Positions 1 through 64,000 of a stretch of DNA of 64,000 nucleotides are shown here, in pieces. Positions within the stretch are counted from its first letter, which is position 1, and each line of letters opens with the position of its first letter. Origin of the DNA: a virus. The translations under genes were made by a program, and so were the position numbers. The DNA lies in the IMG/VR virus record IMGVR_UViG_3300023202_000068, positions 32,001 through 96,000 of that record; one strand, given 5' to 3'. The notes beneath the pieces were generated by a model. That model did no database searches. It was given only the letters and a program-made list of their open reading frames with translations, and was not told the DNA's origin.

Positions 1-2
1 AA

Positions 3-1655
3 GGTGATACAGTACACTTATCTCACGGTATCACAGATAGTAAGCGCGGTGGAGAAAAAGTACATACTGATAAAAAATACGTAGTACATAACGAATCCAA
101 AGGTGGATATAGACAATCACACTGGGTAGTTCCTGAAGGTGAAAAAGATACAAGTAAGGGTAGGTACCACAGAAGTGACAGACTCCACCCTGTAAAGAAA
201 TTTGAAGTACAGCTTAAAAAAGACGTTGGAGCCCTAAAGTTTCCAGGTTTAAAAGACATTACTACAAGACCAGATCAAGAGATTAACTCAATTAGTACTG
301 ATCGGCAAGCAGACATTGCTACTAAGCAAATCGTTGAGAGAGAGAAAAGAGTTAGACCTGAAGCTGCAGAGGCTGTAGAACAAGAAGCCGGAAGAGCTGT
401 TAGAAGCTTAGTTCAGAAAAAACCTAAAAATATATTAGGTAAGCCCAAGAAAGCTAAGGGAACATTTGAAGGTATAGAGGGTGATAGGCAAGCGGCTAAG
501 TCTCAGATTAGAGAGGCCAAGGCAAGACAGGAAGATAAAGATTTTTCAGAGCCAGGGGCTCAAGGCTTCTTAGTAGAGCAGCGAGTGCCAGATCAGAAAG
601 ACTTAGGCTTTGTCCCTGAGAGACACGCAGGCGGTCCAGTACAGCAACACGAAGGTCATCATCACCTGTTTAGCGAAGTATCTAGAAAATACGGTCCAAG
701 TGCTAGGTACAAACTTGTTAATCACTTATTGAAAGAGTTACCTGGTCAAGATATTGAAGACATGAAAGATCATTTAAGGTTTACTTATGGATATGACCAT
801 AAAGATAGTAACTTTAATGAAGAAGTTTTGAACCACGCTAGGGATATACTTGTAAGCCCTAAATCAAGAGAGTCTTACTTAAAGTTTTTAGAAGAAAAAC
901 ATGGTCCTGCAAACACCCATGACAATAGAAGAACAATGGCTAGGGTAAAATCTGGTTGGAGAAAAGTACTTAATAGTAGTAAAAAAGTTACACCTGAAAC
1001 TTTTCAGGCAGAGGTGATTCCTTTTAAGAGTAAGTTAACGGCATCAGAAAAGGCGGTTATTGATATGCACAAAGCTACAAGCTTTAGATCAGCTATAATG
1101 GCTGGACTTGCAACTGGAGCAATGGCGACTAGTAGTAACGTCCAAGCAGGTATGACACAACCAGAGACACCAGTACAAAACACAATCACTCATGACCAGC
1201 AAGTGCCTGAAAATAACAAAAACCACATACTGAATGCAATACAGTTCGTAGAATCATCTGGTGGTAAAAACACCAATCATGAACGACTCCCTCAAGACTC
1301 CATCCATAGAGGAGAAAGGGCTTTTGGAAAGTATGGTTTAACACCCTTATTGATTAGAGAAACTATAGGTCAACACAAAGACTTATCTAGAAAATACAAT
1401 TCATTGCAAAATTTGCAAGGCGATCAGTTTCACGAACAAATGCAGCAACACCCAGAACTAGAAGAAATTATAGCATCACGTCATTACGATAGGCTTTCTA
1501 GAAAGTTTGGTCACGATCATCAAAAAATTGGCTATGCATGGTTGAACGGAATCACTGGTACTATGAAGGCACTAAAGCGTGGCGACGATATATCGGACCA
1601 CTGGCATGTGCAAAAAATTACAAACGCATACAATAAAGCAAAATCTGGTAAGTGA
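3..1655 (+). CDS. 5'-truncated multidomain virion protein: HExxH motif, hydrophobic segment and C-terminal lytic transglycosylase/lysozyme-like domain
   Basis: The frame of ORF 585..1655 is open back to position 3. Motifs: QQHEGHHH; AIQFVESSGG...AFGKYG (catalytic Glu-Ser of SLT-like folds) and AWLNG. Confidence 0.7.
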   Translation, partial: GDTVHLSHGITDSKRGGEKVHTDKKYVVHNESKGGYRQSHWVVPEGEKDTSKGRYHRSDRLHPVKKFEVQLKKDVGALKFPGLKDITTRPDQEINSISTDRQADIATKQIVEREKRVRPEAAEAVEQEAGRAVRSLVQKKPKNILGKPKKAKGTFEGIEGDRQAAKSQIREAKARQEDKDFSEPGAQGFLVEQRVPDQKDLGFVPERHAGGPVQQHEGHHHLFSEVSRKYGPSARYKLVNHLLKELPGQDIEDMKDHLRFTYGYDHKDSNFNEEVLNHARDILVSPKSRESYLKFLEEKHGPANTHDNRRTMARVKSGWRKVLNSSKKVTPETFQAEVIPFKSKLTASEKAVIDMHKATSFRSAIMAGLATGAMATSSNVQAGMTQPETPVQNTITHDQQVPENNKNHILNAIQFVESSGGKNTNHERLPQDSIHRGERAFGKYGLTPLLIRETIGQHKDLSRKYNSLQNLQGDQFHEQMQQHPELEEIIASRHYDRLSRKFGHDHQKIGYAWLNGITGTMKALKRGDDISDHWHVQKITNAYNKAKSGK

Positions 1656-1662
1656 CACTGGG

Positions 1663-1691
1663 TTGACACAAACCACATATGAAGATAAAAT
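1663..1691 (+). promoter_or_regulatory. sigma70-type promoter
   Basis: TTGACA-17 bp-TAAAAT upstream of ORF 1719. Confidence 0.7.
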
Positions 1692-1718
1692 ATAGTTGTA
1701 AGTTAACGAGAGAGTTTT

Positions 1719-1934
1719 ATGAACAGAAAAGACATTGCAGCACATAAAGCCTACGCTAGTACATTAGAAGTGTACGAGCTATCTGGTTTTATAAGACAGC
1801 TTCAAGCAGAAAAAGCAGAATTAAAACCACACATGGATGTTGAGAAATATGACTTTTTAATTAACGCCTATCTCGATGAACTTGTCTATCTTTCCCTACA
1901 GCAAAACCCTAGTCACAAAGCAAATATTCATTAA
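1719..1934 (+). CDS. hypothetical protein
   Basis: 71-aa ORF with its own promoter and a GAGAG RBS. Confidence 0.6.
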   Translation: MNRKDIAAHKAYASTLEVYELSGFIRQLQAEKAELKPHMDVEKYDFLINAYLDELVYLSLQQNPSHKANIH

Positions 1935-1948
1935 TCCCTAAAAACGAT

Positions 1949-1956
1949 AATCTTTA
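1949..1956 (+). promoter_or_regulatory. putative late promoter motif AATCTTTA
   Basis: Same octamer lies intergenically before virion genes at 1949, 3428, 8136, 8523, 13770 and 39925. Confidence 0.6.
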
Positions 1957-1981
1957 CAGATATAGTCTTTAGGAGGCATAT

Positions 1982-2506
1982 ATGGATATCAAGCCAGGTG
2001 AAGTCGAATCTGTAAAAATTATAGGTAACCTACACGGTAATGACGTTAAGATGGTCAAGACCCACGGTGGGTTTCACGTAGCAGTTGGTAAAAAGAAGAA
2101 AAACGGTAATAAAACCGAAGCCTTAGCCGCTGGATCACATCAAGCTATTGTTGCTCACCAAATTGCTAAAGAGTTTGGAACAGACTATCAACCAGCCATT
2201 ATGAAGTCTGAAGCCGATAGGCTTGAAGATGTCATGAATAAGTCTGAGCTTTTATCAAGCGAAGCGTTGGCTAAAGGTATTGAACTTTTTACACTTGAAA
2301 AAAACAACCATTACGACTTTGTCGTATACAAAAGAGGTATGACCCTAGGTAAGTATCAAGCTGAACTAGAGGGTAACACACTAAAGCTCACAAAGTATGA
2401 GTTCAACACGGCTCCTGATATGGATATAGCTAAGGCTGTGGCTAGAATGATTGAGGACAAGGCTGATGAACTAGGTGTCACTGAGATAGAAAAAGGTTGG
2501 TTGTAA
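1982..2506 (+). CDS. putative virion (head-associated) protein
   Basis: AGGAGG RBS, late motif upstream, K-S motifs (IMKSE, MNKSE). Confidence 0.5.
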   Translation: MDIKPGEVESVKIIGNLHGNDVKMVKTHGGFHVAVGKKKKNGNKTEALAAGSHQAIVAHQIAKEFGTDYQPAIMKSEADRLEDVMNKSELLSSEALAKGIELFTLEKNNHYDFVVYKRGMTLGKYQAELEGNTLKLTKYEFNTAPDMDIAKAVARMIEDKADELGVTEIEKGWL

Positions 2507-2529
2507 AGTTTTCAATTTAAGGAATATTA

Positions 2530-3426
2530 ATGTCCAAGAAAATTAAGACTATTATAGATACTTCTTCGATGCCAGAGGTTAAATTTAGCCTCGACGCACA
2601 GGAGAAGTTTGGTCGCAGTCGCGGTGTCATATTTGAACACTGGTCTGCTATACCATCCCCTATAGGACTCAAAGACCGTGGAGACTACCGAAGGTCAGAT
2701 ACGCTGGATACTATTTCAGAAAATGGCTTTATATATAAGAAGGTTGGTTGTTTTGTGGCGACCATTGTGGGTAACGGTCACCAGAATCAGCACAACGGTC
2801 CTGCAGAAGCCGGTATTTACGACAATAGCACAGCTAGAATTATCATACCCAAGTTTTATGAGGACACTGATCAAAAAAAAGAAATTTCTCTGCTTCCAGG
2901 CGACCGAATATACGCAAGAGATATAGAGCTGAATGTTGAGAACTATCAAAGGGCAGAATATAACCCTAACTCTTCGGACTTCTTACAGTTTCCAGCTAAA
3001 TGCGTTAGTAGACTGGTAGACTCAAAGGGTATTGAGTACACAGAGGGTAGAGATTTTAAGATCAATCGAGATGGAAATGTTCAATGGATATCTGGAAAAA
3101 AGAACCCTGGTATTGACCCAGAAACGGGCAAGGGCAGGATATACTCTATTAGATACGAGTATACAGCCTTCTGGTATATCCAGCAATTGATTAATGAGAT
3201 AAGAATTACCAATACCGACGACGCTGAGAGCCCAGCACGTATGCCATACCACGCTATGGTACAAAGAGAATATGTTTACCACAACCAGAACCGAAAAAAA
3301 CCTGCTGAAACTGAAGAAAAAGTTACAAGAAAGACTGAGCCTACTCGTAAAAACCCAGAGCCTCGTGAAGATATTGAGCCTAACCAGCCAGAAGTACAGG
3401 TAGACCTGAGGAATTTCACAGAGTAG
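2530..3426 (+). CDS. putative neck/head-completion protein
   Basis: Position before the sheath; beta-rich; contains YTEGRDFKI...GNVQW...YSIRY, resembling neck proteins of large myophages. Confidence 0.5.
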   Translation: MSKKIKTIIDTSSMPEVKFSLDAQEKFGRSRGVIFEHWSAIPSPIGLKDRGDYRRSDTLDTISENGFIYKKVGCFVATIVGNGHQNQHNGPAEAGIYDNSTARIIIPKFYEDTDQKKEISLLPGDRIYARDIELNVENYQRAEYNPNSSDFLQFPAKCVSRLVDSKGIEYTEGRDFKINRDGNVQWISGKKNPGIDPETGKGRIYSIRYEYTAFWYIQQLINEIRITNTDDAESPARMPYHAMVQREYVYHNQNRKKPAETEEKVTRKTEPTRKNPEPREDIEPNQPEVQVDLRNFTE

Positions 3427-3427
3427 C

Positions 3428-3435
3428 AATCTTTA
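3428..3435 (+). promoter_or_regulatory. putative late promoter motif AATCTTTA
   Basis: Intergenic copy before ORF 3461. Confidence 0.6.
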
Positions 3436-3460
3436 AGGTGTAATTTATAGGAGTTACAAG

Positions 3461-3937
3461 ATGTCACAAAAAGTAAAAGATCCAATTAGAACGATTAGAA
3501 CACGTGCTGATTTAGCAAAAAAAGATATGATTAAGTACAATGACGCTGCAGGTGCAGACAAGGTATTTATCATTGAGCCTCCAATTAAAAGAGCCGTCAC
3601 AGGTGGAGAAGCTGTTGGTCCTGGTAAATATGTAAAAATTACCAGTGCAAACTATACGCTCGACTTAGTAGGTAGAGCTTACGACAATTCTAAAACTTAC
3701 AGAAAGGGTGATATTGTTTCAGAAGGTACTGACATCTACCGTGCAAACGTAGACATCCTTGAGCCTGAAGCTTTTGAAGCCGATAACTGGGTTAAGGTCG
3801 CACCAAAGCAAATCGCAGCTATACCAGCACCATCTGGGGCTGTAGTAACTACTGGCAGATACCACAACACTGTAACAACTGCTGGTTTCTTGGTTGATGA
3901 TGATTCTGAAATATCATTTCAATCTGTGAGAGACTAA
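3461..3937 (+). CDS. virion protein with CBM5/12-like aromatic module
   Basis: AYDNSKTYRKGDIVSEGTDIYRA...NWVKV resembles carbohydrate-binding module 5/12. Confidence 0.5.
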   Translation: MSQKVKDPIRTIRTRADLAKKDMIKYNDAAGADKVFIIEPPIKRAVTGGEAVGPGKYVKITSANYTLDLVGRAYDNSKTYRKGDIVSEGTDIYRANVDILEPEAFEADNWVKVAPKQIAAIPAPSGAVVTTGRYHNTVTTAGFLVDDDSEISFQSVRD

Positions 3938-3938
3938 C

Positions 3939-4829
3939 ATGTTATCTGCTAAGGATATCAAGGTCGTTCAAAGCATTTTAGGCGATGATATCTTTCAGAC
4001 TCTAGAAAAGTCTGAAATTAGCGGTGGACTATATAAACCTGGAACTAGAACTGCTTTAGATCCAGAAGAAATCAAGATTGCCTTAGAAATTGTTCCTAGA
4101 ACAATTTTGTCTTTTTTGATGGGACAGTTAAAAAATAAAGAGGTTGGTGAAATTTGTAAATGTGACCTTCCTTTCGAACCAGGCGCTATGATGGAGTGCC
4201 ATAAGCTTGGACCAGACAATTATTCTGGTCAAATTATCAAAGACGGTAAAGTTTGTGCAGAGTTTAAGCATAGATCTATACCAGGGGTGGGTTTAATAAT
4301 ACTAACAGCTTTTGAATTATATGATATATCTAACTTAGACCGTAAAAAAGCCTCTGAGTCAGATGAAAAAATAGAAAAACTACAAGACATCATTAATCAA
4401 AAACTGGAGTTACAAAGACTTGTTCAAGACGTAGTCGATAGAAGGATGTCTGAAAGAGCCGCAATAGACTCTTTAATACAGGCACGCTTAGGGGAGCACA
4501 TTGCATCAGTACAAGCACCGACTGAAGAAAAGGAAGAACCAACCATGGAAAAGAAAAGTAAGCTCAAACAATTTCTAGAGAGTCGAGAAGGTAAGAGACA
4601 AGAGTCTGTAGAAATGGAAAAAGGTGAAATTAATTGTCCTGATTGTGGTACGAATATTTACAAAAATGAAAAGAAAAACGAGATTAACCTATGCCTCTGT
4701 TATGGAGAGCATATGAATAAAGGCATTAAGTTTAAAAAATCAGAAGACGGTAGGGTTCAGTTTAAGTTTCCTAAGTCTTTTGACATTGAAAACGTAGAAA
4801 TGCTTTTAGACGCAATTAAGAAACAGTAA
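3939..4829 (+). CDS. putative head-associated protein with coiled coil and C-terminal Zn ribbon
   Basis: CPDCG...CLCYG; LEKSE and FKKSE motifs. Confidence 0.5.
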   Translation: MLSAKDIKVVQSILGDDIFQTLEKSEISGGLYKPGTRTALDPEEIKIALEIVPRTILSFLMGQLKNKEVGEICKCDLPFEPGAMMECHKLGPDNYSGQIIKDGKVCAEFKHRSIPGVGLIILTAFELYDISNLDRKKASESDEKIEKLQDIINQKLELQRLVQDVVDRRMSERAAIDSLIQARLGEHIASVQAPTEEKEEPTMEKKSKLKQFLESREGKRQESVEMEKGEINCPDCGTNIYKNEKKNEINLCLCYGEHMNKGIKFKKSEDGRVQFKFPKSFDIENVEMLLDAIKKQ

Positions 4830-4840
4830 CGGAGATTGAA

Positions 4841-6049
4841 ATGCAAGAAATATATGTAGCTATCAACGGTGACGATGTAGGAAATTCAATAGGTTCCGCT
4901 ATTGCTTCTGACGATAGGGAATCACTTGGCTCTACAACCTCCACTTTAAAAGATATACATTCGCAAATTGACCAGTGGGTTGAGCAGTGCGGTGGTGAAG
5001 TTGTAACTTCTTCAGGAGATGAAGGTATCTATAAGGTACCACATGAGTGTGCTGATCACCTAGAGGATATTCGAAGTGAGTATCAAGAGCACACAGGGCA
5101 CACATTGACTATTGGTGTTGGCCAGAGCATGTCTGAAGCTGCCAAAGCTTTGATCTATGGAAAAATGAACAACAAAGACCAGATTGTAGAGTATGCACCT
5201 GAAATGGACGAAGCTATTTCAAGTGAAACTGGTGAAATGGGCACTCAAGGATACGAGCAGCAAAACGAAGGTAAACTTCCTGCAGAAGAAGAAATGTCTT
5301 ATCAAAAGGAAAATGCTGCTCAGCAAGAAGCTAGTATGGCTGAAGAGCCCGATGAAGACATGGTTGAAGAAGACGGTGAAGGCGAAGCTGATAAAGATGC
5401 CGAAGAGATCATTGAAGAAGCCTCTAATGACCCAGAGCATGAAAAAGACATGACTCCTGAAGAAGAGCGCGAGCATGATGCTGCAGAAAATGAGCTTGAT
5501 GAAATGGATGACGATATCGTTGAAGCCGATGAAGAGGCTAATATGGAAGGTATCGACGGCGAAGCTGGTGAAGAAGACATGCAAGTTGATGAAGATGAGA
5601 ATATGGAAGAAGAACCTGAAGCTGACGAAGGTGATCACGAAGATTTATTAGCCGAAATGGTTCATGCTCATATGTCTGGTGAAGAAGATGAAGAAATGCC
5701 AGAAGAAGAGATGATGGAAGAAGAGGTGCCTGAAGAAATGCCAGAAGAAGAGATGATGGAGGAGGACCAATACAGTGACGAAGAAATTGAAAACTTACGT
5801 GCTGATATTGCTCATTCTTTAAACTCCTTTAAGGCAAATAGAGAAATGATCTTGCAAATGCAACAGGCAAGTCCTGAAATGTACGAGAGCTTAATGGTAA
5901 TGCTAAGATCTATGATCGCTATGGGTAGACATATGGGTTTTGACGCTGAACAGGCTGCTGATGAACAAATGTCTGAAGCACAGGCACAAGAAGAAATGCC
6001 TGAAGCTGCTCCAGAAGGTCAACCAATGGCGATGTCTGAAAAAAAGTAG
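4841..6049 (+). CDS. mCpol (minimal CRISPR polymerase/GGDEF-like palm) domain protein with long acidic C-terminal region
   Basis: First ~118 aa: YVAINGDDVG...SSGDEG...TLTIGVG.SMSEA.KAL.YGK..NKD, matching the mCpol pattern as I recall it; followed by ~280 aa rich in E/D/M. Confidence 0.7.
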   Translation: MQEIYVAINGDDVGNSIGSAIASDDRESLGSTTSTLKDIHSQIDQWVEQCGGEVVTSSGDEGIYKVPHECADHLEDIRSEYQEHTGHTLTIGVGQSMSEAAKALIYGKMNNKDQIVEYAPEMDEAISSETGEMGTQGYEQQNEGKLPAEEEMSYQKENAAQQEASMAEEPDEDMVEEDGEGEADKDAEEIIEEASNDPEHEKDMTPEEEREHDAAENELDEMDDDIVEADEEANMEGIDGEAGEEDMQVDEDENMEEEPEADEGDHEDLLAEMVHAHMSGEEDEEMPEEEMMEEEVPEEMPEEEMMEEDQYSDEEIENLRADIAHSLNSFKANREMILQMQQASPEMYESLMVMLRSMIAMGRHMGFDAEQAADEQMSEAQAQEEMPEAAPEGQPMAMSEKK

Positions 6050-6090
6050 CAGGGGTAGGTCGTGGACCTAAAGATCCCATGAGCCTACCC
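6040..6090 (+). promoter_or_regulatory. candidate programmed -1 ribosomal frameshift signal
   Basis: A_AAA_AAG (6040-6046) directly before the TAG stop; 6 nt later a stem GGGTAGG (6053-59)/CCTACCC (6084-90); the -1 frame is open into ORF 6079..6354. Confidence 0.75.
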
Positions 6091-6354
6091 GACAAAGCCG
6101 CCAAAAAAATACCTAAAAAGCAAGCTCCAGTTGGTGCACAACGCGGTAATAAGCTTAAAGTATTAGATGGTGACACAGGTAAAGTTAGGTGGAGAAAAGG
6201 TACTAAGGGTTTCTTGAGAGACTATGACGGTGACCCTGTTAGTACAAATTACACGGCTAGGTATTTAAAACCTAAGCCAAAACACAGCCCACATATGGGG
6301 GGAAAGCGCAGACACGATCCACACATGGGTGACCGAGACGGCGCTTATCAATAA
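6079..6354 (+). CDS. basic polypeptide, probably made as the -1 frameshift extension of the mCpol protein
   Basis: K/R-rich; its own ATG lies inside the hairpin and lacks a good SD. Confidence 0.6.
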   Translation: MSLPDKAAKKIPKKQAPVGAQRGNKLKVLDGDTGKVRWRKGTKGFLRDYDGDPVSTNYTARYLKPKPKHSPHMGGKRRHDPHMGDRDGAYQ

Positions 6355-6362
6355 GGGATAGA

Positions 6363-7124
6363 ATGGCAAACTTTGATTTATTATTTGAAATAGATGTCGA
6401 AGATATGTCAAAAGATCTCGGTGAACTCAAAGAGATGATGCAAAAAGATCTCACCGAGGGAGTCCAGGCTGTCGCTTCTATGACACACGCAAAGACACTA
6501 GAGCTTGCTAGAGACGAGCTTAATAGTCTATCTTCAATGTACCAGGACAACGTAGAATTTGAACATCCTGAAAAAGGAATGTGGGTAGTTACGATTAAAA
6601 ATCCAGCTATGTGGATTGAAGAAGGACGTAAGTCCGGTTTTATGGAAGAGCTGTTGAACGGCAAGTCCAGTAAAGTCAACGCCAAGGGTGAAAGATACGC
6701 AGTTATACCTTTTAAGCATAATAAGAATCCAAGCGAACAGTCGGCTAAAGCACAAGAGTTAGCTGGACAGATTAAGTCTGCTATGAAAGATAAGGGATTA
6801 AGTGTAAAAAAACTTGAGCTTAATCAAGACGGTAGCCCTCGTATTGGCAAACTTCATTCTTTTAATGTAGAAAGTGCAAGACTTAAGCCTCACCATAAAG
6901 ATCCTGCTACTTACGGCGTTAGTGTTTATCAAAATAAAATGCCTGACGGTACCGTGAGAAGAGATGTAATGACTTTTAGAGTGATTACGGAAAAACACAA
7001 AGAAGAGGGCAAGTGGGTTCATCCAGGTAGACAGGGCTCTAAGATTCTTGATAAAGCTTTTGATTGGGCTATGCAGACTTGGGAGCGAGAAATTCTACCA
7101 GGAATATTGGAGAGTTATAAATGA
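6363..7124 (+). CDS. putative neck/tail-completion protein (HK97 gp10-like)
   Basis: AMWIEEG...RYAVIPF...FRVI...WVHPG pattern typical of myophage neck proteins; synteny. Confidence 0.55.
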   Translation: MANFDLLFEIDVEDMSKDLGELKEMMQKDLTEGVQAVASMTHAKTLELARDELNSLSSMYQDNVEFEHPEKGMWVVTIKNPAMWIEEGRKSGFMEELLNGKSSKVNAKGERYAVIPFKHNKNPSEQSAKAQELAGQIKSAMKDKGLSVKKLELNQDGSPRIGKLHSFNVESARLKPHHKDPATYGVSVYQNKMPDGTVRRDVMTFRVITEKHKEEGKWVHPGRQGSKILDKAFDWAMQTWEREILPGILESYK

Positions 7125-8134
7125 GACCATATCCTTGCATAACAGGTATTTTTCAAGGTGACTTGATCATCAAGACTGCTATTGAGCTGTCCATTGAAGA
7201 CATACGAAAAAAACCATGGCTTATAGAAGATATGTTCGGCAGCCTTATTGAAAACCCATACCTAAAAGTCAAATATGGTATGAAGGAAATAGACAGGGCT
7301 AAAGAGTTTCTATTAAACAATGACATACCAGTATACATGAGACATAGAGTTGATAAGCAAGAATTTCCTTGCGTAACCATATCTATTGGTAATTCTCAAG
7401 AAGACAAGTCTCTAGCCACTCTAGGTGATCAATCCCCATATTTTGAAGAGTACGGAGCTGATGAGATCGGACAGCCTATTAAATACATTATACCACCTTT
7501 TGATCCGGTATCATATGATACTGCTACAGGAATTATAGAGGTACCAGAATCTGTTACAGACTACAGATTTATTAGTGAAGGTATGGTAGCTGTTGACCCT
7601 GAAACTGGTAATGGCTACATTATACAGGGTAAGGCTGGAACCAACGGTTTTCGAATATCCACTGGAGCTAACATAGCTGGTAGACTAGGGGTTGTGCCTC
7701 AGTTTCAAGTGTACAGGGCTAGACGTGAGCGTGCAGGTTCACAGGAGACATACAACATTGGATGCCATACACATGGAGACCCATCTACAGTCATATTTCT
7801 ATATGCTCTTGTAAAATATTCACTATACAGATACAGAGAAGGTCTGATAGAGGCCAGCAACTTTCAACTATCCAATCTTACATCTACCGATATGATTAAG
7901 AACGGAGCTTTTGATGTTGAAAATGTCTACTCTCGATTTATTACACTGAGTGGGCAAGTTGAAGAGAGTTGGGTTAAAGCCCCACACCGGAAGATTGAAG
8001 CTGTAGATATTATAGATCCAACAGAAGATGAAGGCCTTAGACAAGGTATTAAGATATTAAGTAACAGTGAACCTCCTAACCAGGATGAATGTGAAATGGT
8101 AAGGGTAATAGAAGATGAAGATTCGAATGAATAG
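7121..8134 (+). CDS. putative tail terminator/tail-completion protein
   Basis: FPCVTIS motif and YSRFITL near the C-terminus; lies upstream of the sheath. Confidence 0.5.
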   Translation: MRPYPCITGIFQGDLIIKTAIELSIEDIRKKPWLIEDMFGSLIENPYLKVKYGMKEIDRAKEFLLNNDIPVYMRHRVDKQEFPCVTISIGNSQEDKSLATLGDQSPYFEEYGADEIGQPIKYIIPPFDPVSYDTATGIIEVPESVTDYRFISEGMVAVDPETGNGYIIQGKAGTNGFRISTGANIAGRLGVVPQFQVYRARRERAGSQETYNIGCHTHGDPSTVIFLYALVKYSLYRYREGLIEASNFQLSNLTSTDMIKNGAFDVENVYSRFITLSGQVEESWVKAPHRKIEAVDIIDPTEDEGLRQGIKILSNSEPPNQDECEMVRVIEDEDSNE

Positions 8135-8135
8135 T

Positions 8136-8143
8136 AATCTTTA
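8136..8143 (+). promoter_or_regulatory. putative late promoter motif AATCTTTA
   Basis: Intergenic copy before ORF 8174. Confidence 0.6.
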
Positions 8144-8173
8144 TAGATAACGAGCTATGTAGGTGATTTTTCT

Positions 8174-8515
8174 ATGAAAAACGATTCAAAAAACGATAAA
8201 ATTTACAATGACACAGATCTTGTGAAGGCTATCTATAAGACAATTCAGAAAAAAATGAAAAATCGTCACTACAAAGATGATGCCCAGGAAATCATACGTG
8301 ATGTCCTTGACCCTAACTATGTAGCTGAAGTAGACCCAGACGAGGTTCCAGCAGGTAAAACTAATATTACCATGAAGTCTGATAAGGGTGTTGATAAGTT
8401 GAAAAAATTTCAAAAAAGTAAGAAAAGTAAGAAGAAAGGCAGATGTTGGGACGGCTATGAGCCAACACCTGGTAAAAAACCATGTAGTGAAGGTTCATGT
8501 CGTAAAAAGAAGTAA
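8174..8515 (+). CDS. small basic virion protein with C-terminal CWDGY...C motif
   Basis: RCWDGYEPTPGKKPCSEGSC; late motif upstream. Confidence 0.5.
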   Translation: MKNDSKNDKIYNDTDLVKAIYKTIQKKMKNRHYKDDAQEIIRDVLDPNYVAEVDPDEVPAGKTNITMKSDKGVDKLKKFQKSKKSKKKGRCWDGYEPTPGKKPCSEGSCRKKK

Positions 8516-8522
8516 CAATTCT

Positions 8523-8530
8523 AATCTTTA
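8523..8530 (+). promoter_or_regulatory. putative late promoter motif AATCTTTA
   Basis: Intergenic copy before ORF 8565. Confidence 0.6.
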
Positions 8531-8564
8531 CTAGTAGCTGGTAACAAATATAAGGATAGCAAAT

Positions 8565-9482
8565 ATGAGCAAAAAAGACGATAAATCATACACTGCCCAC
8601 GATGCGGCTCTTGCTGTATTGAAGAAAGCTCAAGAGATGCTCAAGAAAAGCACTCTAGCAAAAGCTAATACTGCTCACGAAGTTGAGGCTGGTGGAGAAC
8701 CAAAATCTGAAGGCTCTGAAGCCCCTGAATACTTGGCAAACGCTGATATTGAAAGCACCTCAGGTACTGACAGAAATGAAGCCCCTGACCAAATCAAACA
8801 GGCTCATGTTGACACTGATGACGCTGAAAAAGAAAAGAAGCGTAAAAAATACGATGGCGCTATGAAAGCCAGCGACGATGATGAAGAAAAAGAAGAAGAG
8901 ATCGAAGAAGATCAAGAAGATTATGGTTCTGAAGAAGAAGACAAAGACGATGATCAAGAAGATTATCACCAAAAAGGTAAAGACGTACCTACAGACAAGG
9001 GTACTAAGCACTTTGGTAAATCTGAAGATGTAGAGGCAGCCGCTAAAGCAGTAATGGGTGATAAAGATCTAGACGATGTTTTGGATAAAATGCCTAAAGA
9101 CAAGCGAGACGATGTTTTGCGCAAACTTCGTGAAATGAAGAAAATGGGCAAATCAAAAGGTAGCATGATGGCTGCATGTAAGTCAGAACTAGCTAAGTGC
9201 GGAGAAATGGAACGCGGCAAGAAAATGAAAAAATCTGAATCTAACCATAAAGACGGTATTAGTAAAGTCTACGGTTTTCTTGCTAAAAGTTATGCTAAAA
9301 AAGCTGACGAAAAAAGAATGGCAACACCTGAGGAAATGCAATCTTTAGAAGAGGCCAAAAAAGAAAAGAAAAAGAAATTAAAAAAGATGGCTGGGGAAAC
9401 TGCAAAAGCACCAAAAGACATGATGAAGCCACAAAGTAACAGTTCTATGCCCCCTGTTCCAAGCGGAAAGCAAGGATACTAG
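8565..9482 (+). CDS. highly charged putative internal head/scaffold-like protein
   Basis: Low complexity K/E/D; many [LMF]xK[SA] motifs. Confidence 0.5.
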   Translation: MSKKDDKSYTAHDAALAVLKKAQEMLKKSTLAKANTAHEVEAGGEPKSEGSEAPEYLANADIESTSGTDRNEAPDQIKQAHVDTDDAEKEKKRKKYDGAMKASDDDEEKEEEIEEDQEDYGSEEEDKDDDQEDYHQKGKDVPTDKGTKHFGKSEDVEAAAKAVMGDKDLDDVLDKMPKDKRDDVLRKLREMKKMGKSKGSMMAACKSELAKCGEMERGKKMKKSESNHKDGISKVYGFLAKSYAKKADEKRMATPEEMQSLEEAKKEKKKKLKKMAGETAKAPKDMMKPQSNSSMPPVPSGKQGY

Positions 9483-9719
9483 ATGCCTAGAAAAAAGAAA
9501 GTTGTAAAGAAAGAGGTAGTAATGGAAAAATCAAAGCGAGTTTTGAGAGATGATGAAGTTCGCAAGGAATTTCGTAATTACTTCGTAAAATTAAAAAGAA
9601 AATTACAGTTGGATGCTGGTCTAGAAGATATTATTTGGCTTCACCTACAATCGACTGGTAACGACAAGCCTGAGTTGTTTAACAAAGGCGTTGAAAATTT
9701 TGGCTATAAGGTACAATAA
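9483..9719 (+). CDS. hypothetical protein preceding the sheath
   Basis: 78-aa ORF abutting its neighbours. Confidence 0.55.
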   Translation: MPRKKKVVKKEVVMEKSKRVLRDDEVRKEFRNYFVKLKRKLQLDAGLEDIIWLHLQSTGNDKPELFNKGVENFGYKVQ

Positions 9720-9732
9720 GGAGATATGAAAG

Positions 9733-11877
9733 ATGGCACAAAGAATTAGTACATCGTTTATCAATACTAACAGGCCAGGTGCTTACTTCGATGTTCAAGT
9801 AAAGTCTACTCCTGTAGGTGTTGCAAGCTCAGGTAATATCATAATTATCGGTGAAGCTGCTGGTGGAGCTGCTGTTGCAGGAATCGATTCAGCAGAAGGT
9901 GATTTGCTAAAAGACAACTTTTTCACACCTGATCAGGTTGATAGAGTTGTTGCAAAATATATTAGTGGTCCAATTGTTGATGCTTTTAGAGCACTTTCAT
10001 CTCCTAGCTCTGATGCAAACATTTCTGGTTCTGCAAATAGAATTTACATTGCTAAAACGAACACTGGAACACGAGCCTCTGCGACTATCGCAAGTGCTTA
10101 CGGAACAATTCGAGATAAGAACTACGGAATTGATGGTAATAAATACTCTTTTAGTATTTCTCAGTCAATTGACGAAGAAGCCCCACAGATTACTGGTTCA
10201 GTAATCGCATCTTTTGGAGCGGCACTTGACGGTGACTTCAGAATGAGAATTGACGGTGGTGCTGAAATTACTGTAACAATTGCATCAAGTCCTGCAGATA
10301 TGACAGATCTTCTAACAGAACTTAACGGTGGTGCTTTGCCAGCCGGAGTGACTGCTACAGAGGGCACTGCTGCTGACAGCTTGACGCTAACATACGACGC
10401 AGATGCTGCGGCTAACAGTAAAGGAAGTGGTAAGTCTATCGAGCTTATTGAGGATTCTATTTTAGCTGCCCTTGGACACTCAGAAGGACTTGTAGTTTCT
10501 TCTGCTGAGCCTGAGGTTCAAGTTGATATCGTAAGACAAGACACTGGAATTAACGAGTCTTTCTTGGCTGAAGCTCAAGTTGCATTGAGAATTGGCTACG
10601 AAGGAACAACTGGAACTATAGATATTACAGACTCTAGCTTGACTACTACTGTAACTGGTGGTTCTGGAACTAACTTGAACATTAACTTGTCAGAGTATCC
10701 TTTGATGTCAGACTTGGCTGAGTTTATCAACTCACAAACTGGTTACACTTGTGTAGCTACCCCTGGGGCATCTCAAACTTCTCCTGTATCTCTTGACGAC
10801 GTTACAGGTGTTGGAATTGCTTCAAGTGATGCTGGAATCCTACCTGGTCGAATTAAAATTTCAACTCTTAGGTTTGAACAAGCAATAGGTCAATCTGCAG
10901 TATTAGATTTTATCTTAACTGCCGATGAAGGTCTACCAGAAGTTGCATCTAGTCAGTTTTTGACTGGTGGACAGCGCGGTGGAACTCTAGCTGCTGATTT
11001 TGTTACAGCTTACACAGACCTAGAGGGTATTGATGTAAACTTTGTAATTCCTTTGATCTCAAGAGATGCTTCTGCAGATATTCTTGACGGTCTAACGGAC
11101 TCTAGCTCTACTTATACAATTGCTGCTGTAAACGCTCTTACAAAAAGCCATGTACTTAAAATGTCTACGGCTAAACTTAAGAAGCACAGAACGGCATTTT
11201 GTAGTTTTGACGGTTCATACTCAGATGCAGTTGCTCAGGCTGGTTCACTAGCTAACCAACGTGTGTCGCTTTGTATGCAAAGAACTAGTCAGGTTAACGC
11301 TGTAGGGGCTGTTGTTAACTTTCAACCTTGGCACACCGCATGTATTGCTGCTGGTATGCAGGCTGCTGGTTTTTACAGATCTATCACAAACAAATTTGCA
11401 AACGTAATTAGCTTTAGCGACCCATCAGGTTTTGACTCTGGTAGCCCTGGAGATATTGAATCTGCTCTTGATGCTGGACTTCTTTTTCTTGAAAAAGCAG
11501 TTGTTGGTAACAAGTGGGTTTCCGATCAAACAACTTATGGAATTGACACAAACTTCGTTTACAACTCAGTTCAAGCTATGTATGCTTCTGATCTAGTTTC
11601 ACTTGATCTTGCAGACAGCTTTCAAACTGCCTTTGTTGGTCAGTCTTTGGCTGATGTAGATGCTTCTACTGCCTTGTCTTTCTTGGCTTCTAAAATGGAT
11701 GCATTTAAAAAACAAAAGCTTATAGCTGCTTCTGACGATGCCCCTCTTGGGTTCAAGAATGCTCGTGTAAGAATCAATGGTCCAATTATGGAAGTTGGTG
11801 TAGAAATTAAGCTTGCTACGGCAATCTTATTCATTCCAATTAACATTGAAATCAGTCAAGTACAAAGCGAAGCTTAG
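9733..11877 (+). CDS. contractile tail sheath protein
   Basis: 714 aa; N-terminal RPGAY and IIIGEAAGG; C-terminal sheath domain ending VEIKLATAILFIPINIEI; followed by the tube gene. Confidence 0.9.
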   Translation: MAQRISTSFINTNRPGAYFDVQVKSTPVGVASSGNIIIIGEAAGGAAVAGIDSAEGDLLKDNFFTPDQVDRVVAKYISGPIVDAFRALSSPSSDANISGSANRIYIAKTNTGTRASATIASAYGTIRDKNYGIDGNKYSFSISQSIDEEAPQITGSVIASFGAALDGDFRMRIDGGAEITVTIASSPADMTDLLTELNGGALPAGVTATEGTAADSLTLTYDADAAANSKGSGKSIELIEDSILAALGHSEGLVVSSAEPEVQVDIVRQDTGINESFLAEAQVALRIGYEGTTGTIDITDSSLTTTVTGGSGTNLNINLSEYPLMSDLAEFINSQTGYTCVATPGASQTSPVSLDDVTGVGIASSDAGILPGRIKISTLRFEQAIGQSAVLDFILTADEGLPEVASSQFLTGGQRGGTLAADFVTAYTDLEGIDVNFVIPLISRDASADILDGLTDSSSTYTIAAVNALTKSHVLKMSTAKLKKHRTAFCSFDGSYSDAVAQAGSLANQRVSLCMQRTSQVNAVGAVVNFQPWHTACIAAGMQAAGFYRSITNKFANVISFSDPSGFDSGSPGDIESALDAGLLFLEKAVVGNKWVSDQTTYGIDTNFVYNSVQAMYASDLVSLDLADSFQTAFVGQSLADVDASTALSFLASKMDAFKKQKLIAASDDAPLGFKNARVRINGPIMEVGVEIKLATAILFIPINIEISQVQSEA

Positions 11878-11902
11878 TAATTAGGATTTAAGGAGAAATA
11901 AA

Positions 11903-12370
11903 ATGGCAGGAACACCACAAACAGTAATGACAGGCGCACGAGCCAAAGTCTATGTTGACGATGTCTTAGTTGGTATCTTCGATAGTGTTAACTACGCGGT
12001 TAACATTGGTGCTGAGCCAATGTTTATCTTAGGTCGCTACAGTGCTTCTGAAATCACACATACTTCATACGAAGCGGTAACTGTAAACTGTTCAGGATTT
12101 AGACTTATTGGTAATGGTGGTCATGTACTACCAAAAGTACCTAAGGTTGAAGACTTGCTGCAGCTTGAATATGTTACACTAGCTGTAATTGACAGGCAAC
12201 AGACTGATAGTAATCCTATCTTAACAGTAACTAACTGTATACCTATTAGTTATTCAACTGGATACCAGGCAAAAGCTACTTCTAGAATTCAGGTTACATA
12301 CCTTGGAACCATTGCTTCTGACGAAGACGGGGCACAAGACGAATCACCTGGAGCAGTTAGCCTACCATAA
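11903..12370 (+). CDS. tail tube protein
   Basis: 155 aa directly after the sheath; TGARAKVYVD...ILGRYSASEI. Confidence 0.85.
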   Translation: MAGTPQTVMTGARAKVYVDDVLVGIFDSVNYAVNIGAEPMFILGRYSASEITHTSYEAVTVNCSGFRLIGNGGHVLPKVPKVEDLLQLEYVTLAVIDRQQTDSNPILTVTNCIPISYSTGYQAKATSRIQVTYLGTIASDEDGAQDESPGAVSLP

Positions 12371-12391
12371 TTTTAGAGAGGATCTCGTAAG

Positions 12392-12832
12392 ATGGATACT
12401 AAAACTATCTATGATCTTCTCAAAGAAGTTCGTGACGATCAGAAAGAGCATAATAAAGAGGCACAGGAAACCAGGGAGGCCCTGGTAAAACAAGGTGTCT
12501 CTATTGAAAACATCAAGTCTGATATTTCAGAGATGAAAGTTGTTGCGTCAAGAAACACTGATAATATTGAAGAACACATGCAGAGAACTTACCAAGTTGA
12601 AGTTGGTCAGGAAAAGATGTTTACAGAGCTAGAAAGGCTGCATGTAGATAACTTAAAACGCATTGAAGAGCTACAACTAGCTTATGTAAATGTAAAAGAA
12701 AGAGTGAATAAGCTTGAAGAGCCTCAAAAGGCCAAAGCTTGGTTAAAAAAAAACTATCTAGCGATAGCTAGTATATTAACTGCCACAGGAAGTCTTGTAG
12801 CATTAGCTAGCAAGGTCTTAGGTTGGTGGTAA
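12392..12832 (+). CDS. coiled-coil protein with C-terminal transmembrane helix
   Basis: Heptad-rich body plus YLAIASILTATGSLVALA. Confidence 0.55.
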   Translation: MDTKTIYDLLKEVRDDQKEHNKEAQETREALVKQGVSIENIKSDISEMKVVASRNTDNIEEHMQRTYQVEVGQEKMFTELERLHVDNLKRIEELQLAYVNVKERVNKLEEPQKAKAWLKKNYLAIASILTATGSLVALASKVLGWW

Positions 12833-12833
12833 C

Positions 12834-12857
12834 AAAGAGCCCATAGGGGCTTTTTTT
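12834..12857 (+). terminator. intrinsic terminator
   Basis: AAAGAGCCC-ATAG-GGGCTTTTTTT. Confidence 0.75.
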
Positions 12858-12899
12858 GTTTGGAGCGCAAAGGGTTGCGCTGTTTAGGAATGGGTAAAG

Positions 12900-13757
12900 A
12901 TGGCTGTAGAGTTAAAATGGCTTCGGCAAGGCCCAGTTGCATTTTCTGCAGATGGCGGCGCTGACGGTCTAGTAACAGTTGAGGATGTTCTATGCTTTAA
13001 AGTAAAGCAAGACATTGTCATATCTTCAGATACCCAGCCTAATCTCCAATTAGAAGTAAAGAGAGTCCTATCTCTTACCCAGCTCATAGTTGGTCCACGC
13101 TTCGACAGTAAAAACAGAAGAATAAATCAGTTAAATAAAAGAACAGATATTAGCGCCTACACAGTCGCTGACAATGCCTCCATACGTGCCAGCGAGCAGG
13201 ATAAGAAGTTTATCCCAACAGAAGACATGTGGAAGGCTGTGTACGAATTTGAGCCCACACTGGCCCTCAGAAACCTACTAGTAGACAAGGTTGGAAGTCC
13301 TCATTCTAATAAGAATCCATTGTGGACGGGCTTAACTGATGGTAACAACAACGCGGCTATCAATAATGATGGTAGTATTAATGTAAATATTGTAGAGGGT
13401 GGTGCAGCAGGCAGTAATATAGTATTTACAGATACTAGTGGTGAATTTACAGATACAACGGAAACACAGGTGGCGACGTATGTTTCTGATCAAAATAATA
13501 CAAGAATTACAAAATTTTTAGGGGAGGCACCTACCTTTGGTTGGTGGAGAATATATAAGAACGCAGTAAGTACTGTAAATCTTACAGTTTCTTTTAGAAC
13601 ATCTCCTTTTCAAAGAAATGGTGAATACGATCTGGAGATACCGGAAACACTGAGTGGCACCGACACATTGATCGTAACATTTCAAGCAGACAGGTATCGT
13701 AGCAATCTTTTAGGTAGTACGGCGTCTACTTTTGTAAGACTTGAGGGTGTAAAATAA
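12900..13757 (+). CDS. putative virion structural protein
   Basis: Beta-rich; INNDGSINVN motif; fibre region. Confidence 0.5.
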   Translation: MAVELKWLRQGPVAFSADGGADGLVTVEDVLCFKVKQDIVISSDTQPNLQLEVKRVLSLTQLIVGPRFDSKNRRINQLNKRTDISAYTVADNASIRASEQDKKFIPTEDMWKAVYEFEPTLALRNLLVDKVGSPHSNKNPLWTGLTDGNNNAAINNDGSINVNIVEGGAAGSNIVFTDTSGEFTDTTETQVATYVSDQNNTRITKFLGEAPTFGWWRIYKNAVSTVNLTVSFRTSPFQRNGEYDLEIPETLSGTDTLIVTFQADRYRSNLLGSTASTFVRLEGVK

Positions 13758-13769
13758 GATAAGAATGTT

Positions 13770-13777
13770 AATCTTTA
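13770..13777 (+). promoter_or_regulatory. putative late promoter motif AATCTTTA
   Basis: Intergenic copy before ORF 13793. Confidence 0.6.
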
Positions 13778-13792
13778 GTGTAAGAGGTACAT

Positions 13793-14131
13793 ATGGCTTT
13801 ACTAAATATAGACAGAAATTCACTCACTTTACAGGTTAAAGTAGGGGTTTTAGAGACATATAAACCGGATGAAGATATTGAGCACATTCACAAGGAAGTG
13901 GAAAAACTTAGAGATAAGTTTCAAAAAAACATGAAGCGCATTATTGGTAAAGGAAATCCTGCAGAGCTTCAGCAAGTTTTAAACACAGACGAGAAAAAGC
14001 TTAATAGGTGGACGACATACATAGAGAATACTTTTAGTAAACAGCTAAAAGAAATTCAACTAAGAATTGTTGATAAAAATAAGAAAATCTGTGGAAACTT
14101 TGAAGAAGCAGTTTTAAGCAAAGAAAAGTAG
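13793..14131 (+). CDS. hypothetical protein
   Basis: 112-aa ORF with GAGG RBS. Confidence 0.6.
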   Translation: MALLNIDRNSLTLQVKVGVLETYKPDEDIEHIHKEVEKLRDKFQKNMKRIIGKGNPAELQQVLNTDEKKLNRWTTYIENTFSKQLKEIQLRIVDKNKKICGNFEEAVLSKEK

Positions 14132-14157
14132 CACGAATACCATAAGGGAGGGTACAA

Positions 14158-15300
14158 GTGAACGATTTTGGGTTACTCATATCGCAGTATAATGCAGCAT
14201 TACCTACACTGACTGACGGTCAATATAGTGAACTGCAATTAGACTCACTAGGTCGCTTAGTTATTAGCGGTCGGTATCTTGAAGATGCCGCGCACACCAC
14301 GGGTGATGCTGGTCTCTTTATGTTGGCAGTTCGTAATGATACGGAAGGCTCTCTTGTTGACACTAATGGGGACTATGCTCCGTTACAAGTTGACAATCTA
14401 GGTCGATTACGTGTTATTACAGACATTGATAATGTTAATATTGACTTTAACTCAGAAAAAGCTGAAGACAGTGCTCACCAAGACGGTGATATCGGTTCTT
14501 TTATGCTTGCTGTTCGTCGTGACACACGACCAACAGATGCAGCAGTTTCAGCCGATGGTGATTACGCAGCATTCAGTGTAAACGCAAGTGGTGAACTTTA
14601 TGTAAAAGACACTGATGCACTTACTGAGTTGCAAGGTATTGGTACTACATTAGATAGTATAGATACAGCAATTGGAAATGTTGAAACAGATATTGGAAAT
14701 ATCGATAGTAATATCGGAACTATCAATGCTAACATTTCTGCATTAACCAAAGACGAAGATGCCCCTCACTCAAGCGGTGATTCTGGTATTATGGCTTTGG
14801 CTATTAGAAACGATAGTGATGTAGACCTTACAAATGCTGACCTAGATTATTCAGGTATTGCAGTTGACAGTGTAGGTCGTGTAAAAGTTGTTGGTAGCCT
14901 TACTTTTGAAGCTTTGGGTACAGAAACTTTTACAGTTACTGATGCACTTGCTGCTGGTGGTGACGGTCTTGAAACTATTACAGCCGCTGCTACACCTTGG
15001 ATTACAGTTGCTTCTGTTTCTGTTGCCAACGGCGAACTTGCATATGTATACGGATGGCAATGGGCTTGTGATCAAAACGCTCAAGCAAGGCTTGTTACCA
15101 ATGACGGTGTAAACACAGTTTACTACAAAACCGACATTAATAGTTCTGCACAACCTGGTAAGGACGAGCATTGGGGTGAAGGTGGGAGAATTGAAATCCC
15201 AGGTGCCGCAAGCTTAGAGCTTCGACTTCAAATTAAGAAGAGAAGTGTGCCTGGCGGTAATGCACAGGGAACTGGCTCAATTCACTTAAGAGTTGCATAA
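14158..15300 (+). CDS. virion fibre-like protein with three internal repeats
   Basis: Three copies of EDxxHxxGDxG..MLA[VI]RxD...DY...V[DN]..G with a short coiled coil between copies 2 and 3. Confidence 0.6.
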   Translation: MNDFGLLISQYNAALPTLTDGQYSELQLDSLGRLVISGRYLEDAAHTTGDAGLFMLAVRNDTEGSLVDTNGDYAPLQVDNLGRLRVITDIDNVNIDFNSEKAEDSAHQDGDIGSFMLAVRRDTRPTDAAVSADGDYAAFSVNASGELYVKDTDALTELQGIGTTLDSIDTAIGNVETDIGNIDSNIGTINANISALTKDEDAPHSSGDSGIMALAIRNDSDVDLTNADLDYSGIAVDSVGRVKVVGSLTFEALGTETFTVTDALAAGGDGLETITAAATPWITVASVSVANGELAYVYGWQWACDQNAQARLVTNDGVNTVYYKTDINSSAQPGKDEHWGEGGRIEIPGAASLELRLQIKKRSVPGGNAQGTGSIHLRVA

Positions 15301-15302
15301 TC

Positions 15303-15336
15303 TAGTAGGAGAGTTAAGCTCTCCTACTGATTTTTT
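15303..15336 (+). terminator. intrinsic terminator
   Basis: TAGTAGGAGAG-TTAAG-CTCTCCTACTG-A-TTTTTT. Confidence 0.75.
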
Positions 15337-15354
15337 ATATTAGTAGGAGAAGAC

Positions 15355-15738
15355 ATGGGTCTATTAGAAGAACGCGCTGAACTAATCAAAGACGGTAAGT
15401 TTAAGCTTTCATTTTTTAAAAAGTTTTATGAACAAATGCAGTGGACAAGGGTACCAAGACAACTTGGCCCTAAGCACCCTGCATTTTTTTATTATGGTAA
15501 ATACGAAGACAAGTTTAAAATTGTAAATATTCGTATTCGACCCACTATGTTTATGGTTGTTGAGGAAACAGTAAAAGGCTGTGACAAAAACGGCAATAAG
15601 CCTCCGACAAACTACAGAGGTCAAACATTTGAGTTTGGAACTACTGTTGAAGTAAAAATTGATGAAGCATTTCTTAAAAAAATAAAAGACCTGGCTCAAG
15701 CAGAAACAACAACTTCCATTCAAAAGGTTAGCTGGTAA
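15355..15738 (+). CDS. hypothetical protein
   Basis: 127-aa ORF with AGGAG RBS. Confidence 0.6.
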   Translation: MGLLEERAELIKDGKFKLSFFKKFYEQMQWTRVPRQLGPKHPAFFYYGKYEDKFKIVNIRIRPTMFMVVEETVKGCDKNGNKPPTNYRGQTFEFGTTVEVKIDEAFLKKIKDLAQAETTTSIQKVSW

Positions 15739-16073
15739 TGGCTGATTTTCAAGACTTTGACTTAGAACTACAAAACCTAAAAGGTAGTGAGCCTGAAAAA
15801 TTTAAAGCTCAAATACCTACTGCTGGTGCTGCTGTAACACTTACACCAGCAACAGGTCGTCCTGTAACACTTGCGTTTATAGACGTACCAAGTCGTCGTG
15901 ACCCAGACAATCCAAACGGCATAAACGATGCTGTAAAATATAGCATTGATGGTGGAAACACGTTTCTAACCCTTCTTGCCGGTGAATCTATATACATACC
16001 AGGTACCTTTACTGACTTACAACTTGATACTAATGCGAACGGCACCTGGTATCAAGCAATTCTTTGGAGTTAA
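15738..16073 (+). CDS. putative virion structural protein
   Basis: Small beta-rich ORF; YSIDGGNTF (Asp-box-like); TAATG overlap with the upstream gene. Confidence 0.5.
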   Translation: MADFQDFDLELQNLKGSEPEKFKAQIPTAGAAVTLTPATGRPVTLAFIDVPSRRDPDNPNGINDAVKYSIDGGNTFLTLLAGESIYIPGTFTDLQLDTNANGTWYQAILWS

Positions 16074-16074
16074 C

Positions 16075-17982
16075 ATGCCTGGGTTTTGGAATGCAGTAAA
16101 ACAAAAAATACAAACGGCACTAGAAACACCCTTTGACAATACTGGGTCTAGTCTTGTTAGTGAAGATGCAGAGAGTGCTATTAAAGAGGTTAGTACAAAT
16201 ACTGCAACTTCTGCATCTCCAGGTTTTACCTGGGGTGACGTAGGTTCTGCTACTGCCGGTACGTTTCTTGAAAACGACAGTGTTCAATCTAGTAACTCTG
16301 GACGACTAGTTCCCTTTGACGGCTTTATTACTGATTTTTTTATAAATAATGAAAGGTCTCAGGGTACAAAAATAATGGAGATCTTAAGAAGAAGACCTGC
16401 CCAAACAGGTACTTACACTCCAATTTTTCAAACAACCTTGGGTCCAGGGACACGAGTTGTAAGAGTACCTGTAAATGTAGCAGTGCTAGAAGAAGACGAG
16501 CTTGCAATTAGAGTTCAACCTGGTTCCGATAGATTTCAAAACCCAGTAGTTGGTTTAATTCTTAAAAACAACTCTGGTTCTGGTGCTGTTGGTGGGGTTT
16601 TTTTACAGACTGAAGATGAAGGTAGTCAAATTGAGGCTACCACTACAAAGTATAACTTTACAGGTGCTGGTGTAAGTGCAGTTTCAGATGGTAATGGAAA
16701 TGTAACCGTTGATGTACCTGGTGGTGGAGCAGGCTCAGGAGAGGCCAATACAGCCTCTAATCGCGGAACAGGCGAAGCCTTATTTGCTGCAAAAAGCGGT
16801 GTTGATTTAGAATTTAAGTCTTTAGTAGCAGGGTCAAATGTATCCCTTTCTTCCAATGGAGATACTGTTACAATTAATTCAAGTGGAGGCGGAGGTGGTG
16901 GTTCCTTTGCTGCTGCAAGAGTTGAGGCAAACGCTAACCTCTTAGAGTCTACTAACATTGCGAGTGTTACAAACCCATCTACAGGAAATTACACAGTAAC
17001 ATTTACGAGTCCTGCTGCAAATGCTAACTATCCAATAACAATGGGTATAGAACAAAACGCAGGCACTGATGATTACTTTGTAAGTTATACAAATGTAACG
17101 GTAAACGGATTTGATGTACAAGTTAGAGAGCAAGACGATGGTGGAGGCGGTGGTACTGCTGTAAATTCCGGCTTTAGTATAGATATTCCAGATCTATCAC
17201 CAGGTGGTGGCGGTGGGGGTGAGACCAATACAGCCTCTAATGCTGGCTCTGCATCTGATGCTGATATTTTCAAACAAAAGACTGGCGTAGATTTAGAGTT
17301 TAGAAGACTTACGTCTGGTGCCAATATAAGTATTACACAAAACGCTGATGACATAGTAATAGCCGCATCAGGGAGTGCTGGGGAGGTAAATACAGGAGTA
17401 AATGTTGGTGGTGGGTCCGAGGTATTTAGAGACAAGACTGGAACTGCACTTAACTTTCGAACAATAGTTGGAACTGGTGATATTAATGTAACTACAAGTG
17501 GAAATACCATTGAAGTTGGAGGTACTTTTCCAGTAGTTGACGCAAATACAAACAGGGTCGCAGAAGCTGGAGACGTAGCAGGGGGACAGTCGGTTTCTAC
17601 TACAGGTTTTGCAAACTTGAGCTTTGATACTTTTGCAAGCTCTGCTGTAGCTACAGCATCTGCAACAGGAGTGGCAATTAATGTTACTGGGTTTTATGAA
17701 ATTTCCTATGACTACTCTGCAAGCGGTGATTCTAATTCTAGATCAGAATCACAAGCACGGTTGTTTTTAAATGGCACTACTGTCATTTCACTGTCATTAA
17801 GGCCAGTTTACCACAGAACAACCGCTCAAGGTGCTGGCTCTGCTACTGCAGTAAGGTATTTACAGCTTTCATCTGGAGACACGATATCTCTACAGGCTCA
17901 AAGATCTGCAGGCGGTGCTCCGATCACTACAGAGCCAAATGGAACTATTTTAAGGGTAAAGTATTTAAGGAGTAGTGTGTAA
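16075..17982 (+). CDS. tail fibre/receptor-binding protein
   Basis: G/S/T-rich; three GExNTxxN...K[ST]G..L.F[KR] shaft repeats; C-terminal C1q-like beta domain. Start moved to ATG 16075 after GGAG. Confidence 0.7.
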   Translation: MPGFWNAVKQKIQTALETPFDNTGSSLVSEDAESAIKEVSTNTATSASPGFTWGDVGSATAGTFLENDSVQSSNSGRLVPFDGFITDFFINNERSQGTKIMEILRRRPAQTGTYTPIFQTTLGPGTRVVRVPVNVAVLEEDELAIRVQPGSDRFQNPVVGLILKNNSGSGAVGGVFLQTEDEGSQIEATTTKYNFTGAGVSAVSDGNGNVTVDVPGGGAGSGEANTASNRGTGEALFAAKSGVDLEFKSLVAGSNVSLSSNGDTVTINSSGGGGGGSFAAARVEANANLLESTNIASVTNPSTGNYTVTFTSPAANANYPITMGIEQNAGTDDYFVSYTNVTVNGFDVQVREQDDGGGGGTAVNSGFSIDIPDLSPGGGGGGETNTASNAGSASDADIFKQKTGVDLEFRRLTSGANISITQNADDIVIAASGSAGEVNTGVNVGGGSEVFRDKTGTALNFRTIVGTGDINVTTSGNTIEVGGTFPVVDANTNRVAEAGDVAGGQSVSTTGFANLSFDTFASSAVATASATGVAINVTGFYEISYDYSASGDSNSRSESQARLFLNGTTVISLSLRPVYHRTTAQGAGSATAVRYLQLSSGDTISLQAQRSAGGAPITTEPNGTILRVKYLRSSV

Positions 17983-18800
17983 TGGCATTAATAATTAAAA
18001 ACACTACTAACACAGGAATATTTGTTCAAAAAACTGGTGATCTTATACCTTCACAAGATGAGCTTAGGATTGAACCTCAAAACTATGGTGATTACTCTAG
18101 TGCGGTTGAATTAGGAACGGATTCAGAAGACACTGACTTCACATCTGCTTTGCAAAGCGGTGATTTAGTTGTAAGCGATGGTGTAGAAGACTTTTCAGAA
18201 CCAGAGGGTATAAGGTATTTAAAAACACTAAGAAAAATAACAGTAAGTTTACAAAATACAATAGTAGAAAAAATTCTTTCTGGAATAGATTTTACTGGTT
18301 TAAATATAGACGTTACCACAAATAGCGGTCAAGTAACGGTAAACATTAACAGTGCGAGTAAAGTTTCTGGGGACCTCTACGTATTAAGTTTTAGTGAAAA
18401 CAGCACTACAAAAAATGAATATATTAATTCTGGTGTTGATGGTACAGGGTCAAACGAAACTCCCCATGTAATTCCTTTTCGCTCTAAGGTAATGGCGTAT
18501 ACATTTAGTAATTCAAATAGTGACTCAGATACTGATATTCAAATTTATAGTGTTGCTGAAAACAATGGAAATTCACCCACTACCCTAGAAGACACTTGGG
18601 TATTAAGAAACGCAAGAACTGCAAGAAAAACAAATTTTTTAAGCGACGTAATTTTTGAAGCAGGGGATAAGGTTACGGTTTACTTTAGAGATAGGGGCTC
18701 TAACCCAAGTGATGTTGTTTTTAAAATATACCTGAAAATTTTAGAAGAAAGTAGTGTAAACAATATTGAAACGTGGAGCGGAGACATCGAGCCAGAGTAA
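17982..18800 (+). CDS. putative fibre-associated structural protein
   Basis: Translationally coupled to the fibre gene; beta-rich. Confidence 0.5.
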   Translation: MALIIKNTTNTGIFVQKTGDLIPSQDELRIEPQNYGDYSSAVELGTDSEDTDFTSALQSGDLVVSDGVEDFSEPEGIRYLKTLRKITVSLQNTIVEKILSGIDFTGLNIDVTTNSGQVTVNINSASKVSGDLYVLSFSENSTTKNEYINSGVDGTGSNETPHVIPFRSKVMAYTFSNSNSDSDTDIQIYSVAENNGNSPTTLEDTWVLRNARTARKTNFLSDVIFEAGDKVTVYFRDRGSNPSDVVFKIYLKILEESSVNNIETWSGDIEPE

Positions 18801-18833
18801 TGATGATGATAATGATGATGACTAGGGGTTTTT

Positions 18834-19517
18834 ATGAGAATAATTAAGATTAAAAATGATTCAGGACAAGCTCAAACAATATCTGGCTCAGTTTTAGCCG
18901 ACCAAGATGTTATAAACTTTAACACGTACCGTGAGTTGGAAGATTTTAGAAATAACTCTAGCTATATTGAAATGGTTAGTAATCAAAATTTTATAGTCCA
19001 AAACGCTGAAGGCGATATATCATCAATATCCGAAGCTTTAGCGTGGCTATTTCAAGATAACCCAAGTGATGTTAAAATTATTGATCAAGTTTCATCTAGT
19101 GCATTTGCTTCAAAATCAATCGGTGAAAAAAGGCTTTTTAAACGAGTTCATGGTGTAAAGACTACCCTATCTGGAGATACTGTTGTAGATATTGTTATCC
19201 CATATAATGAGTGTAAAGTCGATAAGATAGAAATATTGTGGGCACCAAAAGGCCTGACTGTTGACTTTAAAGTTTACGACACTCCTGCTGGAACAATTAC
19301 GTCTACGCTGGCGGCGACTGGATACACAGCCATTCCAAACTTTATGTTAAATCAATTTGGTTTCGACGTTGGTGTGGCTGAGGGTGAATTTCGGGAAGAG
19401 TCGAAGTATGATGCAGATTTAATAAAAGATATGAAGCTAGAGCTAACGATAAAAAATCCTGCAAATTTAACCGACGAAGTGTGTGTCAACTTTACCTTGC
19501 ACGAGCTTAAACTATGA
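18834..19517 (+). CDS. putative virion structural protein
   Basis: N-terminus resembles that of 17982 (IIKIKND vs LIIKNT); fibre cluster. Confidence 0.45.
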   Translation: MRIIKIKNDSGQAQTISGSVLADQDVINFNTYRELEDFRNNSSYIEMVSNQNFIVQNAEGDISSISEALAWLFQDNPSDVKIIDQVSSSAFASKSIGEKRLFKRVHGVKTTLSGDTVVDIVIPYNECKVDKIEILWAPKGLTVDFKVYDTPAGTITSTLAATGYTAIPNFMLNQFGFDVGVAEGEFREESKYDADLIKDMKLELTIKNPANLTDEVCVNFTLHELKL

Positions 19518-20002
19518 AGGTCTCAGTAGATATCCTATTTAGTAAAAATGACAAGGTAGGTTCTAAACTGATTCAGTGGGGATCAAACCACCAGTATCCT
19601 CAAATAGAAAAGACACCAAGTCATGTTGCCGTCCTAATTAATAACAGGTGGGTTTTTGAATCAACTCTGTTTACAGGTATTAGAGTAATACCCTATAAGA
19701 AATGGCGTGAGATTAACACTGAGCTTTACAAATATCGACACTCAGAAATGGAATATAGCAAGGTTAAGTCTACATATAAAAAACTTCAAGATAAGAAGTA
19801 TGACTGGTCTGGAGTCTTATACTTAGGCATTATGCTTATGGCCAATAAGTTTTTTAAGAAGCCAATGCCTCAGACAAATAAATGGGAGGGTAAGGATCTT
19901 TACTTTTGTAGTGAAGCTGTGGCAACAATAATAGGCTTAAGTAATCATGCAATGAAAACACCTGTAGACGTGATGGTGTGGACTGATTACTTACTTAGAT
20001 AA
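19514..20002 (+). CDS. permuted papain-like NlpC/P60 amidase (YiiX/YaeF family)
   Basis: SHVAV...FES...KYDW...YFCSE...TP, with His before Cys. Confidence 0.8.
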   Translation: MKVSVDILFSKNDKVGSKLIQWGSNHQYPQIEKTPSHVAVLINNRWVFESTLFTGIRVIPYKKWREINTELYKYRHSEMEYSKVKSTYKKLQDKKYDWSGVLYLGIMLMANKFFKKPMPQTNKWEGKDLYFCSEAVATIIGLSNHAMKTPVDVMVWTDYLLR

Positions 20003-20374
20003 CTGACCAGCTCCGTACACGGCAGCTCCTGTTGCCAATACACCCAATCCAAACCACAGCCACTTATTCTTCTCTGAGGCATTCTTGATATTATTAAGCC
20101 TTTTGTTTTGCTCAATACTTTCCTTCATCCAAAGATCTACTTGCTCATCTGATTTTTCAATCATCAAGTCCTTTAACTCAATTGTCTTTCTTAACTGAAC
20201 AATCTCACCTTCGGCGTCAGATAGGTTTTTTCGAGTTAAACCAAACTCTTTGTGACAATCGTTGTTGTACTGAAGCCTCTCAGAATCTAAACGTACAATT
20301 CCTGTTCTAGGATTGCACTCAGCAAAGACTAAAATAGGTTGAAAACTTAAAAGTATAGCTATTAAAAATTTCAT
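19991..20374 (-). CDS. spanin-like protein (signal peptide, coiled coil, C-terminal TM)
   Basis: MKFLIAILLSF..VFA signal; WLWFGLGVLATGAAVYGA. Confidence 0.45.
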   Translation of the reverse strand: MKFLIAILLSFQPILVFAECNPRTGIVRLDSERLQYNNDCHKEFGLTRKNLSDAEGEIVQLRKTIELKDLMIEKSDEQVDLWMKESIEQNKRLNNIKNASEKNKWLWFGLGVLATGAAVYGAGQLSK

Positions 20375-20376
20375 AT

Positions 20377-20688
20377 CTACTCCTTTAAGTGCCAGTCTTC
20401 ATCAACATCTTCTGTAGTTCGACTTTCTCTTTTTTCGCGCAAAGCGTCGGCTTTAGCCTTGGCTTCTTCAGCGTCTTTCTTAAACTTCAGACGTTCTTCT
20501 TCAAGCTTTGAGTGATCAGTCTTAGCTTCTTCAAGACTTTTATTAGCTTGATGAGCTTGGTATTCGATATACAATTTAATGCCGATAGCAAGTAAACCAA
20601 GGGGCAGGATTACTAGAAACAATAGTTTACCTAGTAAGCCCTTTGACCATAGTTCAGCAATGTTATTGACTATCTTCTCCATCTTCAA
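20377..20688 (-). CDS. i-spanin-like protein (N-terminal TM, coiled coil)
   Basis: LLFLVILPLGLLAIGI followed by a charged helix. Confidence 0.45.
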   Translation of the reverse strand: MKMEKIVNNIAELWSKGLLGKLLFLVILPLGLLAIGIKLYIEYQAHQANKSLEEAKTDHSKLEEERLKFKKDAEEAKAKADALREKRESRTTEDVDEDWHLKE

Positions 20689-21028
20689 TCTCCTCTGCAG
20701 GCTTCATTCTATCAATCCACTCTTGTGGACAATCGATTAGTTCAAAACCACCATTGTCAACAGCTTCATGAAAGTTGCTTTGTAGAGTGTGACCTTGAAT
20801 AGGAAAGATAACTACAAATCCGTCAATGTAGTAAGTTCCATCTACACTGAATAGTGAAGTTTCGTAGCCTACAACCTGAAACACAGCCATGTCTTGTTCG
20901 CTCAAGTAGCAAGTGCCAACAGTTGATTCTGCTTGATACACAGCCTTAGCCTTAATAAAACCTAACACGAGTGTTACGGCTAAAACTAAACCTAGGAGAA
21001 CTATAGAGCCTTCTTTAAGCTTTTTCAT
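20663..21028 (-). CDS. membrane-anchored hypothetical protein
   Basis: N-terminal TM helix. Confidence 0.5.
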   Translation of the reverse strand: MKKLKEGSIVLLGLVLAVTLVLGFIKAKAVYQAESTVGTCYLSEQDMAVFQVVGYETSLFSVDGTYYIDGFVVIFPIQGHTLQSNFHEAVDNGGFELIDCPQEWIDRMKPAEEIEDGEDSQ

Positions 21029-21257
21029 TTATACCTACTTTCTTGTCTGGGTCAGTGCTTCTTCGTAAGACGTAGACCGCACCTAAAGCACCGATAGCTG
21101 CTGCATACTCACTACCAGTAAAAGGAGCGAGCGTTAGCCCACCGATTTCTACACCACTTAAAATTAATTTTGTATTTACAACAATAAAGCCAACAACAAA
21201 AGCCGTCATAGTAGCCGACTTCTTGCCAGAACTATCCTTCAGAAGTAGATTGTTCAT
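21015..21257 (-). CDS. putative holin (2 TM)
   Basis: 80 aa, two hydrophobic segments, charged C-terminus, upstream of spanin-like genes. Confidence 0.45.
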   Translation of the reverse strand: MNNLLLKDSSGKKSATMTAFVVGFIVVNTKLILSGVEIGGLTLAPFTGSEYAAAIGALGAVYVLRRSTDPDKKVGINEKA

Positions 21258-21747
21258 TTAACTTATTCTCCATTAGCTCTTGAAAATAATTCATACAAAT
21301 CATAGAGTGCATGTTGTGAGCTTCTTCAATCATGTCCTCGTTTTCTTCACCAAAGTTCTTCTTTGCCCAGTTTACAATATTTTCATTACGGTCAATCTTG
21401 AACTTACCTTCTACATATACCACAGAGTTTACAGTAATGCCTGAGTTTGGATCAAAATAATCTGTAATTACTTCATGAAAATCTTTCTTAGCATTTGGAA
21501 GCCAAGTCTTGTGCTCTTTCTTCTTAGCCTTGTGACCATCTTCGCTAACCAAGTCAGAAAGCACACGACGTTCTAGCCCTAATGCCTCTTCGTAGTCCAC
21601 GCCAAGCTGAACCAAGTCGTAGAATAAATCTCTTAAGTAACTCCTACGTTCTTTTTTCAAGTATAGCTGTGACCTGTCATTGTCAGGTCCAACAATACCA
21701 TTGAGCCAGCGATTGTAGACAAAATCTATATCAACTTCTTTACTCAT
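21232..21747 (-). CDS. hypothetical protein
   Basis: 171-aa ORF coupled to its neighbours. Confidence 0.6.
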   Translation of the reverse strand: MSKEVDIDFVYNRWLNGIVGPDNDRSQLYLKKERRSYLRDLFYDLVQLGVDYEEALGLERRVLSDLVSEDGHKAKKKEHKTWLPNAKKDFHEVITDYFDPNSGITVNSVVYVEGKFKIDRNENIVNWAKKNFGEENEDMIEEAHNMHSMICMNYFQELMENKLNEQSTSEG

Positions 21748-22324
21748 CTCTACCCTCTTCAGCTAATCGTCTCTTCCTAAGTTCCTTTACATACTCAACA
21801 TCTGCATCGACATTTGATGACTCTTCTTGTTTTTTAATCTCAGTGTAAAACTTTCTTATTCGTTTTGTTCTCACATCTGTAGCACGCATCTCACCAAGTT
21901 GTTCTGTAACAATCGAGGATACGAGTGGGTCAGTTATAACATACAGACCTGGTTGTCTACCAACTTGTTTTTCCTGAACCTTCCAAAAACCATCGTCTCT
22001 CATCTTTCTCATAAAGGTAGAGTAGGCCCTGCTGTGAATAGTATTAGTACCGTGGTTCTGATCTTCCTCTAGCAAAACCTCAAAAGCACGTCTGGATAAA
22101 CCGAAAGCGTCATTCTCTTGTGTAACAATTGCATTAACCAATGTAGCAAAATAATTATCGTAACCTCCACCTTTCTCCAAAAGCATGGTAATTAACTTAT
22201 TAGCACGAGAGTTTTCTATGTTCTCAAGCTTTGTGGTCCTGTAGAGCATGACGTGATCGTCATACCCAAAGTATCTGGCAGCAAATTCTCTTAACTCTTC
22301 ATCGTCTATCAACACGTCCTCCAT
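21740..22324 (-). CDS. putative winged-helix DNA-binding protein (candidate replication initiator)
   Basis: Helix AYSTFMRKMRDDGFW followed by a wing-like KVQEKQVGRQPGLYVI; adjacent to the repeat array. Start taken at MEDVL. Confidence 0.4.
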   Translation of the reverse strand: MEDVLIDDEELREFAARYFGYDDHVMLYRTTKLENIENSRANKLITMLLEKGGGYDNYFATLVNAIVTQENDAFGLSRRAFEVLLEEDQNHGTNTIHSRAYSTFMRKMRDDGFWKVQEKQVGRQPGLYVITDPLVSSIVTEQLGEMRATDVRTKRIRKFYTEIKKQEESSNVDADVEYVKELRKRRLAEEGRDE

Positions 22325-22351
22325 TGCTCTATTGGGGATAATACCACAGTT

Positions 22352-22454
22352 TACACCGCAAATACACCGCAAAAATTAAGAAAGTTAATAAACCTTGAGA
22401 TTACAAACACTTAAACCATTTTACACCGCAAATACACCGCAAATACACCGCAAA
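22352..22454. repeat. iteron-like 11-bp direct repeats TACACCGCAAA (2 + 3 copies)
   Basis: Copies at 22352, 22363, 22422, 22433 and 22444. Confidence 0.9.
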
Positions 22455-22471
22455 TTGAATTTCGCTGCCCC

Positions 22472-22507
22472 TAGGTTAGGTTAGTATATAGGTTAGGTTA
22501 GGTTAGT
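22472..22507. repeat. TAGGT pentamer repeats
   Basis: TAGGT-TAGGT-TAGT-ATA-TAGGT-TAGGT-TAGGT-TAGT. Confidence 0.85.
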
Positions 22508-22578
22508 AAAACAACCAAGCAGCTTTTTTTAAAGTAAAACCTTGTTTTGTGGTAAATAGAGAAGCAAAGGAGTTTGCT

Positions 22579-23091
22579 ATGCAAATTGAAGGAAGCGAAG
22601 CTAAGTTTGATGTCAACATTGTTGGAAACATTACAAAAGAGTCTTATCTTGGTAAGTTTAAGGTGAAGTGTTTATTGTCACCACTTGAAGAAATAGAAGC
22701 TGATAAAATTTACAGAGAGTTGCTAGGTAACAATTTTCAACTTGCTGAAGACCGTGTTAAACAAAAAGCCTTTGCATTAGCTCAACTTCAGGTTAGAGTA
22801 ATTGAAGAACCTCCTTTTTGGAAGCACGACATCATTGGTGGTGGTGACATTCCTGATGACAACGTGTTACTAGATGTGCTAGAATTAGCCATCACTGCTC
22901 AAGAAAAGTACATCAAGGGTAAGGAAGAGGAAATGAAGAGAAGGCAAGAGATGCTAACGCGAGCTGTACAGCGTGGTCAACTTAAGCCAGAGAGTGAACT
23001 TGACGAAGTAACAGAACAGGAGTTGGACAATGAACTTGAAGAACTTGAAAACAATCAACCTGAAGAGCCTACAGAAGGTGAAGTCGAGTAA
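22579..23091 (+). CDS. putative tail assembly chaperone
   Basis: GKFKVKCL...LAQLQVRVIEEPPFW...DDNVL pattern of myophage tail chaperones; start after AAGGAG. Confidence 0.55.
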   Translation: MQIEGSEAKFDVNIVGNITKESYLGKFKVKCLLSPLEEIEADKIYRELLGNNFQLAEDRVKQKAFALAQLQVRVIEEPPFWKHDIIGGGDIPDDNVLLDVLELAITAQEKYIKGKEEEMKRRQEMLTRAVQRGQLKPESELDEVTEQELDNELEELENNQPEEPTEGEVE

Positions 23092-23332
23092 TATCTCAAT
23101 GGTTGGTTACGACGACAATACAACCTATGTACAATTTACCAATGGTAACATATACAAATATCCAGACACAAGTCAAGAAGCTTTCGATTCCTTGGTAAAG
23201 GCTGAGAGTGTTGGACAACACTTTGGTAAAACATACAGACATCTTCAAAAATATGAAAAACTAGAAAACGTGGTGTTAAAGAGTGAAGAGAAGAAAGAAG
23301 AAAAGCAAGAAGCCGATAGCTCAAAGAGCTAA
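23030..23332 (+). CDS. KTSC domain protein
   Basis: VKSSNISMVGYD...VQFTNGNIYKY...LVKAESVGQHF. Confidence 0.85.
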   Translation: MNLKNLKTINLKSLQKVKSSNISMVGYDDNTTYVQFTNGNIYKYPDTSQEAFDSLVKAESVGQHFGKTYRHLQKYEKLENVVLKSEEKKEEKQEADSSKS

Positions 23333-23792
23333 GGCTGGTGTGTTCAGTGTTTATGAGTCCTTGCAAGTCGAGGCTATCTATAACGCTGTCACCAACAACG
23401 ATGGCTTCTTTGAAAGAAAGGTGCGTAGGTGGTTTAGTAAGAACTACAACACTCCTTTGATGGACACATACGAAGTTCCATGGTCGGATATCTTAATTCA
23501 CTACTACGAGTCTTTACTTGAAAATAATACATTTAATCAGAACTTTGAGATCATGACTGCTAGGTATTTGCCAGAACTAGTAGACCAAAAAGATGCTGAA
23601 GATGCAGCATTCGCTCAGAGCCTCGTAGAGGAGCAGAGAAGGACGTTAAAGAAAAAGAAGGCAAAGACTAAGGTTAAGCTTAAAAAACCAGCAGAGGCCC
23701 CAAAACGGAAGCCTGAGGGTGAACCAGAAGAAGTAATGAACTTGCAGTTTGATGACAAAGACTTTGAAGGTGGTGGTGATGAAGATTCATAA
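23283..23792 (+). CDS. putative tail chaperone partner protein
   Basis: RRWFSKNYNTPL...ILIHYYE, acidic C-terminus; follows the chaperone. Confidence 0.45.
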   Translation: MKRRKKKSKKPIAQRAKAGVFSVYESLQVEAIYNAVTNNDGFFERKVRRWFSKNYNTPLMDTYEVPWSDILIHYYESLLENNTFNQNFEIMTARYLPELVDQKDAEDAAFAQSLVEEQRRTLKKKKAKTKVKLKKPAEAPKRKPEGEPEEVMNLQFDDKDFEGGGDEDS

Positions 23793-24117
23793 AAAAGCAA
23801 AGACAACTTTAAAAGCATCGTTTGGAAGTAGAAGAGGAAGGCATTACACACCTGAAGCCAGTCGGTTTCAAAAAGAACAAAACAGTATAGAATATTTACA
23901 AGCACTTCTTTGGAAACATTGTAGTGAAGCCATGTTTTCCCCAGAAGACTGGTTGGCTGAAAAAGAATTTATCGAAAGTATGAAAACCCACAAATCGATT
24001 AAGTTTGTCAACAACAAGCCCGTAGAATACCATCCGTTTGACAACTACCATCCCATGACTGACTACATAGAATATTTAAGAAAACAAATAAGAACTAGGA
24101 GAGAAAATGTTGATTGA
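23749..24117 (+). CDS. hypothetical protein
   Basis: ORF track; overlapping gene string. Confidence 0.5.
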   Translation: MMTKTLKVVVMKIHKKAKTTLKASFGSRRGRHYTPEASRFQKEQNSIEYLQALLWKHCSEAMFSPEDWLAEKEFIESMKTHKSIKFVNNKPVEYHPFDNYHPMTDYIEYLRKQIRTRRENVD

Positions 24118-24370
24118 TAAAGGCCACGTGCTATTTAGCAAGGTAATTCTTGTAGACTCTAACGGTGAGCAGATTAAAGAGCCAATTAAGAGCTTCGACA
24201 CAGTTACAAAAAAAGCTGTAGTATTTTCACAACGAGAAGATGGTGGGGTAAAAATTTACAAAGACGAAAGCGACAACACTCACATAGAGACAGAAGAGAA
24301 ATACTTTCTCGACGCCTACTTGGTTTACAAAGGAACAAAAGAGCGCGTGCTCGAAAAGGATATGCAATGA
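24107..24370 (+). CDS. hypothetical protein
   Basis: AGGAG RBS. Confidence 0.55.
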   Translation: MLIDKGHVLFSKVILVDSNGEQIKEPIKSFDTVTKKAVVFSQREDGGVKIYKDESDNTHIETEEKYFLDAYLVYKGTKERVLEKDMQ

Positions 24371-24751
24371 AAAAATTACTAGCAATGCCTGAGATTTACT
24401 CAGTTCTACTCTTTACCACACTGACTCTTTGGCTAGTAATGAACGACAGTCTCTTGGCTACCTTCACTGGAATTTGGCTTGGTGTAAGAATTTCAGACTT
24501 ATTTCACCAAATGAGGGAGGACTTAAAAGATAATGCATAAGAAAGGCTACATCGGATACAATTACGAGTATGACTCTAGCATTGCAAATGTTGATGACAG
24601 TGTATTTTTTATAGCCAGAAGGATTGTAAGAATAACAGGTTCTGCACATAAAATCAATTTATATGGAAAGTTTGCAGGTTATGGTAGACAACAGTATAAA
24701 GAAACATTCTTATCTAGAACTGATAAGGTAAGGATTAAAAGAAGAAATAAA

Positions 24752-24953
24752 GGATAGGCGGCGTGGGAAGCTGTGGTGAGCAAGTACCTTTTGGTAAGAT
24801 TAGCGCCACTGGAGACACGCTAGAGCACTTAGAGATAACTAAGACGCTTGAAAGCGGTTGGTAAAAAACAAATGAGATTAAACGCTCATATGCTAGTTTC
24901 GGCTACCATAAACCGACAAACACCGTTACCATAGTAGCGACTGGTCCTATCCA
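24752..24953 (+). ncRNA. ~200-nt tRNA-like structured RNA
   Basis: Acceptor-like stem GGATAGG/CCTATCC+A; D-like stem GCGT/ACGC; T-like arm ACCA-TAGTAGCGAC-TGGT; several internal hairpins; T-tract after. Confidence 0.65.
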
Positions 24954-24992
24954 CTTTTTACAAACTGCAACAATATTTAGAGTAGAGGGTGT

Positions 24993-25259
24993 ATGACAAC
25001 ACTAGAAGAATTAGAAAAGTTTGCAGAAAAACATAAAGGTGTAAAGATTACACAAAAGCACTTTACTAAAGACTTAATGGCTAGTACGTTCTTTATCCCT
25101 AATGGTGAAGTTAGGCCTCTTGATAATAGCTATGAAGACCCAAAGATATATAAGATTATGGGTAAGTTCTACAAGCATGAGGATGACACGGGAGTAGACT
25201 CTGAGGTTGTTTTTGATTTAGAACTAATGGATTTAGATTTATTTGTCTTATTTGAATAG
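24993..25259 (+). CDS. hypothetical protein
   Basis: GAGGG RBS. Confidence 0.55.
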   Translation: MTTLEELEKFAEKHKGVKITQKHFTKDLMASTFFIPNGEVRPLDNSYEDPKIYKIMGKFYKHEDDTGVDSEVVFDLELMDLDLFVLFE

Positions 25260-25475
25260 GCTCCTATGGACTTAACAGCATAGGCTAAGTTGTGTTCTTT
25301 CACAAGCCATACATTCTGAGCGTGTCTACAGGGCACTTTGAGCACCACCCAGATCATACGTGAGCTTCGGCAAAACGCATTTTCAGGGAAGGTGCATTCG
25401 TGCGTCTAAAATCAGCAATCATTTCAGCTATATACCAGTTTGCAAGGTAATGTAACAAAAAAATGTTACAAAGAG

Positions 25476-25523
25476 CTTGCATTGTCCATCCACCTGTGGT
25501 GTAATAATTACATAGGGAGGGAT
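25476..25523 (+). promoter_or_regulatory. early promoter/leader copy 1
   Basis: CTTGCA...TAATAAT..CATAGGGAGGGAT; preceded by inverted repeat TGTAACA-N6-TGTTACA. Confidence 0.6.
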
Positions 25524-25524
25524 T

Positions 25525-25701
25525 ATGAATTTCTACAACATCAAACTTACATTCTCAAACGGCGAAGTCACTACACTTAGAGTACACGGTATCTTCTTTA
25601 AGTCACACGATGCAGCTCTTGATGGTTTCCTATCTATGGTCCTAGAGGCTGGTATCCAAAAGTCTACAGCAGCAGATGGTACAGTGGTGGAGTTCTACTA
25701 A
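25525..25701 (+). CDS. 58-aa early protein (not in the ORF track)
   Basis: MNFYNIKLTFSNGEVTTLRVHG...VVEFY after AGGGAGG. Confidence 0.65.
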   Translation: MNFYNIKLTFSNGEVTTLRVHGIFFKSHDAALDGFLSMVLEAGIQKSTAADGTVVEFY

Positions 25702-25716
25702 TTATTTAAAATAGTT

Positions 25717-25761
25717 CTTGCAATTATTACAAACCTATGAGACTATTAATGTATAGGGAGG
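25717..25761 (+). promoter_or_regulatory. early promoter/leader copy 2
   Basis: CTTGCAATTATTACAA...TATTAAT..TATAGGGAGG. Confidence 0.75.
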
Positions 25762-25770
25762 AACAACAAT

Positions 25771-26037
25771 ATGGGAAGATCTAGAACGCCAAAATACAGA
25801 ATCGAATTAAGAGCTAGTAACATGGGTAGAACTTCTTTTTCTTATGAGAAGCAACCTGCTACTGTTGATGGACTTGTAGAATTTATAAAAGTTTGGGAGA
25901 AGTCTTTTCAGCCTGGTGGAGTTAACGAGCACTTCAACTTCCCATCACCAGTGACTGTATTTCAAGCTGAGATCGTCAACCAGAAGACCAATGAGACTGT
26001 TGTAGAGTTTAAGCTTCCAATGTTTCAGGAGATATAA
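25771..26037 (+). CDS. early hypothetical protein
   Basis: MGRSRTPKYRIE...; behind the repeated promoter. Confidence 0.7.
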   Translation: MGRSRTPKYRIELRASNMGRTSFSYEKQPATVDGLVEFIKVWEKSFQPGGVNEHFNFPSPVTVFQAEIVNQKTNETVVEFKLPMFQEI

Positions 26038-26306
26038 TGACATACATGTACGAAATATCACAAGACCTAGACGTTAGCTACCAAGATCAAGGTCCATGGA
26101 GATCGTATCAGCTAGAAGCCATGGGTGACAGTTTTGAGCAATTGTGGGATAATGCATTTGTATACGAGCTTGATAAAGATGGTGGGGAGCTAAACTTGTA
26201 CCACGCTATGGAAGCTCCAAAGCAAGTGTTTGAGAAGGTAGAAGAGATAATGAATGGATATGTACACGATCACAGAGCAGCAGCGGTTGTTGCTGGGGAG
26301 GACTAA
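26037..26306 (+). CDS. early hypothetical protein
   Basis: TAATG coupling to the upstream gene. Confidence 0.6.
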   Translation: MTYMYEISQDLDVSYQDQGPWRSYQLEAMGDSFEQLWDNAFVYELDKDGGELNLYHAMEAPKQVFEKVEEIMNGYVHDHRAAAVVAGED

Positions 26307-26545
26307 AATGAAAGCAATATACAGAGTTGAGATACCAGGGAAAGACCCACAATGGATGTCTAAGGACGTGAACGGGAGCTACAGCCTAGTTACCAAGATG
26401 AGCGTGGCTGCCCCTATAGAAGAACATGAGCACTTGATTATTATGGACTTCCTTCCTGAGGGCACTACAGCCTATGTGGAGCAATCTAGCATTCAGCTCG
26501 AAATTAAGGACATTTGGAGAGCTATGTAATTTTTTTAAAAAAAGA

Positions 26546-26590
26546 CTTGCAATTATTACAAGCCTATGAGATATTAGTTGTATAGGGAGG
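26546..26590 (+). promoter_or_regulatory. early promoter/leader copy 3
   Basis: CTTGCAATTATTACAA...TATTAGT..TATAGGGAGG. Confidence 0.75.
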
Positions 26591-26827
26591 GACATATGAA
26601 ACTAACAGTCTTACAAAAACACGCACTAGAATATATCGCAGGTCTTCAGGTTACTGGCACTCCGCAACGCAGAGTGGTTGTAAACATCTACAAAAAAGGT
26701 CTCATTACATCTGACCGCAAGCTCACAGCCAAAGGAGCTGAGCTTCTTGGTCTTCAGGTTAGCGAGGAAGTGGTTTACGTAAACTTCAAGTCAAGAAGAA
26801 AGGTGGCGTAAAAAATATAAAATAATG

Positions 26828-26872
26828 CTTGCAATTATTACAAAGCTTTAGTATTATTTATATATAGGGAGG
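26828..26872 (+). promoter_or_regulatory. early promoter/leader copy 4
   Basis: CTTGCAATTATTACAA...TATTAT..TATAGGGAGG. Confidence 0.75.
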
Positions 26873-26877
26873 CAAAT

Positions 26878-27117
26878 ATGGACATCAAACTTCAAGAAGC
26901 TCTAATCAATATCGCTCACCAAGACTTGCGTGATGCACGCGCTGAGGGTGAGATTGCAATCTGCAACACAAAGCTTGGCACTTTGTGCCTAGGCTACAAC
27001 AGAGCCAAGGGCACTTACACGATTAATCCTGTATCTATTTCTCAGACCATGTCTGACCTTACAATAGACCAGGCAGTTTATGAACTAGTTCACTCTTACG
27101 AAGTCGAGGTAGACTAA
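26878..27117 (+). CDS. early hypothetical protein
   Basis: Behind promoter copy 4. Confidence 0.65.
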   Translation: MDIKLQEALINIAHQDLRDARAEGEIAICNTKLGTLCLGYNRAKGTYTINPVSISQTMSDLTIDQAVYELVHSYEVEVD

Positions 27118-27863
27118 TGAATAAGGACAATGTATTAGACAAGATCAAGAAACTACTAGCACTTGCAAACTCTTCAAACGAGCACGAGGCTAAAGCAGCC
27201 AGTGCACGTGCACATGCACTTCTTACAAAATACAACCTTACCATGGATGACGCGGAAGCTTTAGATAGAAAGTATACTGAAGAGTTTTGCTCAACAGGTA
27301 GACAGAGAATGCCAATGCAGTGGAAGTTTGTACAAAGTCTTTTGCGTGAGTTCTTCTATATTGAGATTGTACAAACTAAGAGAAGAAAGAAGTCTGAGAC
27401 TTTAGAAGAGATGCTAGGTCCTATCAAACTTGAGATCTGCTACCTAATGTTTGGTAAAGCCCACAACATAGAAGTGGCTAAGTATATCAGAGACTTCCTA
27501 ATGCGTGCTTTTGAAGACTCTTTCAAGTCATACCGCAAAGAGACTGGAGCACCAGCTAAGGCTAAGCAAAGTTACTACATAGGTTTGTATCAGGGTTTGC
27601 AAGAGCAACTAATAGATGCTAGGGGAGAGGTCGAACAAGAGACTGGACTTGTGGTTGTTCCCGATGCTGATCTTAATGACTTTGTAGAAAACTCGTTTAA
27701 CAATAAGCTAACCACAAGGAATAGCAATAAAGTAGTGATAGATAAGCAAGCTATGTCTGCAGGATATGAAAAAGGTAAAGATATGAGCATTGCTAGAGGC
27801 CTTGGCGGAAGCTCTTCCAAGCAGGTAAGGAGCACTTTGAGGCTTGGAGGAAGCAATGGGTAA
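27117..27863 (+). CDS. DUF2786 domain protein
   Basis: LDKIKKLLALANSSNEHEAKAASARAHALLTKYNL. Confidence 0.85.
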   Translation: MNKDNVLDKIKKLLALANSSNEHEAKAASARAHALLTKYNLTMDDAEALDRKYTEEFCSTGRQRMPMQWKFVQSLLREFFYIEIVQTKRRKKSETLEEMLGPIKLEICYLMFGKAHNIEVAKYIRDFLMRAFEDSFKSYRKETGAPAKAKQSYYIGLYQGLQEQLIDARGEVEQETGLVVVPDADLNDFVENSFNNKLTTRNSNKVVIDKQAMSAGYEKGKDMSIARGLGGSSSKQVRSTLRLGGSNG

Positions 27864-28222
27864 ATGTGGATTCTGCGACATACCGTGCGGTAATTCGCAC
27901 TGTGCGTTCAATACAGATAATAAAGACGTGACCAAGGTGAAGTTGTTTAAAAACACAATAAGTTTCACTCGTGATGGCGCTGAGGTTAGTATTGTGGTAA
28001 AATCTACCAATAAGCTAGCATTAGCTGAGGTGGAAGATTTATTGAGAAGCGTCAAGCGTGATGCTGGAATATCTTGTGAAGAAAAAAACTATTGAAGTAT
28101 TGGTGGAGGAATAAAATGCCATTAACATTTCATGGCAGTGAAGTTACTGCCACGCAACTATTTTTTCTAGCGCAATTGTTCGTACCATTTGCAGTCTACT
28201 TCTTATGGACTTTCTTTAACGA

Positions 28223-28666
28223 GTGGAAGAGGCAGAGATGAATAGCTTGCTAATTAGAGCTAGTTTTGTTATGCTTGTAATCATTACAGTGCAACACGAC
28301 ACATTTAAAGAGGTATACAAGGTGTTTACTAAAGATTACGAAGCTGAGGCTAGAGGTAAGTTGTGCGCTGAAGTCATGGCGATGGAAGACATGTATAAGA
28401 CTTACGCTAGAAATTTATATATTAGAGGCTGTCAAGTTGCCTACGCAAATATGCAGTTTGAAATGTTTACAGCAATGGCTGGTGGTAAGGCTACTGAAGA
28501 GCATAGGAAAAAGTATTTTGAGATAATTAACGATGAAGAAACACCTGAACACGAAGCTATGATGAACTGGTGTGGCAAGGCAGCTTCAAAGTATGAGTTG
28601 GACAATAAAGATCAAATGGTTATGACTTGGCACTTAAAGGAGAAGATGTGCTATGAGCAGGAGTAA
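28223..28666 (+). CDS. hypothetical protein with N-terminal hydrophobic segment
   Basis: ORF track. Confidence 0.5.
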   Translation: MEEAEMNSLLIRASFVMLVIITVQHDTFKEVYKVFTKDYEAEARGKLCAEVMAMEDMYKTYARNLYIRGCQVAYANMQFEMFTAMAGGKATEEHRKKYFEIINDEETPEHEAMMNWCGKAASKYELDNKDQMVMTWHLKEKMCYEQE

Positions 28667-28995
28667 TTACTCAAGTGGCCTTGACCAGTTGTCGTATGGA
28701 CGCTGGAGACCTAGATAATATGACAACTAAAGAGGCTTTTCAAGCTGCGCAGTGGTTTTCTCACCTTGGTGATTGGTTGGCAGACAAGGAGAAGGGGTGA
28801 TGTGTATAATTTGCATAGAAATGGCTAAACAGAGAATGACAATACCAGAGGCTGAGGGAAACGTCGGCGAGGTAGTTGTTACAAAGTCATTCGGTGAGCA
28901 GTTTGAAGAGCAGCACGCACGTGACTTGAAAGATGCATTGACAGACTTAGATATTGATAAACTAGACAAGGTAATAAAGGAAGGGATAGAAGAAG

Positions 28996-29187
28996 ATGAA
29001 CAAAACACTAAAGATGGCTCAAGAGGCTAACAGTAGAGGAATTATCCCACTAGCAATGGTGGAAAAAGAAGAGATCGAGTATGCACTCCTGGTATATAAG
29101 GGTAATAAGACCTTGGCAGCCAGAGCACTAGGTATTGGTCGAGCTACGATCTATAGAAAAATTAAAGAGCACAAGATCACACTATGA
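28996..29187 (+). CDS. stand-alone Fis/NtrC-type helix-turn-helix protein
   Basis: EKEEIEYAL...GNKTLAARALGIGRATIYRKIK. Confidence 0.85.
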   Translation: MNKTLKMAQEANSRGIIPLAMVEKEEIEYALLVYKGNKTLAARALGIGRATIYRKIKEHKITL

Positions 29188-29552
29188 AGTTTTGCCCCAA
29201 GTGCAACAAGAATAGGCGAGACACAAGCTTTTATAAGGCTAAGGCTCAGGCTGATGGATTATCCAGCTACTGTAAGGATTGCCTAAACAAGTATCAAAAG
29301 GAAGTAAGAACTCCCAAGCCTAGACCGCGCAAGTATAGTATTAAGAAAGTACGCAATGGATTGTACGCGGTAAGGGAAAAGGGCTGGGCTGTTGAAATGT
29401 TTACAACAATGCAGGAAGCTAAGGATTTTGTATATGGCAAGAAGCCAGAAGAGCCACAAGTGCTAGAGCCGTCTGTAACAGAGCGCGTGCTAGAGGCTTT
29501 AGAGCAAGACGGTGACACCAGCCTAGTCGGAGGACTGGGCATTGATGTGTAG
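29184..29552 (+). CDS. Zn-finger protein
   Basis: KFCPKC...FY...DGLSSYCKDC. Confidence 0.65.
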   Translation: MKFCPKCNKNRRDTSFYKAKAQADGLSSYCKDCLNKYQKEVRTPKPRPRKYSIKKVRNGLYAVREKGWAVEMFTTMQEAKDFVYGKKPEEPQVLEPSVTERVLEALEQDGDTSLVGGLGIDV

Positions 29553-30897
29553 ACAGACATGTGATAGGATTAGGGCATGGGAAAAGTAATTAAATTTAAA
29601 CCAAAAGACAGTAAAGAACTTGCCCTAGAGTTGATCAAGAAGGGCGGCAAGCACTTTTTAGAAGGGAAGGCGATGTGGCAAAGGGTTACTACCACAAAAC
29701 AAAAGAAACGATAGAGCTTAACCTAGACAAGGTTGTAGTTCGGTCTGTACCTTACAATACGGGTAAGTATGGGATTGTTGAGAAAACCTACACAGGTGAC
29801 TGGTTTGACTGGGACGACGGACCTGTCTTGTTTTACAAAGCTTTAGAAGTGGCTAAACATAGTGTTAGGAAAATCTCTAGAGACGGTGTTTTGATTGACA
29901 CTGATAAGGGCATTCCCATGCACAACATAAGTCACATTGACATTGAACCACCAACACCTTACGTTCTTAAGTTTAGAAAAGTTTACAGCAACTGGTGGGA
30001 GCGCGTGTTCGGTATCTATGAATGGGTGGAAGAGTCGTGAGTGATTCAAAGATAGATTTTGCAAAACTTAAGGAGTTGCAAGCGTCTGTACCTAAATACA
30101 GGACGTTTATCGTTTTTGATGGTGACCCGATTGAAACAACTGCAAACACAAAAAGGTGTTTAGAACTCCCAAAAGGGGAGAGTCTTACCCCACCTAAGGA
30201 TGGATTTTTAGTTGTAGAAAAGTCAGCTTATAATAAACTGTTAATAGCACTACAAGAAATAGCCAACACCAGACCACACAAAGAAGCAGCACTTGAGATG
30301 AAAAATAAAGCTAAGAAAGTTTTGGAGGAAGCGTGAAATACTTACAGCCTTTTGATTTTATCGTTCCATACCTGCCGTTTGTGGCTGCAGGCTGGATTTA
30401 CGACTATTTTTTCCCTAGCGTTACACTTACAGAGACAATTTGGTTAATAGCAGCGTGGGTGATTGCAGAAAAAGCAAGCGAATACTTGAGGGGCGAGTAG
30501 TGGAGACTGTAAAGTTTATATTAAAGTGTTTGTTTAACAAAAGCCTTGGACCTTTTCTATTTATGATTATAATAGGTTTAAACACACAGGCAGTTCAAGA
30601 CTTTAAAGTTCGCGTTGCCATACTGATGATTGGAATGTTTATAGGTATTGCATTCAGTGATTGGTTAGATAAAGCTGTAGAAATTTCAGAACAAGAAAAA
30701 AAGAAAGCACAGGAAGAGTTGGATGAAAAAAGGCGACAAAGTTAAGGACCTTAAAACAGGAGAAGTGGCGACAATAGTAGGTGTCAGGGGAGGGCTAATA
30801 TATGTTATGCCTGACTCAGCTTCACACTTTGCAACGCCAGAATGTTGGTATTACAAATGGGTAAAAAAGCTGGAAGGAGCTGGGGAATAGTTTGCGC

Positions 30898-31011
30898 TTT
30901 ACAAATTGTAAACTTAATTGTAAACTGAGGTTAGTTTTAATTGTAAATTATTCCGTATTGTGATTAGTATATATACGAATAATTTACAAAAAAAATTAGT
31001 ATATATACGAA
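30898..31011. repeat. AT-rich intergenic operator-like repeats
   Basis: AATTGTAAA x3 (30904, 30916, 30939) and ATTAGTATATATACGAA x2 (30963, 30995). Confidence 0.75.
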
Positions 31012-31024
31012 GAAAGGATTTTAA

Positions 31025-31297
31025 ATGAAAACAGTAAGAGCTATAGAAGAAAAAGAAAATGAAGGCATGATGGCTCTAATGGGAAAGCGGGTATTAATAA
31101 TGACCGCTGGCTATTTTTACGAGGGCGAGCTTGTCGGTGTAAACGATACCTGTGTAAAGCTTAGTGACCCAAGTATTGTCTACGAGACGGGAAAGTTTTC
31201 TGACAAAACATATGACGATATTCAAAAACTGCACACAAATATCTGGTACGTGCAGACAGGCTTGATTGAGTCATTTGGAGTTTCTAAAAATGATTAA
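31025..31297 (+). CDS. Sm/LSm-like fold protein
   Basis: LMGKRVLIMT..YFYEGELVGVNDTCVKL matches an Sm1-like pattern. Confidence 0.55.
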   Translation: MKTVRAIEEKENEGMMALMGKRVLIMTAGYFYEGELVGVNDTCVKLSDPSIVYETGKFSDKTYDDIQKLHTNIWYVQTGLIESFGVSKND

Positions 31298-31379
31298 TCA
31301 AAAGTCAATTAGATTGCGATATTGGTCAGAGTCAGGGTCATGGTCAGGGTCAAGGTCATGGTCAAGGTCAAGGTCATGA
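31290..31379 (+). CDS. 29-aa Ser-X repeat peptide (MINQKSIRLRYWSESGSWSGSRSWSRSRS)
   Basis: GGAG RBS; overlaps the end of the Sm-like gene; nine NRGTCA hexamers at 31323-31376. Confidence 0.55.
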   Translation: MINQKSIRLRYWSESGSWSGSRSWSRSRS

Positions 31380-31407
31380 GTTTAAATATGCGAAGGAAGG
31401 GTGAGAG

Positions 31408-32055
31408 ATGAAAGCATTTCATAACGACACAGAAGTTAAGAAGAAATATTTAAGTAGAGTTGAGCATCACATCAAGGTAGATAACCTCATTAGAGGCAAA
31501 GGTTGGGATGGTTCGAAAGGCTGTGCTGTCGGTTGTACATTAGAAAAGTATGATCATAAAGCTTATGAGACTGAGCTTGGTATACCGGAGTGGCTTGCAA
31601 GAGTTGAGGACGCGCTTTTTGAGGGCATGAACTTAGAGAAATCTAAGACTTTTCCTAAAGAGTTTTTAGAATCTATAAATCCAGGTTCTGACTTAGATAA
31701 AATTAAAGCACCGTTTTTAATTATGGTTCTTAGAAGAAGTTTAGAGCATTTTGATCATGAAAAGTATCCTGATATATACCAAGCGGTCCAATCGGTGATT
31801 GATTTATACGAAATTGGAGAAGCGCCTCCCAATCAATTCCAGGCAGCAGAGGCAGCAGCAGAGGCAGCATGGGCAGCAGAGGCAGCAGAGGCAGCAAGGG
31901 CAGAGTCGGTATGGGCAGCAGGGGCAGCAGCAGAGGCAGCAGCAGGGGCAGCAGCAAGGGCAGCAGCAGAGGCAGCAGCAGGGGCAGCAGCAAGGGCAGC
32001 AGAGTATGATTACTTTGCGGATGAGTTGTTGAAACTTTTGGAGGGTGAGCTATGA
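31408..32055 (+). CDS. phage protein with Ala-rich low-complexity tract
   Basis: GCAVGCTL...LGIPEWLA..EDALFEG; (GCA)n-NRG tract at 31843-32004. Confidence 0.7.
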   Translation: MKAFHNDTEVKKKYLSRVEHHIKVDNLIRGKGWDGSKGCAVGCTLEKYDHKAYETELGIPEWLARVEDALFEGMNLEKSKTFPKEFLESINPGSDLDKIKAPFLIMVLRRSLEHFDHEKYPDIYQAVQSVIDLYEIGEAPPNQFQAAEAAAEAAWAAEAAEAARAESVWAAGAAAEAAAGAAARAAAEAAAGAAARAAEYDYFADELLKLLEGEL

Positions 32056-32707
32056 AACAGAAACCGCGAGAGTTTTGGATAAAGGATGGCGATGCTCATG
32101 AAGTCGAGCATGAGGACATGAAGCCTTATGAGTATCATGTTATAGAATACTCCGCCTACGATAACCTTAAAAAGCAGATGGCTGAAGTGTTAAATCGAAT
32201 TGCCGTTAACGAAAAAGATTATGGGAATGTGGGAACTGATAAAGAGTTTTTTAAATTGGAGCAAGTCGAAGCTTTCGCTAGACAAGCACTAGCAAAACTG
32301 GAGGGCGTTGGGGATGAGTAATGTCAAATTATATACCTTTTGTGTAAAACAATATGGAGAAATTAAATTTAAAGTTAACCTTTATTCAGATCATCCCCAT
32401 GAATCAGACTTTATAAGAATGGCTCGTAGGGGCATCGCTGAGATTTATGAAATAGAGGAAGACGATGTAATTCTTGATGTATCTACCGCTGCTTCTGAAT
32501 CAGCAAAAAGGTTTACGCAATGAATGAAGAGATTTGGTATAACTCCGAACACAACTTGATTGGAATAGTTTGTGCGTCTATCAGATTTCCATCAGATAAA
32601 AAAATAGTATACAACGTCCCGTTTAGCTTAGATGAACAATGTATGTTCTTAGAAAGACGGTGGAGAACAGAGCTAAAGAAGTGCGGATGGGAAAGGATTG
32701 GCGAGCT

Positions 32708-33073
32708 ATGAGCAATGACTTACAAAAAGAAATAGCAAGGCTGCGTGAGGTTTGTGATGCGGCTTCGGATGGACCTTGGACTGCGTATGAAAACGGTCCA
32801 TGGGGTAGTCAAGGTTTTGGTGTTGTAACTTTTTGTGACGACAAAGTCCACAGAGCTTTTAACACTCATCCTCACGATAACAGCAAAGAGTCAGCTAAAG
32901 ATGCGCTATTCATAGCCGAATCCCGAACCGCTCTCCCTAAGCTGCTCGATGCGCTCGAAGTGGCCTTAGAAGAGTTAGGTGTTATTGAAAAATCAGACTC
33001 TAATATTCCTGCGCATATAATAGCTAGGTCGGCATTAAAAGAAATCGAAACCATAATAAAAGGCGGCGAGTAA
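32708..33073 (+). CDS. Ead/Ea22-like protein
   Basis: LREVCDAASDGPW...DALFIAESRTALPKLLDALE. Confidence 0.55.
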   Translation: MSNDLQKEIARLREVCDAASDGPWTAYENGPWGSQGFGVVTFCDDKVHRAFNTHPHDNSKESAKDALFIAESRTALPKLLDALEVALEELGVIEKSDSNIPAHIIARSALKEIETIIKGGE

Positions 33074-34020
33074 TGTTTGGATACAGCATTGTGAAAACTG
33101 ATCGATTGCAATATCTAGAAAAATGCACAGTAAAATTTGAAAAAGTCCATCAACTATATCGTTGGTTTTCAGGATGGCAGGATTTAGATATTATATGGAA
33201 CTACATAAGATCAGAAACTTATTTCGGAGGTATTGACGAAGCCAGGAAAAAATACGCAAAAGCCAGAGGCACAAATGTTTACGGAGGCGAGAGTGATTAA
33301 ATACGATATAGAAAATTTTTATAATCTATTTTCTGAAATTGGCTATGCATTTGAGCCTCAGTATCCGCCTAGAAAGCAAACAGTTGATGAGTTAGAAGTT
33401 ATCACGTTTTACAAACTAAGCTTAAGATCCGACGGACAGGCTCAGTACAAAGCTGAGACATATACTTTTAATCCAAAACTGTGGAGCAAGGTTGAGGCTT
33501 TGTATAAACTACTGGAGGGCGAGAGTGAATCTTGATGAAAAGATAAGATTCCATATTATGGATGTGGATTATGACAAAAATTAAATTAGGACAAAAAACA
33601 CTAGATGATGTAGCAAAGAATGAAGACGCTGACGCTATTCGTCATGAGCTGGATAATATTGGCTTGTACAGTATGAAAGATCAGTATATCAACCTACACT
33701 TTCCTTGGGAAAAAGAGGTTGGAAGAAATATAGAGAGGTATCTGGGTGAATAAACTAACAGACGAAGAGATTCAAAAGTATATCGACAAAATCGACTTCC
33801 CTAGTCCTATTGTAGGGTTTACACTATTTGGTATCACATTCTTTATGTGGAGCAGACCGGAGTTTTACTTTGAGCTTATCGAGACAGAACCTTACGCACT
33901 TGACGGCTCTATGCCTAGCATAATGGTCCACCTAGCTTGGTTTGAGTTTATATTTGAAAGTAAGACTTTGTATAGGTTTTTCTACAAGAGAAAGTATGGC
34001 GAAGAGCCAGCAGGTATGGA

Positions 34021-34986
34021 GTGAAAACAATAGTTAAGATGAAGTTTGGCTCACACCTTTATGGGCTTAACACACCTGAGTCAGACACAGACTATAAGGG
34101 TATTTACATTCCTGACCTTAAAGACATTGTACTCCAGCGAGTACCAAAGACTTCCATTAACATGTCTACGGGCTCTGCAGATGGTAAGAATACCAAGGAA
34201 GACGTTGATACTGAAATGTTTACACTGCAGGGCTTTATCAAGATGTGTGCGCAGGGACAGACGGCTGCAGTTGATATGTTGTTTGCACCTGAAGAGATGA
34301 TTATAGAAAGCTCATTCGAGTGGCGCAGGATTCAAGAGCAAAGAGATAAGTTAATTACAGGTAAGGCAGCAGCCTTTGTAGGCTATTGTTATCAACAGGC
34401 TAATAAGTATGGCATCAAGGGGAGTAGGATTAATGCTATAGACACAGTCTTGGCTTTCTTGAGCAAAAAAGACCCAGACATGAAGCTATATATTCCATAC
34501 CACTCTATGTCTCAGGCTTTGGATGGAGTTAAGCATGTGGAGTTTATTAAACTTCCAGTCAAGAAGGGTTCAGATAAAAAAGTAAACGCTGTGGAAGTGT
34601 GTGGTCGTAAGTTTGATGTGTCTGTTAAAATTTCATACATGATCAATGCTTTGGAGAAGATCAAGGATAACTACGGAGATAGAGCCCAACTTGCAAAGAA
34701 AAATAAGGGTATTGATTGGAAGGCTATTTCTCACGCGATGCGCGTATGTATGGAGGCTGAAGAGTTGCTAACTACTGGTCGTGTAACTTTTCCATTCACA
34801 GGTAGAAAAAAGAACTACCTTCTTAATATTAAAAAAGGTGTTTTGGAGTATGACTCTGTTGCACACTCTCTTGAAGAGTATATGCAGCTAATACGGCAGC
34901 TTGAAGAAACTACAACTCTACCTAGGCAGATCGACGTTGACTATTGGGATAACTTTATCTACAATGTCTATACGAGGTCTAGATGA
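34021..34986 (+). CDS. Pol-beta superfamily nucleotidyltransferase (RlaP-like)
   Basis: FGSHLYGLNTPESDTDYKG (GS...DxD); C-terminal DWKAISHAMR. Confidence 0.85.
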   Translation: MKTIVKMKFGSHLYGLNTPESDTDYKGIYIPDLKDIVLQRVPKTSINMSTGSADGKNTKEDVDTEMFTLQGFIKMCAQGQTAAVDMLFAPEEMIIESSFEWRRIQEQRDKLITGKAAAFVGYCYQQANKYGIKGSRINAIDTVLAFLSKKDPDMKLYIPYHSMSQALDGVKHVEFIKLPVKKGSDKKVNAVEVCGRKFDVSVKISYMINALEKIKDNYGDRAQLAKKNKGIDWKAISHAMRVCMEAEELLTTGRVTFPFTGRKKNYLLNIKKGVLEYDSVAHSLEEYMQLIRQLEETTTLPRQIDVDYWDNFIYNVYTRSR

Positions 34987-35271
34987 TTCAGTGGTTTAAA
35001 GATATATTTACAAGTAAGAAGCCTAAGTTTGAAGTGCGGATATTAAATGAAGTGCTCGACACTATAATAGAGCACCAAGAAGAGCTTGAAATGACCGTAA
35101 GCACAACTAGGGAAGTGATGGAAAAGCCAGGTCTATTCACACATCTTGGAGCTAAAACCAAAGGTAAAGTGTGGGCACTTAACTTCGGGCTACACGTTTT
35201 TTATTACTTAATTGTAGATGATAAGTACGTAATCGTGGAGATTGTTGTACCTAAAAAATTGGGAGACATGT

Positions 35272-36231
35272 ATGGCTAAACTGGGACACTCAGACCCACA
35301 CAACTATTTTGAACAAGCTATTGGTGACGGCACCATTAAGCCTTCTACACCACGTATGAGTATGATACCTAGTAAAAAGTACGAAAACCCAGTTAAGAAC
35401 AAGATCTTTCAGATAGACCCAGAATATTTTCACATTTACCGCAATACTAAACTCAAAGCACGTGAAGAACGACTTAGTAAATATTACCAACGCACTGAGT
35501 CAGACAATGAAAGGGTAATTGAATTTATCGTAGATAAGCTAGTTGAGGAATACCCAGACTTGTTTGAGTATTGGTACTACGAAGATAATGTTTGGCTACC
35601 ACACCACTTGAGGTGCCACTTGACTGGTGACAATCTAATGTTTGATCAAAATTGGAAGTTGACCGCACATAAAGTTTACATTGACTCTTTTGATGCCCTG
35701 GCTATGCAAGTTCCTGAAGACCTAGTGATTCACTACTCTAATAGTGACAGAGACTACGCCGGATACATACACTTGTGTCACGCTAACGGCTGGAATGCAG
35801 AGTGGGCAATAGATAAAGACTTCCAATGGGTACATAAAGAGGTAGAGAATATTGACAAGATGATACCAAGACCTAAAGCACTGGTTGACGGCATTATTAA
35901 GTCTGGTAGAACTACAGAGCGTGTTGGTGCAATTAGCTTTAGAACCAATACAGAGTTGAATAGGCATCCTGATGATGAACCAGAAGATGCCAATAAGTTT
36001 AACGCAGAAAATCCAGAGCTGTATATGAGAGTGGAAAGGCAGACTATCAATCCTTTTCCCGATGAAGGCTGTTTCTTGTTTACGATCAAAACTTACTTTG
36101 TAAACTGCGACCACCCAGAGGCAGATAAGAGAGATAAGATCATCAAGGCTTTTGAAAAAGATACAACTAAAGTATATTCACACTGGTTCTTCGATAAGTA
36201 CAAGGATCAAGTATTGGAGTGGTTGAAATGA
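35272..36231 (+). CDS. DUF3445/heme-dependent oxidative N-demethylase alpha-subunit-like protein
   Basis: LAMQVPEDLVI...HLCHANGW...VH..V...YMRVERQTI...LFTIKTYF. Confidence 0.75.
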   Translation: MAKLGHSDPHNYFEQAIGDGTIKPSTPRMSMIPSKKYENPVKNKIFQIDPEYFHIYRNTKLKAREERLSKYYQRTESDNERVIEFIVDKLVEEYPDLFEYWYYEDNVWLPHHLRCHLTGDNLMFDQNWKLTAHKVYIDSFDALAMQVPEDLVIHYSNSDRDYAGYIHLCHANGWNAEWAIDKDFQWVHKEVENIDKMIPRPKALVDGIIKSGRTTERVGAISFRTNTELNRHPDDEPEDANKFNAENPELYMRVERQTINPFPDEGCFLFTIKTYFVNCDHPEADKRDKIIKAFEKDTTKVYSHWFFDKYKDQVLEWLK

Positions 36232-36340
36232 ATCTAGAAGACGCCGTGTATATGCTATTACTTATGCTTGCAACTAACCTTCATATCTATGTGGTCCACT
36301 TAAAGATTGAAGATGTAAGAAAGAAGATGGGAAAGAAGCG

Positions 36341-36643
36341 ATGAGTGAAAGTACTACATTGCGCTATCTATTTTTTGGCTACTTCTTTGTTTTTTTCACA
36401 GCTCTTGTTGGTCCTGCCCTAGTAGGATGTACAGAAGACAGGCCTACCACGTATATTAAAGAGGCGAAGCCATCAGAGAAGGAAGATAAGATATTGTTTC
36501 AGGTTCAGCATTTTCTGGGGAGTGAGTACGAAGTCTTAGGCTATGAGGTTATAGATAGAAACTACACTCAAGCCGTTGAGATTAAGCTTAGAACTAAAGA
36601 TCAAGGCAGGACCATGGATATCCGCTTAGAGTGGGAGATGTAG
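36341..36643 (+). CDS. putative lipoprotein
   Basis: Hydrophobic N-terminus with lipobox LVGC. Confidence 0.5.
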   Translation: MSESTTLRYLFFGYFFVFFTALVGPALVGCTEDRPTTYIKEAKPSEKEDKILFQVQHFLGSEYEVLGYEVIDRNYTQAVEIKLRTKDQGRTMDIRLEWEM

Positions 36644-36972
36644 TAGTGGTTAAGTTAAACAGAAGAAAGTTTTTACAAATCATGGGTTCAGTAGCTGCTG
36701 CTGCAGTCTTGCCAGGACACTTTCCAAAACCAGAGCCTGAAAAGATTTCTGTAGATGAAGTAGAGCCGGTAGTACTAATAAACACCGATGGTGGAGAACT
36801 TACACTTGAAAAGATTGAGGAAGCAGCAATTATGGCTGCTCAGCAACATGGTCAACCAGACATGCTCTTGATACCAGAGGAAAGTTTCAAAGCCCTTTTG
36901 GAGATTACTGAAGAAGAATATTGTGAGATACTTAGAGTTAATCCAAGAGTATCGGAGTGCATCGTTGCGTAA
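36631..36972 (+). CDS. twin-arginine signal peptide protein
   Basis: LNRRKFLQIMGSVAAAAVL. Confidence 0.65.
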   Translation: MGDVVVVKLNRRKFLQIMGSVAAAAVLPGHFPKPEPEKISVDEVEPVVLINTDGGELTLEKIEEAAIMAAQQHGQPDMLLIPEESFKALLEITEEEYCEILRVNPRVSECIVA

Positions 36973-37378
36973 CCTGAGCTATATACGTTTTCTAGGGTTT
37001 ATCATAATCGCAATGTATCTTACAGCGTGCTCTTCAACCTATGTTCACCGCGACATGCGCAAGTACGTAGATAGGTATAAAATATACAAAAAAGACTACC
37101 TTGGGACTGATGAGCTATATTACCCCATTCATTTTGTGATCGAGCCGATAGACGACGGTGATGCCGTAGGAACTTGTGATCAGCGCATATTGAGTAGGAA
37201 TGGGGAGAAGGCTAGAGTTGTAACTGTTGACATTCACTGGTGGGCAAGGGTTACAGATTCAGACCGTGAGGTAATGATCTTACACGAGCTTGGACACTGT
37301 GACCTAGATATACACGAACACACAGTAATGAAGCTGCAGAGAGCGGCTTTTGAAAACAAGGAGACAAGAGATGTCTAA
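36923..37378 (+). CDS. zincin metallopeptidase lipoprotein
   Basis: Lipobox LTAC; HELGHCDL..H; paralog of 49440. Confidence 0.7.
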   Translation: MRYLELIQEYRSASLRNLSYIRFLGFIIIAMYLTACSSTYVHRDMRKYVDRYKIYKKDYLGTDELYYPIHFVIEPIDDGDAVGTCDQRILSRNGEKARVVTVDIHWWARVTDSDREVMILHELGHCDLDIHEHTVMKLQRAAFENKETRDV

Positions 37379-38444
37379 AGAGTATAAATACGCCGTATTT
37401 ATCGGCAGATTCCAACCCTTCCATAGTTCACACTATGACGTAGCCCTCCAAGGGCTTGAAATTGCAGAAGAATTAATATTCGTAATCGGTTCTGCAAACT
37501 CAGCTAGAAATGTAAAAAATCCATTCACATCACAAGAGCGCAAAGCCATGATATTGTCGGCTTTTGAACCTCATGAGACAAAGAACCTACATTTTATTGA
37601 CGCACGAGACTATCACTACAATGACTTGTTGTGGGTGACGCAAATCCAAAACAGCATTAACCAGATTGTTGAAAACGGTGACCCTGTTGTTCTAATCGGT
37701 AACGTGAAGGATCAGAGTTCTTACTACGTCAAGTATTTTCCACAGTATGACTTCATGCCTATTCGCACAGGCAATGTCATGCAGGATGCTACGGATATTC
37801 GTAATAAGATGTTTGATGTTGAGTTAAAAAGTGCATGGACTGACAGCGGTGTAGGTAAAGTTGACACGACCCATACTATAAATCTTACAAACGAAGTTCC
37901 ACAAGGCGTTAACGACATGATCAATGGCTTCATGGCAACAGACGAGTATAAAGATCTTGTGAAAGAGTTTGAGTTTTTAAAAGACTATAAGTCTAAATGG
38001 GATTCAGCTCCTTATCCTCCGACTTTTATTACGGCTGATGCTGTTGTAACTTGTTCAGGTCATGTATTGGTTGTAAGGCGCGGTTTCAATCCAGGTAAAG
38101 GCCAACTTGCAATGCCAGGAGGGTTTGTCCGACCAACAGAGAAAATCAAAGACGCAGCACTTAGAGAGTTAAAGGAAGAGACTAGGATTAGACTTGACAA
38201 GCTTGTGCTTGATAACGCTATAATACATTCTAAGGTGTTTGACCATCCAGGTAGATCACTGCGTGGTCGCACGGTTACACACGCATATCATATTAAGTTG
38301 AAAGACGGCAGACTTCCTGAGGTAAAAGCAGGTGACGATGCTGATAAGGCATATTGGGTGCCGTTTGCAGACGTTTACAAGCAAGAGACAGATTTTTTTG
38401 AGGACCATTTTCATATTGTAAGTTATTTTTTAAACCAAAGGTAA
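37371..38444 (+). CDS. nadM: bifunctional NMN adenylyltransferase/Nudix ADP-ribose pyrophosphatase
   Basis: FIGRFQPFHSSH; NPFT; Nudix box GGFV...AALRELKEET; FEDHFHI. Confidence 0.95.
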   Translation: MSKEYKYAVFIGRFQPFHSSHYDVALQGLEIAEELIFVIGSANSARNVKNPFTSQERKAMILSAFEPHETKNLHFIDARDYHYNDLLWVTQIQNSINQIVENGDPVVLIGNVKDQSSYYVKYFPQYDFMPIRTGNVMQDATDIRNKMFDVELKSAWTDSGVGKVDTTHTINLTNEVPQGVNDMINGFMATDEYKDLVKEFEFLKDYKSKWDSAPYPPTFITADAVVTCSGHVLVVRRGFNPGKGQLAMPGGFVRPTEKIKDAALRELKEETRIRLDKLVLDNAIIHSKVFDHPGRSLRGRTVTHAYHIKLKDGRLPEVKAGDDADKAYWVPFADVYKQETDFFEDHFHIVSYFLNQR

Positions 38445-38480
38445 GACAGAGAGTTTTACCGGAAAACAAGGAGATCAAAA

Positions 38481-39848
38481 ATGATCACAGATAACATAAT
38501 TCTACTAACAGATAGTTACAAAGTAACCCACTGGAAACAGTATAAACCTGGAACATCAAATGTGTATTCGTACTTCGAGTCACGTGGTGGATTATTCCCC
38601 GAAGTCGTATTTTTTGGGCTTCAGTATTATTTACAAGAGTATTTGTCAAAACCAGTGACAATGGAAATGATTGATGAAGCTGAAAGCTACTTCACAGGTC
38701 ACTTCGGAGACAAGTCACTATTTAACCGTGAGGCTTGGGAGTATATTGTAACTGAGCACGATGGTAAACTACCTATTAGAATCAAAGCTGTACCGGAAGG
38801 TACTGTTGTAAAAGTTAGCAACACCATGATGTCTGTTGAAGCCACTGACCCTAAGTGTTACTGGCTAACAAACTATATGGAAACAGTCTTATCACAAGTT
38901 TGGTATGGCTCTACAGTTGCTACATACTCACGTGAAATAAAGAAAGTTATTAATCAATATTTAGAAAAGACTGGAGATACAAGTGGTATTAATTTCAAAC
39001 TTCACGATTTTGGTTTTCGCGGAGTATCTTCTGTGGAGTCTTCAGGTGTTGGCGGTGCTGCTCACCTTGTTAACTTCATGGGAACTGATACGCTCTCCGC
39101 ACTGGTCGTTGCTAGAAAAAATTATTCCTCTGACATTGCTGGGTTCTCTATCCCTGCTTCTGAGCATAGCACTATGACAAGTTGGGGAGGACAGTACTCT
39201 GAGGTTGATGCGATGAGAAACATGATTAAACAGTATGGATCTTCTCCAATCTTCGCGTGCGTGTCTGACTCATATGATGTATACAGAGCTTGCAAAGAGT
39301 ATTGGGGTAAGCAGTTAAAAGACGATCTTATGGAAGTTGACGGGACTTTGGTTGTAAGGCCTGATTCTGGAACGCCGCACAAGGTAACGCTAGAGTGCAT
39401 TGAGCTATTGGGTGAAGCTTTTGGTTACAGCGTTAATGAAAAAAGTTACAAAGTCCTAGACCCTAAAGTTAGGCTCATTTGGGGTGACGGTATTGACTAC
39501 GACGGTGTAAGAAAGATCTTGTCTACCCTTGAGCAGAATGGCTGGAGCGCAGATAATATTGCTTTTGGAATGGGTGGAGGCTTGCTTCAAAAGCTTAACC
39601 GAGACACACAAAAGTTCGCGTTCAAATGCTCTAGTATGACTGACGAAAGAGGTAATGAGCACGATGTGTACAAAGCCCCTATCACCGATGGAGGTAAGAC
39701 CTCTAAGAAGGGTAGGATGAGTCTGGTAGAAGGCAAGACTGTCAAAAAGGACAATCACCCTGAAGATATGCTCAAAGTGGTATATGAGAATGGTGAGGTT
39801 AAGCTTACCACGACACTTGATGAGATTAGAGACAGAGCTAAGTTGTAA
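38481..39848 (+). CDS. nadV: nicotinamide phosphoribosyltransferase
   Basis: TDSYKVTH, LHDFGFRG, PASEHS, VVRPDSG, GMGGGLLQ. Confidence 0.95.
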   Translation: MITDNIILLTDSYKVTHWKQYKPGTSNVYSYFESRGGLFPEVVFFGLQYYLQEYLSKPVTMEMIDEAESYFTGHFGDKSLFNREAWEYIVTEHDGKLPIRIKAVPEGTVVKVSNTMMSVEATDPKCYWLTNYMETVLSQVWYGSTVATYSREIKKVINQYLEKTGDTSGINFKLHDFGFRGVSSVESSGVGGAAHLVNFMGTDTLSALVVARKNYSSDIAGFSIPASEHSTMTSWGGQYSEVDAMRNMIKQYGSSPIFACVSDSYDVYRACKEYWGKQLKDDLMEVDGTLVVRPDSGTPHKVTLECIELLGEAFGYSVNEKSYKVLDPKVRLIWGDGIDYDGVRKILSTLEQNGWSADNIAFGMGGGLLQKLNRDTQKFAFKCSSMTDERGNEHDVYKAPITDGGKTSKKGRMSLVEGKTVKKDNHPEDMLKVVYENGEVKLTTTLDEIRDRAKL

Positions 39849-39861
39849 TTATTACTAATAA

Positions 39862-39900
39862 ACACCGTCATTAGTATAAAAAACGTACTAATGACGGTGT
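39862..39900. terminator. 15-bp perfect inverted repeat (probable terminator/insulator)
   Basis: ACACCGTCATTAGTA-N9-TACTAATGACGGTGT. Confidence 0.65.
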
Positions 39901-39924
39901 ATTGCGTTTTCCAGTCCCTGCCGC

Positions 39925-39932
39925 AATCTTTA
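39925..39932 (+). promoter_or_regulatory. putative late promoter motif AATCTTTA
   Basis: Intergenic copy before the tape measure-like gene. Confidence 0.6.
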
Positions 39933-39984
39933 ATCTATATAGTGTACCCAAACACTTCCTATCAAGGCTAGGGTTATTTTTTCT

Positions 39985-42501
39985 ATGGCAGAAGACAAAA
40001 AAGCAACATTTTCTATAAGACCTGGTATCGACACCTCTGAGTTCGACAAGGGCATGGCTGATATTCAGCGTAAACTGCGTAATTTACAGCAAGAATCGCG
40101 TAGAGCTGAAAATATTACAAAAACACTAGGCGCTGACCCAGTATTAGGCCCTGCTGCGAAAAAATACTTCGACCCACAAGCGGAGCTTCAAAGTCTCAGG
40201 CAAAAAGATCAAGAACTTACGAAAGAATTTCAAAAAGAACAAAACAGGCTCAACCAGAAGATGGCTCGTGTTAAAGAGCTGGTAGGACTAGAGGGTGAGC
40301 TTTCCAAGAAACAACAAGAAAGACTAGATCAGCTTAAGGCAGAAACTGCAGAGATAGAAAAGCAACAAAAATTGAGAGTTGCTGAAGCTGGTGGTGTAAG
40401 ACAAGCCCGAATGGATATGGGAGACACTACTGTCCCAGGAATGCCAGAACAACCTGGTAAACCTGGTGTGGGCTCTACTATCATGGGTGTCGGACGTAGT
40501 ATGCTTGGCGGTATCGGAGCAGCCGGTTTAGTTCAAGGTATTAGTAATGCAATTGTTACTGGTATTGGCGACATCATCTCAAGAGATCGAGTCATATCTC
40601 AAGCAAGAGGCGGCGCACTTAGAGGCGGAGTCAACCAAGACATTAGAGCACAATATCAAGGTCGGGGTTCAGAAGCTTTCTTCTTTGCAGAAGAGCGTGC
40701 GCAAGCTATGCGTATGGCACAGAGTGAGGCGGAAGGCGAGAGAGTCAAGACAGGAGTTGGAACTCTTGGTTCTATAGGTGCTGGTATGGCAGGAGGAGCC
40801 GTTGCCGGTTCTTTCTTTGGTGGTATCGGTGCAATCCCAGGCGCTGTAATTGGTGGTGGATTAGCTCTTGGAGCTAGAATGGTAGGAAGTAGTCGGGCAA
40901 GAAATCAAATATTTGACCCAACACGTTTTGGCGCTGAACTAAACGAAGAGGCTATGCAGAGGTACAATGCCAACCTTGGTGCCCTTAAAGAACAAAATAT
41001 TAACAAAACATTAGCTGGAGAAGAGTTCTTTGGTAGAACTAGACAAATGTCTCAGCTTGAAAGAAGTTTAGGGATTAACACTAGAACATTAGTTGGCGAT
41101 GCTGAACAACAGTTCGACGCTTCATCAATTATGAATCTACCTGCAGGTCAGTCTATGTACGGTGGAGGCAAAAGCTTTAGCGAGTTGCAAAGAGAAGGTC
41201 AAGCTAGAGTAGAGCAGGCAAACGCCGGTAGACAGCGTGGATTACTACAGACTCAAATGGACGTAGGTTTGAGAATGGGAGGTCTAGCGTTTGAAGAAGA
41301 TGTTGTACAAGAAAGAATGCAAGGAATACTTGGTGCTGGTGGAACCACTTCTGCGGCGCGTGGTCTTGCAGGTGTTTCAGAAGGAATGCGCAGGCAGTTT
41401 GATTTAGGAAATGCAGATCAACTCGTAGGAAGAATTACAGGTCAAGCAGGAATGGAAGCCGGACAGACAGAAGACCAGATGAAGCGTTTTTTAGCCGAGG
41501 CACAAGCGGCTGGTATTGAACTATCTGGAATGCCGAAAGAACTTGAAAGATTTACCGAGATGTCCTCTAAACTTATCACTGCAGGTGGTGGTGTTGCAAG
41601 CGGTGCAGGAGAACTTGCAGCAGCAGCCCTAATAGGAACTGATGCCTCAGCAATATCTGCAGCAGGCGGTGCTACACAGAGATTTATGCGAAGAGGAAAA
41701 CAAGCAGGTGGTTTTGAAGGCCAAATGGGTATGGGTTTCTTACAAGGTGACCTGTCTGAGTTTGGCTTTAAAGGAAAACTCGACTCCGATCAAATCAACC
41801 TACTAAACCAAACCTCATATGGCGAGGCTCGTGACGAAGACTTTTTAGCAATCGGTGAAAGTTTAGATATTTCTCCAGAACAAGCGGAAGACCTACTAAG
41901 ACAAAAAGATCTGTTTAAGCAAACCAGAACGGGTAGAGAGCGTGACGCTATTGGTGAGCTAGGTTCTTTTATGAAGGAACAAGGGTTTACTTCAGTAGAA
42001 GAAGCGGAAAATGCCGAAGGCGATATAGGTAAGCGTTCTAGAGAATTGCTGATGAAAGTCAGGGAAACAAGAGCGGCTTCAATGGGTACGCAGTTCACCG
42101 GAATGAGTGGTGACGAACAGCGTGCAGATATAAATCAATTGGCTAGGTTGTCGGCAGGCTTTGAGGTTCCAAAAGAATTAGATATGTCTGGTGTAAACGC
42201 ACAACTTCAAGCTCCAGGCTCTACATCAGAGCAAGACAGAGGTGCGAGGGCAGAGAGTGACAAGGTAAGACTAGATAATTTAGCCAACAACCTAGACTCA
42301 CTTGCTGAGGCAGCCAAGAAACACGCTGAAGAGGCAGATATCTTTACCCTACAGATGCAAAAGTTTAATGAAGCCCTATCTAAAGCCAACGACTCCGGTG
42401 CACTTAGTACTTTAGCCGATGACTTAGAATCTATTCGAGACAGTATTCAGCGAAACAGACAGTCTGGCGGAAACATACCTTCAGGCGCACCAGGAGATTA
42501 A
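39985..42501 (+). CDS. tail tape measure protein (putative)
   Basis: 838 aa, A/G-rich and helical; N-terminal IDTSEFDKGM plus coiled coil; glycine-zipper hydrophobic segment; precedes hub and spike. Confidence 0.7.
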   Translation: MAEDKKATFSIRPGIDTSEFDKGMADIQRKLRNLQQESRRAENITKTLGADPVLGPAAKKYFDPQAELQSLRQKDQELTKEFQKEQNRLNQKMARVKELVGLEGELSKKQQERLDQLKAETAEIEKQQKLRVAEAGGVRQARMDMGDTTVPGMPEQPGKPGVGSTIMGVGRSMLGGIGAAGLVQGISNAIVTGIGDIISRDRVISQARGGALRGGVNQDIRAQYQGRGSEAFFFAEERAQAMRMAQSEAEGERVKTGVGTLGSIGAGMAGGAVAGSFFGGIGAIPGAVIGGGLALGARMVGSSRARNQIFDPTRFGAELNEEAMQRYNANLGALKEQNINKTLAGEEFFGRTRQMSQLERSLGINTRTLVGDAEQQFDASSIMNLPAGQSMYGGGKSFSELQREGQARVEQANAGRQRGLLQTQMDVGLRMGGLAFEEDVVQERMQGILGAGGTTSAARGLAGVSEGMRRQFDLGNADQLVGRITGQAGMEAGQTEDQMKRFLAEAQAAGIELSGMPKELERFTEMSSKLITAGGGVASGAGELAAAALIGTDASAISAAGGATQRFMRRGKQAGGFEGQMGMGFLQGDLSEFGFKGKLDSDQINLLNQTSYGEARDEDFLAIGESLDISPEQAEDLLRQKDLFKQTRTGRERDAIGELGSFMKEQGFTSVEEAENAEGDIGKRSRELLMKVRETRAASMGTQFTGMSGDEQRADINQLARLSAGFEVPKELDMSGVNAQLQAPGSTSEQDRGARAESDKVRLDNLANNLDSLAEAAKKHAEEADIFTLQMQKFNEALSKANDSGALSTLADDLESIRDSIQRNRQSGGNIPSGAPGD

Positions 42502-42503
42502 GA

Positions 42504-44372
42504 TTGGGATATGTAAAGGATATTAGGCAAAACGCTTTTGATTCACAACAGACTTCTCCAGCTTACGTCGTTACCTTCGTGCGATGGTCTAATAGAGACA
42601 CATATAACTATGACAACAACGGACCTCTTGACACTAGAGCGCCACTGGTCGTTGTTAACGATGCTTTAGATATAAATATTTCAAATACAAAACAAGGAAT
42701 GTCCCCGACCTGCTCTATTCAATTAAAAGGTGGAGACCTTAACTACGCAACTGCAGTACATCCAGGCGACTTTGTGATGGTTAATATGTTGAATTGGCCT
42801 AAAGACGCTATGAGAGTTAGACAAAATGCGCTAGCTCGAAAAGCTATAAACAAGGTAGGTGACGGATTTAAGGGTATGTTTAAGATACAAAGTGTTGTAA
42901 AAAATGTAACAACTCAGAAAAACGGAATGAAGACACTCACCTACTCTATTACTGCTGCAGGCTTTACAGAGTTCAACAATACTATTTATTATAACCCAGC
43001 AATTGCCGCTGCTTTTTCAGACAGGGGTACAAACCTATATCAAATACTAATTGGTGAGTTTTACCAGGACAAGTTAAAGACAAATTCTGAAGTTCAAATT
43101 ATCATGAAGGATTTGTTTAAGATATTGTTGGGAAAGTCTAGTAAAGATAGAGATGTGAAGATAAAGAACTTTGGAAATAAGCACTTTAAGGTCCCAACAC
43201 TTCTAGGTCAGCTTTTAGGTAAAAATAAAGCCCAGTATGCAAATGAGATTTATAATTATATCCTAGGTATCTGGACTAACGATACTCAGGCTAATACTAA
43301 TGATTCAAATATAGCTCTAGGCTTTAACCCAAAAATAGAACCAGACCCAGAAGGTAACTTCTTTAGAACACCAAACTCTATCTTGGGTAACAAAGAAGTG
43401 TTTATAGAGAACTGGAATAATTCTACGGCTTGGTCAATATTACAACAAAATCTAAACTCAGTATTAAATGAAATGTATACAACTTACCGTGTAGCTCCAG
43501 ATGGCTCTGTTCAACCCACTGTGGTAGTTAGACAAAAGCCGTTTACTACGAAACATTTTTACAATCAGCGATCTAAGTTAGTACCTAACTATCAACTTAC
43601 TTTATTTGAAGAGCTTCCTAGATGGAAAATATCAGCTAACCTCATGCTACAACAGCAAACAAGTAAGAACGACGCGGCTAGATTTAATTTTGTACAAGTT
43701 TACACAAGATCATTGGCTGATGTTGCTGAGCAAGATATGGCTCAACAGATTTCACAAAACAACTTTGTAGAAGACCCAGGTGATATACAAAGAAATGGAT
43801 TAAGACCATATGTGGTTAGATCTAACTTTGATTTTCCTACGAAGGACCGGAATAAGCGAATTAGGGCACCAGAGTGGGCTAAAATTGTCAGCGACTGGAT
43901 TATTGATGGTCACTTAAAAGAGTCTGGTACTTTTGTATTCTATGGTATTCAAGATCCTATCTCTGTTGGTGACAATATTGAGTTTGATGACATAGTTTAT
44001 CAAATTGAAACTATAAATCACAAGATGAACATAGCTCCTAACGGAACGAAGACTTGGAGAACTACAGTAAATGTTTCATACGGTATGAGTAAAGGATCTT
44101 CTGTTAAAGGCCCTGTTTATGCCAACATGGAACATACGGATGCATACACAGAGCGAATTGAAGACTTTGAAAATGAAAGAATTCTACCAGGTATAGGTGA
44201 TACCCAAGACCTACCAGGTCGATCTTTGGGTGAAGAAACTAAAGAGACTAGGCAAGGTAGCTTCACACCTCCAGATTTAAGAAAGACTAGGCAGAAGACG
44301 CAGGAATCTAATACAGGACAAGACTCAAACTTTCAACAAAATGAAGATGGAAAGTCTAGGAAGAAAACATGA
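42504..44372 (+). CDS. baseplate hub protein (gp27/late-control-D-like)
   Basis: FKGMFKIQSV...DIQRNGLRP...ISVGDNI...YQIETINH; synteny. Confidence 0.65.
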   Translation: MGYVKDIRQNAFDSQQTSPAYVVTFVRWSNRDTYNYDNNGPLDTRAPLVVVNDALDINISNTKQGMSPTCSIQLKGGDLNYATAVHPGDFVMVNMLNWPKDAMRVRQNALARKAINKVGDGFKGMFKIQSVVKNVTTQKNGMKTLTYSITAAGFTEFNNTIYYNPAIAAAFSDRGTNLYQILIGEFYQDKLKTNSEVQIIMKDLFKILLGKSSKDRDVKIKNFGNKHFKVPTLLGQLLGKNKAQYANEIYNYILGIWTNDTQANTNDSNIALGFNPKIEPDPEGNFFRTPNSILGNKEVFIENWNNSTAWSILQQNLNSVLNEMYTTYRVAPDGSVQPTVVVRQKPFTTKHFYNQRSKLVPNYQLTLFEELPRWKISANLMLQQQTSKNDAARFNFVQVYTRSLADVAEQDMAQQISQNNFVEDPGDIQRNGLRPYVVRSNFDFPTKDRNKRIRAPEWAKIVSDWIIDGHLKESGTFVFYGIQDPISVGDNIEFDDIVYQIETINHKMNIAPNGTKTWRTTVNVSYGMSKGSSVKGPVYANMEHTDAYTERIEDFENERILPGIGDTQDLPGRSLGEETKETRQGSFTPPDLRKTRQKTQESNTGQDSNFQQNEDGKSRKKT

Positions 44373-45418
44373 GTATAAACTACAAACCAATTCTACCAGC
44401 AGGACTTGTTAGGTCTCGAAACAACGAGACAGAGGCAAACTTTGGATTGCGTGTTAAGAATAACATGTCTTTAAAGAACGGTGTGGTTTTAGAGGTATTA
44501 GAAACCAGCGATGAAAAGAACCAATCCAAGCTAGTCCCTGAATACAACGTCATGGTAATTGAGGACGGCAACACAGCTATATATAAGAACATTATTGCAG
44601 TAGACGGTTTTGGTGGTAACGCCGACTACATGCAAAAGAAGTATAGAGCCCCGAAAGACCCTAAGAAGGTTCAACAGTCTGGTTCATTCAAAGATCAAGA
44701 CGGATCAATTGTACTACTACTATGTCTTGACGGTAATGCTGAAAAAGCTGTAATACTTTCATCAATATCCCACCCTAGTAAGATAGAAGACGACATAGTT
44801 CTTTCAAAAGAAAAAGGGCATCACCTAGAGGGTGAGTTCAACGGTCTTTTCTGGTCAATTGATAAGGAAGGTGCGCTGCGCATTGAGTTTAAGTCGGCTA
44901 CAGAGGTTGATGGAACTCCGAAGGACGAAGAAGCAGGCGGAACCTTTTTAACCATAGAAAAAGACGGCTCTGTACAGATTAATACAGGCGAAGACGGCGA
45001 AGTCATTAGAATAGATAAGACTACAAAAGACATCTCCATAACTGCTGGGAATAACGTATCAGCTAAAGCCGAGACAGATGTTAATATTGAGTCTGGAGCT
45101 AACACTGGTGTTACAGTAGGTGCTGACTTAGCGGCAAGTATAAGCGGAAGTGCTGCTATTACTATCGGCTCTAGTCTAGAACTTAAAGCTGAGAGTGATG
45201 TAAAAGTTATATCACCAACTATCGAGATCACAGCAGATACCTTGTTTAAGGTGCAGTCTCAACAAATTAACTTAATGGGTGAAACAGTTTTAGTAGGTGG
45301 AGCAGGCGCTCCTGCGTTAGTACTAAGCACTCAATTTTTAGGTACGGGTAATTTAGGTGCTCCGGTCATCTCACAGGCGATTGGACCATTTAGTAGTAAG
45401 GTGCTAATCGCTACATAG
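44369..45418 (+). CDS. baseplate spike protein (gpV/gp5-like)
   Basis: N-terminal OB-fold-like region (VLLLCLDG..KAVI) followed by short beta-helix-like repeats. Confidence 0.7.
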   Translation: MSINYKPILPAGLVRSRNNETEANFGLRVKNNMSLKNGVVLEVLETSDEKNQSKLVPEYNVMVIEDGNTAIYKNIIAVDGFGGNADYMQKKYRAPKDPKKVQQSGSFKDQDGSIVLLLCLDGNAEKAVILSSISHPSKIEDDIVLSKEKGHHLEGEFNGLFWSIDKEGALRIEFKSATEVDGTPKDEEAGGTFLTIEKDGSVQINTGEDGEVIRIDKTTKDISITAGNNVSAKAETDVNIESGANTGVTVGADLAASISGSAAITIGSSLELKAESDVKVISPTIEITADTLFKVQSQQINLMGETVLVGGAGAPALVLSTQFLGTGNLGAPVISQAIGPFSSKVLIAT

Positions 45419-45564
45419 GAGGGGAAAGTGAATGAAGCCATACAAAAAAAGACACCATCAATGGAAAATGAATTACGACAAGAAGCCGATGGGCAAAGAA
45501 AGAAGATTTGTGGAGAAAAGTGTGCGTGCCAGTGCAAAACAAGAGATAAAAAGAGAGATGAAAA

Positions 45565-46071
45565 ATGATGACCTATATGATAATAGGGATGCTGATGGTC
45601 GCAGCGTTTCGAATATTCGACAAAAAGACCGTTAGAGTTGAGTGGCAGGCTATTGGAGGCTTTCTTGGCTTCATGGCTGTTGTAACTTTTTTAAGAATAT
45701 CAATGTACGATTACGTACACATGGCAGACCCAGACTTTATACCAAAAATGCACGGGGCTTTACTTGAAATGCCCAAGATCATGTTTTCACTGGTTTGGTG
45801 GGAGGATGGTTTTTACGTACTCCCTATTGTATTGGCGTTTAGATATCTGCCAAAGAAGATTGCTATAGCTTTCGCAATTTTTATGTCTGCTTGGTTTGGT
45901 ACAGGACACCTTTACCAAGGTATCAGTGGTGTATTTATTACATCATTATATCCATACTTAGTAGCCTATCGCTTTGGAAAGAAGTATGGTTACGGCACGG
46001 TTATGGTCGGTCACGTTCTTTATGACTATATTACATACTACACAGTTATCGTTGCACCACTCTTGCTTTAG
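45565..46071 (+). CDS. CPBP/Abi family intramembrane glutamic protease
   Basis: Multi-TM; WEDGFY, FGTGHLYQG, GHVLYD. Confidence 0.75.
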   Translation: MMTYMIIGMLMVAAFRIFDKKTVRVEWQAIGGFLGFMAVVTFLRISMYDYVHMADPDFIPKMHGALLEMPKIMFSLVWWEDGFYVLPIVLAFRYLPKKIAIAFAIFMSAWFGTGHLYQGISGVFITSLYPYLVAYRFGKKYGYGTVMVGHVLYDYITYYTVIVAPLLL

Positions 46072-46080
46072 TGGTATATT
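46052..46080 (+). promoter_or_regulatory. sigma70-type promoter for sRNA-A
   Basis: TTGCAC-17 bp-TATATT with extended -10 TG. Confidence 0.6.
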
Positions 46081-46086
46081 ATAAAT

Positions 46087-46156
46087 AAGACTGGCTTTTT
46101 TCATCTAGTCTCCTTTGGGTAACCCCTGTCGATTTAATGTTGACAGGGGTTTTTTT
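46087..46156 (+). ncRNA. candidate anti-RBS small RNA A
   Basis: Promoter, then UUUUUUCAUCUAGUCUCCUUUG, then terminator; no plus-strand ORF. Confidence 0.5.
46121..46156 (+). terminator. intrinsic terminator whose 3' arm contains the -35 of the next promoter
   Basis: AACCCCTGTCGA-N7-TTGACAGGGGTT-TTTTT; TTGACA (46140)-17 bp-TACGAT (46163). Confidence 0.8.
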
Positions 46157-46217
46157 ATTAGATACGATAGAAATGATGGTATCTAACAATAACAAACATA
46201 TATAAAGGAGAAATTAT

Positions 46218-47165
46218 ATGAAAAAATTACTATTACTGTGTATTACAGTAATGGCAGCAGGTTGTGCTAAAGATGGTACAGTGCGATTGCCAGACCTTGG
46301 TCCTGAAGTAAAACTACTTCAAGCCAATGATGAACTTCAAGACATGAGACTCGATAGTCTTGAAATTAGAGTAACAGATCTTGAGTCGAGAATGTCAGAT
46401 GCAGAAGACGCTATTGACGCTAACGAAGAGAAAATCTCTGAGCTTTGTGATTCTGTTGCAGATCTAGAGGAAGACCTTGACGCATTGAGATCAGAACTTC
46501 GATCAGAAGTTAGAAGTCTTCGTCGTGCCGATAGACAACAGAGACGCACACTACGTAGAAAAGTACGTAAATTGCGCATGAAGTTGTTGGCAGAAATGCG
46601 GTCTCGACAATCTGCAGATCAAGCATTGCAGAGAGAAATCGATAGTTTAGAGCGCACAGTTCGTCGTAACACTGCTATTCAGTCTCTAATCAACGGCTTC
46701 CTAGCATACGGTCTATATCAGACTAATCAGCGTATCGATCAGTTGCAATCTAGAATCGCTAGAGCCCTTTCTGATCTAAATAGTCGTGTTGGAGTTTTAG
46801 AGAGCGAAGTTACTGATATCCAAAATAACATCACAAGAATTGCTTCAGCTATTAGAGGTATTTACACTAGAGTTGGCGAATTGGAAAGCAGCATGATCAG
46901 TGTTGATGAGCAATGTGACGGTAGCTACCTACTCAATACTCCAGACGGTACTTTCGGTATTGGCTATGAAACTCGTGAAGTTACGGAAAACTTTAGCATT
47001 GGCGACACAGTTCAATACTTTGATTGCGAACTTACAGTTCGTGGAAGGTGTTTTAAAGGACAAAATCGATCACTTACTATTAGTGACAGCGGTAGCGTTA
47101 CTTTTGACGTAATCGACGACGTAATGCTTATGGAAATTCCAGCACCTACTTGTGAGGGGGAATAA
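46218..47165 (+). CDS. long coiled-coil lipoprotein
   Basis: MKKLLLLCITVMAAGC lipobox; ~190 aa of heptads; Cys-containing beta C-terminal domain. Confidence 0.75.
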   Translation: MKKLLLLCITVMAAGCAKDGTVRLPDLGPEVKLLQANDELQDMRLDSLEIRVTDLESRMSDAEDAIDANEEKISELCDSVADLEEDLDALRSELRSEVRSLRRADRQQRRTLRRKVRKLRMKLLAEMRSRQSADQALQREIDSLERTVRRNTAIQSLINGFLAYGLYQTNQRIDQLQSRIARALSDLNSRVGVLESEVTDIQNNITRIASAIRGIYTRVGELESSMISVDEQCDGSYLLNTPDGTFGIGYETREVTENFSIGDTVQYFDCELTVRGRCFKGQNRSLTISDSGSVTFDVIDDVMLMEIPAPTCEGE

Positions 47166-47167
47166 TC

Positions 47168-47587
47168 ATGAAAGCACTATTTTTAGCACTCACACTAATG
47201 GTAACTCCAGCTTTTGGGTTTGAAGTACCTAAAGATGCGGTTATTAAGGTTTACGATAAGAGCGGAAAGCAAATTGGTGAAATGAAGCGGTCTGAGTATA
47301 AAGTAGTAAAACTAGGTACATCAAAAGTAAAGATTGTTGAGAAAAGAGTTGAAGTACCTGTTCAAAAGATTCGCAAAGTTAAACACCACAAGTCTGTAAT
47401 TGTACACGCAGGCGCAGGACCAAACGGACTTAGGGCAAGAAATAACGGAGAAGAGTTTGTAGTAAGAGAAAGACAGAGACCAGTCGGAGGATTGACTGGA
47501 TGTGTGTCTGAAAATGGTACTGGTATTTGTGCTAGCGCATTTACTAACGAGACGCTAACTCTCGGTATCAAATTTGATTTTGATTAA
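47168..47587 (+). CDS. exported protein with C-terminal amphipathic beta strands (outer-membrane candidate)
   Basis: Signal PAFG; ends FTNETLTLGIKFDFD; paralog of 50478. Confidence 0.55.
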   Translation: MKALFLALTLMVTPAFGFEVPKDAVIKVYDKSGKQIGEMKRSEYKVVKLGTSKVKIVEKRVEVPVQKIRKVKHHKSVIVHAGAGPNGLRARNNGEEFVVRERQRPVGGLTGCVSENGTGICASAFTNETLTLGIKFDFD

Positions 47588-47594
47588 TAAACAT

Positions 47595-47667
47595 GATGCT
47601 GTAGCTCAGTTGGTAGAGCAATGGATTGATAAACCATAGGACGGGGGTTCAAGTCCCTCCAGCATTG
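47595..47667 (+). tRNA. tRNA-Ile(GAT)
   Basis: GATGCTG/CAGCATT acceptor; GCTC-AGTTGGTA-GAGC D arm; TTGATAA anticodon loop; GGGGG-TTCAAGT-CCCTC T arm; CCA not encoded. Confidence 0.85.
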
Positions 47668-47770
47668 GTTCTGCCGTTGGCAATTATCTAGGATACTGTA
47701 TTGCTGCAGCCTAGTGAGCCGCAGGTAGTTTAGCCGAACCCATAGGTACAGACAGCAATTGAACTATGGG

Positions 47771-47818
47771 GCTGTGATGTGTTAGGCTTGTAAAAACACC
47801 ATCACAGCACTTTTTTTT
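47771..47818 (+). terminator. intrinsic terminator
   Basis: GCTGTGATG...CATCACAGC-AC-T8. Confidence 0.7.
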
Positions 47819-47828
47819 AGGAGGAATA

Positions 47829-48113
47829 ATGTATTCAGAATATGGATTAAAAAGCACCGACGAGGTCTTGGAATATATCGAGCGGTACAAGAAAAGACTT
47901 GCCAAGAGAATGACTAGACATAAGGAGTTGTTGAACGATTCGACTCAAGAAAGATTTAAAGACATGCATATGAGGGCTGTTCTGAGTATCAACGCAGAGC
48001 AAACTGCCCTAACTAACGTCAAAAACAAGATTACAGGTGAGTGGAAAAAACTACAAGAAGACTATAAAAAGATACTGGAGGAAGCTGGTGATAATAATAC
48101 GAGGTGTGACTAG
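47829..48113 (+). CDS. hypothetical protein
   Basis: GGAGG RBS. Confidence 0.6.
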   Translation: MYSEYGLKSTDEVLEYIERYKKRLAKRMTRHKELLNDSTQERFKDMHMRAVLSINAEQTALTNVKNKITGEWKKLQEDYKKILEEAGDNNTRCD

Positions 48114-48284
48114 ACACGCATCAGTAGAGAACAACTTTGAAGATTCAGATGCTGTAAAAGCTGAAGAGTACCAGAACATGTTGCATGAGAATGATTGGGA
48201 TGATGTTAGGTGGATTCACATACCTGGAATGACCTATGAGCAGTACATAAAAGAATATATGAAGAGAATGAACGGAGTGTTTGA

Positions 48285-49103
48285 ATGAAGATCGAAAAAG
48301 TAAGTATGGAAGATATAAACTTTGGCTTTACCCTCCTTAAGTCTTTTAGGGAAACTGGTTTTGCAATCATTACAGATCACGGTTTAGATAAAGAAACCCT
48401 TAACGAGTATTACGATAAGTGGTATAGGTATTTTTTAAGCGAAGATAAGCACGCAGATTTATCTGGAGAAGACCACTCAGGCTACTTTCCAATGAATAAG
48501 GAAAAAGCCAAAGGCGCTATCGTTGCAGACATGAAAGAGTTCTTCCACTACTACCCATCTCTAGTTAAAGACCCACTGTTCGGTCTTTCCGATATAGTAT
48601 ATAAACAACTTAATCAGATTGCAGAACTTACACTTACTCGCATTGAAGATCAGCTACCTTCACAGATTGCTCAAGGTCTATCAATGCCGCTGTCATGGAT
48701 GATTCAAAACTCAGAAAAAACGCTCCTTAGAGTGTTACACTACCCACCAGTTAAAGATATTCCACAAGGCGCAGTGAGAGCTGCAGAGCATGAGGATATC
48801 AATTTAATCACCATCTTACCTGGTGCTACTGAAATGGGGCTTGAGGTAAAGGCTGCAGACGGCTCCTGGCTTCCTGTAGAAGCCGGTACGGAAGACTTAG
48901 TAGTCAATGTCGGAGATATGCTGCAAGAGGCTACAGGCGGATATCTGAAGTCCACGCCGCACCGTGTAGTTAACGTCGGCATGGAGACATCTAGACTTTC
49001 TTCACCTTTATTTCTCCACCCACGTCCTGAAGTAGTTTTATCTGATAAATACACCGCAGAGTCGTATCTAGATGAAAGACTTAAGGAATTAGGTCTAAAA
49101 TAA
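48285..49103 (+). CDS. isopenicillin N synthase-family 2OG-Fe(II) oxygenase
   Basis: SFRETGFAIITDHG; LRVLHYPP; HEDINLITIL; NVGDMLQ; STPHRV; RLSSPLFLHP. Confidence 0.9.
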   Translation: MKIEKVSMEDINFGFTLLKSFRETGFAIITDHGLDKETLNEYYDKWYRYFLSEDKHADLSGEDHSGYFPMNKEKAKGAIVADMKEFFHYYPSLVKDPLFGLSDIVYKQLNQIAELTLTRIEDQLPSQIAQGLSMPLSWMIQNSEKTLLRVLHYPPVKDIPQGAVRAAEHEDINLITILPGATEMGLEVKAADGSWLPVEAGTEDLVVNVGDMLQEATGGYLKSTPHRVVNVGMETSRLSSPLFLHPRPEVVLSDKYTAESYLDERLKELGLK

Positions 49104-49106
49104 TTC

Positions 49107-49134
49107 TTGACTTTTTTACACCCTCTTGTATAAT
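49107..49134 (+). promoter_or_regulatory. sigma70-type promoter
   Basis: TTGACT-16 bp-TATAAT, then AGGAGG. Confidence 0.7.
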
Positions 49135-49155
49135 ATACATAAACAGGAGGGTAAT

Positions 49156-49458
49156 ATGGAATTAAATGGCATATCTAATCTTAAGCTGCAAATCGACAAA
49201 CTCTTTGACGAGCTAGTTAATACAAAGCAAGATTCTCGTGAAATCAAAAAAACCTTAGGTGACATGCAAGACCAGCTAGACGTGCTGGAGCGATATATGG
49301 TATCGATTGCAGATTACCTCGACAAGGTAGATCAAAACGTATACACACGCCCATCCGATAAGCCAGAGAGACTTCCTTATTGGCACGAAGTCCGAGACGA
49401 GCGCGACAAGTATCCAACAAATAGCGAAAGACTAAAGTCATGTGGACTATTAAAGTAG
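49156..49458 (+). CDS. coiled-coil hypothetical protein
   Basis: Start moved to the ATG after AGGAGG. Confidence 0.6.
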   Translation: MELNGISNLKLQIDKLFDELVNTKQDSREIKKTLGDMQDQLDVLERYMVSIADYLDKVDQNVYTRPSDKPERLPYWHEVRDERDKYPTNSERLKSCGLLK

Positions 49459-49949
49459 TCCAAATTAGCTTTTTATGTCTGTTTTGGACTACTATAGTAG
49501 CCTGCGGCAGGTTTGAAGCTGCAAAGCCAACTTTTGTTGACCCTGAGCTTCAGCCATACTTTGACAGGTATGTTGAGTACAAGCTTGAATACTTAGGTAC
49601 AGACAGAACCAGAGCAATTGACATATTCTTTGAGTCTTTGCCAGGTAATGCGATAGGCAAGTGTACACTTTACAGTTCTGGTGAGCGTGAGATTAGAATT
49701 GACCCAGACTTTTGGGCTTTTAATTCTGACGCCGATAGAGAACTACTTATGATGCACGAACTTGGGCACTGCGACTTAAACTTAGACCACTCCCCACCAA
49801 GATCAATTATGGAAGTATTCCATATTGGAGGGTATAACTATTCAAGATCATTAGATTATTATTTAAAACAATTTTTTAGCTTGCGTGTAACAATTTCACC
49901 TGTTACACTGGCTACTAAACATATTAACTGTAACCATAGGGAGAAATAA
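49440..49949 (+). CDS. zincin (matrixin-like) metallopeptidase lipoprotein
   Basis: Lipobox IVAC; HELGHCDLNLDH and SIM Met-turn. Confidence 0.75.
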   Translation: MWTIKVVQISFLCLFWTTIVACGRFEAAKPTFVDPELQPYFDRYVEYKLEYLGTDRTRAIDIFFESLPGNAIGKCTLYSSGEREIRIDPDFWAFNSDADRELLMMHELGHCDLNLDHSPPRSIMEVFHIGGYNYSRSLDYYLKQFFSLRVTISPVTLATKHINCNHREK

Positions 49950-49950
49950 A

Positions 49951-50478
49951 ATGAAACAGTTACTTTTTATATTGGCAGTTACTGCCTTAGTAGGATGCGG
50001 CGAACAAGAAGTTGCCTTTTCACCAGCAGACGGTGCAGACGGTACAGGATGTACTGTTGAGGAAGTTCCAGGTGGTGCAAACATCACTTGCGGCGAGGAA
50101 GTTACCTTTATTGCCGATGGAGAAGACGGTCAAGACGGCGCTACTGGACAGCCTGGTCAAGACGCAGCTACTCTTACAACTGTAGCTTTACCTGCAGGCG
50201 GCTGTTCACAAGTTGGTCCTGGTATCTGGGCTGAGAATGTGAGGAACGGTCAGTTGTTTGACGTATACCTTAACGCTAACTGTGAAGATCGAGATGGGGA
50301 GTATTGCGACAATGTAATTCCTTCATACGGTAGATCTGGACAACTCGATAGTGATGAGCATCCAGGTTCAGGTACGGTTTGTTGGGCTGGCGATTATCAA
50401 ATTAGCGGCTACAAAACAAGTAAGAACTCAAAAGATATCGTAATTAAAGTTTTAGATTTTAACCCAGGAGGAAACTAA
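49951..50478 (+). CDS. collagen-like repeat lipoprotein
   Basis: Lipobox LVGC; GEDGQDGATGQPGQD Gly-X-Y run; six further Cys. Confidence 0.75.
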   Translation: MKQLLFILAVTALVGCGEQEVAFSPADGADGTGCTVEEVPGGANITCGEEVTFIADGEDGQDGATGQPGQDAATLTTVALPAGGCSQVGPGIWAENVRNGQLFDVYLNANCEDRDGEYCDNVIPSYGRSGQLDSDEHPGSGTVCWAGDYQISGYKTSKNSKDIVIKVLDFNPGGN

Positions 50479-51023
50479 TGAATAATTTTACACAAACACT
50501 TTTTTACTTTGTACTAGCAATGCTAGGACTAATGGCACTAACCCTATTTCAATCAGCAGACGCTAGTGAAGTTGGTGAGAAGTTGAAGGTAGAGTTACGC
50601 GAAGAAGTAGATGCCTTACTAGACCAAGTTGAGAAAGAAGACGTTAGAGGCACTGCTTCTGAAGAAAAAGCACCTAAGCCATTTGAAGACTCGGATATCA
50701 AGAGAGAACTTAAAGACGGTAAGGTTCAAAAGTTCGATGGTAATAAGTACATGATTGTGCGCCGAGGTGCAAAAAAGAAAAAGCCCGTTACAAAGACGAT
50801 TACTGTTGTTAAGAAACAACCTCGTAAGAAGAATAGACTAACTCTGTATGTTGGTAGCGATCCAAACGATCTAGAAACCAACTCAACTAATGACAAGGTT
50901 ATTCTTGACAAAGATGGGCTTTGGGGTGTAGGCTATACACGTAACTTAAACGAAACAATACACCTAGACGCTGTTATTTTGACTAACGAGACGGTAATGG
51001 GTGGAATAGGTGTTAGTTTTTAA
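50478..51023 (+). CDS. exported protein with C-terminal amphipathic beta strands (outer-membrane candidate)
   Basis: Signal ADA; ends LTNETVMGGIGVSF with terminal Phe. Confidence 0.6.
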   Translation: MNNFTQTLFYFVLAMLGLMALTLFQSADASEVGEKLKVELREEVDALLDQVEKEDVRGTASEEKAPKPFEDSDIKRELKDGKVQKFDGNKYMIVRRGAKKKKPVTKTITVVKKQPRKKNRLTLYVGSDPNDLETNSTNDKVILDKDGLWGVGYTRNLNETIHLDAVILTNETVMGGIGVSF

Positions 51024-51834
51024 TGAATAAAGAACTTAGGCAAAAAATTACTAAGTGTTTAAAGGATTATTTGATAGGTCAAGGATGGCCAAATCTTTCA
51101 AACGATCAGATTATTCAGCTTCTGCCGCAAATGTGGAAGAAGATGGAAGCTCAGGGACTTACAAAAGAATTAGAAAGCCAGGGCTTTGGATACGCAAAAT
51201 TTGCACAGTCAGCAATAAGTGCTAAGCAACAGGCTGCAATGAAGGCGGCTTTTGAACAACGATTAAGAAACATGGGGATTAAATTCTAATGAAACTAGCA
51301 TCAATAAGACTTAACGCACTTGACTTCGCTAGCGAAATCGCTCGTGAATCAAAACAAACTTGCACGGCAATCCAAAATGATATTGACAAGCTCGATATGG
51401 AAATGAAGATGAATCTAATTGATCGTCAAGAGGCTCAGGATAAGATTCACCACCTTAAAGTTGAAAAACGTAATTACAGAATGGTCCATATTAAATATCT
51501 TAAGAAGAGATGGCAGGTTATGGAGTACATGAAAAAAAAGAACGCGCAAGCGGCTGAAAATTATTACACAGGAGAGTAGTATGACCGTAGGTCAGTTAAT
51601 TTCAATTTTACAAAAGTATAACGAAGATACACCTGTGGTCATGAAGAGCACGGGTAGTAGAAGGCACCTGGAAGACTACATCGATGTAGACGCCAGTAAG
51701 ATCCAAACAATGGTTGGTAAGCCTGTATTTAAAGACACGACACACGTAGATAGACAAGTTTATGATGCTACGGAAGTCATTGATGGTCGCGAAGTCCTTA
51801 GTCTAACAGGTGTTCCCTTAATTCAGGAGAAATA

Positions 51835-52659
51835 ATGCACAGAGATCAACTAGGTATAATAGGTCAGATTCAACCACCTGGATCTAAAATTAAAGTTGAG
51901 GGTGGTGACTCACTTGCGTGGCACTCCCACTGGATTTACCTTAATGACGGAAAAGACCCAGACGGTATCACGGTCAAAGATGCTGCAGACGTTTTTCAAT
52001 TTTTTTCTCCAGACTATCTTTTTGACGGGGCTTTACTCAGACACCCTATAGCTGAGTTTACTAACAATGGCTTTGGAGCGTACTACTCAAACCCATGGAG
52101 CGGCTGTGTTAGTAGAGATCAGATAACAAATGCTCTTGCACTGGCTATCCAAAGCGGTCGCAAAGATATAATGCTTAGGATTATTAAGCACAGCTCGAAG
52201 CGTTTGTTTTTGACCACGTACAATACGATTTTAAACGGCAGAAATCCTAATGAAACCAAGCTTAGCCTGTCAAAGTTCTTCAGTAATCCCAATAATGAAA
52301 ATTATTACAAGTTCCCAGACCCTACAGGTCCAGACATATGGGCTATGATGATTCGTGGCTTAGGAGTGTGGGCATATCTACTCTACCCTCTACTGTTTTT
52401 GTTTGATTTTCACATGGTGCTAAATGCGCTTTACAATAATTACTTAGATAAAGAAAACGATGATCAAATCAACCAAGTTACTAAACTGGTGGTTGGGCTA
52501 GAATATGTCCCTACACCTTTTAGCTGGCTTGCCTGGAAGATATCTGATAAGTCTTTACTTTTAGAGCAGCTTACGAGATACTGGAGTGGGTTTAGGGATT
52601 CACCAGAATACCTACCATTATATCGTAAGAAATTCAAGGAGCTTGGTTTTGAGTCCTAG
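51835..52659 (+). CDS. hypothetical enzyme-like protein
   Basis: EGGDS...RHP...SRDQ motifs; helical; hydrophobic segment. Confidence 0.5.
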   Translation: MHRDQLGIIGQIQPPGSKIKVEGGDSLAWHSHWIYLNDGKDPDGITVKDAADVFQFFSPDYLFDGALLRHPIAEFTNNGFGAYYSNPWSGCVSRDQITNALALAIQSGRKDIMLRIIKHSSKRLFLTTYNTILNGRNPNETKLSLSKFFSNPNNENYYKFPDPTGPDIWAMMIRGLGVWAYLLYPLLFLFDFHMVLNALYNNYLDKENDDQINQVTKLVVGLEYVPTPFSWLAWKISDKSLLLEQLTRYWSGFRDSPEYLPLYRKKFKELGFES

Positions 52660-52994
52660 TATGATAGAAGAGTTTTACTTCCACAAGTCTCAAGAAGAGA
52701 TAGATAGAACTCTTGAGTTAACAGGCTTAGCACTAGATGAACTTGAAGAGGTTGTAGAGGGTTACTTTCCAGAAGACCACCACTATCCAGGTCAATTAAA
52801 AGGTCGTGTAAATATAGGGTATGACGGTCGGATTGAAATTAGACACCATTTCTTAAGTAAAATTTTCTGGAGGTCAGAGTGAGTTTTTGGAAAGGTTTTA
52901 GTCAAGGTTGTGGGGTTGTAATCGGATTAATGTTTATGATTATTTTACTTCAACTATGTGCTTACGGATTGCATAAGCTAGGGGTATTTAACTG

Positions 52995-53342
52995 ATGTAC
53001 ACTTATAAAGCTCAGGTGGTTAAAGTAGTAGACGCAGACACTATGGATGTCAATATTGATCTAGGTTTTAATACGTGGCTCAATAACGTGCGCATTAGGC
53101 TGGCTCGCATCGATGCCTATGAGGTAAAGCTATATAAGGGCGTAAGTGAAGAAGAGAAAAAGCTAGGCTTACAGGCCAAAGAATATGTTGAAAATGAAAT
53201 GCATATGAATAAGGGTATTGTAAAGATTATAACTAAAAGCCAAGGTAGCTTTGGCAGATGGATTTCTGAAGTAGAGGTTAATGGTAAAAATCTAAATGAT
53301 AAGTTGGTAAGTTTAGGTTTAGCCGTTTACAAGACCTATTAA
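52995..53342 (+). CDS. thermonuclease (SNase) family protein
   Basis: VVKVVDADT...IRLARIDAYE...FGRW. Confidence 0.85.
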   Translation: MYTYKAQVVKVVDADTMDVNIDLGFNTWLNNVRIRLARIDAYEVKLYKGVSEEEKKLGLQAKEYVENEMHMNKGIVKIITKSQGSFGRWISEVEVNGKNLNDKLVSLGLAVYKTY

Positions 53343-53356
53343 TAAGGAAGTGTATA

Positions 53357-53635
53357 GTGAAAAACTTTTACCTATTGCGTCACGAAGATGTGCATGATAA
53401 TACGGGAGAAGGCGTGGTAGCAGAGGGAGTGATATTCGATAATGGTATGTGTGCCATGACGTGGCTGTCTAACGTAAAGACTGTTACGATTTTTCAAAGA
53501 ATTACAGAGGTAAAGAAAATACACAGTCATGGCGATAGGACTGAGGTTGTGATTGAGGGTAAGCACGATTCTTTTGATGAATGCAGAGCTGCGGTTAGAG
53601 TCTTAAGGACTCAGGAAAAGCGAGGGGATAAGTGA
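53357..53635 (+). CDS. conserved phage hypothetical protein
   Basis: LLRHEDV...GEGVVAEGVIFDNG...IHSHG. Confidence 0.6.
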   Translation: MKNFYLLRHEDVHDNTGEGVVAEGVIFDNGMCAMTWLSNVKTVTIFQRITEVKKIHSHGDRTEVVIEGKHDSFDECRAAVRVLRTQEKRGDK

Positions 53636-54488
53636 GATACTATAAGTGCGTAAACTGTGGATATCGTGGGGATTTTAAGTTTTATAGGTCACGAAATGTA
53701 AAATGTCAAAAGTGTGAATACGATCTATTGACAGAGTACGAAGAAGATGAGTATAATGAGTGGATGAGTAAGTTTGGACAATACCAGGAGGAGCCGGATG
53801 GGAAAAGTAAAGGAACAACTGATAAATGAAGACGACTGGACTGATGCAATTCGCTATGCGCTAGGTTCACCTGGTTTTATTACTGATCTTGGAGCGGAAG
53901 AAGTAGGGGATTACAAAATACAAAGCCTTAGTGAACAAATTATGACAAGCAATAGCTGCTTTCACGTTTGGGAGGAGAGGCACTTGTTTACATCAAGCTA
54001 TGTGGCGTGTAAAAAATGCGGAGAGGAAAAAAATGCAGGGAATTAAGATTAATATGGACGAGCTTAAAATGGGTCTAACAGAGCTGATCTCTAGATGTAC
54101 TAGACAAGATAAGCTTGAGCTTAAAATTGACGGAAGAGACTTGACCTTGTCTGCTATCGACGATGACGACAATATTGTTGAGGTAGTTTTAAACCATGAA
54201 GGTAACATGCAGGCTAAGTTTAGACACACAGAGAGACTAATGAGTATGAAGAAGAAGGGTTCACTATGAGCGGTTCACACTTAATACCAGACGATGATGT
54301 TATTATAACACATGCCTTAGGAGAGTCTAATACCGCTATTAGAGTAGAGGGACTGAAGCAGTGGGTGAAAAACCTACACGTTATCGGTGAAACCCAGGCA
54401 TACCTGAAAGCGCAAGATAAAGAAACCGGAGAAATATTTTTAATTAAACAGGTTGTAGAAATTAAAACACCTGTGGTAGAATAAGTTA

Positions 54489-54557
54489 AGTCCACCCAGT
54501 GTCGCAAGGCACATCCCTCCCTGTATGTGGGTGAGCGAAAGCTCACCTGCATTTTTT
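54489..54557 (+). ncRNA. candidate anti-RBS small RNA B
   Basis: Extended -10 TGGTAGAAT (54474-82); GUGUC-GCAA-GGCAC hairpin; AUCCCUCCCUGU linker; GAAA-loop terminator. Confidence 0.55.
54525..54557 (+). terminator. intrinsic terminator
   Basis: ATGTGGGTGAGC-GAAA-GCTCACCTGCAT-TTTTT. Confidence 0.8.
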
Positions 54558-54598
54558 ATAGAGGACTTAGGGGTGGTAAGGGAAGGATTTGAAAACTT

Positions 54599-55045
54599 AT
54601 GAACAACCCAAATTTTAAAATTGGTGATGTGGTTGATTACAAGGGAAGCACGGGAGCAATTACCCAGCTAGACGTGATCTGTAAAGACCAGAAGCTTGGC
54701 GCTACGGTAGAGTGGCAAGCTAACCTAACACCTCCACAATCCAATGTTCCATATGAGGACCTAGTTTTTGTTGGCTCTCCTGTAACCCTACAGAACAGTA
54801 ATAGTAAAGTTTACAAGCCTGGTCAGGACCCTTGGACCTATTCTCAAGCTTACAGTAACACTAAGACATCGAATATAAACACTCACTGCCCCGTATGTTC
54901 TTCAGAGTGGGAGGATAGAACACTGGTTTATTCAAGTTTTAAGTACTGTCCCAAATGTAAAGAAGAAAAAGATTTTTTGGTAGAACAAGCTGGTGTTGTA
55001 GGTATCGATGGTGGTAAAAACGTATATTCAGCAGGAGCTGACTAA
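54599..55045 (+). CDS. hypothetical protein with SH3-like N-terminus and Zn ribbon
   Basis: FKIGDVVDY; CPVC...CPKC. Confidence 0.55.
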   Translation: MNNPNFKIGDVVDYKGSTGAITQLDVICKDQKLGATVEWQANLTPPQSNVPYEDLVFVGSPVTLQNSNSKVYKPGQDPWTYSQAYSNTKTSNINTHCPVCSSEWEDRTLVYSSFKYCPKCKEEKDFLVEQAGVVGIDGGKNVYSAGAD

Positions 55046-55885
55046 TGAGATCTGCAGGGCAAATATTACTAGAAATGGAAGAGCTGAGGAATGAGCTTAT
55101 AGATGACCACGATATGCAGTGGGGAGATCTTTTTTATGAACTCCACGGCTGGCTGGAGATACATAGGCCAGATGCAAGAGAAGAATACGTAGACGGTGGA
55201 CATCCGGTATTTTCCTATAAACCCCCAGAAGAAGGTTAGAAATGGACAATTTAGAGATTAAAATGGCTTTTGCTGTAATTATTTCTGGACTTATCTTTTC
55301 TTTTATGCAATACTTACATAAGAAAAAGGTAGAAAGAGCAGAACGTGAATTCCAATTATTAATTAAGTCTATGGACGCAAAACATTGGAGGAATCGTGAA
55401 AGAAAAGATTTATAAGGTTAAACTCAAGAAAATCAAGAGTAATCACAAGAATTTAAGAACTGAAGAAGTAGAGGGGCAGACGCTAACTCTACCTGAGGTT
55501 GGAAAAGCTTTTGTACTAGTTGGTGAAGCTCTAAACCCAGAAGCAGATTACAGATCAGTATACACTACTGAAATTAAGCACGTAGAAAAGATGGGTGAGT
55601 CTTACAGGTTTAATACACAAAATAGTATTTATCACTTAGATGTTTTAGGAGAGGTGGAATAAATGGTAATGGAAGGGATTGTTTCAGCGATGGTTTTTGG
55701 CTCAGTATGTTTGAGCCCTAGTGTTGATAATCACACGAAAGATTGGACTGATATTGATCGTCAAAGCTTTACCCGTGCACACAAGAGGTGTGGGGAGAAA
55801 TTTCCCAAGTCACCTTGTCTTGTAAAGTTTATAAAGAAAGACTTTCAGGTTTATAATGCAGTATGTGGTCAGCGAAGGTTTGTAG

Positions 55886-56266
55886 ATGATAGTCTTCGTA
55901 GGCGATAAGCCTTCCTCTAAAAATATCAGCCCTTATATACCGTTTGTAGGAACCCAGTCTTACAAGAGACTGCTTGAGTGGATTTGGGAGATGGATATCG
56001 ATATTAGTCGTGTAAAACTTTGCAACAAAGACTTTATTGACGGGACTTACGAGGATTTCTATATAGCACTTGGTAATGAGGCGGAAAAAGCCATTAAGGA
56101 TACGGTTTTTTGTGTTTGGAATTGGAAGAAGGGCGTGGAGATGGAAATAAAGCCGTATTACTTTAAACTACCGCATCCATCGGGTTTGAATAGAAAGATA
56201 AACGACAAGAAATTTATTAAACAAGAACTAACTAAATGTAAGGAGTGGTTGAATGGCAAAAGATAA
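55886..56266 (+). CDS. minimal uracil-DNA glycosylase superfamily protein
   Basis: IVFVGDKPS...FVG...IALG...LPHPSGLNR. Confidence 0.7.
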   Translation: MIVFVGDKPSSKNISPYIPFVGTQSYKRLLEWIWEMDIDISRVKLCNKDFIDGTYEDFYIALGNEAEKAIKDTVFCVWNWKKGVEMEIKPYYFKLPHPSGLNRKINDKKFIKQELTKCKEWLNGKR

Positions 56267-56455
56267 GGCAATTGTAAAAAATGGTAAGATTAAAGATAAC
56301 TCCAGAAAATCTGGGGCTGCTGCGATGAATAAAGAGCGCAAGCGCAGAGAGGCTGAAGAGCGTAATGCAGAATATCAAGCCTTGCCCTTAGAAGAAAAGA
56401 TGGCTCGCAACTCAACTAAGGTTAGAAATAAACTTACGGCTCAATTGGAGAGATA

Positions 56456-57043
56456 ATGTTAACAGCTATGGGTGACGTGATGCGTGAAGCCTACAAACGT
56501 GGGTGGATCACAACGCGAGATGGAAATATTTCAATACGCAGAGGCAATCGCTTTTACATAACACCTTCAGGCGTGCGCAAGACTATTATCCACCCTGAGA
56601 GTGTGATCAAACTACCTATTAAGCAAGGTCTTGCCCTAATGGAGGGTAACATTAAACCCTCTATTGAAATGGATATGCACACTCAAATACAAATGTCAGA
56701 CTCAAGAACAAAGGCTGTTGTACACCTTCACCCTACCTACACGATTGCTTTAATGCATAAAGCTTATCACGATTGGAAGGTTTTACAAACTGTAGCGCAA
56801 GACTTTCCAGAATTAAAGCGATATACTAAAGTGGGCTCTGTGGTTAAGTATCACGCACCTGGTTCCCAAGAGCTTGCAGACGCTGTATTTGAGGCTATTG
56901 CACCAAAGGGTAAGATAGAGTATGATATTGTAGGTATGCAGGGGCACGGTGTAACTGCTGTGGCAAAAAACCCTTGGGACGCCTTTGAGCACATTGAAAG
57001 GCTTGAACATATTTCACAAATTTATTTAGCATCAGGAGTTTAA
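56456..57043 (+). CDS. class II aldolase/adducin family protein
   Basis: GNISIR...ITPSG...PSIEMDMH...VVHLHP...HGV. Confidence 0.9.
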   Translation: MLTAMGDVMREAYKRGWITTRDGNISIRRGNRFYITPSGVRKTIIHPESVIKLPIKQGLALMEGNIKPSIEMDMHTQIQMSDSRTKAVVHLHPTYTIALMHKAYHDWKVLQTVAQDFPELKRYTKVGSVVKYHAPGSQELADAVFEAIAPKGKIEYDIVGMQGHGVTAVAKNPWDAFEHIERLEHISQIYLASGV

Positions 57044-57937
57044 ATGTCGAAAGATAAAATTAAAAATTTAATACTAATGGCTGGACCTCCTGGATCTGGT
57101 AAAACTACCGCTATTAAGCAACACCCTTTTCTTAGCAAACTAACTAGAATTAGCCAAGATGAAATGGGAAAAGAAGGTCACTTTGAAGCTTTTACAGAAG
57201 CTATTAAAAAAGGCGAAAACGTAGTAGTTGACAGAATGAATTTCAATAAGAAACAGCGAAGAAGATATATTGAGTCTGCTAAAAAAGCCGGATACAGAGT
57301 GGACATTGCAATTCAACACACTCCCAAGGAAGCTTGTTACTCAAGGTGCATAAAGCGTGAGGGGCACGAAACTATAAAGACTAAGGAAGATGCACAAAGC
57401 GCGATTGATTTTTTCTTTAAGAACTATGAAAGACCTGAGCCTGACGAAGCTGATTCTATTTCTAACCTAGGATGGTCTGACGGTCACACTATGTGTATTG
57501 TGTGTGATCTTGACGGTACACTGGCTAACGTAGATCATAGACGTAAATACGTTAGAGTGGAAAAGCCAGACAAGCCTAATTGGAAAAAGTTTTTTGATAA
57601 AATGGTAGATGACCCAGTCAATACTTGGTGTTCTGAACTTATTACAATGATGTCTGACAGATACCCAATTGTATATGCTACGGGAAGACCTGCAGACTAC
57701 GAGTTTGAAACCAAGGGCTGGCTGGAGAAGAACGGACTTATGCTAGGTGGGGCAAAACTATTCATGCGTGAAGCCGGAGATTATAGGTCAGATCGCATCG
57801 TTAAGCAAAACATATTGGATTTTGAAATCAAAACAAGGTATGATATATTGTTTGTAGTAGACGACAGGAAGCAAGTTGTCGATATGTGGCGCGATAATAG
57901 TTACACAGTACTACAGTGTGCGGAAGGGAATTTTTAA
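57044..57937 (+). CDS. pseT: polynucleotide 5'-kinase/3'-phosphatase
   Basis: GPPGSGKTT P-loop; HAD DLDGTL; VDDRKQVVDMWR. Confidence 0.9.
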   Translation: MSKDKIKNLILMAGPPGSGKTTAIKQHPFLSKLTRISQDEMGKEGHFEAFTEAIKKGENVVVDRMNFNKKQRRRYIESAKKAGYRVDIAIQHTPKEACYSRCIKREGHETIKTKEDAQSAIDFFFKNYERPEPDEADSISNLGWSDGHTMCIVCDLDGTLANVDHRRKYVRVEKPDKPNWKKFFDKMVDDPVNTWCSELITMMSDRYPIVYATGRPADYEFETKGWLEKNGLMLGGAKLFMREAGDYRSDRIVKQNILDFEIKTRYDILFVVDDRKQVVDMWRDNSYTVLQCAEGNF

Positions 57938-58187
57938 TGAGTAAAAAAGATAACGAAGAATATTGGTATATAGATGAGACAGCAGGTGACGCTCGTAAAT
58001 TTTTAGAGTTCGCAAGAAAACAACTTAAAAATACAACTCACAGGGGTATTTTGTATATCGGGAGTAGCCAAGAAGAAAGTTCTTTCCTTAAAGAGGCAGC
58101 TCGTCACTTCGACAATATGACCAAGCCTAATTCTTACGAGATCTTTGACCTTGTACATGAACAAGACGGAACCGCAAAAGGAAAAAC

Positions 58188-58436
58188 ATGCGATACTTAC
58201 TACCTTTAATATTCTTACTAGCCGGATGCGATAAAGTTGCCACAATAGAGCCAGCTAGTGAAATGACAATAATCAGAGCTACGTGTGCTATGAACGACTT
58301 TGACGGATTTCCAAAGAAAGTTACAGGCATTGTGACACTACAGCTAAAGGGTTTTTTAACCATTAGGGTGGACAATGAAGATAATTCAGAGCACGTAGAA
58401 ATTACATTTCCTAAATCTAAATGCGGAGTTAAATAA
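58188..58436 (+). CDS. small lipoprotein
   Basis: MRYLLPLIFLLAGC. Confidence 0.6.
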   Translation: MRYLLPLIFLLAGCDKVATIEPASEMTIIRATCAMNDFDGFPKKVTGIVTLQLKGFLTIRVDNEDNSEHVEITFPKSKCGVK

Positions 58437-58759
58437 TGCAAAGCGAATTAATCGGAGCACTTCTAGAGACTATGGACTCAAAGATCTTTTCTTTGGTCCT
58501 ACAGCTTATCGTGGTTGGTGCTATCTTTATGTGGCTAAAGGATTTTAACGGTCGTGTGGTGAACTATTTTAAACTGAGAATGTCTGAGTTTGGAAGGGGA
58601 ACTAAGGTACGTATCGAGGGTATCGAAGGGTACGTAAGACATATTGGCTTCAACGAAGTTGAAATAGTTATTAACGAAAATGAAACCCTTTTAATGCCTG
58701 TTTCTAGATTTATGTCTATCAGTAAGGTAATTATAGTGCAAGGTCCAGTGAAGCCGTGA
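58436..58759 (+). CDS. MscS-like small membrane protein
   Basis: TM helix followed by FGRGTKVRIEGIEGYVRHIG beta domain. Confidence 0.55.
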   Translation: MQSELIGALLETMDSKIFSLVLQLIVVGAIFMWLKDFNGRVVNYFKLRMSEFGRGTKVRIEGIEGYVRHIGFNEVEIVINENETLLMPVSRFMSISKVIIVQGPVKP

Positions 58760-59100
58760 GATGGGAAAGGGGTAGGCAGGGTACAGGTTATTGGATATTT
58801 AAGATATTTAGTGTCTGGACCCTACATTGCGACTGTTATTTAATTTACTACCCCACTGGCAGCTACATCCCACCGCATAAAGACCCTGCAATTGACGGGT
58901 ATGAGCACCACAGAATTAACATTGTCTTGAGACAAGCTGATAAGGGCGGCTGGTTTTGGGTTAGACAGGGTTTTGGCGTAGGCACTACGGATCGCAGTAT
59001 CGTAAGGTTTAGACCAGACATACAAGAGCACAGTGTTGATAGAGTTTTAGAAGGGTCAAGGTTAGTATTTTCCTTTGGTTGGCTTAGAAAGGCAGTGTGA
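58756..59100 (+). CDS. small 2OG-Fe(II) oxygenase
   Basis: YPTGSYIPPHKD...RFRPDIQEHSV...RLVFS. Confidence 0.8.
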   Translation: MRWERGRQGTGYWIFKIFSVWTLHCDCYLIYYPTGSYIPPHKDPAIDGYEHHRINIVLRQADKGGWFWVRQGFGVGTTDRSIVRFRPDIQEHSVDRVLEGSRLVFSFGWLRKAV

Positions 59101-59262
59101 TGTTTAAAAGCTACTGGTTAATTGGTGTCAACCCTTCAGGTTGTGAGCATTTTGAGATTATCAACACACTACACAGCTATGATGGTAACTTTACATACCG
59201 TAGATGGTCAAAAATCTTTGAACTGTTTGGTCGTGGCTTTTATTTAAGAGGAAGGTTGTTTC

Positions 59263-59889
59263 GTGAATAAAAATGTATTTTTTACTTCGGACTGGCACAT
59301 CGGGCACGATATGGTTATCAAGTATAGTAATCGTCCATTTAACGATTGTGAACATATGCACCGCGTACTTATTAACAACTATAACTCCACTGTAGGCAAG
59401 CACGATATTTGTTACTTCCTAGGTGATATCGGACTAGTTAACGGTGAGGTTATTAAAGAGGTGATATCTAAGCTCAACGGCACCAAGATATTAATTCAAG
59501 GCAATCACGATGCCAAGGGTAGACAGTTTTGGATGACTGCTGGGTTTGTCACGGTACTCCATTCAGCTTCCATCAGGGTAGCCAGAGAGACTGTTACGAT
59601 GTCTCACTGTCCACTCCAAGGCCTATATAGAGAGGACACGTCACAGATGCGTAATGGCGGTGAAAACTGGCATGGTGAGGCTAAACACATTAGGAATGGC
59701 TTTTCCCTACCAGATTTTGGCCAGTTCCACCTGCACGGTCACATACATAGTCCAAACGGCGGTAAGTCCAAGAGAATACTGGGAAAACAGTTTGATGTAG
59801 GCGTTGATGCAAATAAGTATAGACCCGTGTCGATTTCTGAGATAGAATCATGGGTAGCAAAGACAAAAAAGGGAGATAGGGTTGTATAA
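59263..59889 (+). CDS. calcineurin-like metallophosphoesterase
   Basis: FTSDWHIGH, LGD, GNHD, HGHIH, DVGVD. Confidence 0.9.
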   Translation: MNKNVFFTSDWHIGHDMVIKYSNRPFNDCEHMHRVLINNYNSTVGKHDICYFLGDIGLVNGEVIKEVISKLNGTKILIQGNHDAKGRQFWMTAGFVTVLHSASIRVARETVTMSHCPLQGLYREDTSQMRNGGENWHGEAKHIRNGFSLPDFGQFHLHGHIHSPNGGKSKRILGKQFDVGVDANKYRPVSISEIESWVAKTKKGDRVV

Positions 59890-60970
59890 TCCAAACTTTG
59901 AAGCTTTAGATAGACTGCATGAGGAAGGATACTTACGTAAGTTTGTATCTAGCTGCGGTAGGCTTTTTGGTTACAACTACACAGACAAGTGTGTTTATGA
60001 CAGGCATTGGAATAAGCATACTTTGAATGCGCGTGGAACTGTTTATGAAAAAAGTACAGGAAAGGTTGTAGCCAGAGCATTTCCAAAGTTTTTTAACTTT
60101 GAAGAGCTGGCTGTTTCAAAGCAACGCGCTCTGTTAAAAGAAAAAGACTTCTATGCCTTTTGGAAAGAAGACGGTTCTCTAGGGGTTATGTATTTTTATG
60201 ACGGCGATTGGCACATTAATACTCGCGGATCATTTAACTCAGAGCAAGCGGTTGAAGCTGAAAAGATTATGGAAAAATATGACTTCCACAAGCTTGATCA
60301 AACTTACACTTATCTTGTAGAAATTGTATATCCAGAGAATAGAATTATTATGGATTATGGAGATACCAGACAGCTAGTAATGCTAACTGCGATTCACACT
60401 AGTACTGGTGTGGAAATGAAGCCTGGTGAGCTGCAGGTTTACGGCAACACCTTAAAGTTTCCAGTTTGCGACTCCCATCAGTTTGACAACATTGATCAAA
60501 TAATACAGCACCAGCAAGATATGGGGAAGTTAGAAGAAGGCTACGTGGTCTTATTCCAATCTGGTGAGCGTGTAAAGTTTAAGTCCAAAGAATATATGAA
60601 ACTAGCCGCTTTAATGTCGCACATGACACCTTTGCATTTTTGGAAGAATATGGTAGACGGTCGTTTTGACAAGGATTTTTTAGAGCAATTTCCAGAAGAA
60701 GTTAGACCAGAGGCTGATGAAATAGCTACTAAGTTAGTTCACAACTATCTATTTACTAAAAATGAAATAATTGAAGACTTCGTTGATTTAGATGAGGTTA
60801 ATGGCTTCTTTCTTAAGGAAAATTACGACGGTAGTATAAAAAAATATTTAGGTTTGAACTTAGACCGATTTCGACATCCTAATGCTTTATTTTTAATATT
60901 AGATAATAATGAAGAAAAATTAGATAAGTATATTATGAAGCGAATTAGACCTAAGGCGAATGAGCTGTAA
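59882..60970 (+). CDS. rnlA: RNA ligase 1 (T4 RnlA family)
   Basis: ARG...FPKFFN; KEDGS; TRGSF; EIVYPENRI; EGYV; RVKFK. Confidence 0.9.
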   Translation: MYNPNFEALDRLHEEGYLRKFVSSCGRLFGYNYTDKCVYDRHWNKHTLNARGTVYEKSTGKVVARAFPKFFNFEELAVSKQRALLKEKDFYAFWKEDGSLGVMYFYDGDWHINTRGSFNSEQAVEAEKIMEKYDFHKLDQTYTYLVEIVYPENRIIMDYGDTRQLVMLTAIHTSTGVEMKPGELQVYGNTLKFPVCDSHQFDNIDQIIQHQQDMGKLEEGYVVLFQSGERVKFKSKEYMKLAALMSHMTPLHFWKNMVDGRFDKDFLEQFPEEVRPEADEIATKLVHNYLFTKNEIIEDFVDLDEVNGFFLKENYDGSIKKYLGLNLDRFRHPNALFLILDNNEEKLDKYIMKRIRPKANEL

Positions 60971-60980
60971 GGAGAAGTTA

Positions 60981-61358
60981 ATGAGTTTAGATATTACACT
61001 TAAAGGTAAAGAAATACCCTGTCCTGAGTGCTCTAGGTGTTGGAGTTGTGATGGTACAGGCACAGTTAGAGAATCTTTATACGAAAGCAATATAACACAT
61101 AATCTAACCACCATGGCAGAGCAAGCTGGGCTTTATAAGTTTATTTGGAGACCAGAGGAAACTCACGTAACTCAAGCTGCTGACCTGATAAAGCCTTTAC
61201 AAAAAGGCTTGAAGCTTTTAAAATCAGATAGAGCCCGATTTGAGAAATTTAACCCAGAAAATGGGTGAGGTACATACGAGGGTTTAGTTGAATTTGTTGA
61301 GGCTTATTTAGCCGCATGTAAGGAAAACCCCAACACAACAATTCATGCGTGCGGATAG
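60981..61358 (+). pseudogene. phage hypothetical gene interrupted by an in-frame TGA (or read through)
   Basis: ...FNPENG-TGA(61266)-GTYEGLVEFVEAYLAACKENP...; homologs I recall read NPxNGWGxY. Confidence 0.55.
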
Positions 61359-61372
61359 ACTAGGAGATTAAG

Positions 61373-62143
61373 TTGATCATTATAGGCGATGTGCATGGAA
61401 ATTTTAAAACTATGGAAGCTTTGCTCCAAAAAATTCCAACTGAGGAATTAAAAAAGGGAGTGGTGTTCGTAGGAGATCTTATTGATCGTGGACCCATGTC
61501 TGCTGATGTGGTTGAGTTTGTAAGGACTACAGACTGGGCTCAAACTGTGCGTGGAAATCACGAGCAAATGATGATTGACGAGGGTTTAAAAGAAGCCGCG
61601 CATTTTATGAGAAACGGTACTTTCAATATGCATGTTAATCAATACGGTGTTTACAGTAGCTTGTGGTTGGTAAATGGCGGCAAGGAAACCCTAGAGTCTT
61701 ATGTCGATATTGATGAAGATACAAAAAGACCTGTATTTGATATGGATGTTTTTATAGACCACACTGAGTGGTTAAAAAACTTACCTCTTTACTTGGAGTT
61801 TAAAGATGTTAAAAATGACAAAGGAGAGCACCTACTGGTCTCTCATTCTTCTGCTGGCACAGTGTGGAAGTGGAGCCCTGAAAGACGCAAAACAAACGCT
61901 AAGCAATTTGCTGCTCACCTTACTTGGGGTAGGCCTCGTCAGTTCAAGCCAATTGATAATATTTACAATGTGTTTGGGCATACTCCTGTTCCAAACGGTC
62001 CTAGACTTAAAAGCTTCTATGCAAATGTAGACACCGGAGCTTTTTATAAAGAACAATCGGGATATTTTAAGTTGACAGCTTTACAATTTCCTGAGATGAT
62101 AGTCTACGAACAGGAAAATATAGATGATATTAGATACAGATAA
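61373..62143 (+). CDS. Ser/Thr protein phosphatase (lambda NinI/PrpA-like)
   Basis: GDVHG, GDLIDRGP, RGNHE, FGHTP, VDTGA. Confidence 0.9.
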   Translation: MIIIGDVHGNFKTMEALLQKIPTEELKKGVVFVGDLIDRGPMSADVVEFVRTTDWAQTVRGNHEQMMIDEGLKEAAHFMRNGTFNMHVNQYGVYSSLWLVNGGKETLESYVDIDEDTKRPVFDMDVFIDHTEWLKNLPLYLEFKDVKNDKGEHLLVSHSSAGTVWKWSPERRKTNAKQFAAHLTWGRPRQFKPIDNIYNVFGHTPVPNGPRLKSFYANVDTGAFYKEQSGYFKLTALQFPEMIVYEQENIDDIRYR

Positions 62144-62750
62144 AAAGACATTAGAGTTTCATGAGTTTGAGGTCAAGTTTAGACTTGACGAATCTAAACT
62201 TAATGATTGGAAGCAACTCATAAGAGATTATGCTAATTCCGACGGTAGTGGATATAAAGACTTTGTCTACGTTGATTCTGACGACATATATTTTACTCGT
62301 GAATCTACTTCCGAAGATGTTGATTATGAATTTATCAGATATCGCTTTTCAGATGGAGAAAAGCGTGCAGAACTTACAACAAAAAGAAAGTTGAAAGACA
62401 GTAACAATATTATTCGCAAAGAGCAGAACGTGCGAGTAGACAATAATGATAGGGAAACAATACATGAATTTGTCACGGATGGTCTTGGCTTCGATTATAA
62501 TTTTCGTATTACTAAGTATGTCCAAATTTATATTTTTAAGGACGCTACACTCCCTTTTTATACGGTTGTGGACGAAAATAAAAAGCGCGACACTTTTGTC
62601 GAAATTGAAGTCGATGAGAAACTTTTACACAGCATAACTGAAGAAGAAGCTTGGGCTATTATTAATAAGTACGAAAAGCTTCTAGAGCCTTTGGGGATTA
62701 CACCTAGAAACAGACTTCGTAAGTCTTTGTTTGAGATGTATAAGCGATAA
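62124..62750 (+). CDS. CYTH/triphosphate tunnel metalloenzyme
   Basis: EFEVKF (ExExK); DIYF; IRYR; FVEIE. Confidence 0.8.
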   Translation: MILDTDKKTLEFHEFEVKFRLDESKLNDWKQLIRDYANSDGSGYKDFVYVDSDDIYFTRESTSEDVDYEFIRYRFSDGEKRAELTTKRKLKDSNNIIRKEQNVRVDNNDRETIHEFVTDGLGFDYNFRITKYVQIYIFKDATLPFYTVVDENKKRDTFVEIEVDEKLLHSITEEEAWAIINKYEKLLEPLGITPRNRLRKSLFEMYKR

Positions 62751-62853
62751 CATAGACTATATTGCACACTAAGATTTGTAAGTGACAGTGTATTGATTTT
62801 CATGGTAATTATTTTGAATCGATGAGTGCGGAAAAGTAGTAAAGATACGGACG

Positions 62854-63438
62854 ATGATGGTACAAAAACATATAGATAATATAGGTAAGTCCTATGGCTG
62901 GTTAACAATTTTAGGTGTCAGTCGCAATAAATATTACAAATATACGTGTATATGTGAGTGCGGTAATTTGTCACAGCCCAACGCACACGCTGTATTAAAT
63001 GGCTCGACAATTAGTTGTGGGTGTTATTGGGAATACAGTGTTCGTGGTGAAAAGAAAAATAAGCCTAGAAGTGATATAAAATATGGCAAAAAATCTTCTG
63101 CAGCCAATTATGTATTTCACACTTACAAGAGAAACGCTAGTAAAAGAGGTTTGATCTTTATGTTAAATAAAGATCAATTTGTTGATTTAATTGTTAAAGA
63201 CTGTTGTTATTGTGGATGTAGTCCCCAGCAGGCTTCTAGGTATTGGGGTAAGGATAAAAGCCCTAAATTTATTTACAATGGTGTGGACAGGGTGGATAAT
63301 AATCTAGGATACACGTTAGATAATTGCGTGGCTTGTTGTAATACCTGCAACAAAGCCAAGAGCGATAAGAGTTTAGAAGAATTCAAAGACTGGATTTGTA
63401 ATTTAATAAATTTTTATAAAGGAGCAAAAATTGAATAA
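62854..63438 (+). mobile_element. free-standing HNH homing endonuclease gene
   Basis: CICECG..SCGC N-terminus; CCYCG; NGVDRVDNNLGYTLDNCVACCNTCNKAK. Confidence 0.8.
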
Positions 63439-64000
63439 AAATAAAAAAACTATTCGCTTGGAAGTAGAAGGAACTGACGGTGCTGGAAAAACTACAGCGT
63501 TAAAATATGTTTTAGAAAAACTACAGCAAGCAGAGTCTAGGGTACTTGAGACTCGCGAGGTTGGGTCACCACTTATCCCAAGCTGTGTTGAACTTAGAAA
63601 ACTTGTATTGAATCCAGAGTCAAATCTATCAGGATCTGCAATGGAACTTATCTTTGCCGCCATGCGCGTTGAAAATGATCGTTTTTACGAAAAAGTTTCA
63701 AATCAGTATGACTTTATCTTGTCTGATCGAGGTTGGTTTTCTCACCTTGCTTACACTGACCATAATGTCAGCGAAGATTTTACAAAAGAGTTTTACGTAG
63801 ATTTTCTTGAAGACATCACAACACTTCCAGACGTTGTCCTTTACTTAAGAGTTGATGGTGAGACAGCACTTCAGAGAAGAATTCGCAGAGGTGAAGAGGC
63901 TGATGTGATTGAACTTAAAGGCCCTGAGTACCAAGAGCTTGTTAGAGGTTCTTTTGAGAAATACCTCAATCATTACAGTGACGTACAGATTATTGAAATT
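63431..64000 (+). CDS. tmk: thymidylate kinase (3'-truncated by window, not in the ORF track)
   Basis: TTG start after AAGGAG; EGTDGAGKTT, TREVG, LSDRG, LPDVVLYL. Confidence 0.9.
   Translation, partial: MNKNKKTIRLEVEGTDGAGKTTALKYVLEKLQQAESRVLETREVGSPLIPSCVELRKLVLNPESNLSGSAMELIFAAMRVENDRFYEKVSNQYDFILSDRGWFSHLAYTDHNVSEDFTKEFYVDFLEDITTLPDVVLYLRVDGETALQRRIRRGEEADVIELKGPEYQELVRGSFEKYLNHYSDVQIIEI

Follow-up and report, generated by a model that had tools for sequence, protein, structure and literature searches.

An mCpol-type palm domain in a predicted two-length late protein of uncultured Mx1-like phages

The mCpol gene and its palm domain

The window analysed here is a 64,000-nucleotide stretch (positions 32,001 to 96,000) of IMG/VR virus record IMGVR_UViG_3300023202_000068, which is 96% complete, consists of one 153,539-bp contig and comes from an uncultured relative of Myxococcus phage Mx1. 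On the plus strand of the window, positions 4841-6049 carry an ORF of 402 aa with an ATG start (net charge -107, pI 4.05), and a Shine-Dalgarno-like GGAG, read directly from the sequence at 4831-4834 (plus strand), lies 6-7 nt 5' of ATG 4841. This zero-frame product, the short form, begins with an mCpol palm domain with an Asn-type site (4853-5194, plus strand, aa 5-118), continues as an acidic disordered tether (5240-5773, plus strand, aa 134-311) and closes with a C-terminal helical end (5777-5992, plus strand, aa 313-384).

A preliminary description of the ORF had proposed an mCpol-like nucleotide cyclase domain from four motifs, which we located at aa 5-14 (YVAINGDDVG), 57-62 (SSGDEG), 90-94 (TIGVG) and 107-112 (GKMNNK), and HMM and structure searches bore the proposal out with a full-length PF18182 match and an OptS-like model. 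The mCpol family PF18182 was the sole Pfam family found in the 402-aa protein, matching aa 5-118 with an E-value of 1.8e-15 and 57.7 bits (cut-off 26.4 bits) and covering profile positions 1-114 of 114; GGDEF was not matched by Pfam. The only matches in a PDB sequence search were the Panoptes OptS/mCpol chains 9mnr and 9nwn, with E-values of about 1e-8. The AlphaFold model, built with 23 relatives as input, had a pLDDT of about 96 for aa 1-130, and its best Foldseek match was 9mnr_A (TM 0.89, rmsd 1.5 A, 116 residues, 31% identity), with GGDEF and Cas10 palm domains following after OptS at TM 0.14-0.55. Since Pfam, the PDB search, the model and Foldseek agree, the observation is correct beyond motif likeness: the front of the ORF is a genuine mCpol, a single Cas10-type palm domain, and the conserved columns of the family give the same assignment.

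With Cas10 palm and GGDEF domains the window protein has in common the palm fold and the metal-binding hairpin, where the GGDE of its relatives matches GG[DE]EF, and the AxxALYxxKxxxK of the relatives matches the phosphate-binding end of GGDEF domains. With Panoptes OptS (9mnr, 9pd0, 9nwn; PMC12657218, PMC12657230, PMC13577387) it shares the same palm from end to end, including the hairpin Asp (D57 of OptS, D60 here) and two C-terminal lysines. However, OptS is a cellular protein of about 125 aa, whereas the window protein is viral, measures 402 aa or, in its predicted long form, 504 aa, has Asn in place of Asp6 and Lys in place of Asn34, and has its palm linked to an acidic tether and a helical end, followed by the tail that the predicted frameshift would add.

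The Asn-type site of the window protein comprises N9, D11, S57-S58-G59-D60-E61, K108 and K112. The PDB search alignment is gap-free to residue 70, therefore Asn9 corresponds to KpOptS Asp6 and Asp60 to Asp57, and the earlier remark that Asn replaces the first Asp of the DGDD motif applies to the very position of Asp6. This first metal-binding Asp is absent from the window protein and from 86 of 165 family representatives, which have Asn9; Asp11, the hairpin Asp60, the next Glu61, Lys108 and Lys112 are kept in the window protein. In KpOptS, Asp6 and Asp57 coordinate the divalent metal ion to which the triphosphate is bound, and full activity depends on both of them (PMC12657218); Doherty et al. 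used D57A as a dead control (PMC12657230). Because OptS needs Asp6 (PMC12657218), the change of this first metal ligand to Asn may abolish catalysis. Among the nucleobase contacts, Thr33 and Lys37 of the window protein stand at KpOptS Ser30 and Asn34, where Asp-type relatives have Ser and Asn like OptS; Asn34 of KpOptS is an adenine contact, and position 30 varies among mCpols (PMC12657218).

The long acidic disordered region that had been pointed out behind the palm was recovered at aa 126-311, with 45% Asp+Glu and a net charge of -79, and is modelled as disordered (pLDDT under 50-60 and 45% D+E in the tether as delimited above, with the disorder in the model spanning aa 134-307); its length and sequence vary among relatives, and its acidic character is kept in all of them. 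The helical end is laid out as helix, NP turn and helix, with a pLDDT of 82-90, a core of LxxFKxN...NPxLYxxxxxMLxxMIxM and the invariant columns L327, F330, P345, M354, M358, I359 and M361, and its boundaries follow the model, the conserved columns and an HMM. In the ESM Atlas it gave generic helical matches only, under 0.9, and searches with the helical-end HMM and the basic tail found no second copy in the genome. A complex prediction of aa 305-402 with the major capsid protein scored 0.00, which is not evidence either way.

A predicted frameshift and the basic tail

The zero-frame gene ends in GAA AAA AAG TAG, in which the slippery heptamer A_AAA_AAG (6040-6046, plus strand) is in phase and directly followed by the stop codon TAG at 6047-6049. 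The -1 frame is closed by a TGA directly before the heptamer and is then open for 102 codons, so that the extension covers 6046-6354 (plus strand, 102 codons and stop) and contains the ORF 6079-6354. A hairpin at 6053-6090 (plus strand, -21 kcal/mol, z -3.6) starts 6 nt 3' of the heptamer and encloses ATG 6079, for which no Shine-Dalgarno match was found. The long form would have 504 aa. Its tail is basic (pI 10.3, net charge +14), with 51% mean column identity among relatives and the conserved core SLPDK...PxGA..GK.KV.DG.TGK..WR.G..G; its model was poor, with a mean pLDDT of 60 and one beta-hairpin only.

AAAAAAG occurs 49 times in the window against 34 expected, a number reached by no shuffle, and because the heptamer alone is this common, the case for a frameshift rests on conservation and not on the motif. 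In 8/8 Asn-type loci (the window and seven others) an in-phase heptamer precedes the stop by 0-1 codon, and in the Asn-type loci examined the -1 frame opens 0-6 codons before the heptamer. Hairpins of differing sequence were found at the same place in 6/7 of the other Asn-type loci, with z from -2.0 to -6.7. RNAalifold on a MAFFT alignment did not recover the hairpin, since the alignment places the 3' arms one column apart, and single folds were used instead; Rfam had no family at the frameshift site. In L007, L010 and L014 the tail is without any possible start codon, and in L016, P0031, L029, L046 and Mx1 it is fused in frame.

Asp-type loci have C_CCA_AAA, C_CCA_AAG or A_AAA_AAG as their sites. 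Three of them (L021, L024 and L050) need the +1/-2 frame for the tail, and may arrive at the same product by another kind of recoding. In these three loci the tail comes after a conserved CC_CCA_CAG...stop, and CAGGAGG is found 12-13 nt upstream. In the window, the long form could alternatively arise by transcriptional slippage at the A7 run, a mechanism that the CCA-type sites of the Asp-type loci do not fit. Comparison of the loci shows that the predicted -1 frameshift, together with the hairpin, would give a minority of the chains a conserved basic tail of 102 residues.

Two known systems resemble this arrangement. The dnaX frameshift uses the same A_AAA_AAG heptamer and a downstream hairpin as well, and the tail chaperones G/GT are likewise two products of a phage structural operon with a common N-terminus and a conserved extension domain. 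Unlike the genes of G/GT, the mCpol gene lies upstream of the sheath gene and not between tube and tape measure, and its common part is an enzyme-type domain with a tether, unrelated to G.

The protein family, its two branches and their gene order

Word-indexed searching yielded 37 relatives, 396-704 aa long and each with an N-terminal PF18182, and an exhaustive HMMER search with aa 1-125 returned at least 755 clusters at E<=1e-3, 494 of them at <=1e-10, clusters being defined at 50% identity. Almost all of the best 150 of the 755 clusters measure 350-960 aa. Nearly all family members also match the helical-end HMM at 1e-11 to 1e-31 with an acidic stretch between, and because these parts co-occur in nearly all members, palm, acidic tether and helical end constitute one family. 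No close stand-alone form was found. When 185,579 prokaryote genomes were scanned by pattern, there were no Asn-branch relatives, and the Asp branch appeared on four short MAG contigs only.

Of 165 representatives, 86 have Asn at position 9 and 78 have Asp there. Other columns are near-invariant: D11 (165/165), D60 (164/168), E61 (157/168), K108 (in 165) and K112 (in 154). The Asp branch has DGD, GGDE and Asn37, as canonical cyclases do, and the Asn branch, to which the window protein belongs, Lys37 included, has NGD, SGDE and Lys37; the partner columns of the branches are thus S58 versus G58 and K37 versus N37, the latter equivalent to OptS N34. Across the 86 Asn-type clusters D11, G59-D60-E61, K108 and K112 are essentially invariant, and Asn9 never drifts. 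A tree of 164 domains, for which the trait columns were masked, accounts for the N/D label with 2 changes, compared with 54 for shuffled labels. As far as the sequences can tell, the site of the Asn branch has been remodelled in a stable and co-ordinated manner and has not decayed, since the tree splits with 2 changes and each branch has its own partner substitutions. Real decay of the nucleotide site is what the residues of the Mx1 orthologue WNM70340.1 (27% identity) indicate, with Ser, Ala, Gln and Gly at positions 9, 60, 108 and 112; this orthologue still has the same place, the tether, the helical end and the basic tail.

The plus-strand order at the locus is a 1667-aa multi-module (polyvalent) protein, p174, p298, p158, p296 and mCpol, then a 91-aa basic ORF, p253, p337, three small genes, sheath and tube. 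The gene upstream of the mCpol gene ends 11 nt before it, with no promoter or terminator matches between the two, and the tail sheath gene (9733-11877, phrog_279) has the mCpol gene 3.7 kb upstream. The protein p298 is phrog_1004, a virion structural protein, and p337 is PF23932-like. PHROGs gave no match for the mCpol protein, the 91-aa ORF, p296 or p158, PDB sequence searches of p337, p253 and p298 gave no match, and among cultured phages tblastn of p337 and p298 recovered Mx1 only, which is also the only close cultured relative by capsid protein (53% identity). Capsid, portal, large terminase and GroEL genes are on the minus strand at 10-20 kb of the genome. The placement among head and neck genes in the preliminary description therefore held for the neighbourhood and failed for the capsid, as the capsid, portal and terminase genes are 16-27 kb away on the other strand.

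Several further observations were made in this region. The gene for the 1667-aa protein covers window positions 1-1655 and starts 3348 bases before the window (L003:10652-15652); its product contains 7 linker motifs of the K-S-E type and has a C-terminal part resembling a lytic transglycosylase. A 133-aa NUDIX hydrolase gene (L003:6973-7371, plus strand) directly follows that of an 885-aa protease-like protein, and at the corresponding place Mx1 has a NUDIX-annotated giant protein. The GroEL-type chaperonin gene (L002:15148-16950, minus strand; phrog_5725, E 2.5e-88) lies between the terminase and capsid genes. A scaffold-capsid block in positions 1-21554 of the genome is inverted relative to the Asp-type contigs L021 and L024, where the block is on the same strand as the mCpol block and a few kb upstream of it. 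The C-terminal 22 residues of p113 (8174-8515) form a Cys-rich basic microdomain, GRCWDGYEPTPGKKPCSEGSC, which recurs with 67-68% identity in two mCpol-family proteins from other phages, P0109 (aa 85-106) and P0059 (aa 625-645), and may be a shared docking tag.

We also considered the mCpol protein as the scaffold and rejected it. A separate 252-aa acidic helical scaffold-like protein (L003:2374-3129, minus strand) adjoins the capsid gene (L003:965-2350, minus strand), and the mCpol gene is 16 kb from the capsid gene. Counts of the motif [hydrophobic]-x-K-[SN]-[ED] were 9 for the scaffold-like protein, against an expectation of 0.4, 7 for the polyvalent protein, 2-3 for each of p296, p305 and p174, and 0 for the mCpol protein of the window. 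The scaffold is probably this 252-aa protein, from which the consensus of the prohead-protease site would follow. Among family members, 50/149 have the K-S-E-type motif, usually after the helical end, and in P0135 a module of the polyvalent protein (56% identity) is joined to mCpol via an MHKSE linker.

The genomes that carry the family are those of Mx1-like myoviruses of about 150-180 kb, and the gene order was shared by 12 Asn-type IMG/VR loci, by the Asp-type loci examined (10 of 53 fetched, with contigs up to 177 kb) and by Mx1. Comparison across these loci shows the predicted mCpol carrier to be a core, position-fixed late gene, not a sporadic counter-defence gene, and to be placed always between head-cargo-type genes and neck/tail genes. 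Since this place is kept over deep divergence, even without an active site, a role independent of catalysis is suggested.

The preliminary description had also stated that no cognate effector gene is adjacent, and indeed the neighbours are of virion type; the whole 153.5-kb genome gave no match to the Cap15-type receptor domain PF18153 or to SAVED PF18145, and no second mCpol. With neither a Cap15-type or SAVED effector domain nor a second mCpol, the locus is not a Panoptes system, and it differs from a Panoptes operon in having neither S-2TMbeta nor SAVED effector (as searched with PF18153 and PF18145).

Possible roles of the protein

The best explanation of the data as a whole, which we hold tentatively at a little short of an even chance, is that the protein is a particle-associated carrier of two lengths that combines a non-catalytic role in assembly or delivery with a palm domain that holds a nucleotide. 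The protein consists of the palm domain, a polyacidic disordered tether of about 180 residues and the small conserved helical end. It would be associated with the particle and have an essential role in assembly or delivery with no need for catalysis; the parts responsible would be the helical end and the basic tail, in a ratio set by the frameshift. The palm domains may pair as in OptS, and NTP-Mg would be held through D11, D60, E61, K108 and K112. Asp-type relatives most likely make a cyclic di- or oligonucleotide, by analogy with OptS, and the Asn-type domain most likely still binds a nucleotide, with its chemistry or base preference changed or weakened, so that for the Asn branch binding with altered or weak chemistry appears more likely than full activity. 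The non-catalytic binder, which the preliminary description had named as an alternative for this domain, gains some weight because Asn9 is fixed throughout the branch together with Gly58 to Ser and with Lys for the adenine-contact Asn. A nucleotide site under selection in most lineages is the best-supported picture that the columns suggest. Against the carrier speaks that the window protein has none of the K-S-E-type motifs seen in its neighbours. So does its net charge of -107, which fits poorly beside packed DNA and rather resembles that of a scaffold departing from the head; the charge would suit a head-leaving as well as a head-staying protein.

The late operon provides a setting for such a protein. 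T7 gp16 transglycosylase and T4 Alt are virion proteins with an essential structural role and a dispensable enzyme domain, and to our knowledge no palm-type nucleotide cyclase is known in polyvalent or dual-role virion proteins; the polyvalent proteins of phages are reportedly treated by Iyer et al. in 2017. The mCpol protein resembles these proteins in having a polyvalent protein as late-operon neighbour, in the P0135 fusion, and in the fact that Mx1 has lost the site and kept the protein.

Ratio-setting frameshifts are typical of assembly proteins, e.g. lambda G/GT. The same features could belong to a pseudo-enzyme, whose palm would be the dimer or tetramer module of a scaffold-like assembly protein that binds and makes no nucleotide, helps to build the head or neck and then leaves; we regard this as somewhat unlikely. 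The frameshift would then set a ratio as expected for such a protein, and Asn9 for a metal-binding Asp, Lys37 for the adenine contact, the fully degenerate yet retained Mx1 orthologue, the fixed place of a core gene in the structural module and a net charge of -107 resembling that of the neighbouring scaffold all agree with it, as does the fact that OptS itself forms dimers and tetramers (PMC12657218). However, the site columns of the Asn-type proteins are invariant, which is the pattern of a working ligand site and unlike the free decay in Mx1.

The counter-defence role put forward in the preliminary description, in which a packaged and injected decoy maker or binder would act on Panoptes, CBASS or type III signalling, is in our judgement unlikely. 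Counter-defence genes are not usually core genes that hold one place across deep divergence, Mx1 retains the gene without an active site, and the window protein is without the protease-type motifs of the neighbouring cargo; these points stand against the homology to the Panoptes guard nucleotide synthase, the late-operon place beside a polyvalent cargo protein with the P0135 fusion to such a module, and a genome without an effector of its own (PF18153 and PF18145 searched). We would likewise call improbable the related reading of the Asn branch as signal-holding, by which a palm delivered with the virion would bind NTPs or cyclic oligonucleotides tightly and without turnover, as a sponge or dominant-negative subunit directed at CBASS, type III CRISPR or Panoptes-type signalling at DNA entry, and the Asp branch would make the decoy.

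A cytoplasmic late enzyme outside the particle, whose nucleotide would steer host physiology or lysis timing and whose carrier parts would only localise it to assembly sites, seems decidedly improbable: mCpol enzymes are constitutively active (PMC12657230), and late-operon expression is implied by the 11-nt gap free of promoter or terminator matches, but the conserved two-length design and the dead Mx1 copy would be left unexplained. We give hardly any credence to the polyacidic tether as an active DNA mimic that soaks up host DNA-binding proteins while the palm multimerises, for although it has 45% Asp+Glu over 186 residues with a net charge of -79 and stays acidic in all relatives despite its unconserved sequence, it varies freely in length and sequence, and conservation is seen in the palm domain, the helical end and the basic tail.

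Studies of mCpol have been confined to its part as signal synthase in the Panoptes guard of bacteria; here it is a fixed gene in the particle gene block of a large uncultured phage group. The papers on mCpol that were consulted, the three Panoptes papers among them, deal with cellular systems only, and the defining paper (Burroughs et al. 2015) may mention viral copies. mCpol has been described as relatively rare (PMC12657218), and the hundreds of phage clusters at 50% identity far exceed the 163 mCpol proteins aligned in one Panoptes paper. The conserved predicted frameshift would be a new case of recoding outside the tail-chaperone genes. As Mx1 is cultured, virion proteomics and genetics are feasible, and the natural Asp/Asn split offers a ready-made experiment on the first metal ligand. 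If the Asp-type copies are active, these phages would make immune-type nucleotides themselves.

Follow-up and report, generated by a model that had tools for sequence, protein, structure and literature searches.

Does the late gene examined here, which belongs to an uncultured Mx1-like phage and lies in a 153.5-kb IMG/VR record (IMGVR_UViG_3300023202_000068), give rise to one protein or to two? In the 64-kb window that we analysed (the whole stretch from position 32,001 to 96,000 of that record, numbered here from its first nucleotide), this gene ends shortly before a small open reading frame (ORF) of 91 codons, and a preliminary description of the window had proposed that the two are joined by a −1 frameshift of the dnaX/IS3 type, giving isoforms of 402 and about 504 residues. 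Our comparison of the locus with its relatives, which is a comparison of sequences, makes it very likely that a genuine −1 programmed ribosomal frameshift of this type operates at the last two sense codons of the gene, so that a single mRNA very probably encodes both an acidic protein of 402 residues and a longer one of 504 residues with a basic tail.

Results

The locus and its reading frames

The 0-frame ORF (4841-6049; this ORF and the elements of the putative frameshift site lie on the plus strand) encodes a protein of 402 residues (45.0 kDa, pI 4.05) that ends in SEKK directly before the stop. Its residues 5-118 make up an mCpol palm domain that retains the NGDDVG and SGDE motifs and matches Pfam family PF18182 above the gathering score (E 1.8e-15; 57.7 bits vs a cut-off of 26.4). 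The protein further contains an acidic region of ~280 residues with 105 Asp plus Glu and a short conserved segment that looks helical. The surroundings of the gene are phage virion, neck, and tail genes; downstream of it lie a terminator-like gene (7121-8134), a tail sheath gene (9733-11877), and a candidate tube gene (11903-12370), for which the sole match is to PHROG virion structural proteins.

The −1 frame is shut by a TGA (6037-6039) directly 5′ of a heptamer at the end of this ORF, which limits the overlap of the 0 and −1 frames to 6040-6049. It opens exactly at the heptamer; from the TGA through AAA AAA GTA GCA and on to CCC ATG it corresponds to KKVAGVGRGPKDPMSLPDK, and it is free of stops until TAA 6352-6354, taking in ORF 6079-6354. 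The extension read after a slip (6046-6354) would comprise 102 codons plus the TAA and encode a basic polypeptide (pI 10.3, 24 Lys plus Arg), in the N-terminal part of which a variable linker, VAGVGRGPKDPMS, precedes a conserved domain with its core at 6085-6246 (LPDK...PxG...GKxKVLDGDTG..WR.G..G..RDYDGDP.S). A profile search found this basic domain, with synonymous variation, to be common to 54 database proteins, and searches of Pfam and PHROGs with it returned no family match. An AlphaFold2 model of the −1 product, built on an 11-row alignment, was poor (pLDDT 63, pTM 0.32, a single β-hairpin at low confidence) and was therefore left out of the fold searches; a search of the ESM Atlas with the basic domain yielded no feature hit that could be used, and all structure hits had TM <0.5.

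The slippery heptamer, the hairpin, and a buried ATG

Because the 0-frame ORF ends TCT GAA AAA AAG TAG, the heptamer A_AAA_AAG (6040-6046) stands in the slippery X_XXY_YYZ phase, in which both Lys tRNAs can re-pair on AAA AAA. The 0-frame stop TAG (6047-6049) abuts the heptamer and forms the first half of a 6-nt spacer (6047-6052). A putative stimulatory hairpin (6053-6090), with its base 6 nt 3′ of the heptamer, follows; its 13 bp include one G-U pair and are interrupted by a bulge of 1 nt. The 5′ arm, GGGTAGGTCGTGG (6053-6065), pairs with CCATGA/CCTACCC (6077-6082 and 6084-6090) across a loop of 11 nt (6066-6076), and the conserved Leu-Pro of LPDK is encoded within the 3′ arm. The predicted energy of −21.0 kcal/mol compares with −12.05 ± 2.62 kcal/mol for shuffled sequences (z −3.42), and one of 200 shuffles was as good. 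What the preliminary description had stated about the ORF end, the heptamer, the −1 frame, and the hairpin holds throughout, coordinates included.

An in-phase A_AAA_AAG is by itself not rare in this AT-rich genome, occurring nine times in ~18,700 codons of the 64-kb window. The full shift configuration, for which we required a long ORF 5′ of the heptamer, termination in the 0 frame after ≤25 codons, and ≥50 open codons in the −1 frame, is rare: a scan of both strands of the 64 kb found only two sites, namely this one and 28083. The latter (A_AAA_AAC plus a hairpin) was considered as a second frameshift and rejected as an ordinary gene overlap; its downstream ORF encodes 49 hydrophobic residues and has its own GGTGGAGG ribosome-binding site and an ATG at 28117.

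In E. coli, A_AAA_AAG and G_GGA_AAG rank among the three motifs with the highest measured efficiency, a ranking that derives from the IS3/IS911 system (PMC4066793). In the present phage, the slip would also depend on how the Lys tRNA of its host behaves. An upstream stimulator like the Shine-Dalgarno (SD)-like element of dnaX was not found ~10 nt 5′ of the heptamer, where the window scores −1.9 kcal/mol vs a gene background of −2.5 kcal/mol; in the relatives, the SD-like scores at this place range from −0.6 to −8.3, track the GAG/GAA-rich acidic coding sequence, and are not conserved. Without a conserved stimulator of this kind, the efficiency of the slip may be modest.

An alternative is that the locus comprises two ordinary genes, with translation of the 91-residue protein starting solely at the ATG at 6079-6081, either independently or by termination-reinitiation; the hairpin would then be a coupling device opened by ribosomes finishing the upstream ORF, and the heptamer would be a mere Lys-Lys C-terminus. 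Gene callers do annotate the ORF as separate with this ATG as its start, and in the window the gap from stop to ATG is just 29 nt. The SD match of the ATG is, however, weak and at background level (−3.0 kcal/mol; the background is −2.2, and 46 other genes have a median of −6.4), and the ATG is fully paired in the upper stem. In our reading, it encodes a Met within the long isoform, and minor independent initiation at this codon may occur.

Conservation of the signal among split relatives

Relatives were recovered from IMG/VR by alignment-based scans only; single-sequence scans of IMG/VR gave no match, and neither did the INPHARED phage collection when it was searched at the DNA and protein level for the locus and the 91-residue ORF. 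Fifteen lineages are split at this locus (the window, L002, L005-L011, L013, L015, L021, L023, L025, and L026), and because they are related to each other, counts over the 15 lack full independence. In the ten nearest lineages, the small-ORF protein is 41-64% identical to that of the window. Eight upstream ORFs of split relatives were complete and either were scanned by us or already had a recorded Pfam hit, and all eight match mCpol family PF18182.

In all 15 lineages, the small ORF is in the −1 frame, and an in-phase X_XXY_YYZ heptamer (A_AAA_AAG in 13, G_GGA_AAG in two) is located at the end of the mCpol ORF, 0-12 nt 5′ of the 0-frame stop. A downstream hairpin is likewise present in 15 of 15, beginning 3-7 nt after the heptamer (5-6 nt in the 11 nearest); its energy in the relatives ranges from −9.7 to −21.1 kcal/mol, and its z score is weak in five of them (−0.7 to −1.7). 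The outer arms of the stem covary (GGGTAGG/CCTACCC, GGCAGAC/GTCTGCC, GGCAAGG/CCTTGCC, GGCAAAC/GTTTGCC, GGCAGT/ACTGCC, and others), with compensatory change on both sides at three stem pairs, and 87% of the stem cells are paired across the set vs 77% in shuffles (none of 500 reaches the observed value) and 21-55% with the partner slid. While the 3′ arm occurs in three registers, the 5′ edge of the stem is fixed relative to the heptamer, and the 0-frame stop shifts (0, 3, or 12 nt past the heptamer) without loss of the spacing between heptamer and stem; in L026, the position of the hairpin goes with the heptamer and not with the start of the domain. The conservation check suggested earlier thus turned out in favor of the proposal, with heptamer, phase, spacing, and stem all kept.

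Synonymous sites are saturated across the set (third-position identity 0.43 at identical residues), and invariant Lys columns elsewhere mix AAA and AAG; the heptamer is nevertheless fixed. In the downstream domain, invariant columns are encoded by varying codons, pointing to purifying selection. These comparisons bear on the idea that the arrangement is due to chance, to a sequencing indel, or to a decaying pseudogene without functional recoding, for which the frequency of the in-phase heptamer in the genome and the tendency of homopolymer runs to suffer indels could be cited. The same split and signal recur, however, in 15 lineages that were assembled independently from different samples and with different assemblers, and to this are added the selection on the downstream domain and the covariation of the stem. 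The comparative data bring this idea close to refutation, and we regard it as exceedingly improbable.

Start codons bear on the alternative of two ordinary genes from both sides. An in-frame ATG two codons 5′ of the conserved Leu is found in six of the 11 nearest lineages and in nine of the 15 overall, which is above chance and favors a separate gene. At least six of the 15, however, have no ATG for the small ORF: L006, L010, L011, L013, and L021 offer only a TTG, which in four of them encodes the conserved Leu of LPDK, and no ATG, GTG, or TTG precedes the conserved domain in L008. Independent initiation would also leave unexplained why the −1 frame and the X_XXY_YYZ phase are kept in 15 of 15, including two cases of G_GGA_AAG, which does not encode Lys-Lys, and why the AAA AAG codon pair is fixed while other invariant Lys codons vary. 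Moreover, heptamer and stop are separated by one codon in L006 and L013 and by four in L011, and Lys-Lys is therefore not the C-terminus there. Taken with the existence of in-frame fused relatives (see below), these observations make two ordinary genes a very unlikely account of the locus.

A frameshifted product could in principle also come from transcriptional slippage, whereby stuttering of RNA polymerase on the A7 run (6039-6045) adds an A and some mRNAs carry an in-frame fusion; the expected product would be nearly identical. Such a run is present as A7 in the window and L002 and with at least six A in the other A_AAA_AAG lineages, and an A11 run lies just 5′ in the fused relative L018. 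Efficient transcriptional slippage is, however, generally reported at runs of ~9 or more, above the A7 found here and the A6-A7 of most relatives, and the two G_GGA_AAG lineages have three A only. Transcriptional slippage would need neither a hairpin at ribosome-entry distance nor the codon phase of the heptamer, both of which are conserved, and we find it highly improbable as the source of the long product.

In-frame fused relatives

In four relatives (P0011, P0038, P0056, and Mx1 protein WNM70340.1), the basic domain is fused in frame, in the same N-to-C order. P0011 has 588 residues, with the mCpol domain, acidic region, and basic domain in one frame (domain profile E 1.6e-26), and the linker of this close fused relative (L018) contains no hairpin (−4.3 kcal/mol, z −0.2). 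As judged from their reading frames, the two parts demonstrably form one polypeptide in the fused relatives. A word-indexed search for longer proteins had returned no fused form, a negative result that reflects a limit of sensitivity because the fused form was found by an exhaustive profile search.

WNM70340.1 of Myxococcus phage Mx1 (OR576727.2) is a syntenic homologue whose gene likewise precedes that of the tail sheath. Homology to the mCpol domain of the window is seen in its N-terminal domain (BLASTP 9e-13), and its C-terminus aligns to the basic domain (BLASTP 0.008, hhalign 1.4e-4). Unlike the gene in the window, it is a single continuous ORF with no frameshift, its mCpol match reaches 21 bits vs the cut-off of 26.4, and neither the NGDDVG nor the SGDE motif is retained. 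A literature search returned no paper on phage Mx1. A tree of the N-terminal domain (13 rows, none omitted) has support for one of its ten inner branches and very long branches for the three distant fused rows, and it favors neither a change from fused to split nor the opposite. The dnaX/IS3-type shift proposed earlier is thus backed not only by its conserved signal but also by relatives lacking any ATG for the small ORF and by natural in-frame fusions.

Discussion

Our results support a model in which ribosomes translating the mCpol-acidic ORF would arrive at A_AAA_AAG with Lys tRNAs on AAA in the P site and AAG in the A site, where the 13-bp hairpin at the mRNA entry channel would slow translocation and a share of the ribosomes would slip back by one base, re-pairing on AAA AAA. 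Ribosomes that do not slip would stop immediately at TAG 6047-6049 and release the acidic protein of exactly 402 residues (45 kDa, pI 4.05), while slipped ribosomes would continue with GTA GCA GGG through the hairpin and the 91-codon ORF to TAA 6352-6354, giving a predicted product of exactly 504 residues (56 kDa) with a 102-residue basic C-terminal domain (pI 10.3). We infer the slip itself and its efficiency from the anatomy of the signal. Comparable signals elsewhere give a slip of a few percent to tens of percent, and the 50-80% efficiency of dnaX also relies on an upstream SD-like element. The fixed ratio of the two isoforms that the preliminary description suggested would be expected by analogy with such signals.

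Like E. coli dnaX, one of its closest known analogs, the proposed site combines A_AAA_AAG with a simple 3′ stem-loop at a similar distance and would give two products from one gene; the spacer is 5 nt and the hairpin 11 bp in dnaX (PMC8861025) vs 6 nt and 13 bp here. In dnaX, the slip leads to early termination and thus to the shorter protein, gamma, whereas here the 0-frame stop abuts the heptamer and the slip would add a domain of 102 residues; in addition, no conserved upstream SD-like stimulator is present here, and the gene, a phage mCpol-acidic gene, is unrelated. The site also resembles IS3/IS911 orfA-orfB in that A_AAA_AAG and a structure 3′ of it are found close to where the upstream ORF ends, the −1 ORF has no efficient start of its own, and the fusion would join two domains. 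It differs in that the gene belongs to a phage and is not a transposase gene, the structure is a plain hairpin vs the pseudoknot of IS3, and the downstream part is a small basic domain.

Among phage genes, lambda G/GT and the other tail assembly chaperones are similar in that a conserved −1 slip in a late gene adds a C-terminal domain to a minority of the molecules. Moreover, the G_GGA_AAG found in two of our lineages is the heptamer of lambda G/GT, which is not known to need a 3′ structure. The gene described here, however, belongs to another protein family, and its place is 5′ of the neck and sheath genes instead of between tube and tape-measure genes. In view of its mCpol domain and its position upstream of the terminator-like, sheath, and candidate tube genes, we rejected its identity as a tail assembly chaperone. 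In T7 gene 10A/10B, a −1 slip at the end of a late gene of the structural module extends a fraction of the molecules C-terminally. The present locus shares with T7 the position of the putative slip at the very end of a late gene and the C-terminal extension; T7 differs in having another shift site and a distant stimulator, and its extended protein is the major capsid protein.

Panoptes defence systems consist of mCpol and a 2TM-beta or CARF-TM effector (PMC12657218, PMC12657230, PMC13577387). We rejected membership of the present gene in such a system: no membrane effector is adjacent in a defence-island context, and the neighbors are virion, neck, and tail genes. The Panoptes papers make no mention of phage-encoded mCpol. 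As to function, the preliminary description suggested DNA binding or packaging for the basic tail, and it is tempting to speculate that the acidic protein is probably associated with virions and that the tail may anchor a sub-stoichiometric share of it, either to DNA or to an acidic partner. A bolder scenario, which we consider unlikely, is that the frameshift sets the stoichiometry of a virion-packaged mCpol nucleotide synthase, of which most copies are free acidic molecules and a fixed minority carrying the basic domain is tethered to the packaged DNA, the capsid, or the portal, and that the enzyme is co-injected and makes immune-type cyclic nucleotides early; if so, it could, for example, keep Panoptes-like guards silent.

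The mechanism that we propose is ordinary; the gene family, as far as the literature that we found goes, is new to recoding, and our search returned no report of recoding in the mCpol gene family. The 91-residue "hypothetical protein" and its many stand-alone relatives in the databases are most likely not products of separate genes, and since the 91-codon ORF most likely encodes the C-terminal domain of a longer isoform, the Mx1-like phage family would be mis-annotated at this locus. The catalog of recoded genes would gain a well-supported phage frameshift outside the tail chaperones, for which the comparative evidence (heptamer switches, stem covariation in three registers, loss of start codons, and in-frame fusions devoid of the hairpin) is unusually clear. 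Finally, the mCpol domain has so far been known from the bacterial Panoptes guard, and a two-isoform design would constrain models of what an mCpol enzyme does among the virion genes of a phage.

Results

The mCpol-acidic ORF of the window (4841-6049, 402 residues; the window covers bases 32001-96000 of a 153,539-bp IMG/VR virus record with a completeness estimate of 96%) ends in TCT GAA AAA AAG TAG and thus places a slippery A_AAA_AAG heptamer at 6040-6046 in X_XXY_YYZ phase, followed by the 0-frame stop (TAG, 6047-6049). A -1-frame TGA lies just 5′ of the heptamer (6037-6039), after which this frame reads AAA AAA GTA GCA GGG and is free of stops up to the TAA at 6352-6354; the two frames overlap by only ten bases, i.e. 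the heptamer and the stop. A 13-bp hairpin (6053-6090) starts 6 nt 3′ of the heptamer and has a folding energy of -21.0 kcal/mol vs -12.05 ± 2.62 kcal/mol in shuffles (z -3.42), and the ATG at 6079, at which annotation places the start of the 91-aa ORF 6079-6354, is base-paired in its upper stem. The preliminary description had reported an in-phase heptamer at the ORF end, a hairpin beginning six nucleotides later, a -1 frame entering the small ORF, and a small-ORF ATG inside the hairpin; this observation is confirmed in every detail.

The heptamer by itself is not special in a window of 40% G+C, as A_AAA_AAG occurs in phase 9 times in about 18,700 codons. The complete configuration, defined as 80 or more open codons upstream, a 0-frame stop no more than 25 codons away and a -1 frame open over 50 codons or more, was recovered by a scan of both strands at only two sites, the mCpol site and 28083. 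At the latter (28083-28241), an 83-aa ORF (27844-28095) closes with A_AAA_AAC and a hairpin and the -1 frame holds a hydrophobic ORF of 49 aa, which resembles a frameshift site; this second ORF is, however, served by a separate GGTGGAGG and an ATG at 28117, and we rejected the site as an ordinary overlap.

Single-sequence scans of IMG/VR and searches of phage collections found no relatives. Used as a protein query, the -1 product returned four homologues (51-65% identity), alignment-based scans of IMG/VR and JGI metagenomes added eight loci, and an exhaustive profile search yielded 54 proteins, from which four more distant split loci (mCpol and small ORFs in separate frames) were taken. The resulting split set comprises 15 distinct lineages, window included, each checked by script. 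In all 15, the small ORF is in frame -1 with respect to the upstream ORF, which encodes mCpol wherever it is complete; the 0-frame stop follows an in-phase slippery heptamer at a distance of 0, 3 or 12 nt; the -1 frame is open from the heptamer to the conserved domain; and a hairpin starts 3-7 nt after the heptamer (5-6 nt in the 11 nearest lineages), with energies of -9.7 to -21.1 kcal/mol and z from -0.7 to -5.0. Conservation of heptamer and stem in related phages, named beforehand as a check, thus extends to the entire split set. The heptamer is A_AAA_AAG in 13 lineages and G_GGA_AAG in two (loci L015 and L025). Sharma et al., who measured all heptamers in E. coli, found C_CCA_AAG, G_GGA_AAG and A_AAA_AAG to be the most efficient with a stimulator (PMC4066793); all switching within the family is therefore between optimal motifs. 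An origin of the split by chance, sequencing indel or gene decay is excluded, because the split recurs in samples assembled independently and the basic domain is under purifying selection.

Comparison of these sequences points to selection on the RNA and not on the protein: the conserved feature at the shift site is not Lys-Lys. The G_GGA_AAG lineages encode Gly-Lys instead; the codon before the heptamer is variable (GAA, GGA, GCA, CAA, TTA, CCA, AGA and others), its last base always being the one the pattern needs; and L006, L011 and L013 have extra codons between heptamer and stop and keep the heptamer-to-stem distance. Apart from the shift site, synonymous sites are saturated: third-position identity at identical residues of the downstream domain averages 0.43, and AAA and AAG both occur in its invariant Lys columns (4:7 and 8:3), in contrast to the shift site, where AAA-AAG is fixed. 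Codons for the conserved Leu-Pro of LPDK, the motif opening the conserved core of the basic domain, and for the preceding variable residue make up the 3′ arm of the stem, and the non-conserved 5′ arm co-varies with synonymous choices in them (GGCAGAC/GTCTGCC, GGCAAGG/CCTTGCC, GGCAAAC/GTTTGCC). In the 11-sequence alignment, 87% of cells are paired vs 77% in shuffles, with 0 of 500 shuffles reaching 87%; sliding the partner gives 21-55%, and three stem pairs show double-sided changes. The stem uses three pairing registers with its 5′ edge at a constant distance from the heptamer, and in the most distant lineage (L026), which has a longer linker, the hairpin adjoins the heptamer and not the domain.

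A start of its own is another conceivable source of the basic domain. L006, L010, L011, L013 and L021 are without an in-frame ATG and have as sole candidate start a TTG, which in four of the five is the conserved Leu codon itself, and L008 has no ATG, GTG or TTG before the conserved domain; independent initiation therefore cannot be the general route. Minor independent or coupled initiation may occur where an ATG exists, and six of the 11 nearest lineages have one two codons before the conserved Leu. In the window, ATG 6079 is sequestered by pairing, and its Shine-Dalgarno match (-3.0 kcal/mol, rank 40 of 47) is close to the average of random positions (-2.2), the median of 46 other ATG genes being -6.4.

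Some relatives are fused, with both parts in one continuous frame. P0011 (588 aa, locus L018), a close relative that keeps the motifs NGDDVG and SSGDE, contains the mCpol domain, the acidic region and the basic domain (domain-profile match E 1.6e-26), and no hairpin forms in its linker (-4.3 kcal/mol, z -0.2). Genes that need a shift thus have the structure, and this one, which needs none, lacks it. L018 also carries an A11 run (1725-1760; TTA AAA AAA AAA ATA) and, after it, a relic A_AAA_AAG that is in phase but lacks a hairpin; this run could cause transcriptional slippage giving truncated forms, in which case two isoforms would be reached by the opposite route. P0038 (412 aa), P0056 (304 aa) and WNM70340.1 (468 aa) of Myxococcus phage Mx1 are also fused but more distantly related. 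The Mx1 gene is syntenic, upstream of the tail sheath, and its product matches the window's mCpol domain at the N-terminus (BLASTP 9e-13) and the basic domain at the C-terminus (BLASTP 0.008, hhalign 1.4e-4); the two tail sheaths share 41% identity over 93% of length. Mx1, with a genome of 169.6 kb, and the window phage share their gene order around the mCpol gene. Myxococcus is an unlikely host for the window phage because of the 40% G+C. A tree of the N-terminal domain did not resolve the order of fused and split forms. The mCpol-like motifs [IL]N[GA]D[DNS]VG and [SA]SGDE (window 4841-5200) are kept in all split lineages and L018 and lost in Mx1 (L016:9964-10340), P0038 and P0056, which fall below the Pfam cut-off or are unmatched; the first metal-binding position of the window domain is Asn.

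Discussion

The best explanation for these patterns is a -1 programmed ribosomal frameshift of the dnaX/IS3 type. Lys tRNAs on AAA and AAG would re-pair on AAA AAA with the hairpin at the mRNA entry channel; non-slipping ribosomes would stop at the TAG and make a 402-aa, 45.0-kDa form of pI 4.05, and slipping ribosomes would add 102 residues (pI 10.3, 24 K+R) to make a 504-aa, 56.2-kDa form, in agreement with the isoforms of 402 and about 504 aa proposed in the preliminary description. In dnaX, AAAAAAG with a 5-nt spacer and an 11-bp hairpin gives 50-80% shifting (PMC8861025). The mCpol site resembles it in A_AAA_AAG and the 3′ hairpin (6 nt and 13 bp in the window) but does not conserve the upstream SD-like element, and we therefore expect an efficiency lower than in dnaX yet substantial. 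Transcriptional slippage on the A7 run is an unlikely source of the fusion, as it would require neither hairpin nor codon phase and two lineages have only GGGAAAG.

At its N-terminus the 402-aa protein carries an mCpol palm domain (PF18182, residues 5-118, E 1.8e-15, 57.7 bits vs a cut-off of 26.4) followed by a very acidic region (126 D+E in the whole protein). Its gene lies within a late virion module, downstream of a large multi-domain ORF (3-1655) and a protein (2530-3426) matching phrog_1004, whose annotation is virion structural protein, and upstream of a terminator-like gene (7121-8134; PF23932, 25.9 bits, just under the cut-off of 27), the tail sheath (9733-11877, phrog_279) and a candidate tube gene (11903-12370) whose sole match is a PHROG virion structural protein. 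L021 (102.9-kb contig) has a GIY-YIG/NUMOD1 homing-endonuclease-like gene (3546-4316) on the opposite strand just downstream of the neck-gene homologue, and the window has none at the matching place. The mCpol family is known from the bacterial Panoptes guard (PMC12657218, PMC12657230, PMC13577387); there is no effector gene beside the mCpol gene in the window, and the text of PMC12657218 and PMC12657230 makes no mention of phage-encoded mCpol.

The acidic region differs greatly in length, relatives' upstream ORFs ranging from about 400 to about 820 aa, and in the window it includes a near-perfect tandem duplication (5640-5770) in which EEMPEEEMMEEE is encoded twice. The basic domain matches no Pfam or PHROG family, gives no lead in the ESM Atlas and yields a poor model with one beta-hairpin only; our guess from composition is that it binds DNA or an acidic partner. 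On either side of the acidic region lie ...EAISSE/TG and ...PMAMSE/KK (5210-5225 and 6026-6040), and relatives have GKSE (L008) or EKSE (L013, L026) near their C-termini. Should these SE motifs be real prohead-protease sites, cleavage after assembly could remove the basic tail.

Finally, we note that the frameshift mechanism itself is textbook. The literature searched contains no report of recoding in the mCpol gene family, and as far as these searches show the mCpol-acidic phage genes are a family new for recoding, to which the window adds one member together with a broad comparative test of the frameshift.

Follow-up and report, generated by a model that had tools for sequence, protein, structure and literature searches.

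Introduction

To our knowledge, very few phage-encoded trans-acting RNAs have assigned targets, and the molecular detail of early-synthesis shut-off is known for few large virulent phages, T4 RegB among them. In Staphylococcus aureus, a UCCCCUG in the 3' UTR of the icaR mRNA reportedly base-pairs with that message's own Shine-Dalgarno region. The phage antisense RNA c4 of P1/P7 (Rfam RF01695) masks a ribosome site in trans and is processed from the operon that it controls.

The anti-Shine-Dalgarno small RNAs (sRNAs) of Firmicutes include the Rsa class with RsaE/RoxS, in which an unpaired UCCC lies between a 5' hairpin and a terminator (Geissmann et al. 2009, PMC2790875). LhrC of Listeria is likewise an anti-Shine-Dalgarno sRNA with UCCC motifs (PMC4132741). 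The UCCC motifs of these sRNAs have been proposed or shown to bind Shine-Dalgarno sequences, blocking formation of the initiation complex (PMC2790875). Among phages, the T4 endoribonuclease RegB inactivates early messages via a GGAG-type motif in their ribosome-binding sites (PMC3014915). The Pseudomonas phages PAK_P3 and phiKZ produce 3'-UTR-derived ncRNAs that have no assigned targets; those of PAK_P3 are cut from 3' UTRs and lack a start site of their own (PMC10914365).

Here we analyze a locus in an uncultured phage of 153 kb (153.5 kb in motif counts), coded G000. Coordinates refer to the window, the whole stretch of 64,000 nucleotides that was analysed, unless stated otherwise. A preliminary description of this DNA proposed a trans-acting sRNA that shuts off the early class of phage genes, and the element at 54472–54557 has all features of the anatomy then described, the promoter-like site included. 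We compared it with two related metagenomic lineages, L097 and L173, and with the more distant relatives G001–G004. The comparisons identify 54489–54557 as a conserved, non-coding, structured RNA module of about 69 nt. The conserved RNA is compact, its proposed seed is a defined stretch of 12 nt, and its candidate targets are few: five leaders starting at +1 of early promoters.

Locus

The element follows a three-gene unit that lies downstream of a perfect TTGACA-18-TATAAT site (53728–57). The last gene of this unit encodes a 72-aa protein (54266–54484, plus strand); its codon-usage score of +0.29 is typical of the phage's genes, and L097 has a homologue that is 40% identical. A minus-strand ORF (54220–54552/54507) with a AGGGAGGG Shine-Dalgarno site was judged spurious, its codon score being –0.30 against the +0.29 of the overlapping plus-strand gene. 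On the 3' side of the element, in all three lineages, is a gene for a 148-aa CxxC...CxxC protein (54599–55045, plus strand in G000), with homologues of 35% identity in L097 (6917–7348) and 29% in L173 (882–1301). A candidate leader-peptide ORF between the two genes (54525–54602; 25 aa, with an ATGA overlap with the gene at 54599) has no Shine-Dalgarno site and was rejected.

Queries of GenBank phages with the locus and with an 838-aa protein (megablast, blastn and tblastn) gave no match; the DnaE polymerase is the sole GenBank phage match, at 35% identity to Myxococcus phage Mx1. In IMG/VR, neither single-protein locus searches nor DNA patterns of the element and of the promoter-leader gave a match, and a pattern scan of one metagenome gave none either. 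A word-based homologue search with both flanking genes returned the query alone. This null reflects a limit of sensitivity, because tblastn later gave the homologues that are 29–40% identical. The sequencing runs listed as containing the phage are three DNA runs from one study, identical to the window and with no variation; none of them is an RNA run.

Elsewhere in the window, a tRNA at 47595–47667 is the only Rfam match above its gathering score. For the sRNA-1 locus (46052–46157), ranking with its entire 5' part does not place the gene downstream of that locus among the best predicted partners.

Structure and promoter

All parts of the element lie on the plus strand. The module begins with a C-rich single-stranded 5' tail, AGUCCACCCA (54489–54498), unpaired in the minimum-free-energy fold and in the ensemble. 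Hairpin 1 (54499–54512) has the sequence GUGUC-GCAA-GGCAC, a 5-bp stem with the GNRA tetraloop GCAA. It is followed by a free 12-nt linker, AUCCCUCCCUGU (54513–54524), which has an unpaired probability of about 1 and which we propose as the seed; it contains two tandem UCCC motifs and is the complement of AGGGAGGGAU. The last part, 54525–54557, is a 12-bp stem with a GAAA loop (54525–54552) and then a U run. Its G+C-rich hairpin and U run, on the coding strand and at the end of a transcription unit, are those of an intrinsic (Rho-independent) terminator, and it is the strongest terminator-like site in 47–64 kb. The GCAA-tetraloop hairpin, linker and GAAA-loop terminator of the preliminary description were therefore all located, at 54499–54557.

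The minimum-free-energy fold has –26.2 kcal/mol (z = –4.5) and leaves the linker open. The alternative fold suggested earlier, in which CACCCA pairs with UGGGUG, does exist, but it costs 17 kcal/mol (–9.2 versus –26.2) and can only be a co-transcriptional intermediate. Rfam searches at gathering and at permissive thresholds found no relevant family for the element; the best local match, SorX, reached 12.2 bits (E = 2.8), where the gathering score is 46.6.

A putative promoter (54453–54482) consists of TTGTAG (54453–58), an 18-nt spacer, TGTGG (54472–76) and TAGAAT (54477–82). The –35 is weak, with matches at three of six positions. The extended –10 reported earlier is present as TGTGGTAGAAT (54472–54482); its TAGAAT hexamer overlaps the TAA stop codon of the 72-aa gene (54482–54484), and transcription is predicted to start near A54489. 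This extended –10 agrees with the phage-family promoter consensus ttTGTGGTAt(a/t)AT, a consensus also seen ahead of dozens of genes in G001 and G003. There are six copies of TGTGGTAnnAT genome-wide, three of them identical TGTGGTATTAT sites immediately 5' of genes. The element promoter also has CACCTGTGGT in common with early promoter P1. If it is an early-class promoter, the RNA would be made concurrently with its targets, which counts against the shut-off reading.

In L097 and L173, where no such promoter was found 5' of the element, its copies close the message of a 59-aa HTH-like gene as the 3' end. An sRNA gene standing on its own would therefore be specific to G000 at best.

Conservation

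The L097 and L173 copies are homologous and at the syntenic position, and the architecture is common to all three lineages: a GNRA hairpin is followed by a linker that is always 12 nt long and has the core CCCUCC, and then by a terminator. The linkers read AUCCCUCCCUGU in G000, ACCCCUCCCUGU in L097 and AAUCCCUCCGAU in L173; the L173 linker differs (UCCCUCCGAU) and keeps just UCCCUCC. The 5' tail is C-rich in the homologues too (CCCCCA in L097, UCCCGACC in L173). The homologues of hairpin 1 are GAGGC-GAAA-GCCUC and GUAGAGAG-GUAA-CUCUCUAC, in which all five pairs are kept and three have changed on both sides. The terminator stem in L097 and L173 is unrelated complementary sequence, again followed by a U run, with 9 of its 12 pairs changed on both sides. 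Such double changes at 12 of the 17 stem pairs were matched by none of 500 shuffles. The linker core CCCUCC is unchanged even though the flanking proteins are just 29–40% identical. Covariation in relatives, which the preliminary description had suggested as a check, is thus found: the stems are compensatory and the linker is kept.

A covariance model built from two of the copies recovers the third (E = 0.0015 in 1.29 Mb), and when 1.72 Mb of related phage DNA was scanned for the structure, these three copies alone were found. A weak covariance-model match in L155 falls in the coding 3' end of the 59-aa gene and is no homologue. In G001, whose terminase is 64% identical, the syntenic site is tightly filled with genes and has neither a gap nor a terminator.

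The 7-mer CCTCCCT is at chance frequency (3 observed versus 3.2 expected on the plus strand). The 9-mer TCCCTCCCT occurs twice in 153.5 kb, where 0.02 copies are expected, both times in sense non-coding RNA; the second copy, part of a late 5' leader, has been kept in L173. The complement, AGGGAGGGA, also occurs twice in the genome, and both copies are early leaders. It is the context and the conservation that exceed chance, not the 7-mer count. Taken with the covariation, this indicates that the element is no chance arrangement and that its predicted single-stranded C-rich stretch is under selection.

One way to account for these observations is an ordinary operon-end terminator with a protective hairpin, whose linker is kept for some cause other than pairing with ribosome sites: it might bind a protein, be a site of processing or make termination more efficient. 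The element does end a transcription unit in all three lineages, no promoter of its own is seen in the relatives, covariation is expected of terminators, and the core 7-mer is at chance frequency. We nevertheless consider this explanation unlikely. The other terminators of the phage family follow A-rich sequence, not a GNRA hairpin and a fixed 12-nt C-rich spacer, and the linker has kept its sequence and its length while both stems were replaced. The same 9-mer is found again in the conserved late 5' leader, and its exact complement is the early-leader signature.

A second explanation, which we hold to be quite unlikely, is leader or intercistronic control in cis of the 148-aa gene. The tail and linker would mask the G-rich leader of this gene (AUAGAGGACUUAGGGGUGGUAAGGGAAGGA..., 54558–54598, plus strand) in read-through RNA, and the terminator would serve as an attenuator, or as a timing block lifted at a later stage. 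The leader can pair in cis with tail and linker upon read-through, forming nested long-range helices with a gain of –15.3 kcal/mol, and it ranks second among 226 natural leaders for pairing with the C-rich 5' half. However, 26% of dinucleotide shuffles of the right flank pair equally well, so the composition of the flank is unusual and its arrangement is not. Inverted repeats of 7 nt are at chance level, and in trans the downstream start region ranks just 49 of 226. The element precedes the homologue of the 148-aa gene in all three lineages; in G000 and L097 there is no promoter between terminator and gene, and UAGGGA and AUAGAGGA stand after the U run. In L173, by contrast, a consensus TGTGGTATTAT promoter sits past the terminator and the leader of the gene (UAGUAUGGAG) is not G-rich, which shows that the element is not the leader of that gene there. 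An attenuator would need an antiterminator of comparable stability, but the alternative is 17 kcal/mol worse (–9.2 versus –26.2). Control in cis also leaves the second conserved UCCCUCCCU, in the late leader, unexplained.

Target prediction

Four early promoters, each with its leader, are found on the plus strand of the window: P1 (TTGCAT-17-TGTAAT, leader AUAGGGAGGGAU, 25477–25520), P2 (TTGCAA-17-GACTAT, leader AUAGGGAGGAAC, 25718–25761), P3 (leader AUAGGGAGGGAC, 26547–26590) and P4 (leader AUAGGGAGGCAA, 26829–26872). The leader motif ATAGGGAGG is at 25512, 25753, 26582 and 26864. A fifth copy of the leader, on the minus strand and outside the window, adjoins the DnaE polymerase gene. Every early leader motif is 6 nt past a –10 hexamer (n = 5), a distance at which the mRNA probably begins with the motif. 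The Shine-Dalgarno site AGGGAGG, which had been said to set these leaders apart from most other genes, is indeed present in just 7 of the 226 called genes.

Candidate targets were ranked by pairing of the 12-nt linker alone with the 226 phage start regions of G000, and by a full-length cofold that includes unfolding costs. With the linker alone, the five AUAGGGAGG leaders rank 1, 2, 4, 5 and 6 of 226: candidate target 1, the P1 leader, is first (–21.0 kcal/mol), target 3 second, target 2 fourth and target 4 sixth. The non-early genes 14158 and 24533 score third and eighth. In the full-length cofold, the four in-window early genes and the gene of the fifth leader, by DnaE, have ranks 1, 3, 7, 18 and 23, with target 2 first. 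In L097, the promoter-proximal early genes rank 1, 2, 4 and 7 of 151. The ranking against phage start regions that was called for in the preliminary description therefore places early leaders at the top of the list in both G000 and L097. The pairing of about 12–13 nt claimed for four leaders holds for leader 1, where the predicted duplex has 12 contiguous bp (one G-U), but it is 11 bp for leader 3 and 9 bp for the others.

Any RNA that contains CCUCC pairs with strong Shine-Dalgarno sites, and in the ranking the seed energy correlates with a generic anti-Shine-Dalgarno energy (r = 0.63). The element could be an anti-Shine-Dalgarno RNA with other targets, be it host mRNAs, the GGGAGG phage genes 14158 and 24533, or strong ribosome sites at large, for which it would be a general competitor. 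Its core CCCUCC holds the universal anti-Shine-Dalgarno pentamer CCUCC, the third and eighth places go to these two non-early genes, and UCCCUCC is all that the L173 linker retains. Even so, we find this improbable: the UGU/AU extension on the flanks is a specific match to AUA...GAU in the early leaders and brings the duplex to 12 contiguous bp, and early leaders top the lists of phage start regions in two lineages.

Linker and leader are conserved together, not co-varying, between the two lineages where both partners can be read, and they consequently provide no compensatory proof of intermolecular pairing. Among the early leaders read, the GGGAGG type was confined to G000 and the L097 lineage, both of which have the element. 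The more distant relatives have AGGAGG-type or AUAGGAGA-type leaders and no anti-leader element, and a search of G001–G004 found no sense non-coding complements of AUAGGAGA leaders. The AUAGG(G)AG leader is a family-wide promoter-leader cassette that also occurs in relatives without an anti-leader, so its conservation needs no such RNA.

Very improbable is a DNA-level motif, in which a phage regulator would bind AGGGAGGGA/TCCCTCCCT as double-stranded DNA, in either orientation near transcription starts: all four 9-mer copies are non-coding and within about 35 bp of a putative start site, but only two of the five early leaders have the full 9-mer, the sites vary in orientation and in how far they lie from the start, and the site at 54515 is inside an RNA structure with covarying stems, pointing to selection on RNA.

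Model

The reading that we prefer, and to which we would give a little less than an even chance, is that the element is a UCCC-type anti-Shine-Dalgarno RNA aimed at the early class. The module would be made in two ways in G000, as the 3' end of the three-gene message and as a short transcript of its own from the extended –10 promoter; in L097 and L173 it would be the 3' end of the message of the small HTH-like gene. The exposed UCCCUCCCU would pair with G-rich Shine-Dalgarno leaders, and its best partners would be the very short AUAGGGAGG(G) leaders that open the transcripts of TTGCAA-type early promoters. Such a duplex would cover the entire leader, from +1 to the Shine-Dalgarno site, and keep 30S subunits off. 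Translation of the promoter-proximal early genes would then fall as the RNA accumulates.

Structure, conservation, open linker and the ranking by complementarity are observed features of the locus, from which accumulation of the RNA, its action in trans and repression are steps that we infer. Of the trans-acting early shut-off sRNA proposed in the preliminary description, what stands is that the RNA is conserved, structured and non-coding and that early leaders are the best partners predicted for it in two lineages; the stand-alone gene would at best be a feature of G000. The pairing model predicts that early leaders in the L173 lineage fit UCCCUCCGAU, for example as AUCGGAGGGA.

A broader version, which we put forward tentatively and regard as doubtful, is that this clade times its expression partly by RNA-RNA pairing. 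The early-leader tag AUAGGGAGG(G) would be read by UCCCUCCCU elements on later or accumulating RNAs, switching off promoter-proximal early genes. Its carriers would be the 69-nt RNA (54489–54557) and the 5' leader of the late baseplate/tail operon (genome position 99423), and possibly, as a third, the C-rich loop of an early-region terminator in the L097 lineage. Such a timing circuit would be an RNA counterpart of T4 RegB.

Discussion

Among known systems, c4 and the Pseudomonas-phage ncRNAs resemble the element in being small RNAs encoded by phages, but have no homology to it. The L097 and L173 copies may be closer to the ncRNAs of PAK_P3 in mode of production, since they too may derive from a 3' UTR and have no start of their own.

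With icaR the element shares a C-rich anti-Shine-Dalgarno motif (...UCCCUG...) in the untranslated 3' part of a message, right in front of the terminator; in L097 and L173 the element is clearly a 3' UTR. Unlike in icaR, the upstream Shine-Dalgarno sites on the same transcript are poor partners, and the best partners are about 28 kb away on other transcripts. Neither the start region of the gene at 53798 nor that of 54266 is among the best duplexes, and that of 54033 is weakly present in the cis-fold list; in L097, the start of the 59-aa gene is likewise missing from the best duplexes.

The likeness to T4 RegB would be one of outcome, a class-specific inactivation of early messages through a motif in the ribosome site, here proposed for a phage RNA. 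The agents differ: ribosomal protein S1 assists RegB, a protein nuclease, whereas the element would act as a base-pairing RNA with no cleavage implied.

The element also resembles Rsa and LhrC, which have the same small size, 5' hairpin, Rho-independent terminator and unpaired conserved UCCC, here as two tandem motifs in an open linker. The element differs from them in being carried by a virulent-looking phage, not a bacterium, in having no sequence or covariance-model similarity to any Rfam family, and in that its predicted targets are the phage's own early leaders. If the pairing model is true, phages too have taken up the C-rich anti-Shine-Dalgarno design known from Gram-positive sRNAs, to regulate temporal classes of their own. 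It would also supply a signature to look for in metagenomic phages, a private Shine-Dalgarno tag together with its exposed complement.

Structure of the element

A 114-nt gap follows the 72-aa gene at 54266–54484 (+ strand), whose TAA stop falls within TGTGGTAGAAT (54472–82). On the same strand it houses an open C-rich tail (54489–98), the hairpin GUGUC-GCAA-GGCAC (54499–512), the open 12-nt linker AUCCCUCCCUGU (54513–24) and a terminator with a 12-bp stem, GAAA loop and U run (54525–57), the strongest terminator-like site within 47–64 kb. The element folds at −26.2 kcal/mol (z = −4.5) with the linker unpaired in the ensemble. The features listed in a preliminary description of the locus (extended −10, GCAA hairpin, linker and GAAA-loop terminator) were all found in the sequence. 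The alternative CACCCA/UGGGUG fold it proposed does exist, but is less stable than the main fold by 17 kcal/mol and would form only as a co-transcriptional intermediate.

On the minus strand, an overlapping ORF would use the linker complement as its Shine-Dalgarno site; it was rejected as spurious because of its non-coding codon usage. A 25-codon ORF (54525–54602) crosses the terminator and finishes in an ATGA shared with the gene 54599 start; because the C-rich linker sits upstream, it has no Shine-Dalgarno site.

Conservation in related phages

The IMG/VR record (153.5 kb, 96% complete; bases 32001–96000 form the window) is a contractile-tailed phage with genes including terminase, portal, sheath, GroEL, ribonucleotide reductase and a DnaE-type polymerase. 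Almost every gene between about 22.5 and 66 kb of the window is encoded on the + strand. Among cultured phages Myxococcus phage Mx1 comes closest (35% DnaE identity), and terminase homologues define a large family of metagenomic phages of 130–170 kb. Four full genomes of this family (G001–G004) were fetched for comparison; they lack both genes flanking the element, and there is no gap at the syntenic site either. Closer relatives emerged when metagenomes were scanned with aligned sequences of a conserved neighbouring protein (208 aa, gene 62124–62750).

A word-based homologue search had left the flanking genes (54266–54484 and 54599–55045) as singletons. Their orphan status was rejected by tblastn against metagenome loci, which gave 29–40% identical homologues: the 72-aa gene has one in lineage L097 (40%), and the downstream 148-aa gene has them in L097 (35%) and L173 (29%). 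Directly upstream of the 148-aa homologue, both lineages carry the same RNA design. The L097 element consists of a CCCCCA tail, GAGGC-GAAA-GCCUC, linker ACCCCUCCCUGU and terminator, and the L173 element of tail UCCCGACC, GUAGAGAG-GUAA-CUCUCUAC, linker AAUCCCUCCGAU and terminator. Every first hairpin has a GNRA loop and all three linkers are 12 nt long; the L173 linker differs in sequence.

A covariance model built from this phage (G000) and L097 ranked the L173 copy third-best in 1.29 Mb (E = 0.0015). In the model-based alignment of the three sequences, helix 1 is 100% paired with 3/5 pairs changed on both sides, and helix 2 has 9/12 pairs so changed. None of 500 shuffles reached these covariation values, and slid registers collapse. 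With three sequences this support is modest but consistent. A structural search across 1.72 Mb of related sequence, requiring a hairpin, an open motif of the CCUCC type and a terminator, returned only these three loci. Together, the shared design, covariance match, covariation and scan argue for a real, selected RNA whose stems drift while its open sequence is conserved. The original observation is confirmed: across three lineages the stems covary and the linker is kept, and the element is almost certainly a conserved structured RNA.

In L097 (6650–6829) and L173 (591–773), the 72-aa homologue is separated from the element by a 59/60-aa gene. Its product (...GRT.KAIRRKAEKL...) is weakly HTH-like; a further locus, L155 (7123–7302), also encodes it, and G000 lacks it.

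Candidate promoter

The genome has six copies of TGTGGTAnnAT, three of them identical TGTGGTATTAT sites just upstream of genes in divergent gaps. The 54472 site shares the 10-mer CACCTGTGGT with the early promoter P1, and dozens of genes in G001 and G003 have a family-wide consensus, ttTGTGGTAt(a/t)AT, upstream, usually right after a terminator U run. Given these matches, 54472 is a credible promoter despite its weak −35 (TTGTAG, 18-nt spacer). Its order of promoter, terminator and gene reverses the family's usual one, and fits either a short, self-contained transcription unit or an attenuator. No family-type promoter was found upstream of the element in L097 or L173, where the element would therefore be the 3′ end of the 59/60-aa gene's message. 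A stand-alone sRNA gene thus holds at most for G000.

Family promoters of this type lack a clear −35 and also occur at window 22343 and at genome 6507 and 27564; promoter-proximal early genes of G000 have TTGCAA −35 promoters in their place. The promoter-then-terminator order recurs at 46052–46157 (‘sRNA-1’), where a good promoter of the early type (TTGCAC-17-TATATT with GTGG) is followed by a hairpin, UCUCCUUU and a strong terminator. In a crude test, the gene downstream of sRNA-1 fell outside its top predicted partners.

Proposed pairing with early leaders

The proposed linker targets are the short leaders of promoter-proximal early genes. ATAGGGAGG occurs at 25512, 25753, 26582 and 26864, with a fifth, minus-strand copy beside DnaE (window-equivalent 106309). 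The −10 hexamer of a TTGCAA/TTGCAT/TTGACT-N17 promoter lies exactly 6 nt before each of the five copies, so the early mRNAs probably start with AUAGGGAGG. The early-leader 9-mer is the commonest upstream 9-mer in the genome, and the AGGGAGG Shine-Dalgarno is found in only 7 of 226 called genes.

For the CCTCCCT core alone, complementarity is no more than chance (3 copies on the + strand, 3.2 expected). Genome-wide there are two copies of the extended 9-mer TCCCTCCCT, and both fall in non-coding RNA of the same sense as the flanking genes, a class of sequence in which 0.02 copies are expected. There are likewise two copies of its complement AGGGAGGGA, in leaders 1 and 3. Among 226 start regions the five AUAGGGAGG leaders rank 1, 2, 4, 5 and 6 when only the 12-nt linker is used, and 1, 3, 7, 18 and 23 with full-length cofolding and unfolding costs charged. 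The L097 linker places promoter-proximal early genes of its own lineage at 1, 2, 4 and 7 of 151. Seed energy correlates with generic anti-Shine-Dalgarno energy (r = 0.63), so part of the signal is that AUAGGGAGG leaders are simply the G-richest ribosome sites.

The L097-lineage early region (contig L190, reached contig by contig) shares the TTGCAA-N17-TATAAT-N6 promoter type. Its leaders are AUAGGGAGGAAC, a long one that ends in UAGGGAGGAAAC, and AAGGGAGA; at the promoter that follows DnaE the leader is ACUGGGAGG. In the four distant genomes early leaders are of the AUAGGAGA type, with no sense non-coding complement to them; after DnaE, distant relatives have (A)AUAGGAGG, UUAGGAGG or AGGAGU. 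The CCCUCC element is thus accompanied by the GGGAGG leader variant, a co-occurrence within one clade and not a set of independent events.

A non-coding block upstream of P1 (aaacgcatt.tcaggg.aggtgcattc..., window 25375–25420) is also conserved in the L097 lineage (L190 300–360). The divergent gap 22313–22578, where the rightward early array begins, contains repeated acaccgcaaat units and ggttaggtta repeats adjoining a TGTGGTATTAT promoter for the leftward operon, and may be an origin or operator array.

Possible read-through into the downstream gene

After terminator read-through, the tail and linker could instead pair in cis with the G-rich leader of gene 54599 and hide its ribosome site. 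Folding of the read-through RNA gains −15.3 kcal/mol with pair probabilities near 1, and this leader ranks second of 226 natural leaders for cis pairing. Dinucleotide-shuffled versions of this flank pair equally well in 26% of cases, however, so G-richness is the only special thing in it. The stretch from the terminator to gene 54599 has no evident promoter, so the five genes downstream must depend on read-through or on the 54472 promoter. The L173 copy of the 148-aa gene has its own consensus TGTGGTATTAT promoter after the terminator and a leader that is not G-rich, which argues against a conserved role of the element as leader of this gene. The trans and cis models are compatible: terminated RNA would expose the seed, and read-through RNA would conceal it together with the ribosome site downstream.

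A second UCCCUCCCU lies beyond the window end, at genome 99423–99431 (3423–3431 of locus L003; window-equivalent 67423). It closely follows the late-promoter box CAATCTTTA and belongs to the 5′ leader of a late 949-aa tail/baseplate gene at window-equivalent 67463. The homologous place in L173 (17973) keeps CCCUCCCUU; the homologous late leader of G001 has no copy. The leader of the 67463 gene has essentially no structure, and the motif does not complement the Shine-Dalgarno of that leader, so cis masking does not explain the motif. In L190 (1837–1890), a terminator with a 14-bp hairpin and 19-nt loop ACCUCCCCCCCUAUUUUUA, directly before the TTGCAA promoter of a AUAGGGAGG transcript, may be another exposed anti-leader. 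Both are circumstantially consistent with a shared partner for exposed CCCUCC motifs.

The open C-rich linker likely works by pairing with G-rich ribosome-binding leaders. Of the proposed early-class shut-off RNA, the conserved structure and best-ranked early leaders stand, but linker-leader compensation was not seen: both cores are identical in G000 and L097, which is co-conservation without intermolecular compensation. As the target, the early AUAGGGAGG class is the leading hypothesis, held tentatively and with slightly more doubt than belief.

Comparison with known regulators

The element has no Rfam homology. Its anatomy resembles that of the C-rich anti-Shine-Dalgarno sRNAs of the Rsa class (PMC2790875) and LhrC type (PMC4132741), which have a 5′ hairpin, unpaired UCCC and terminator; unlike them, it is phage-encoded. 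Its 3′-UTR position in L097 and L173 recalls icaR, with the difference that Shine-Dalgarno sites of its own message are poor linker partners. Pseudomonas phages also produce 3′-UTR-derived ncRNAs, without assigned targets (PMC10914365). The proposed logic resembles that of T4 RegB, which acts on GGAG ribosome sites to inactivate early messages (PMC3014915).
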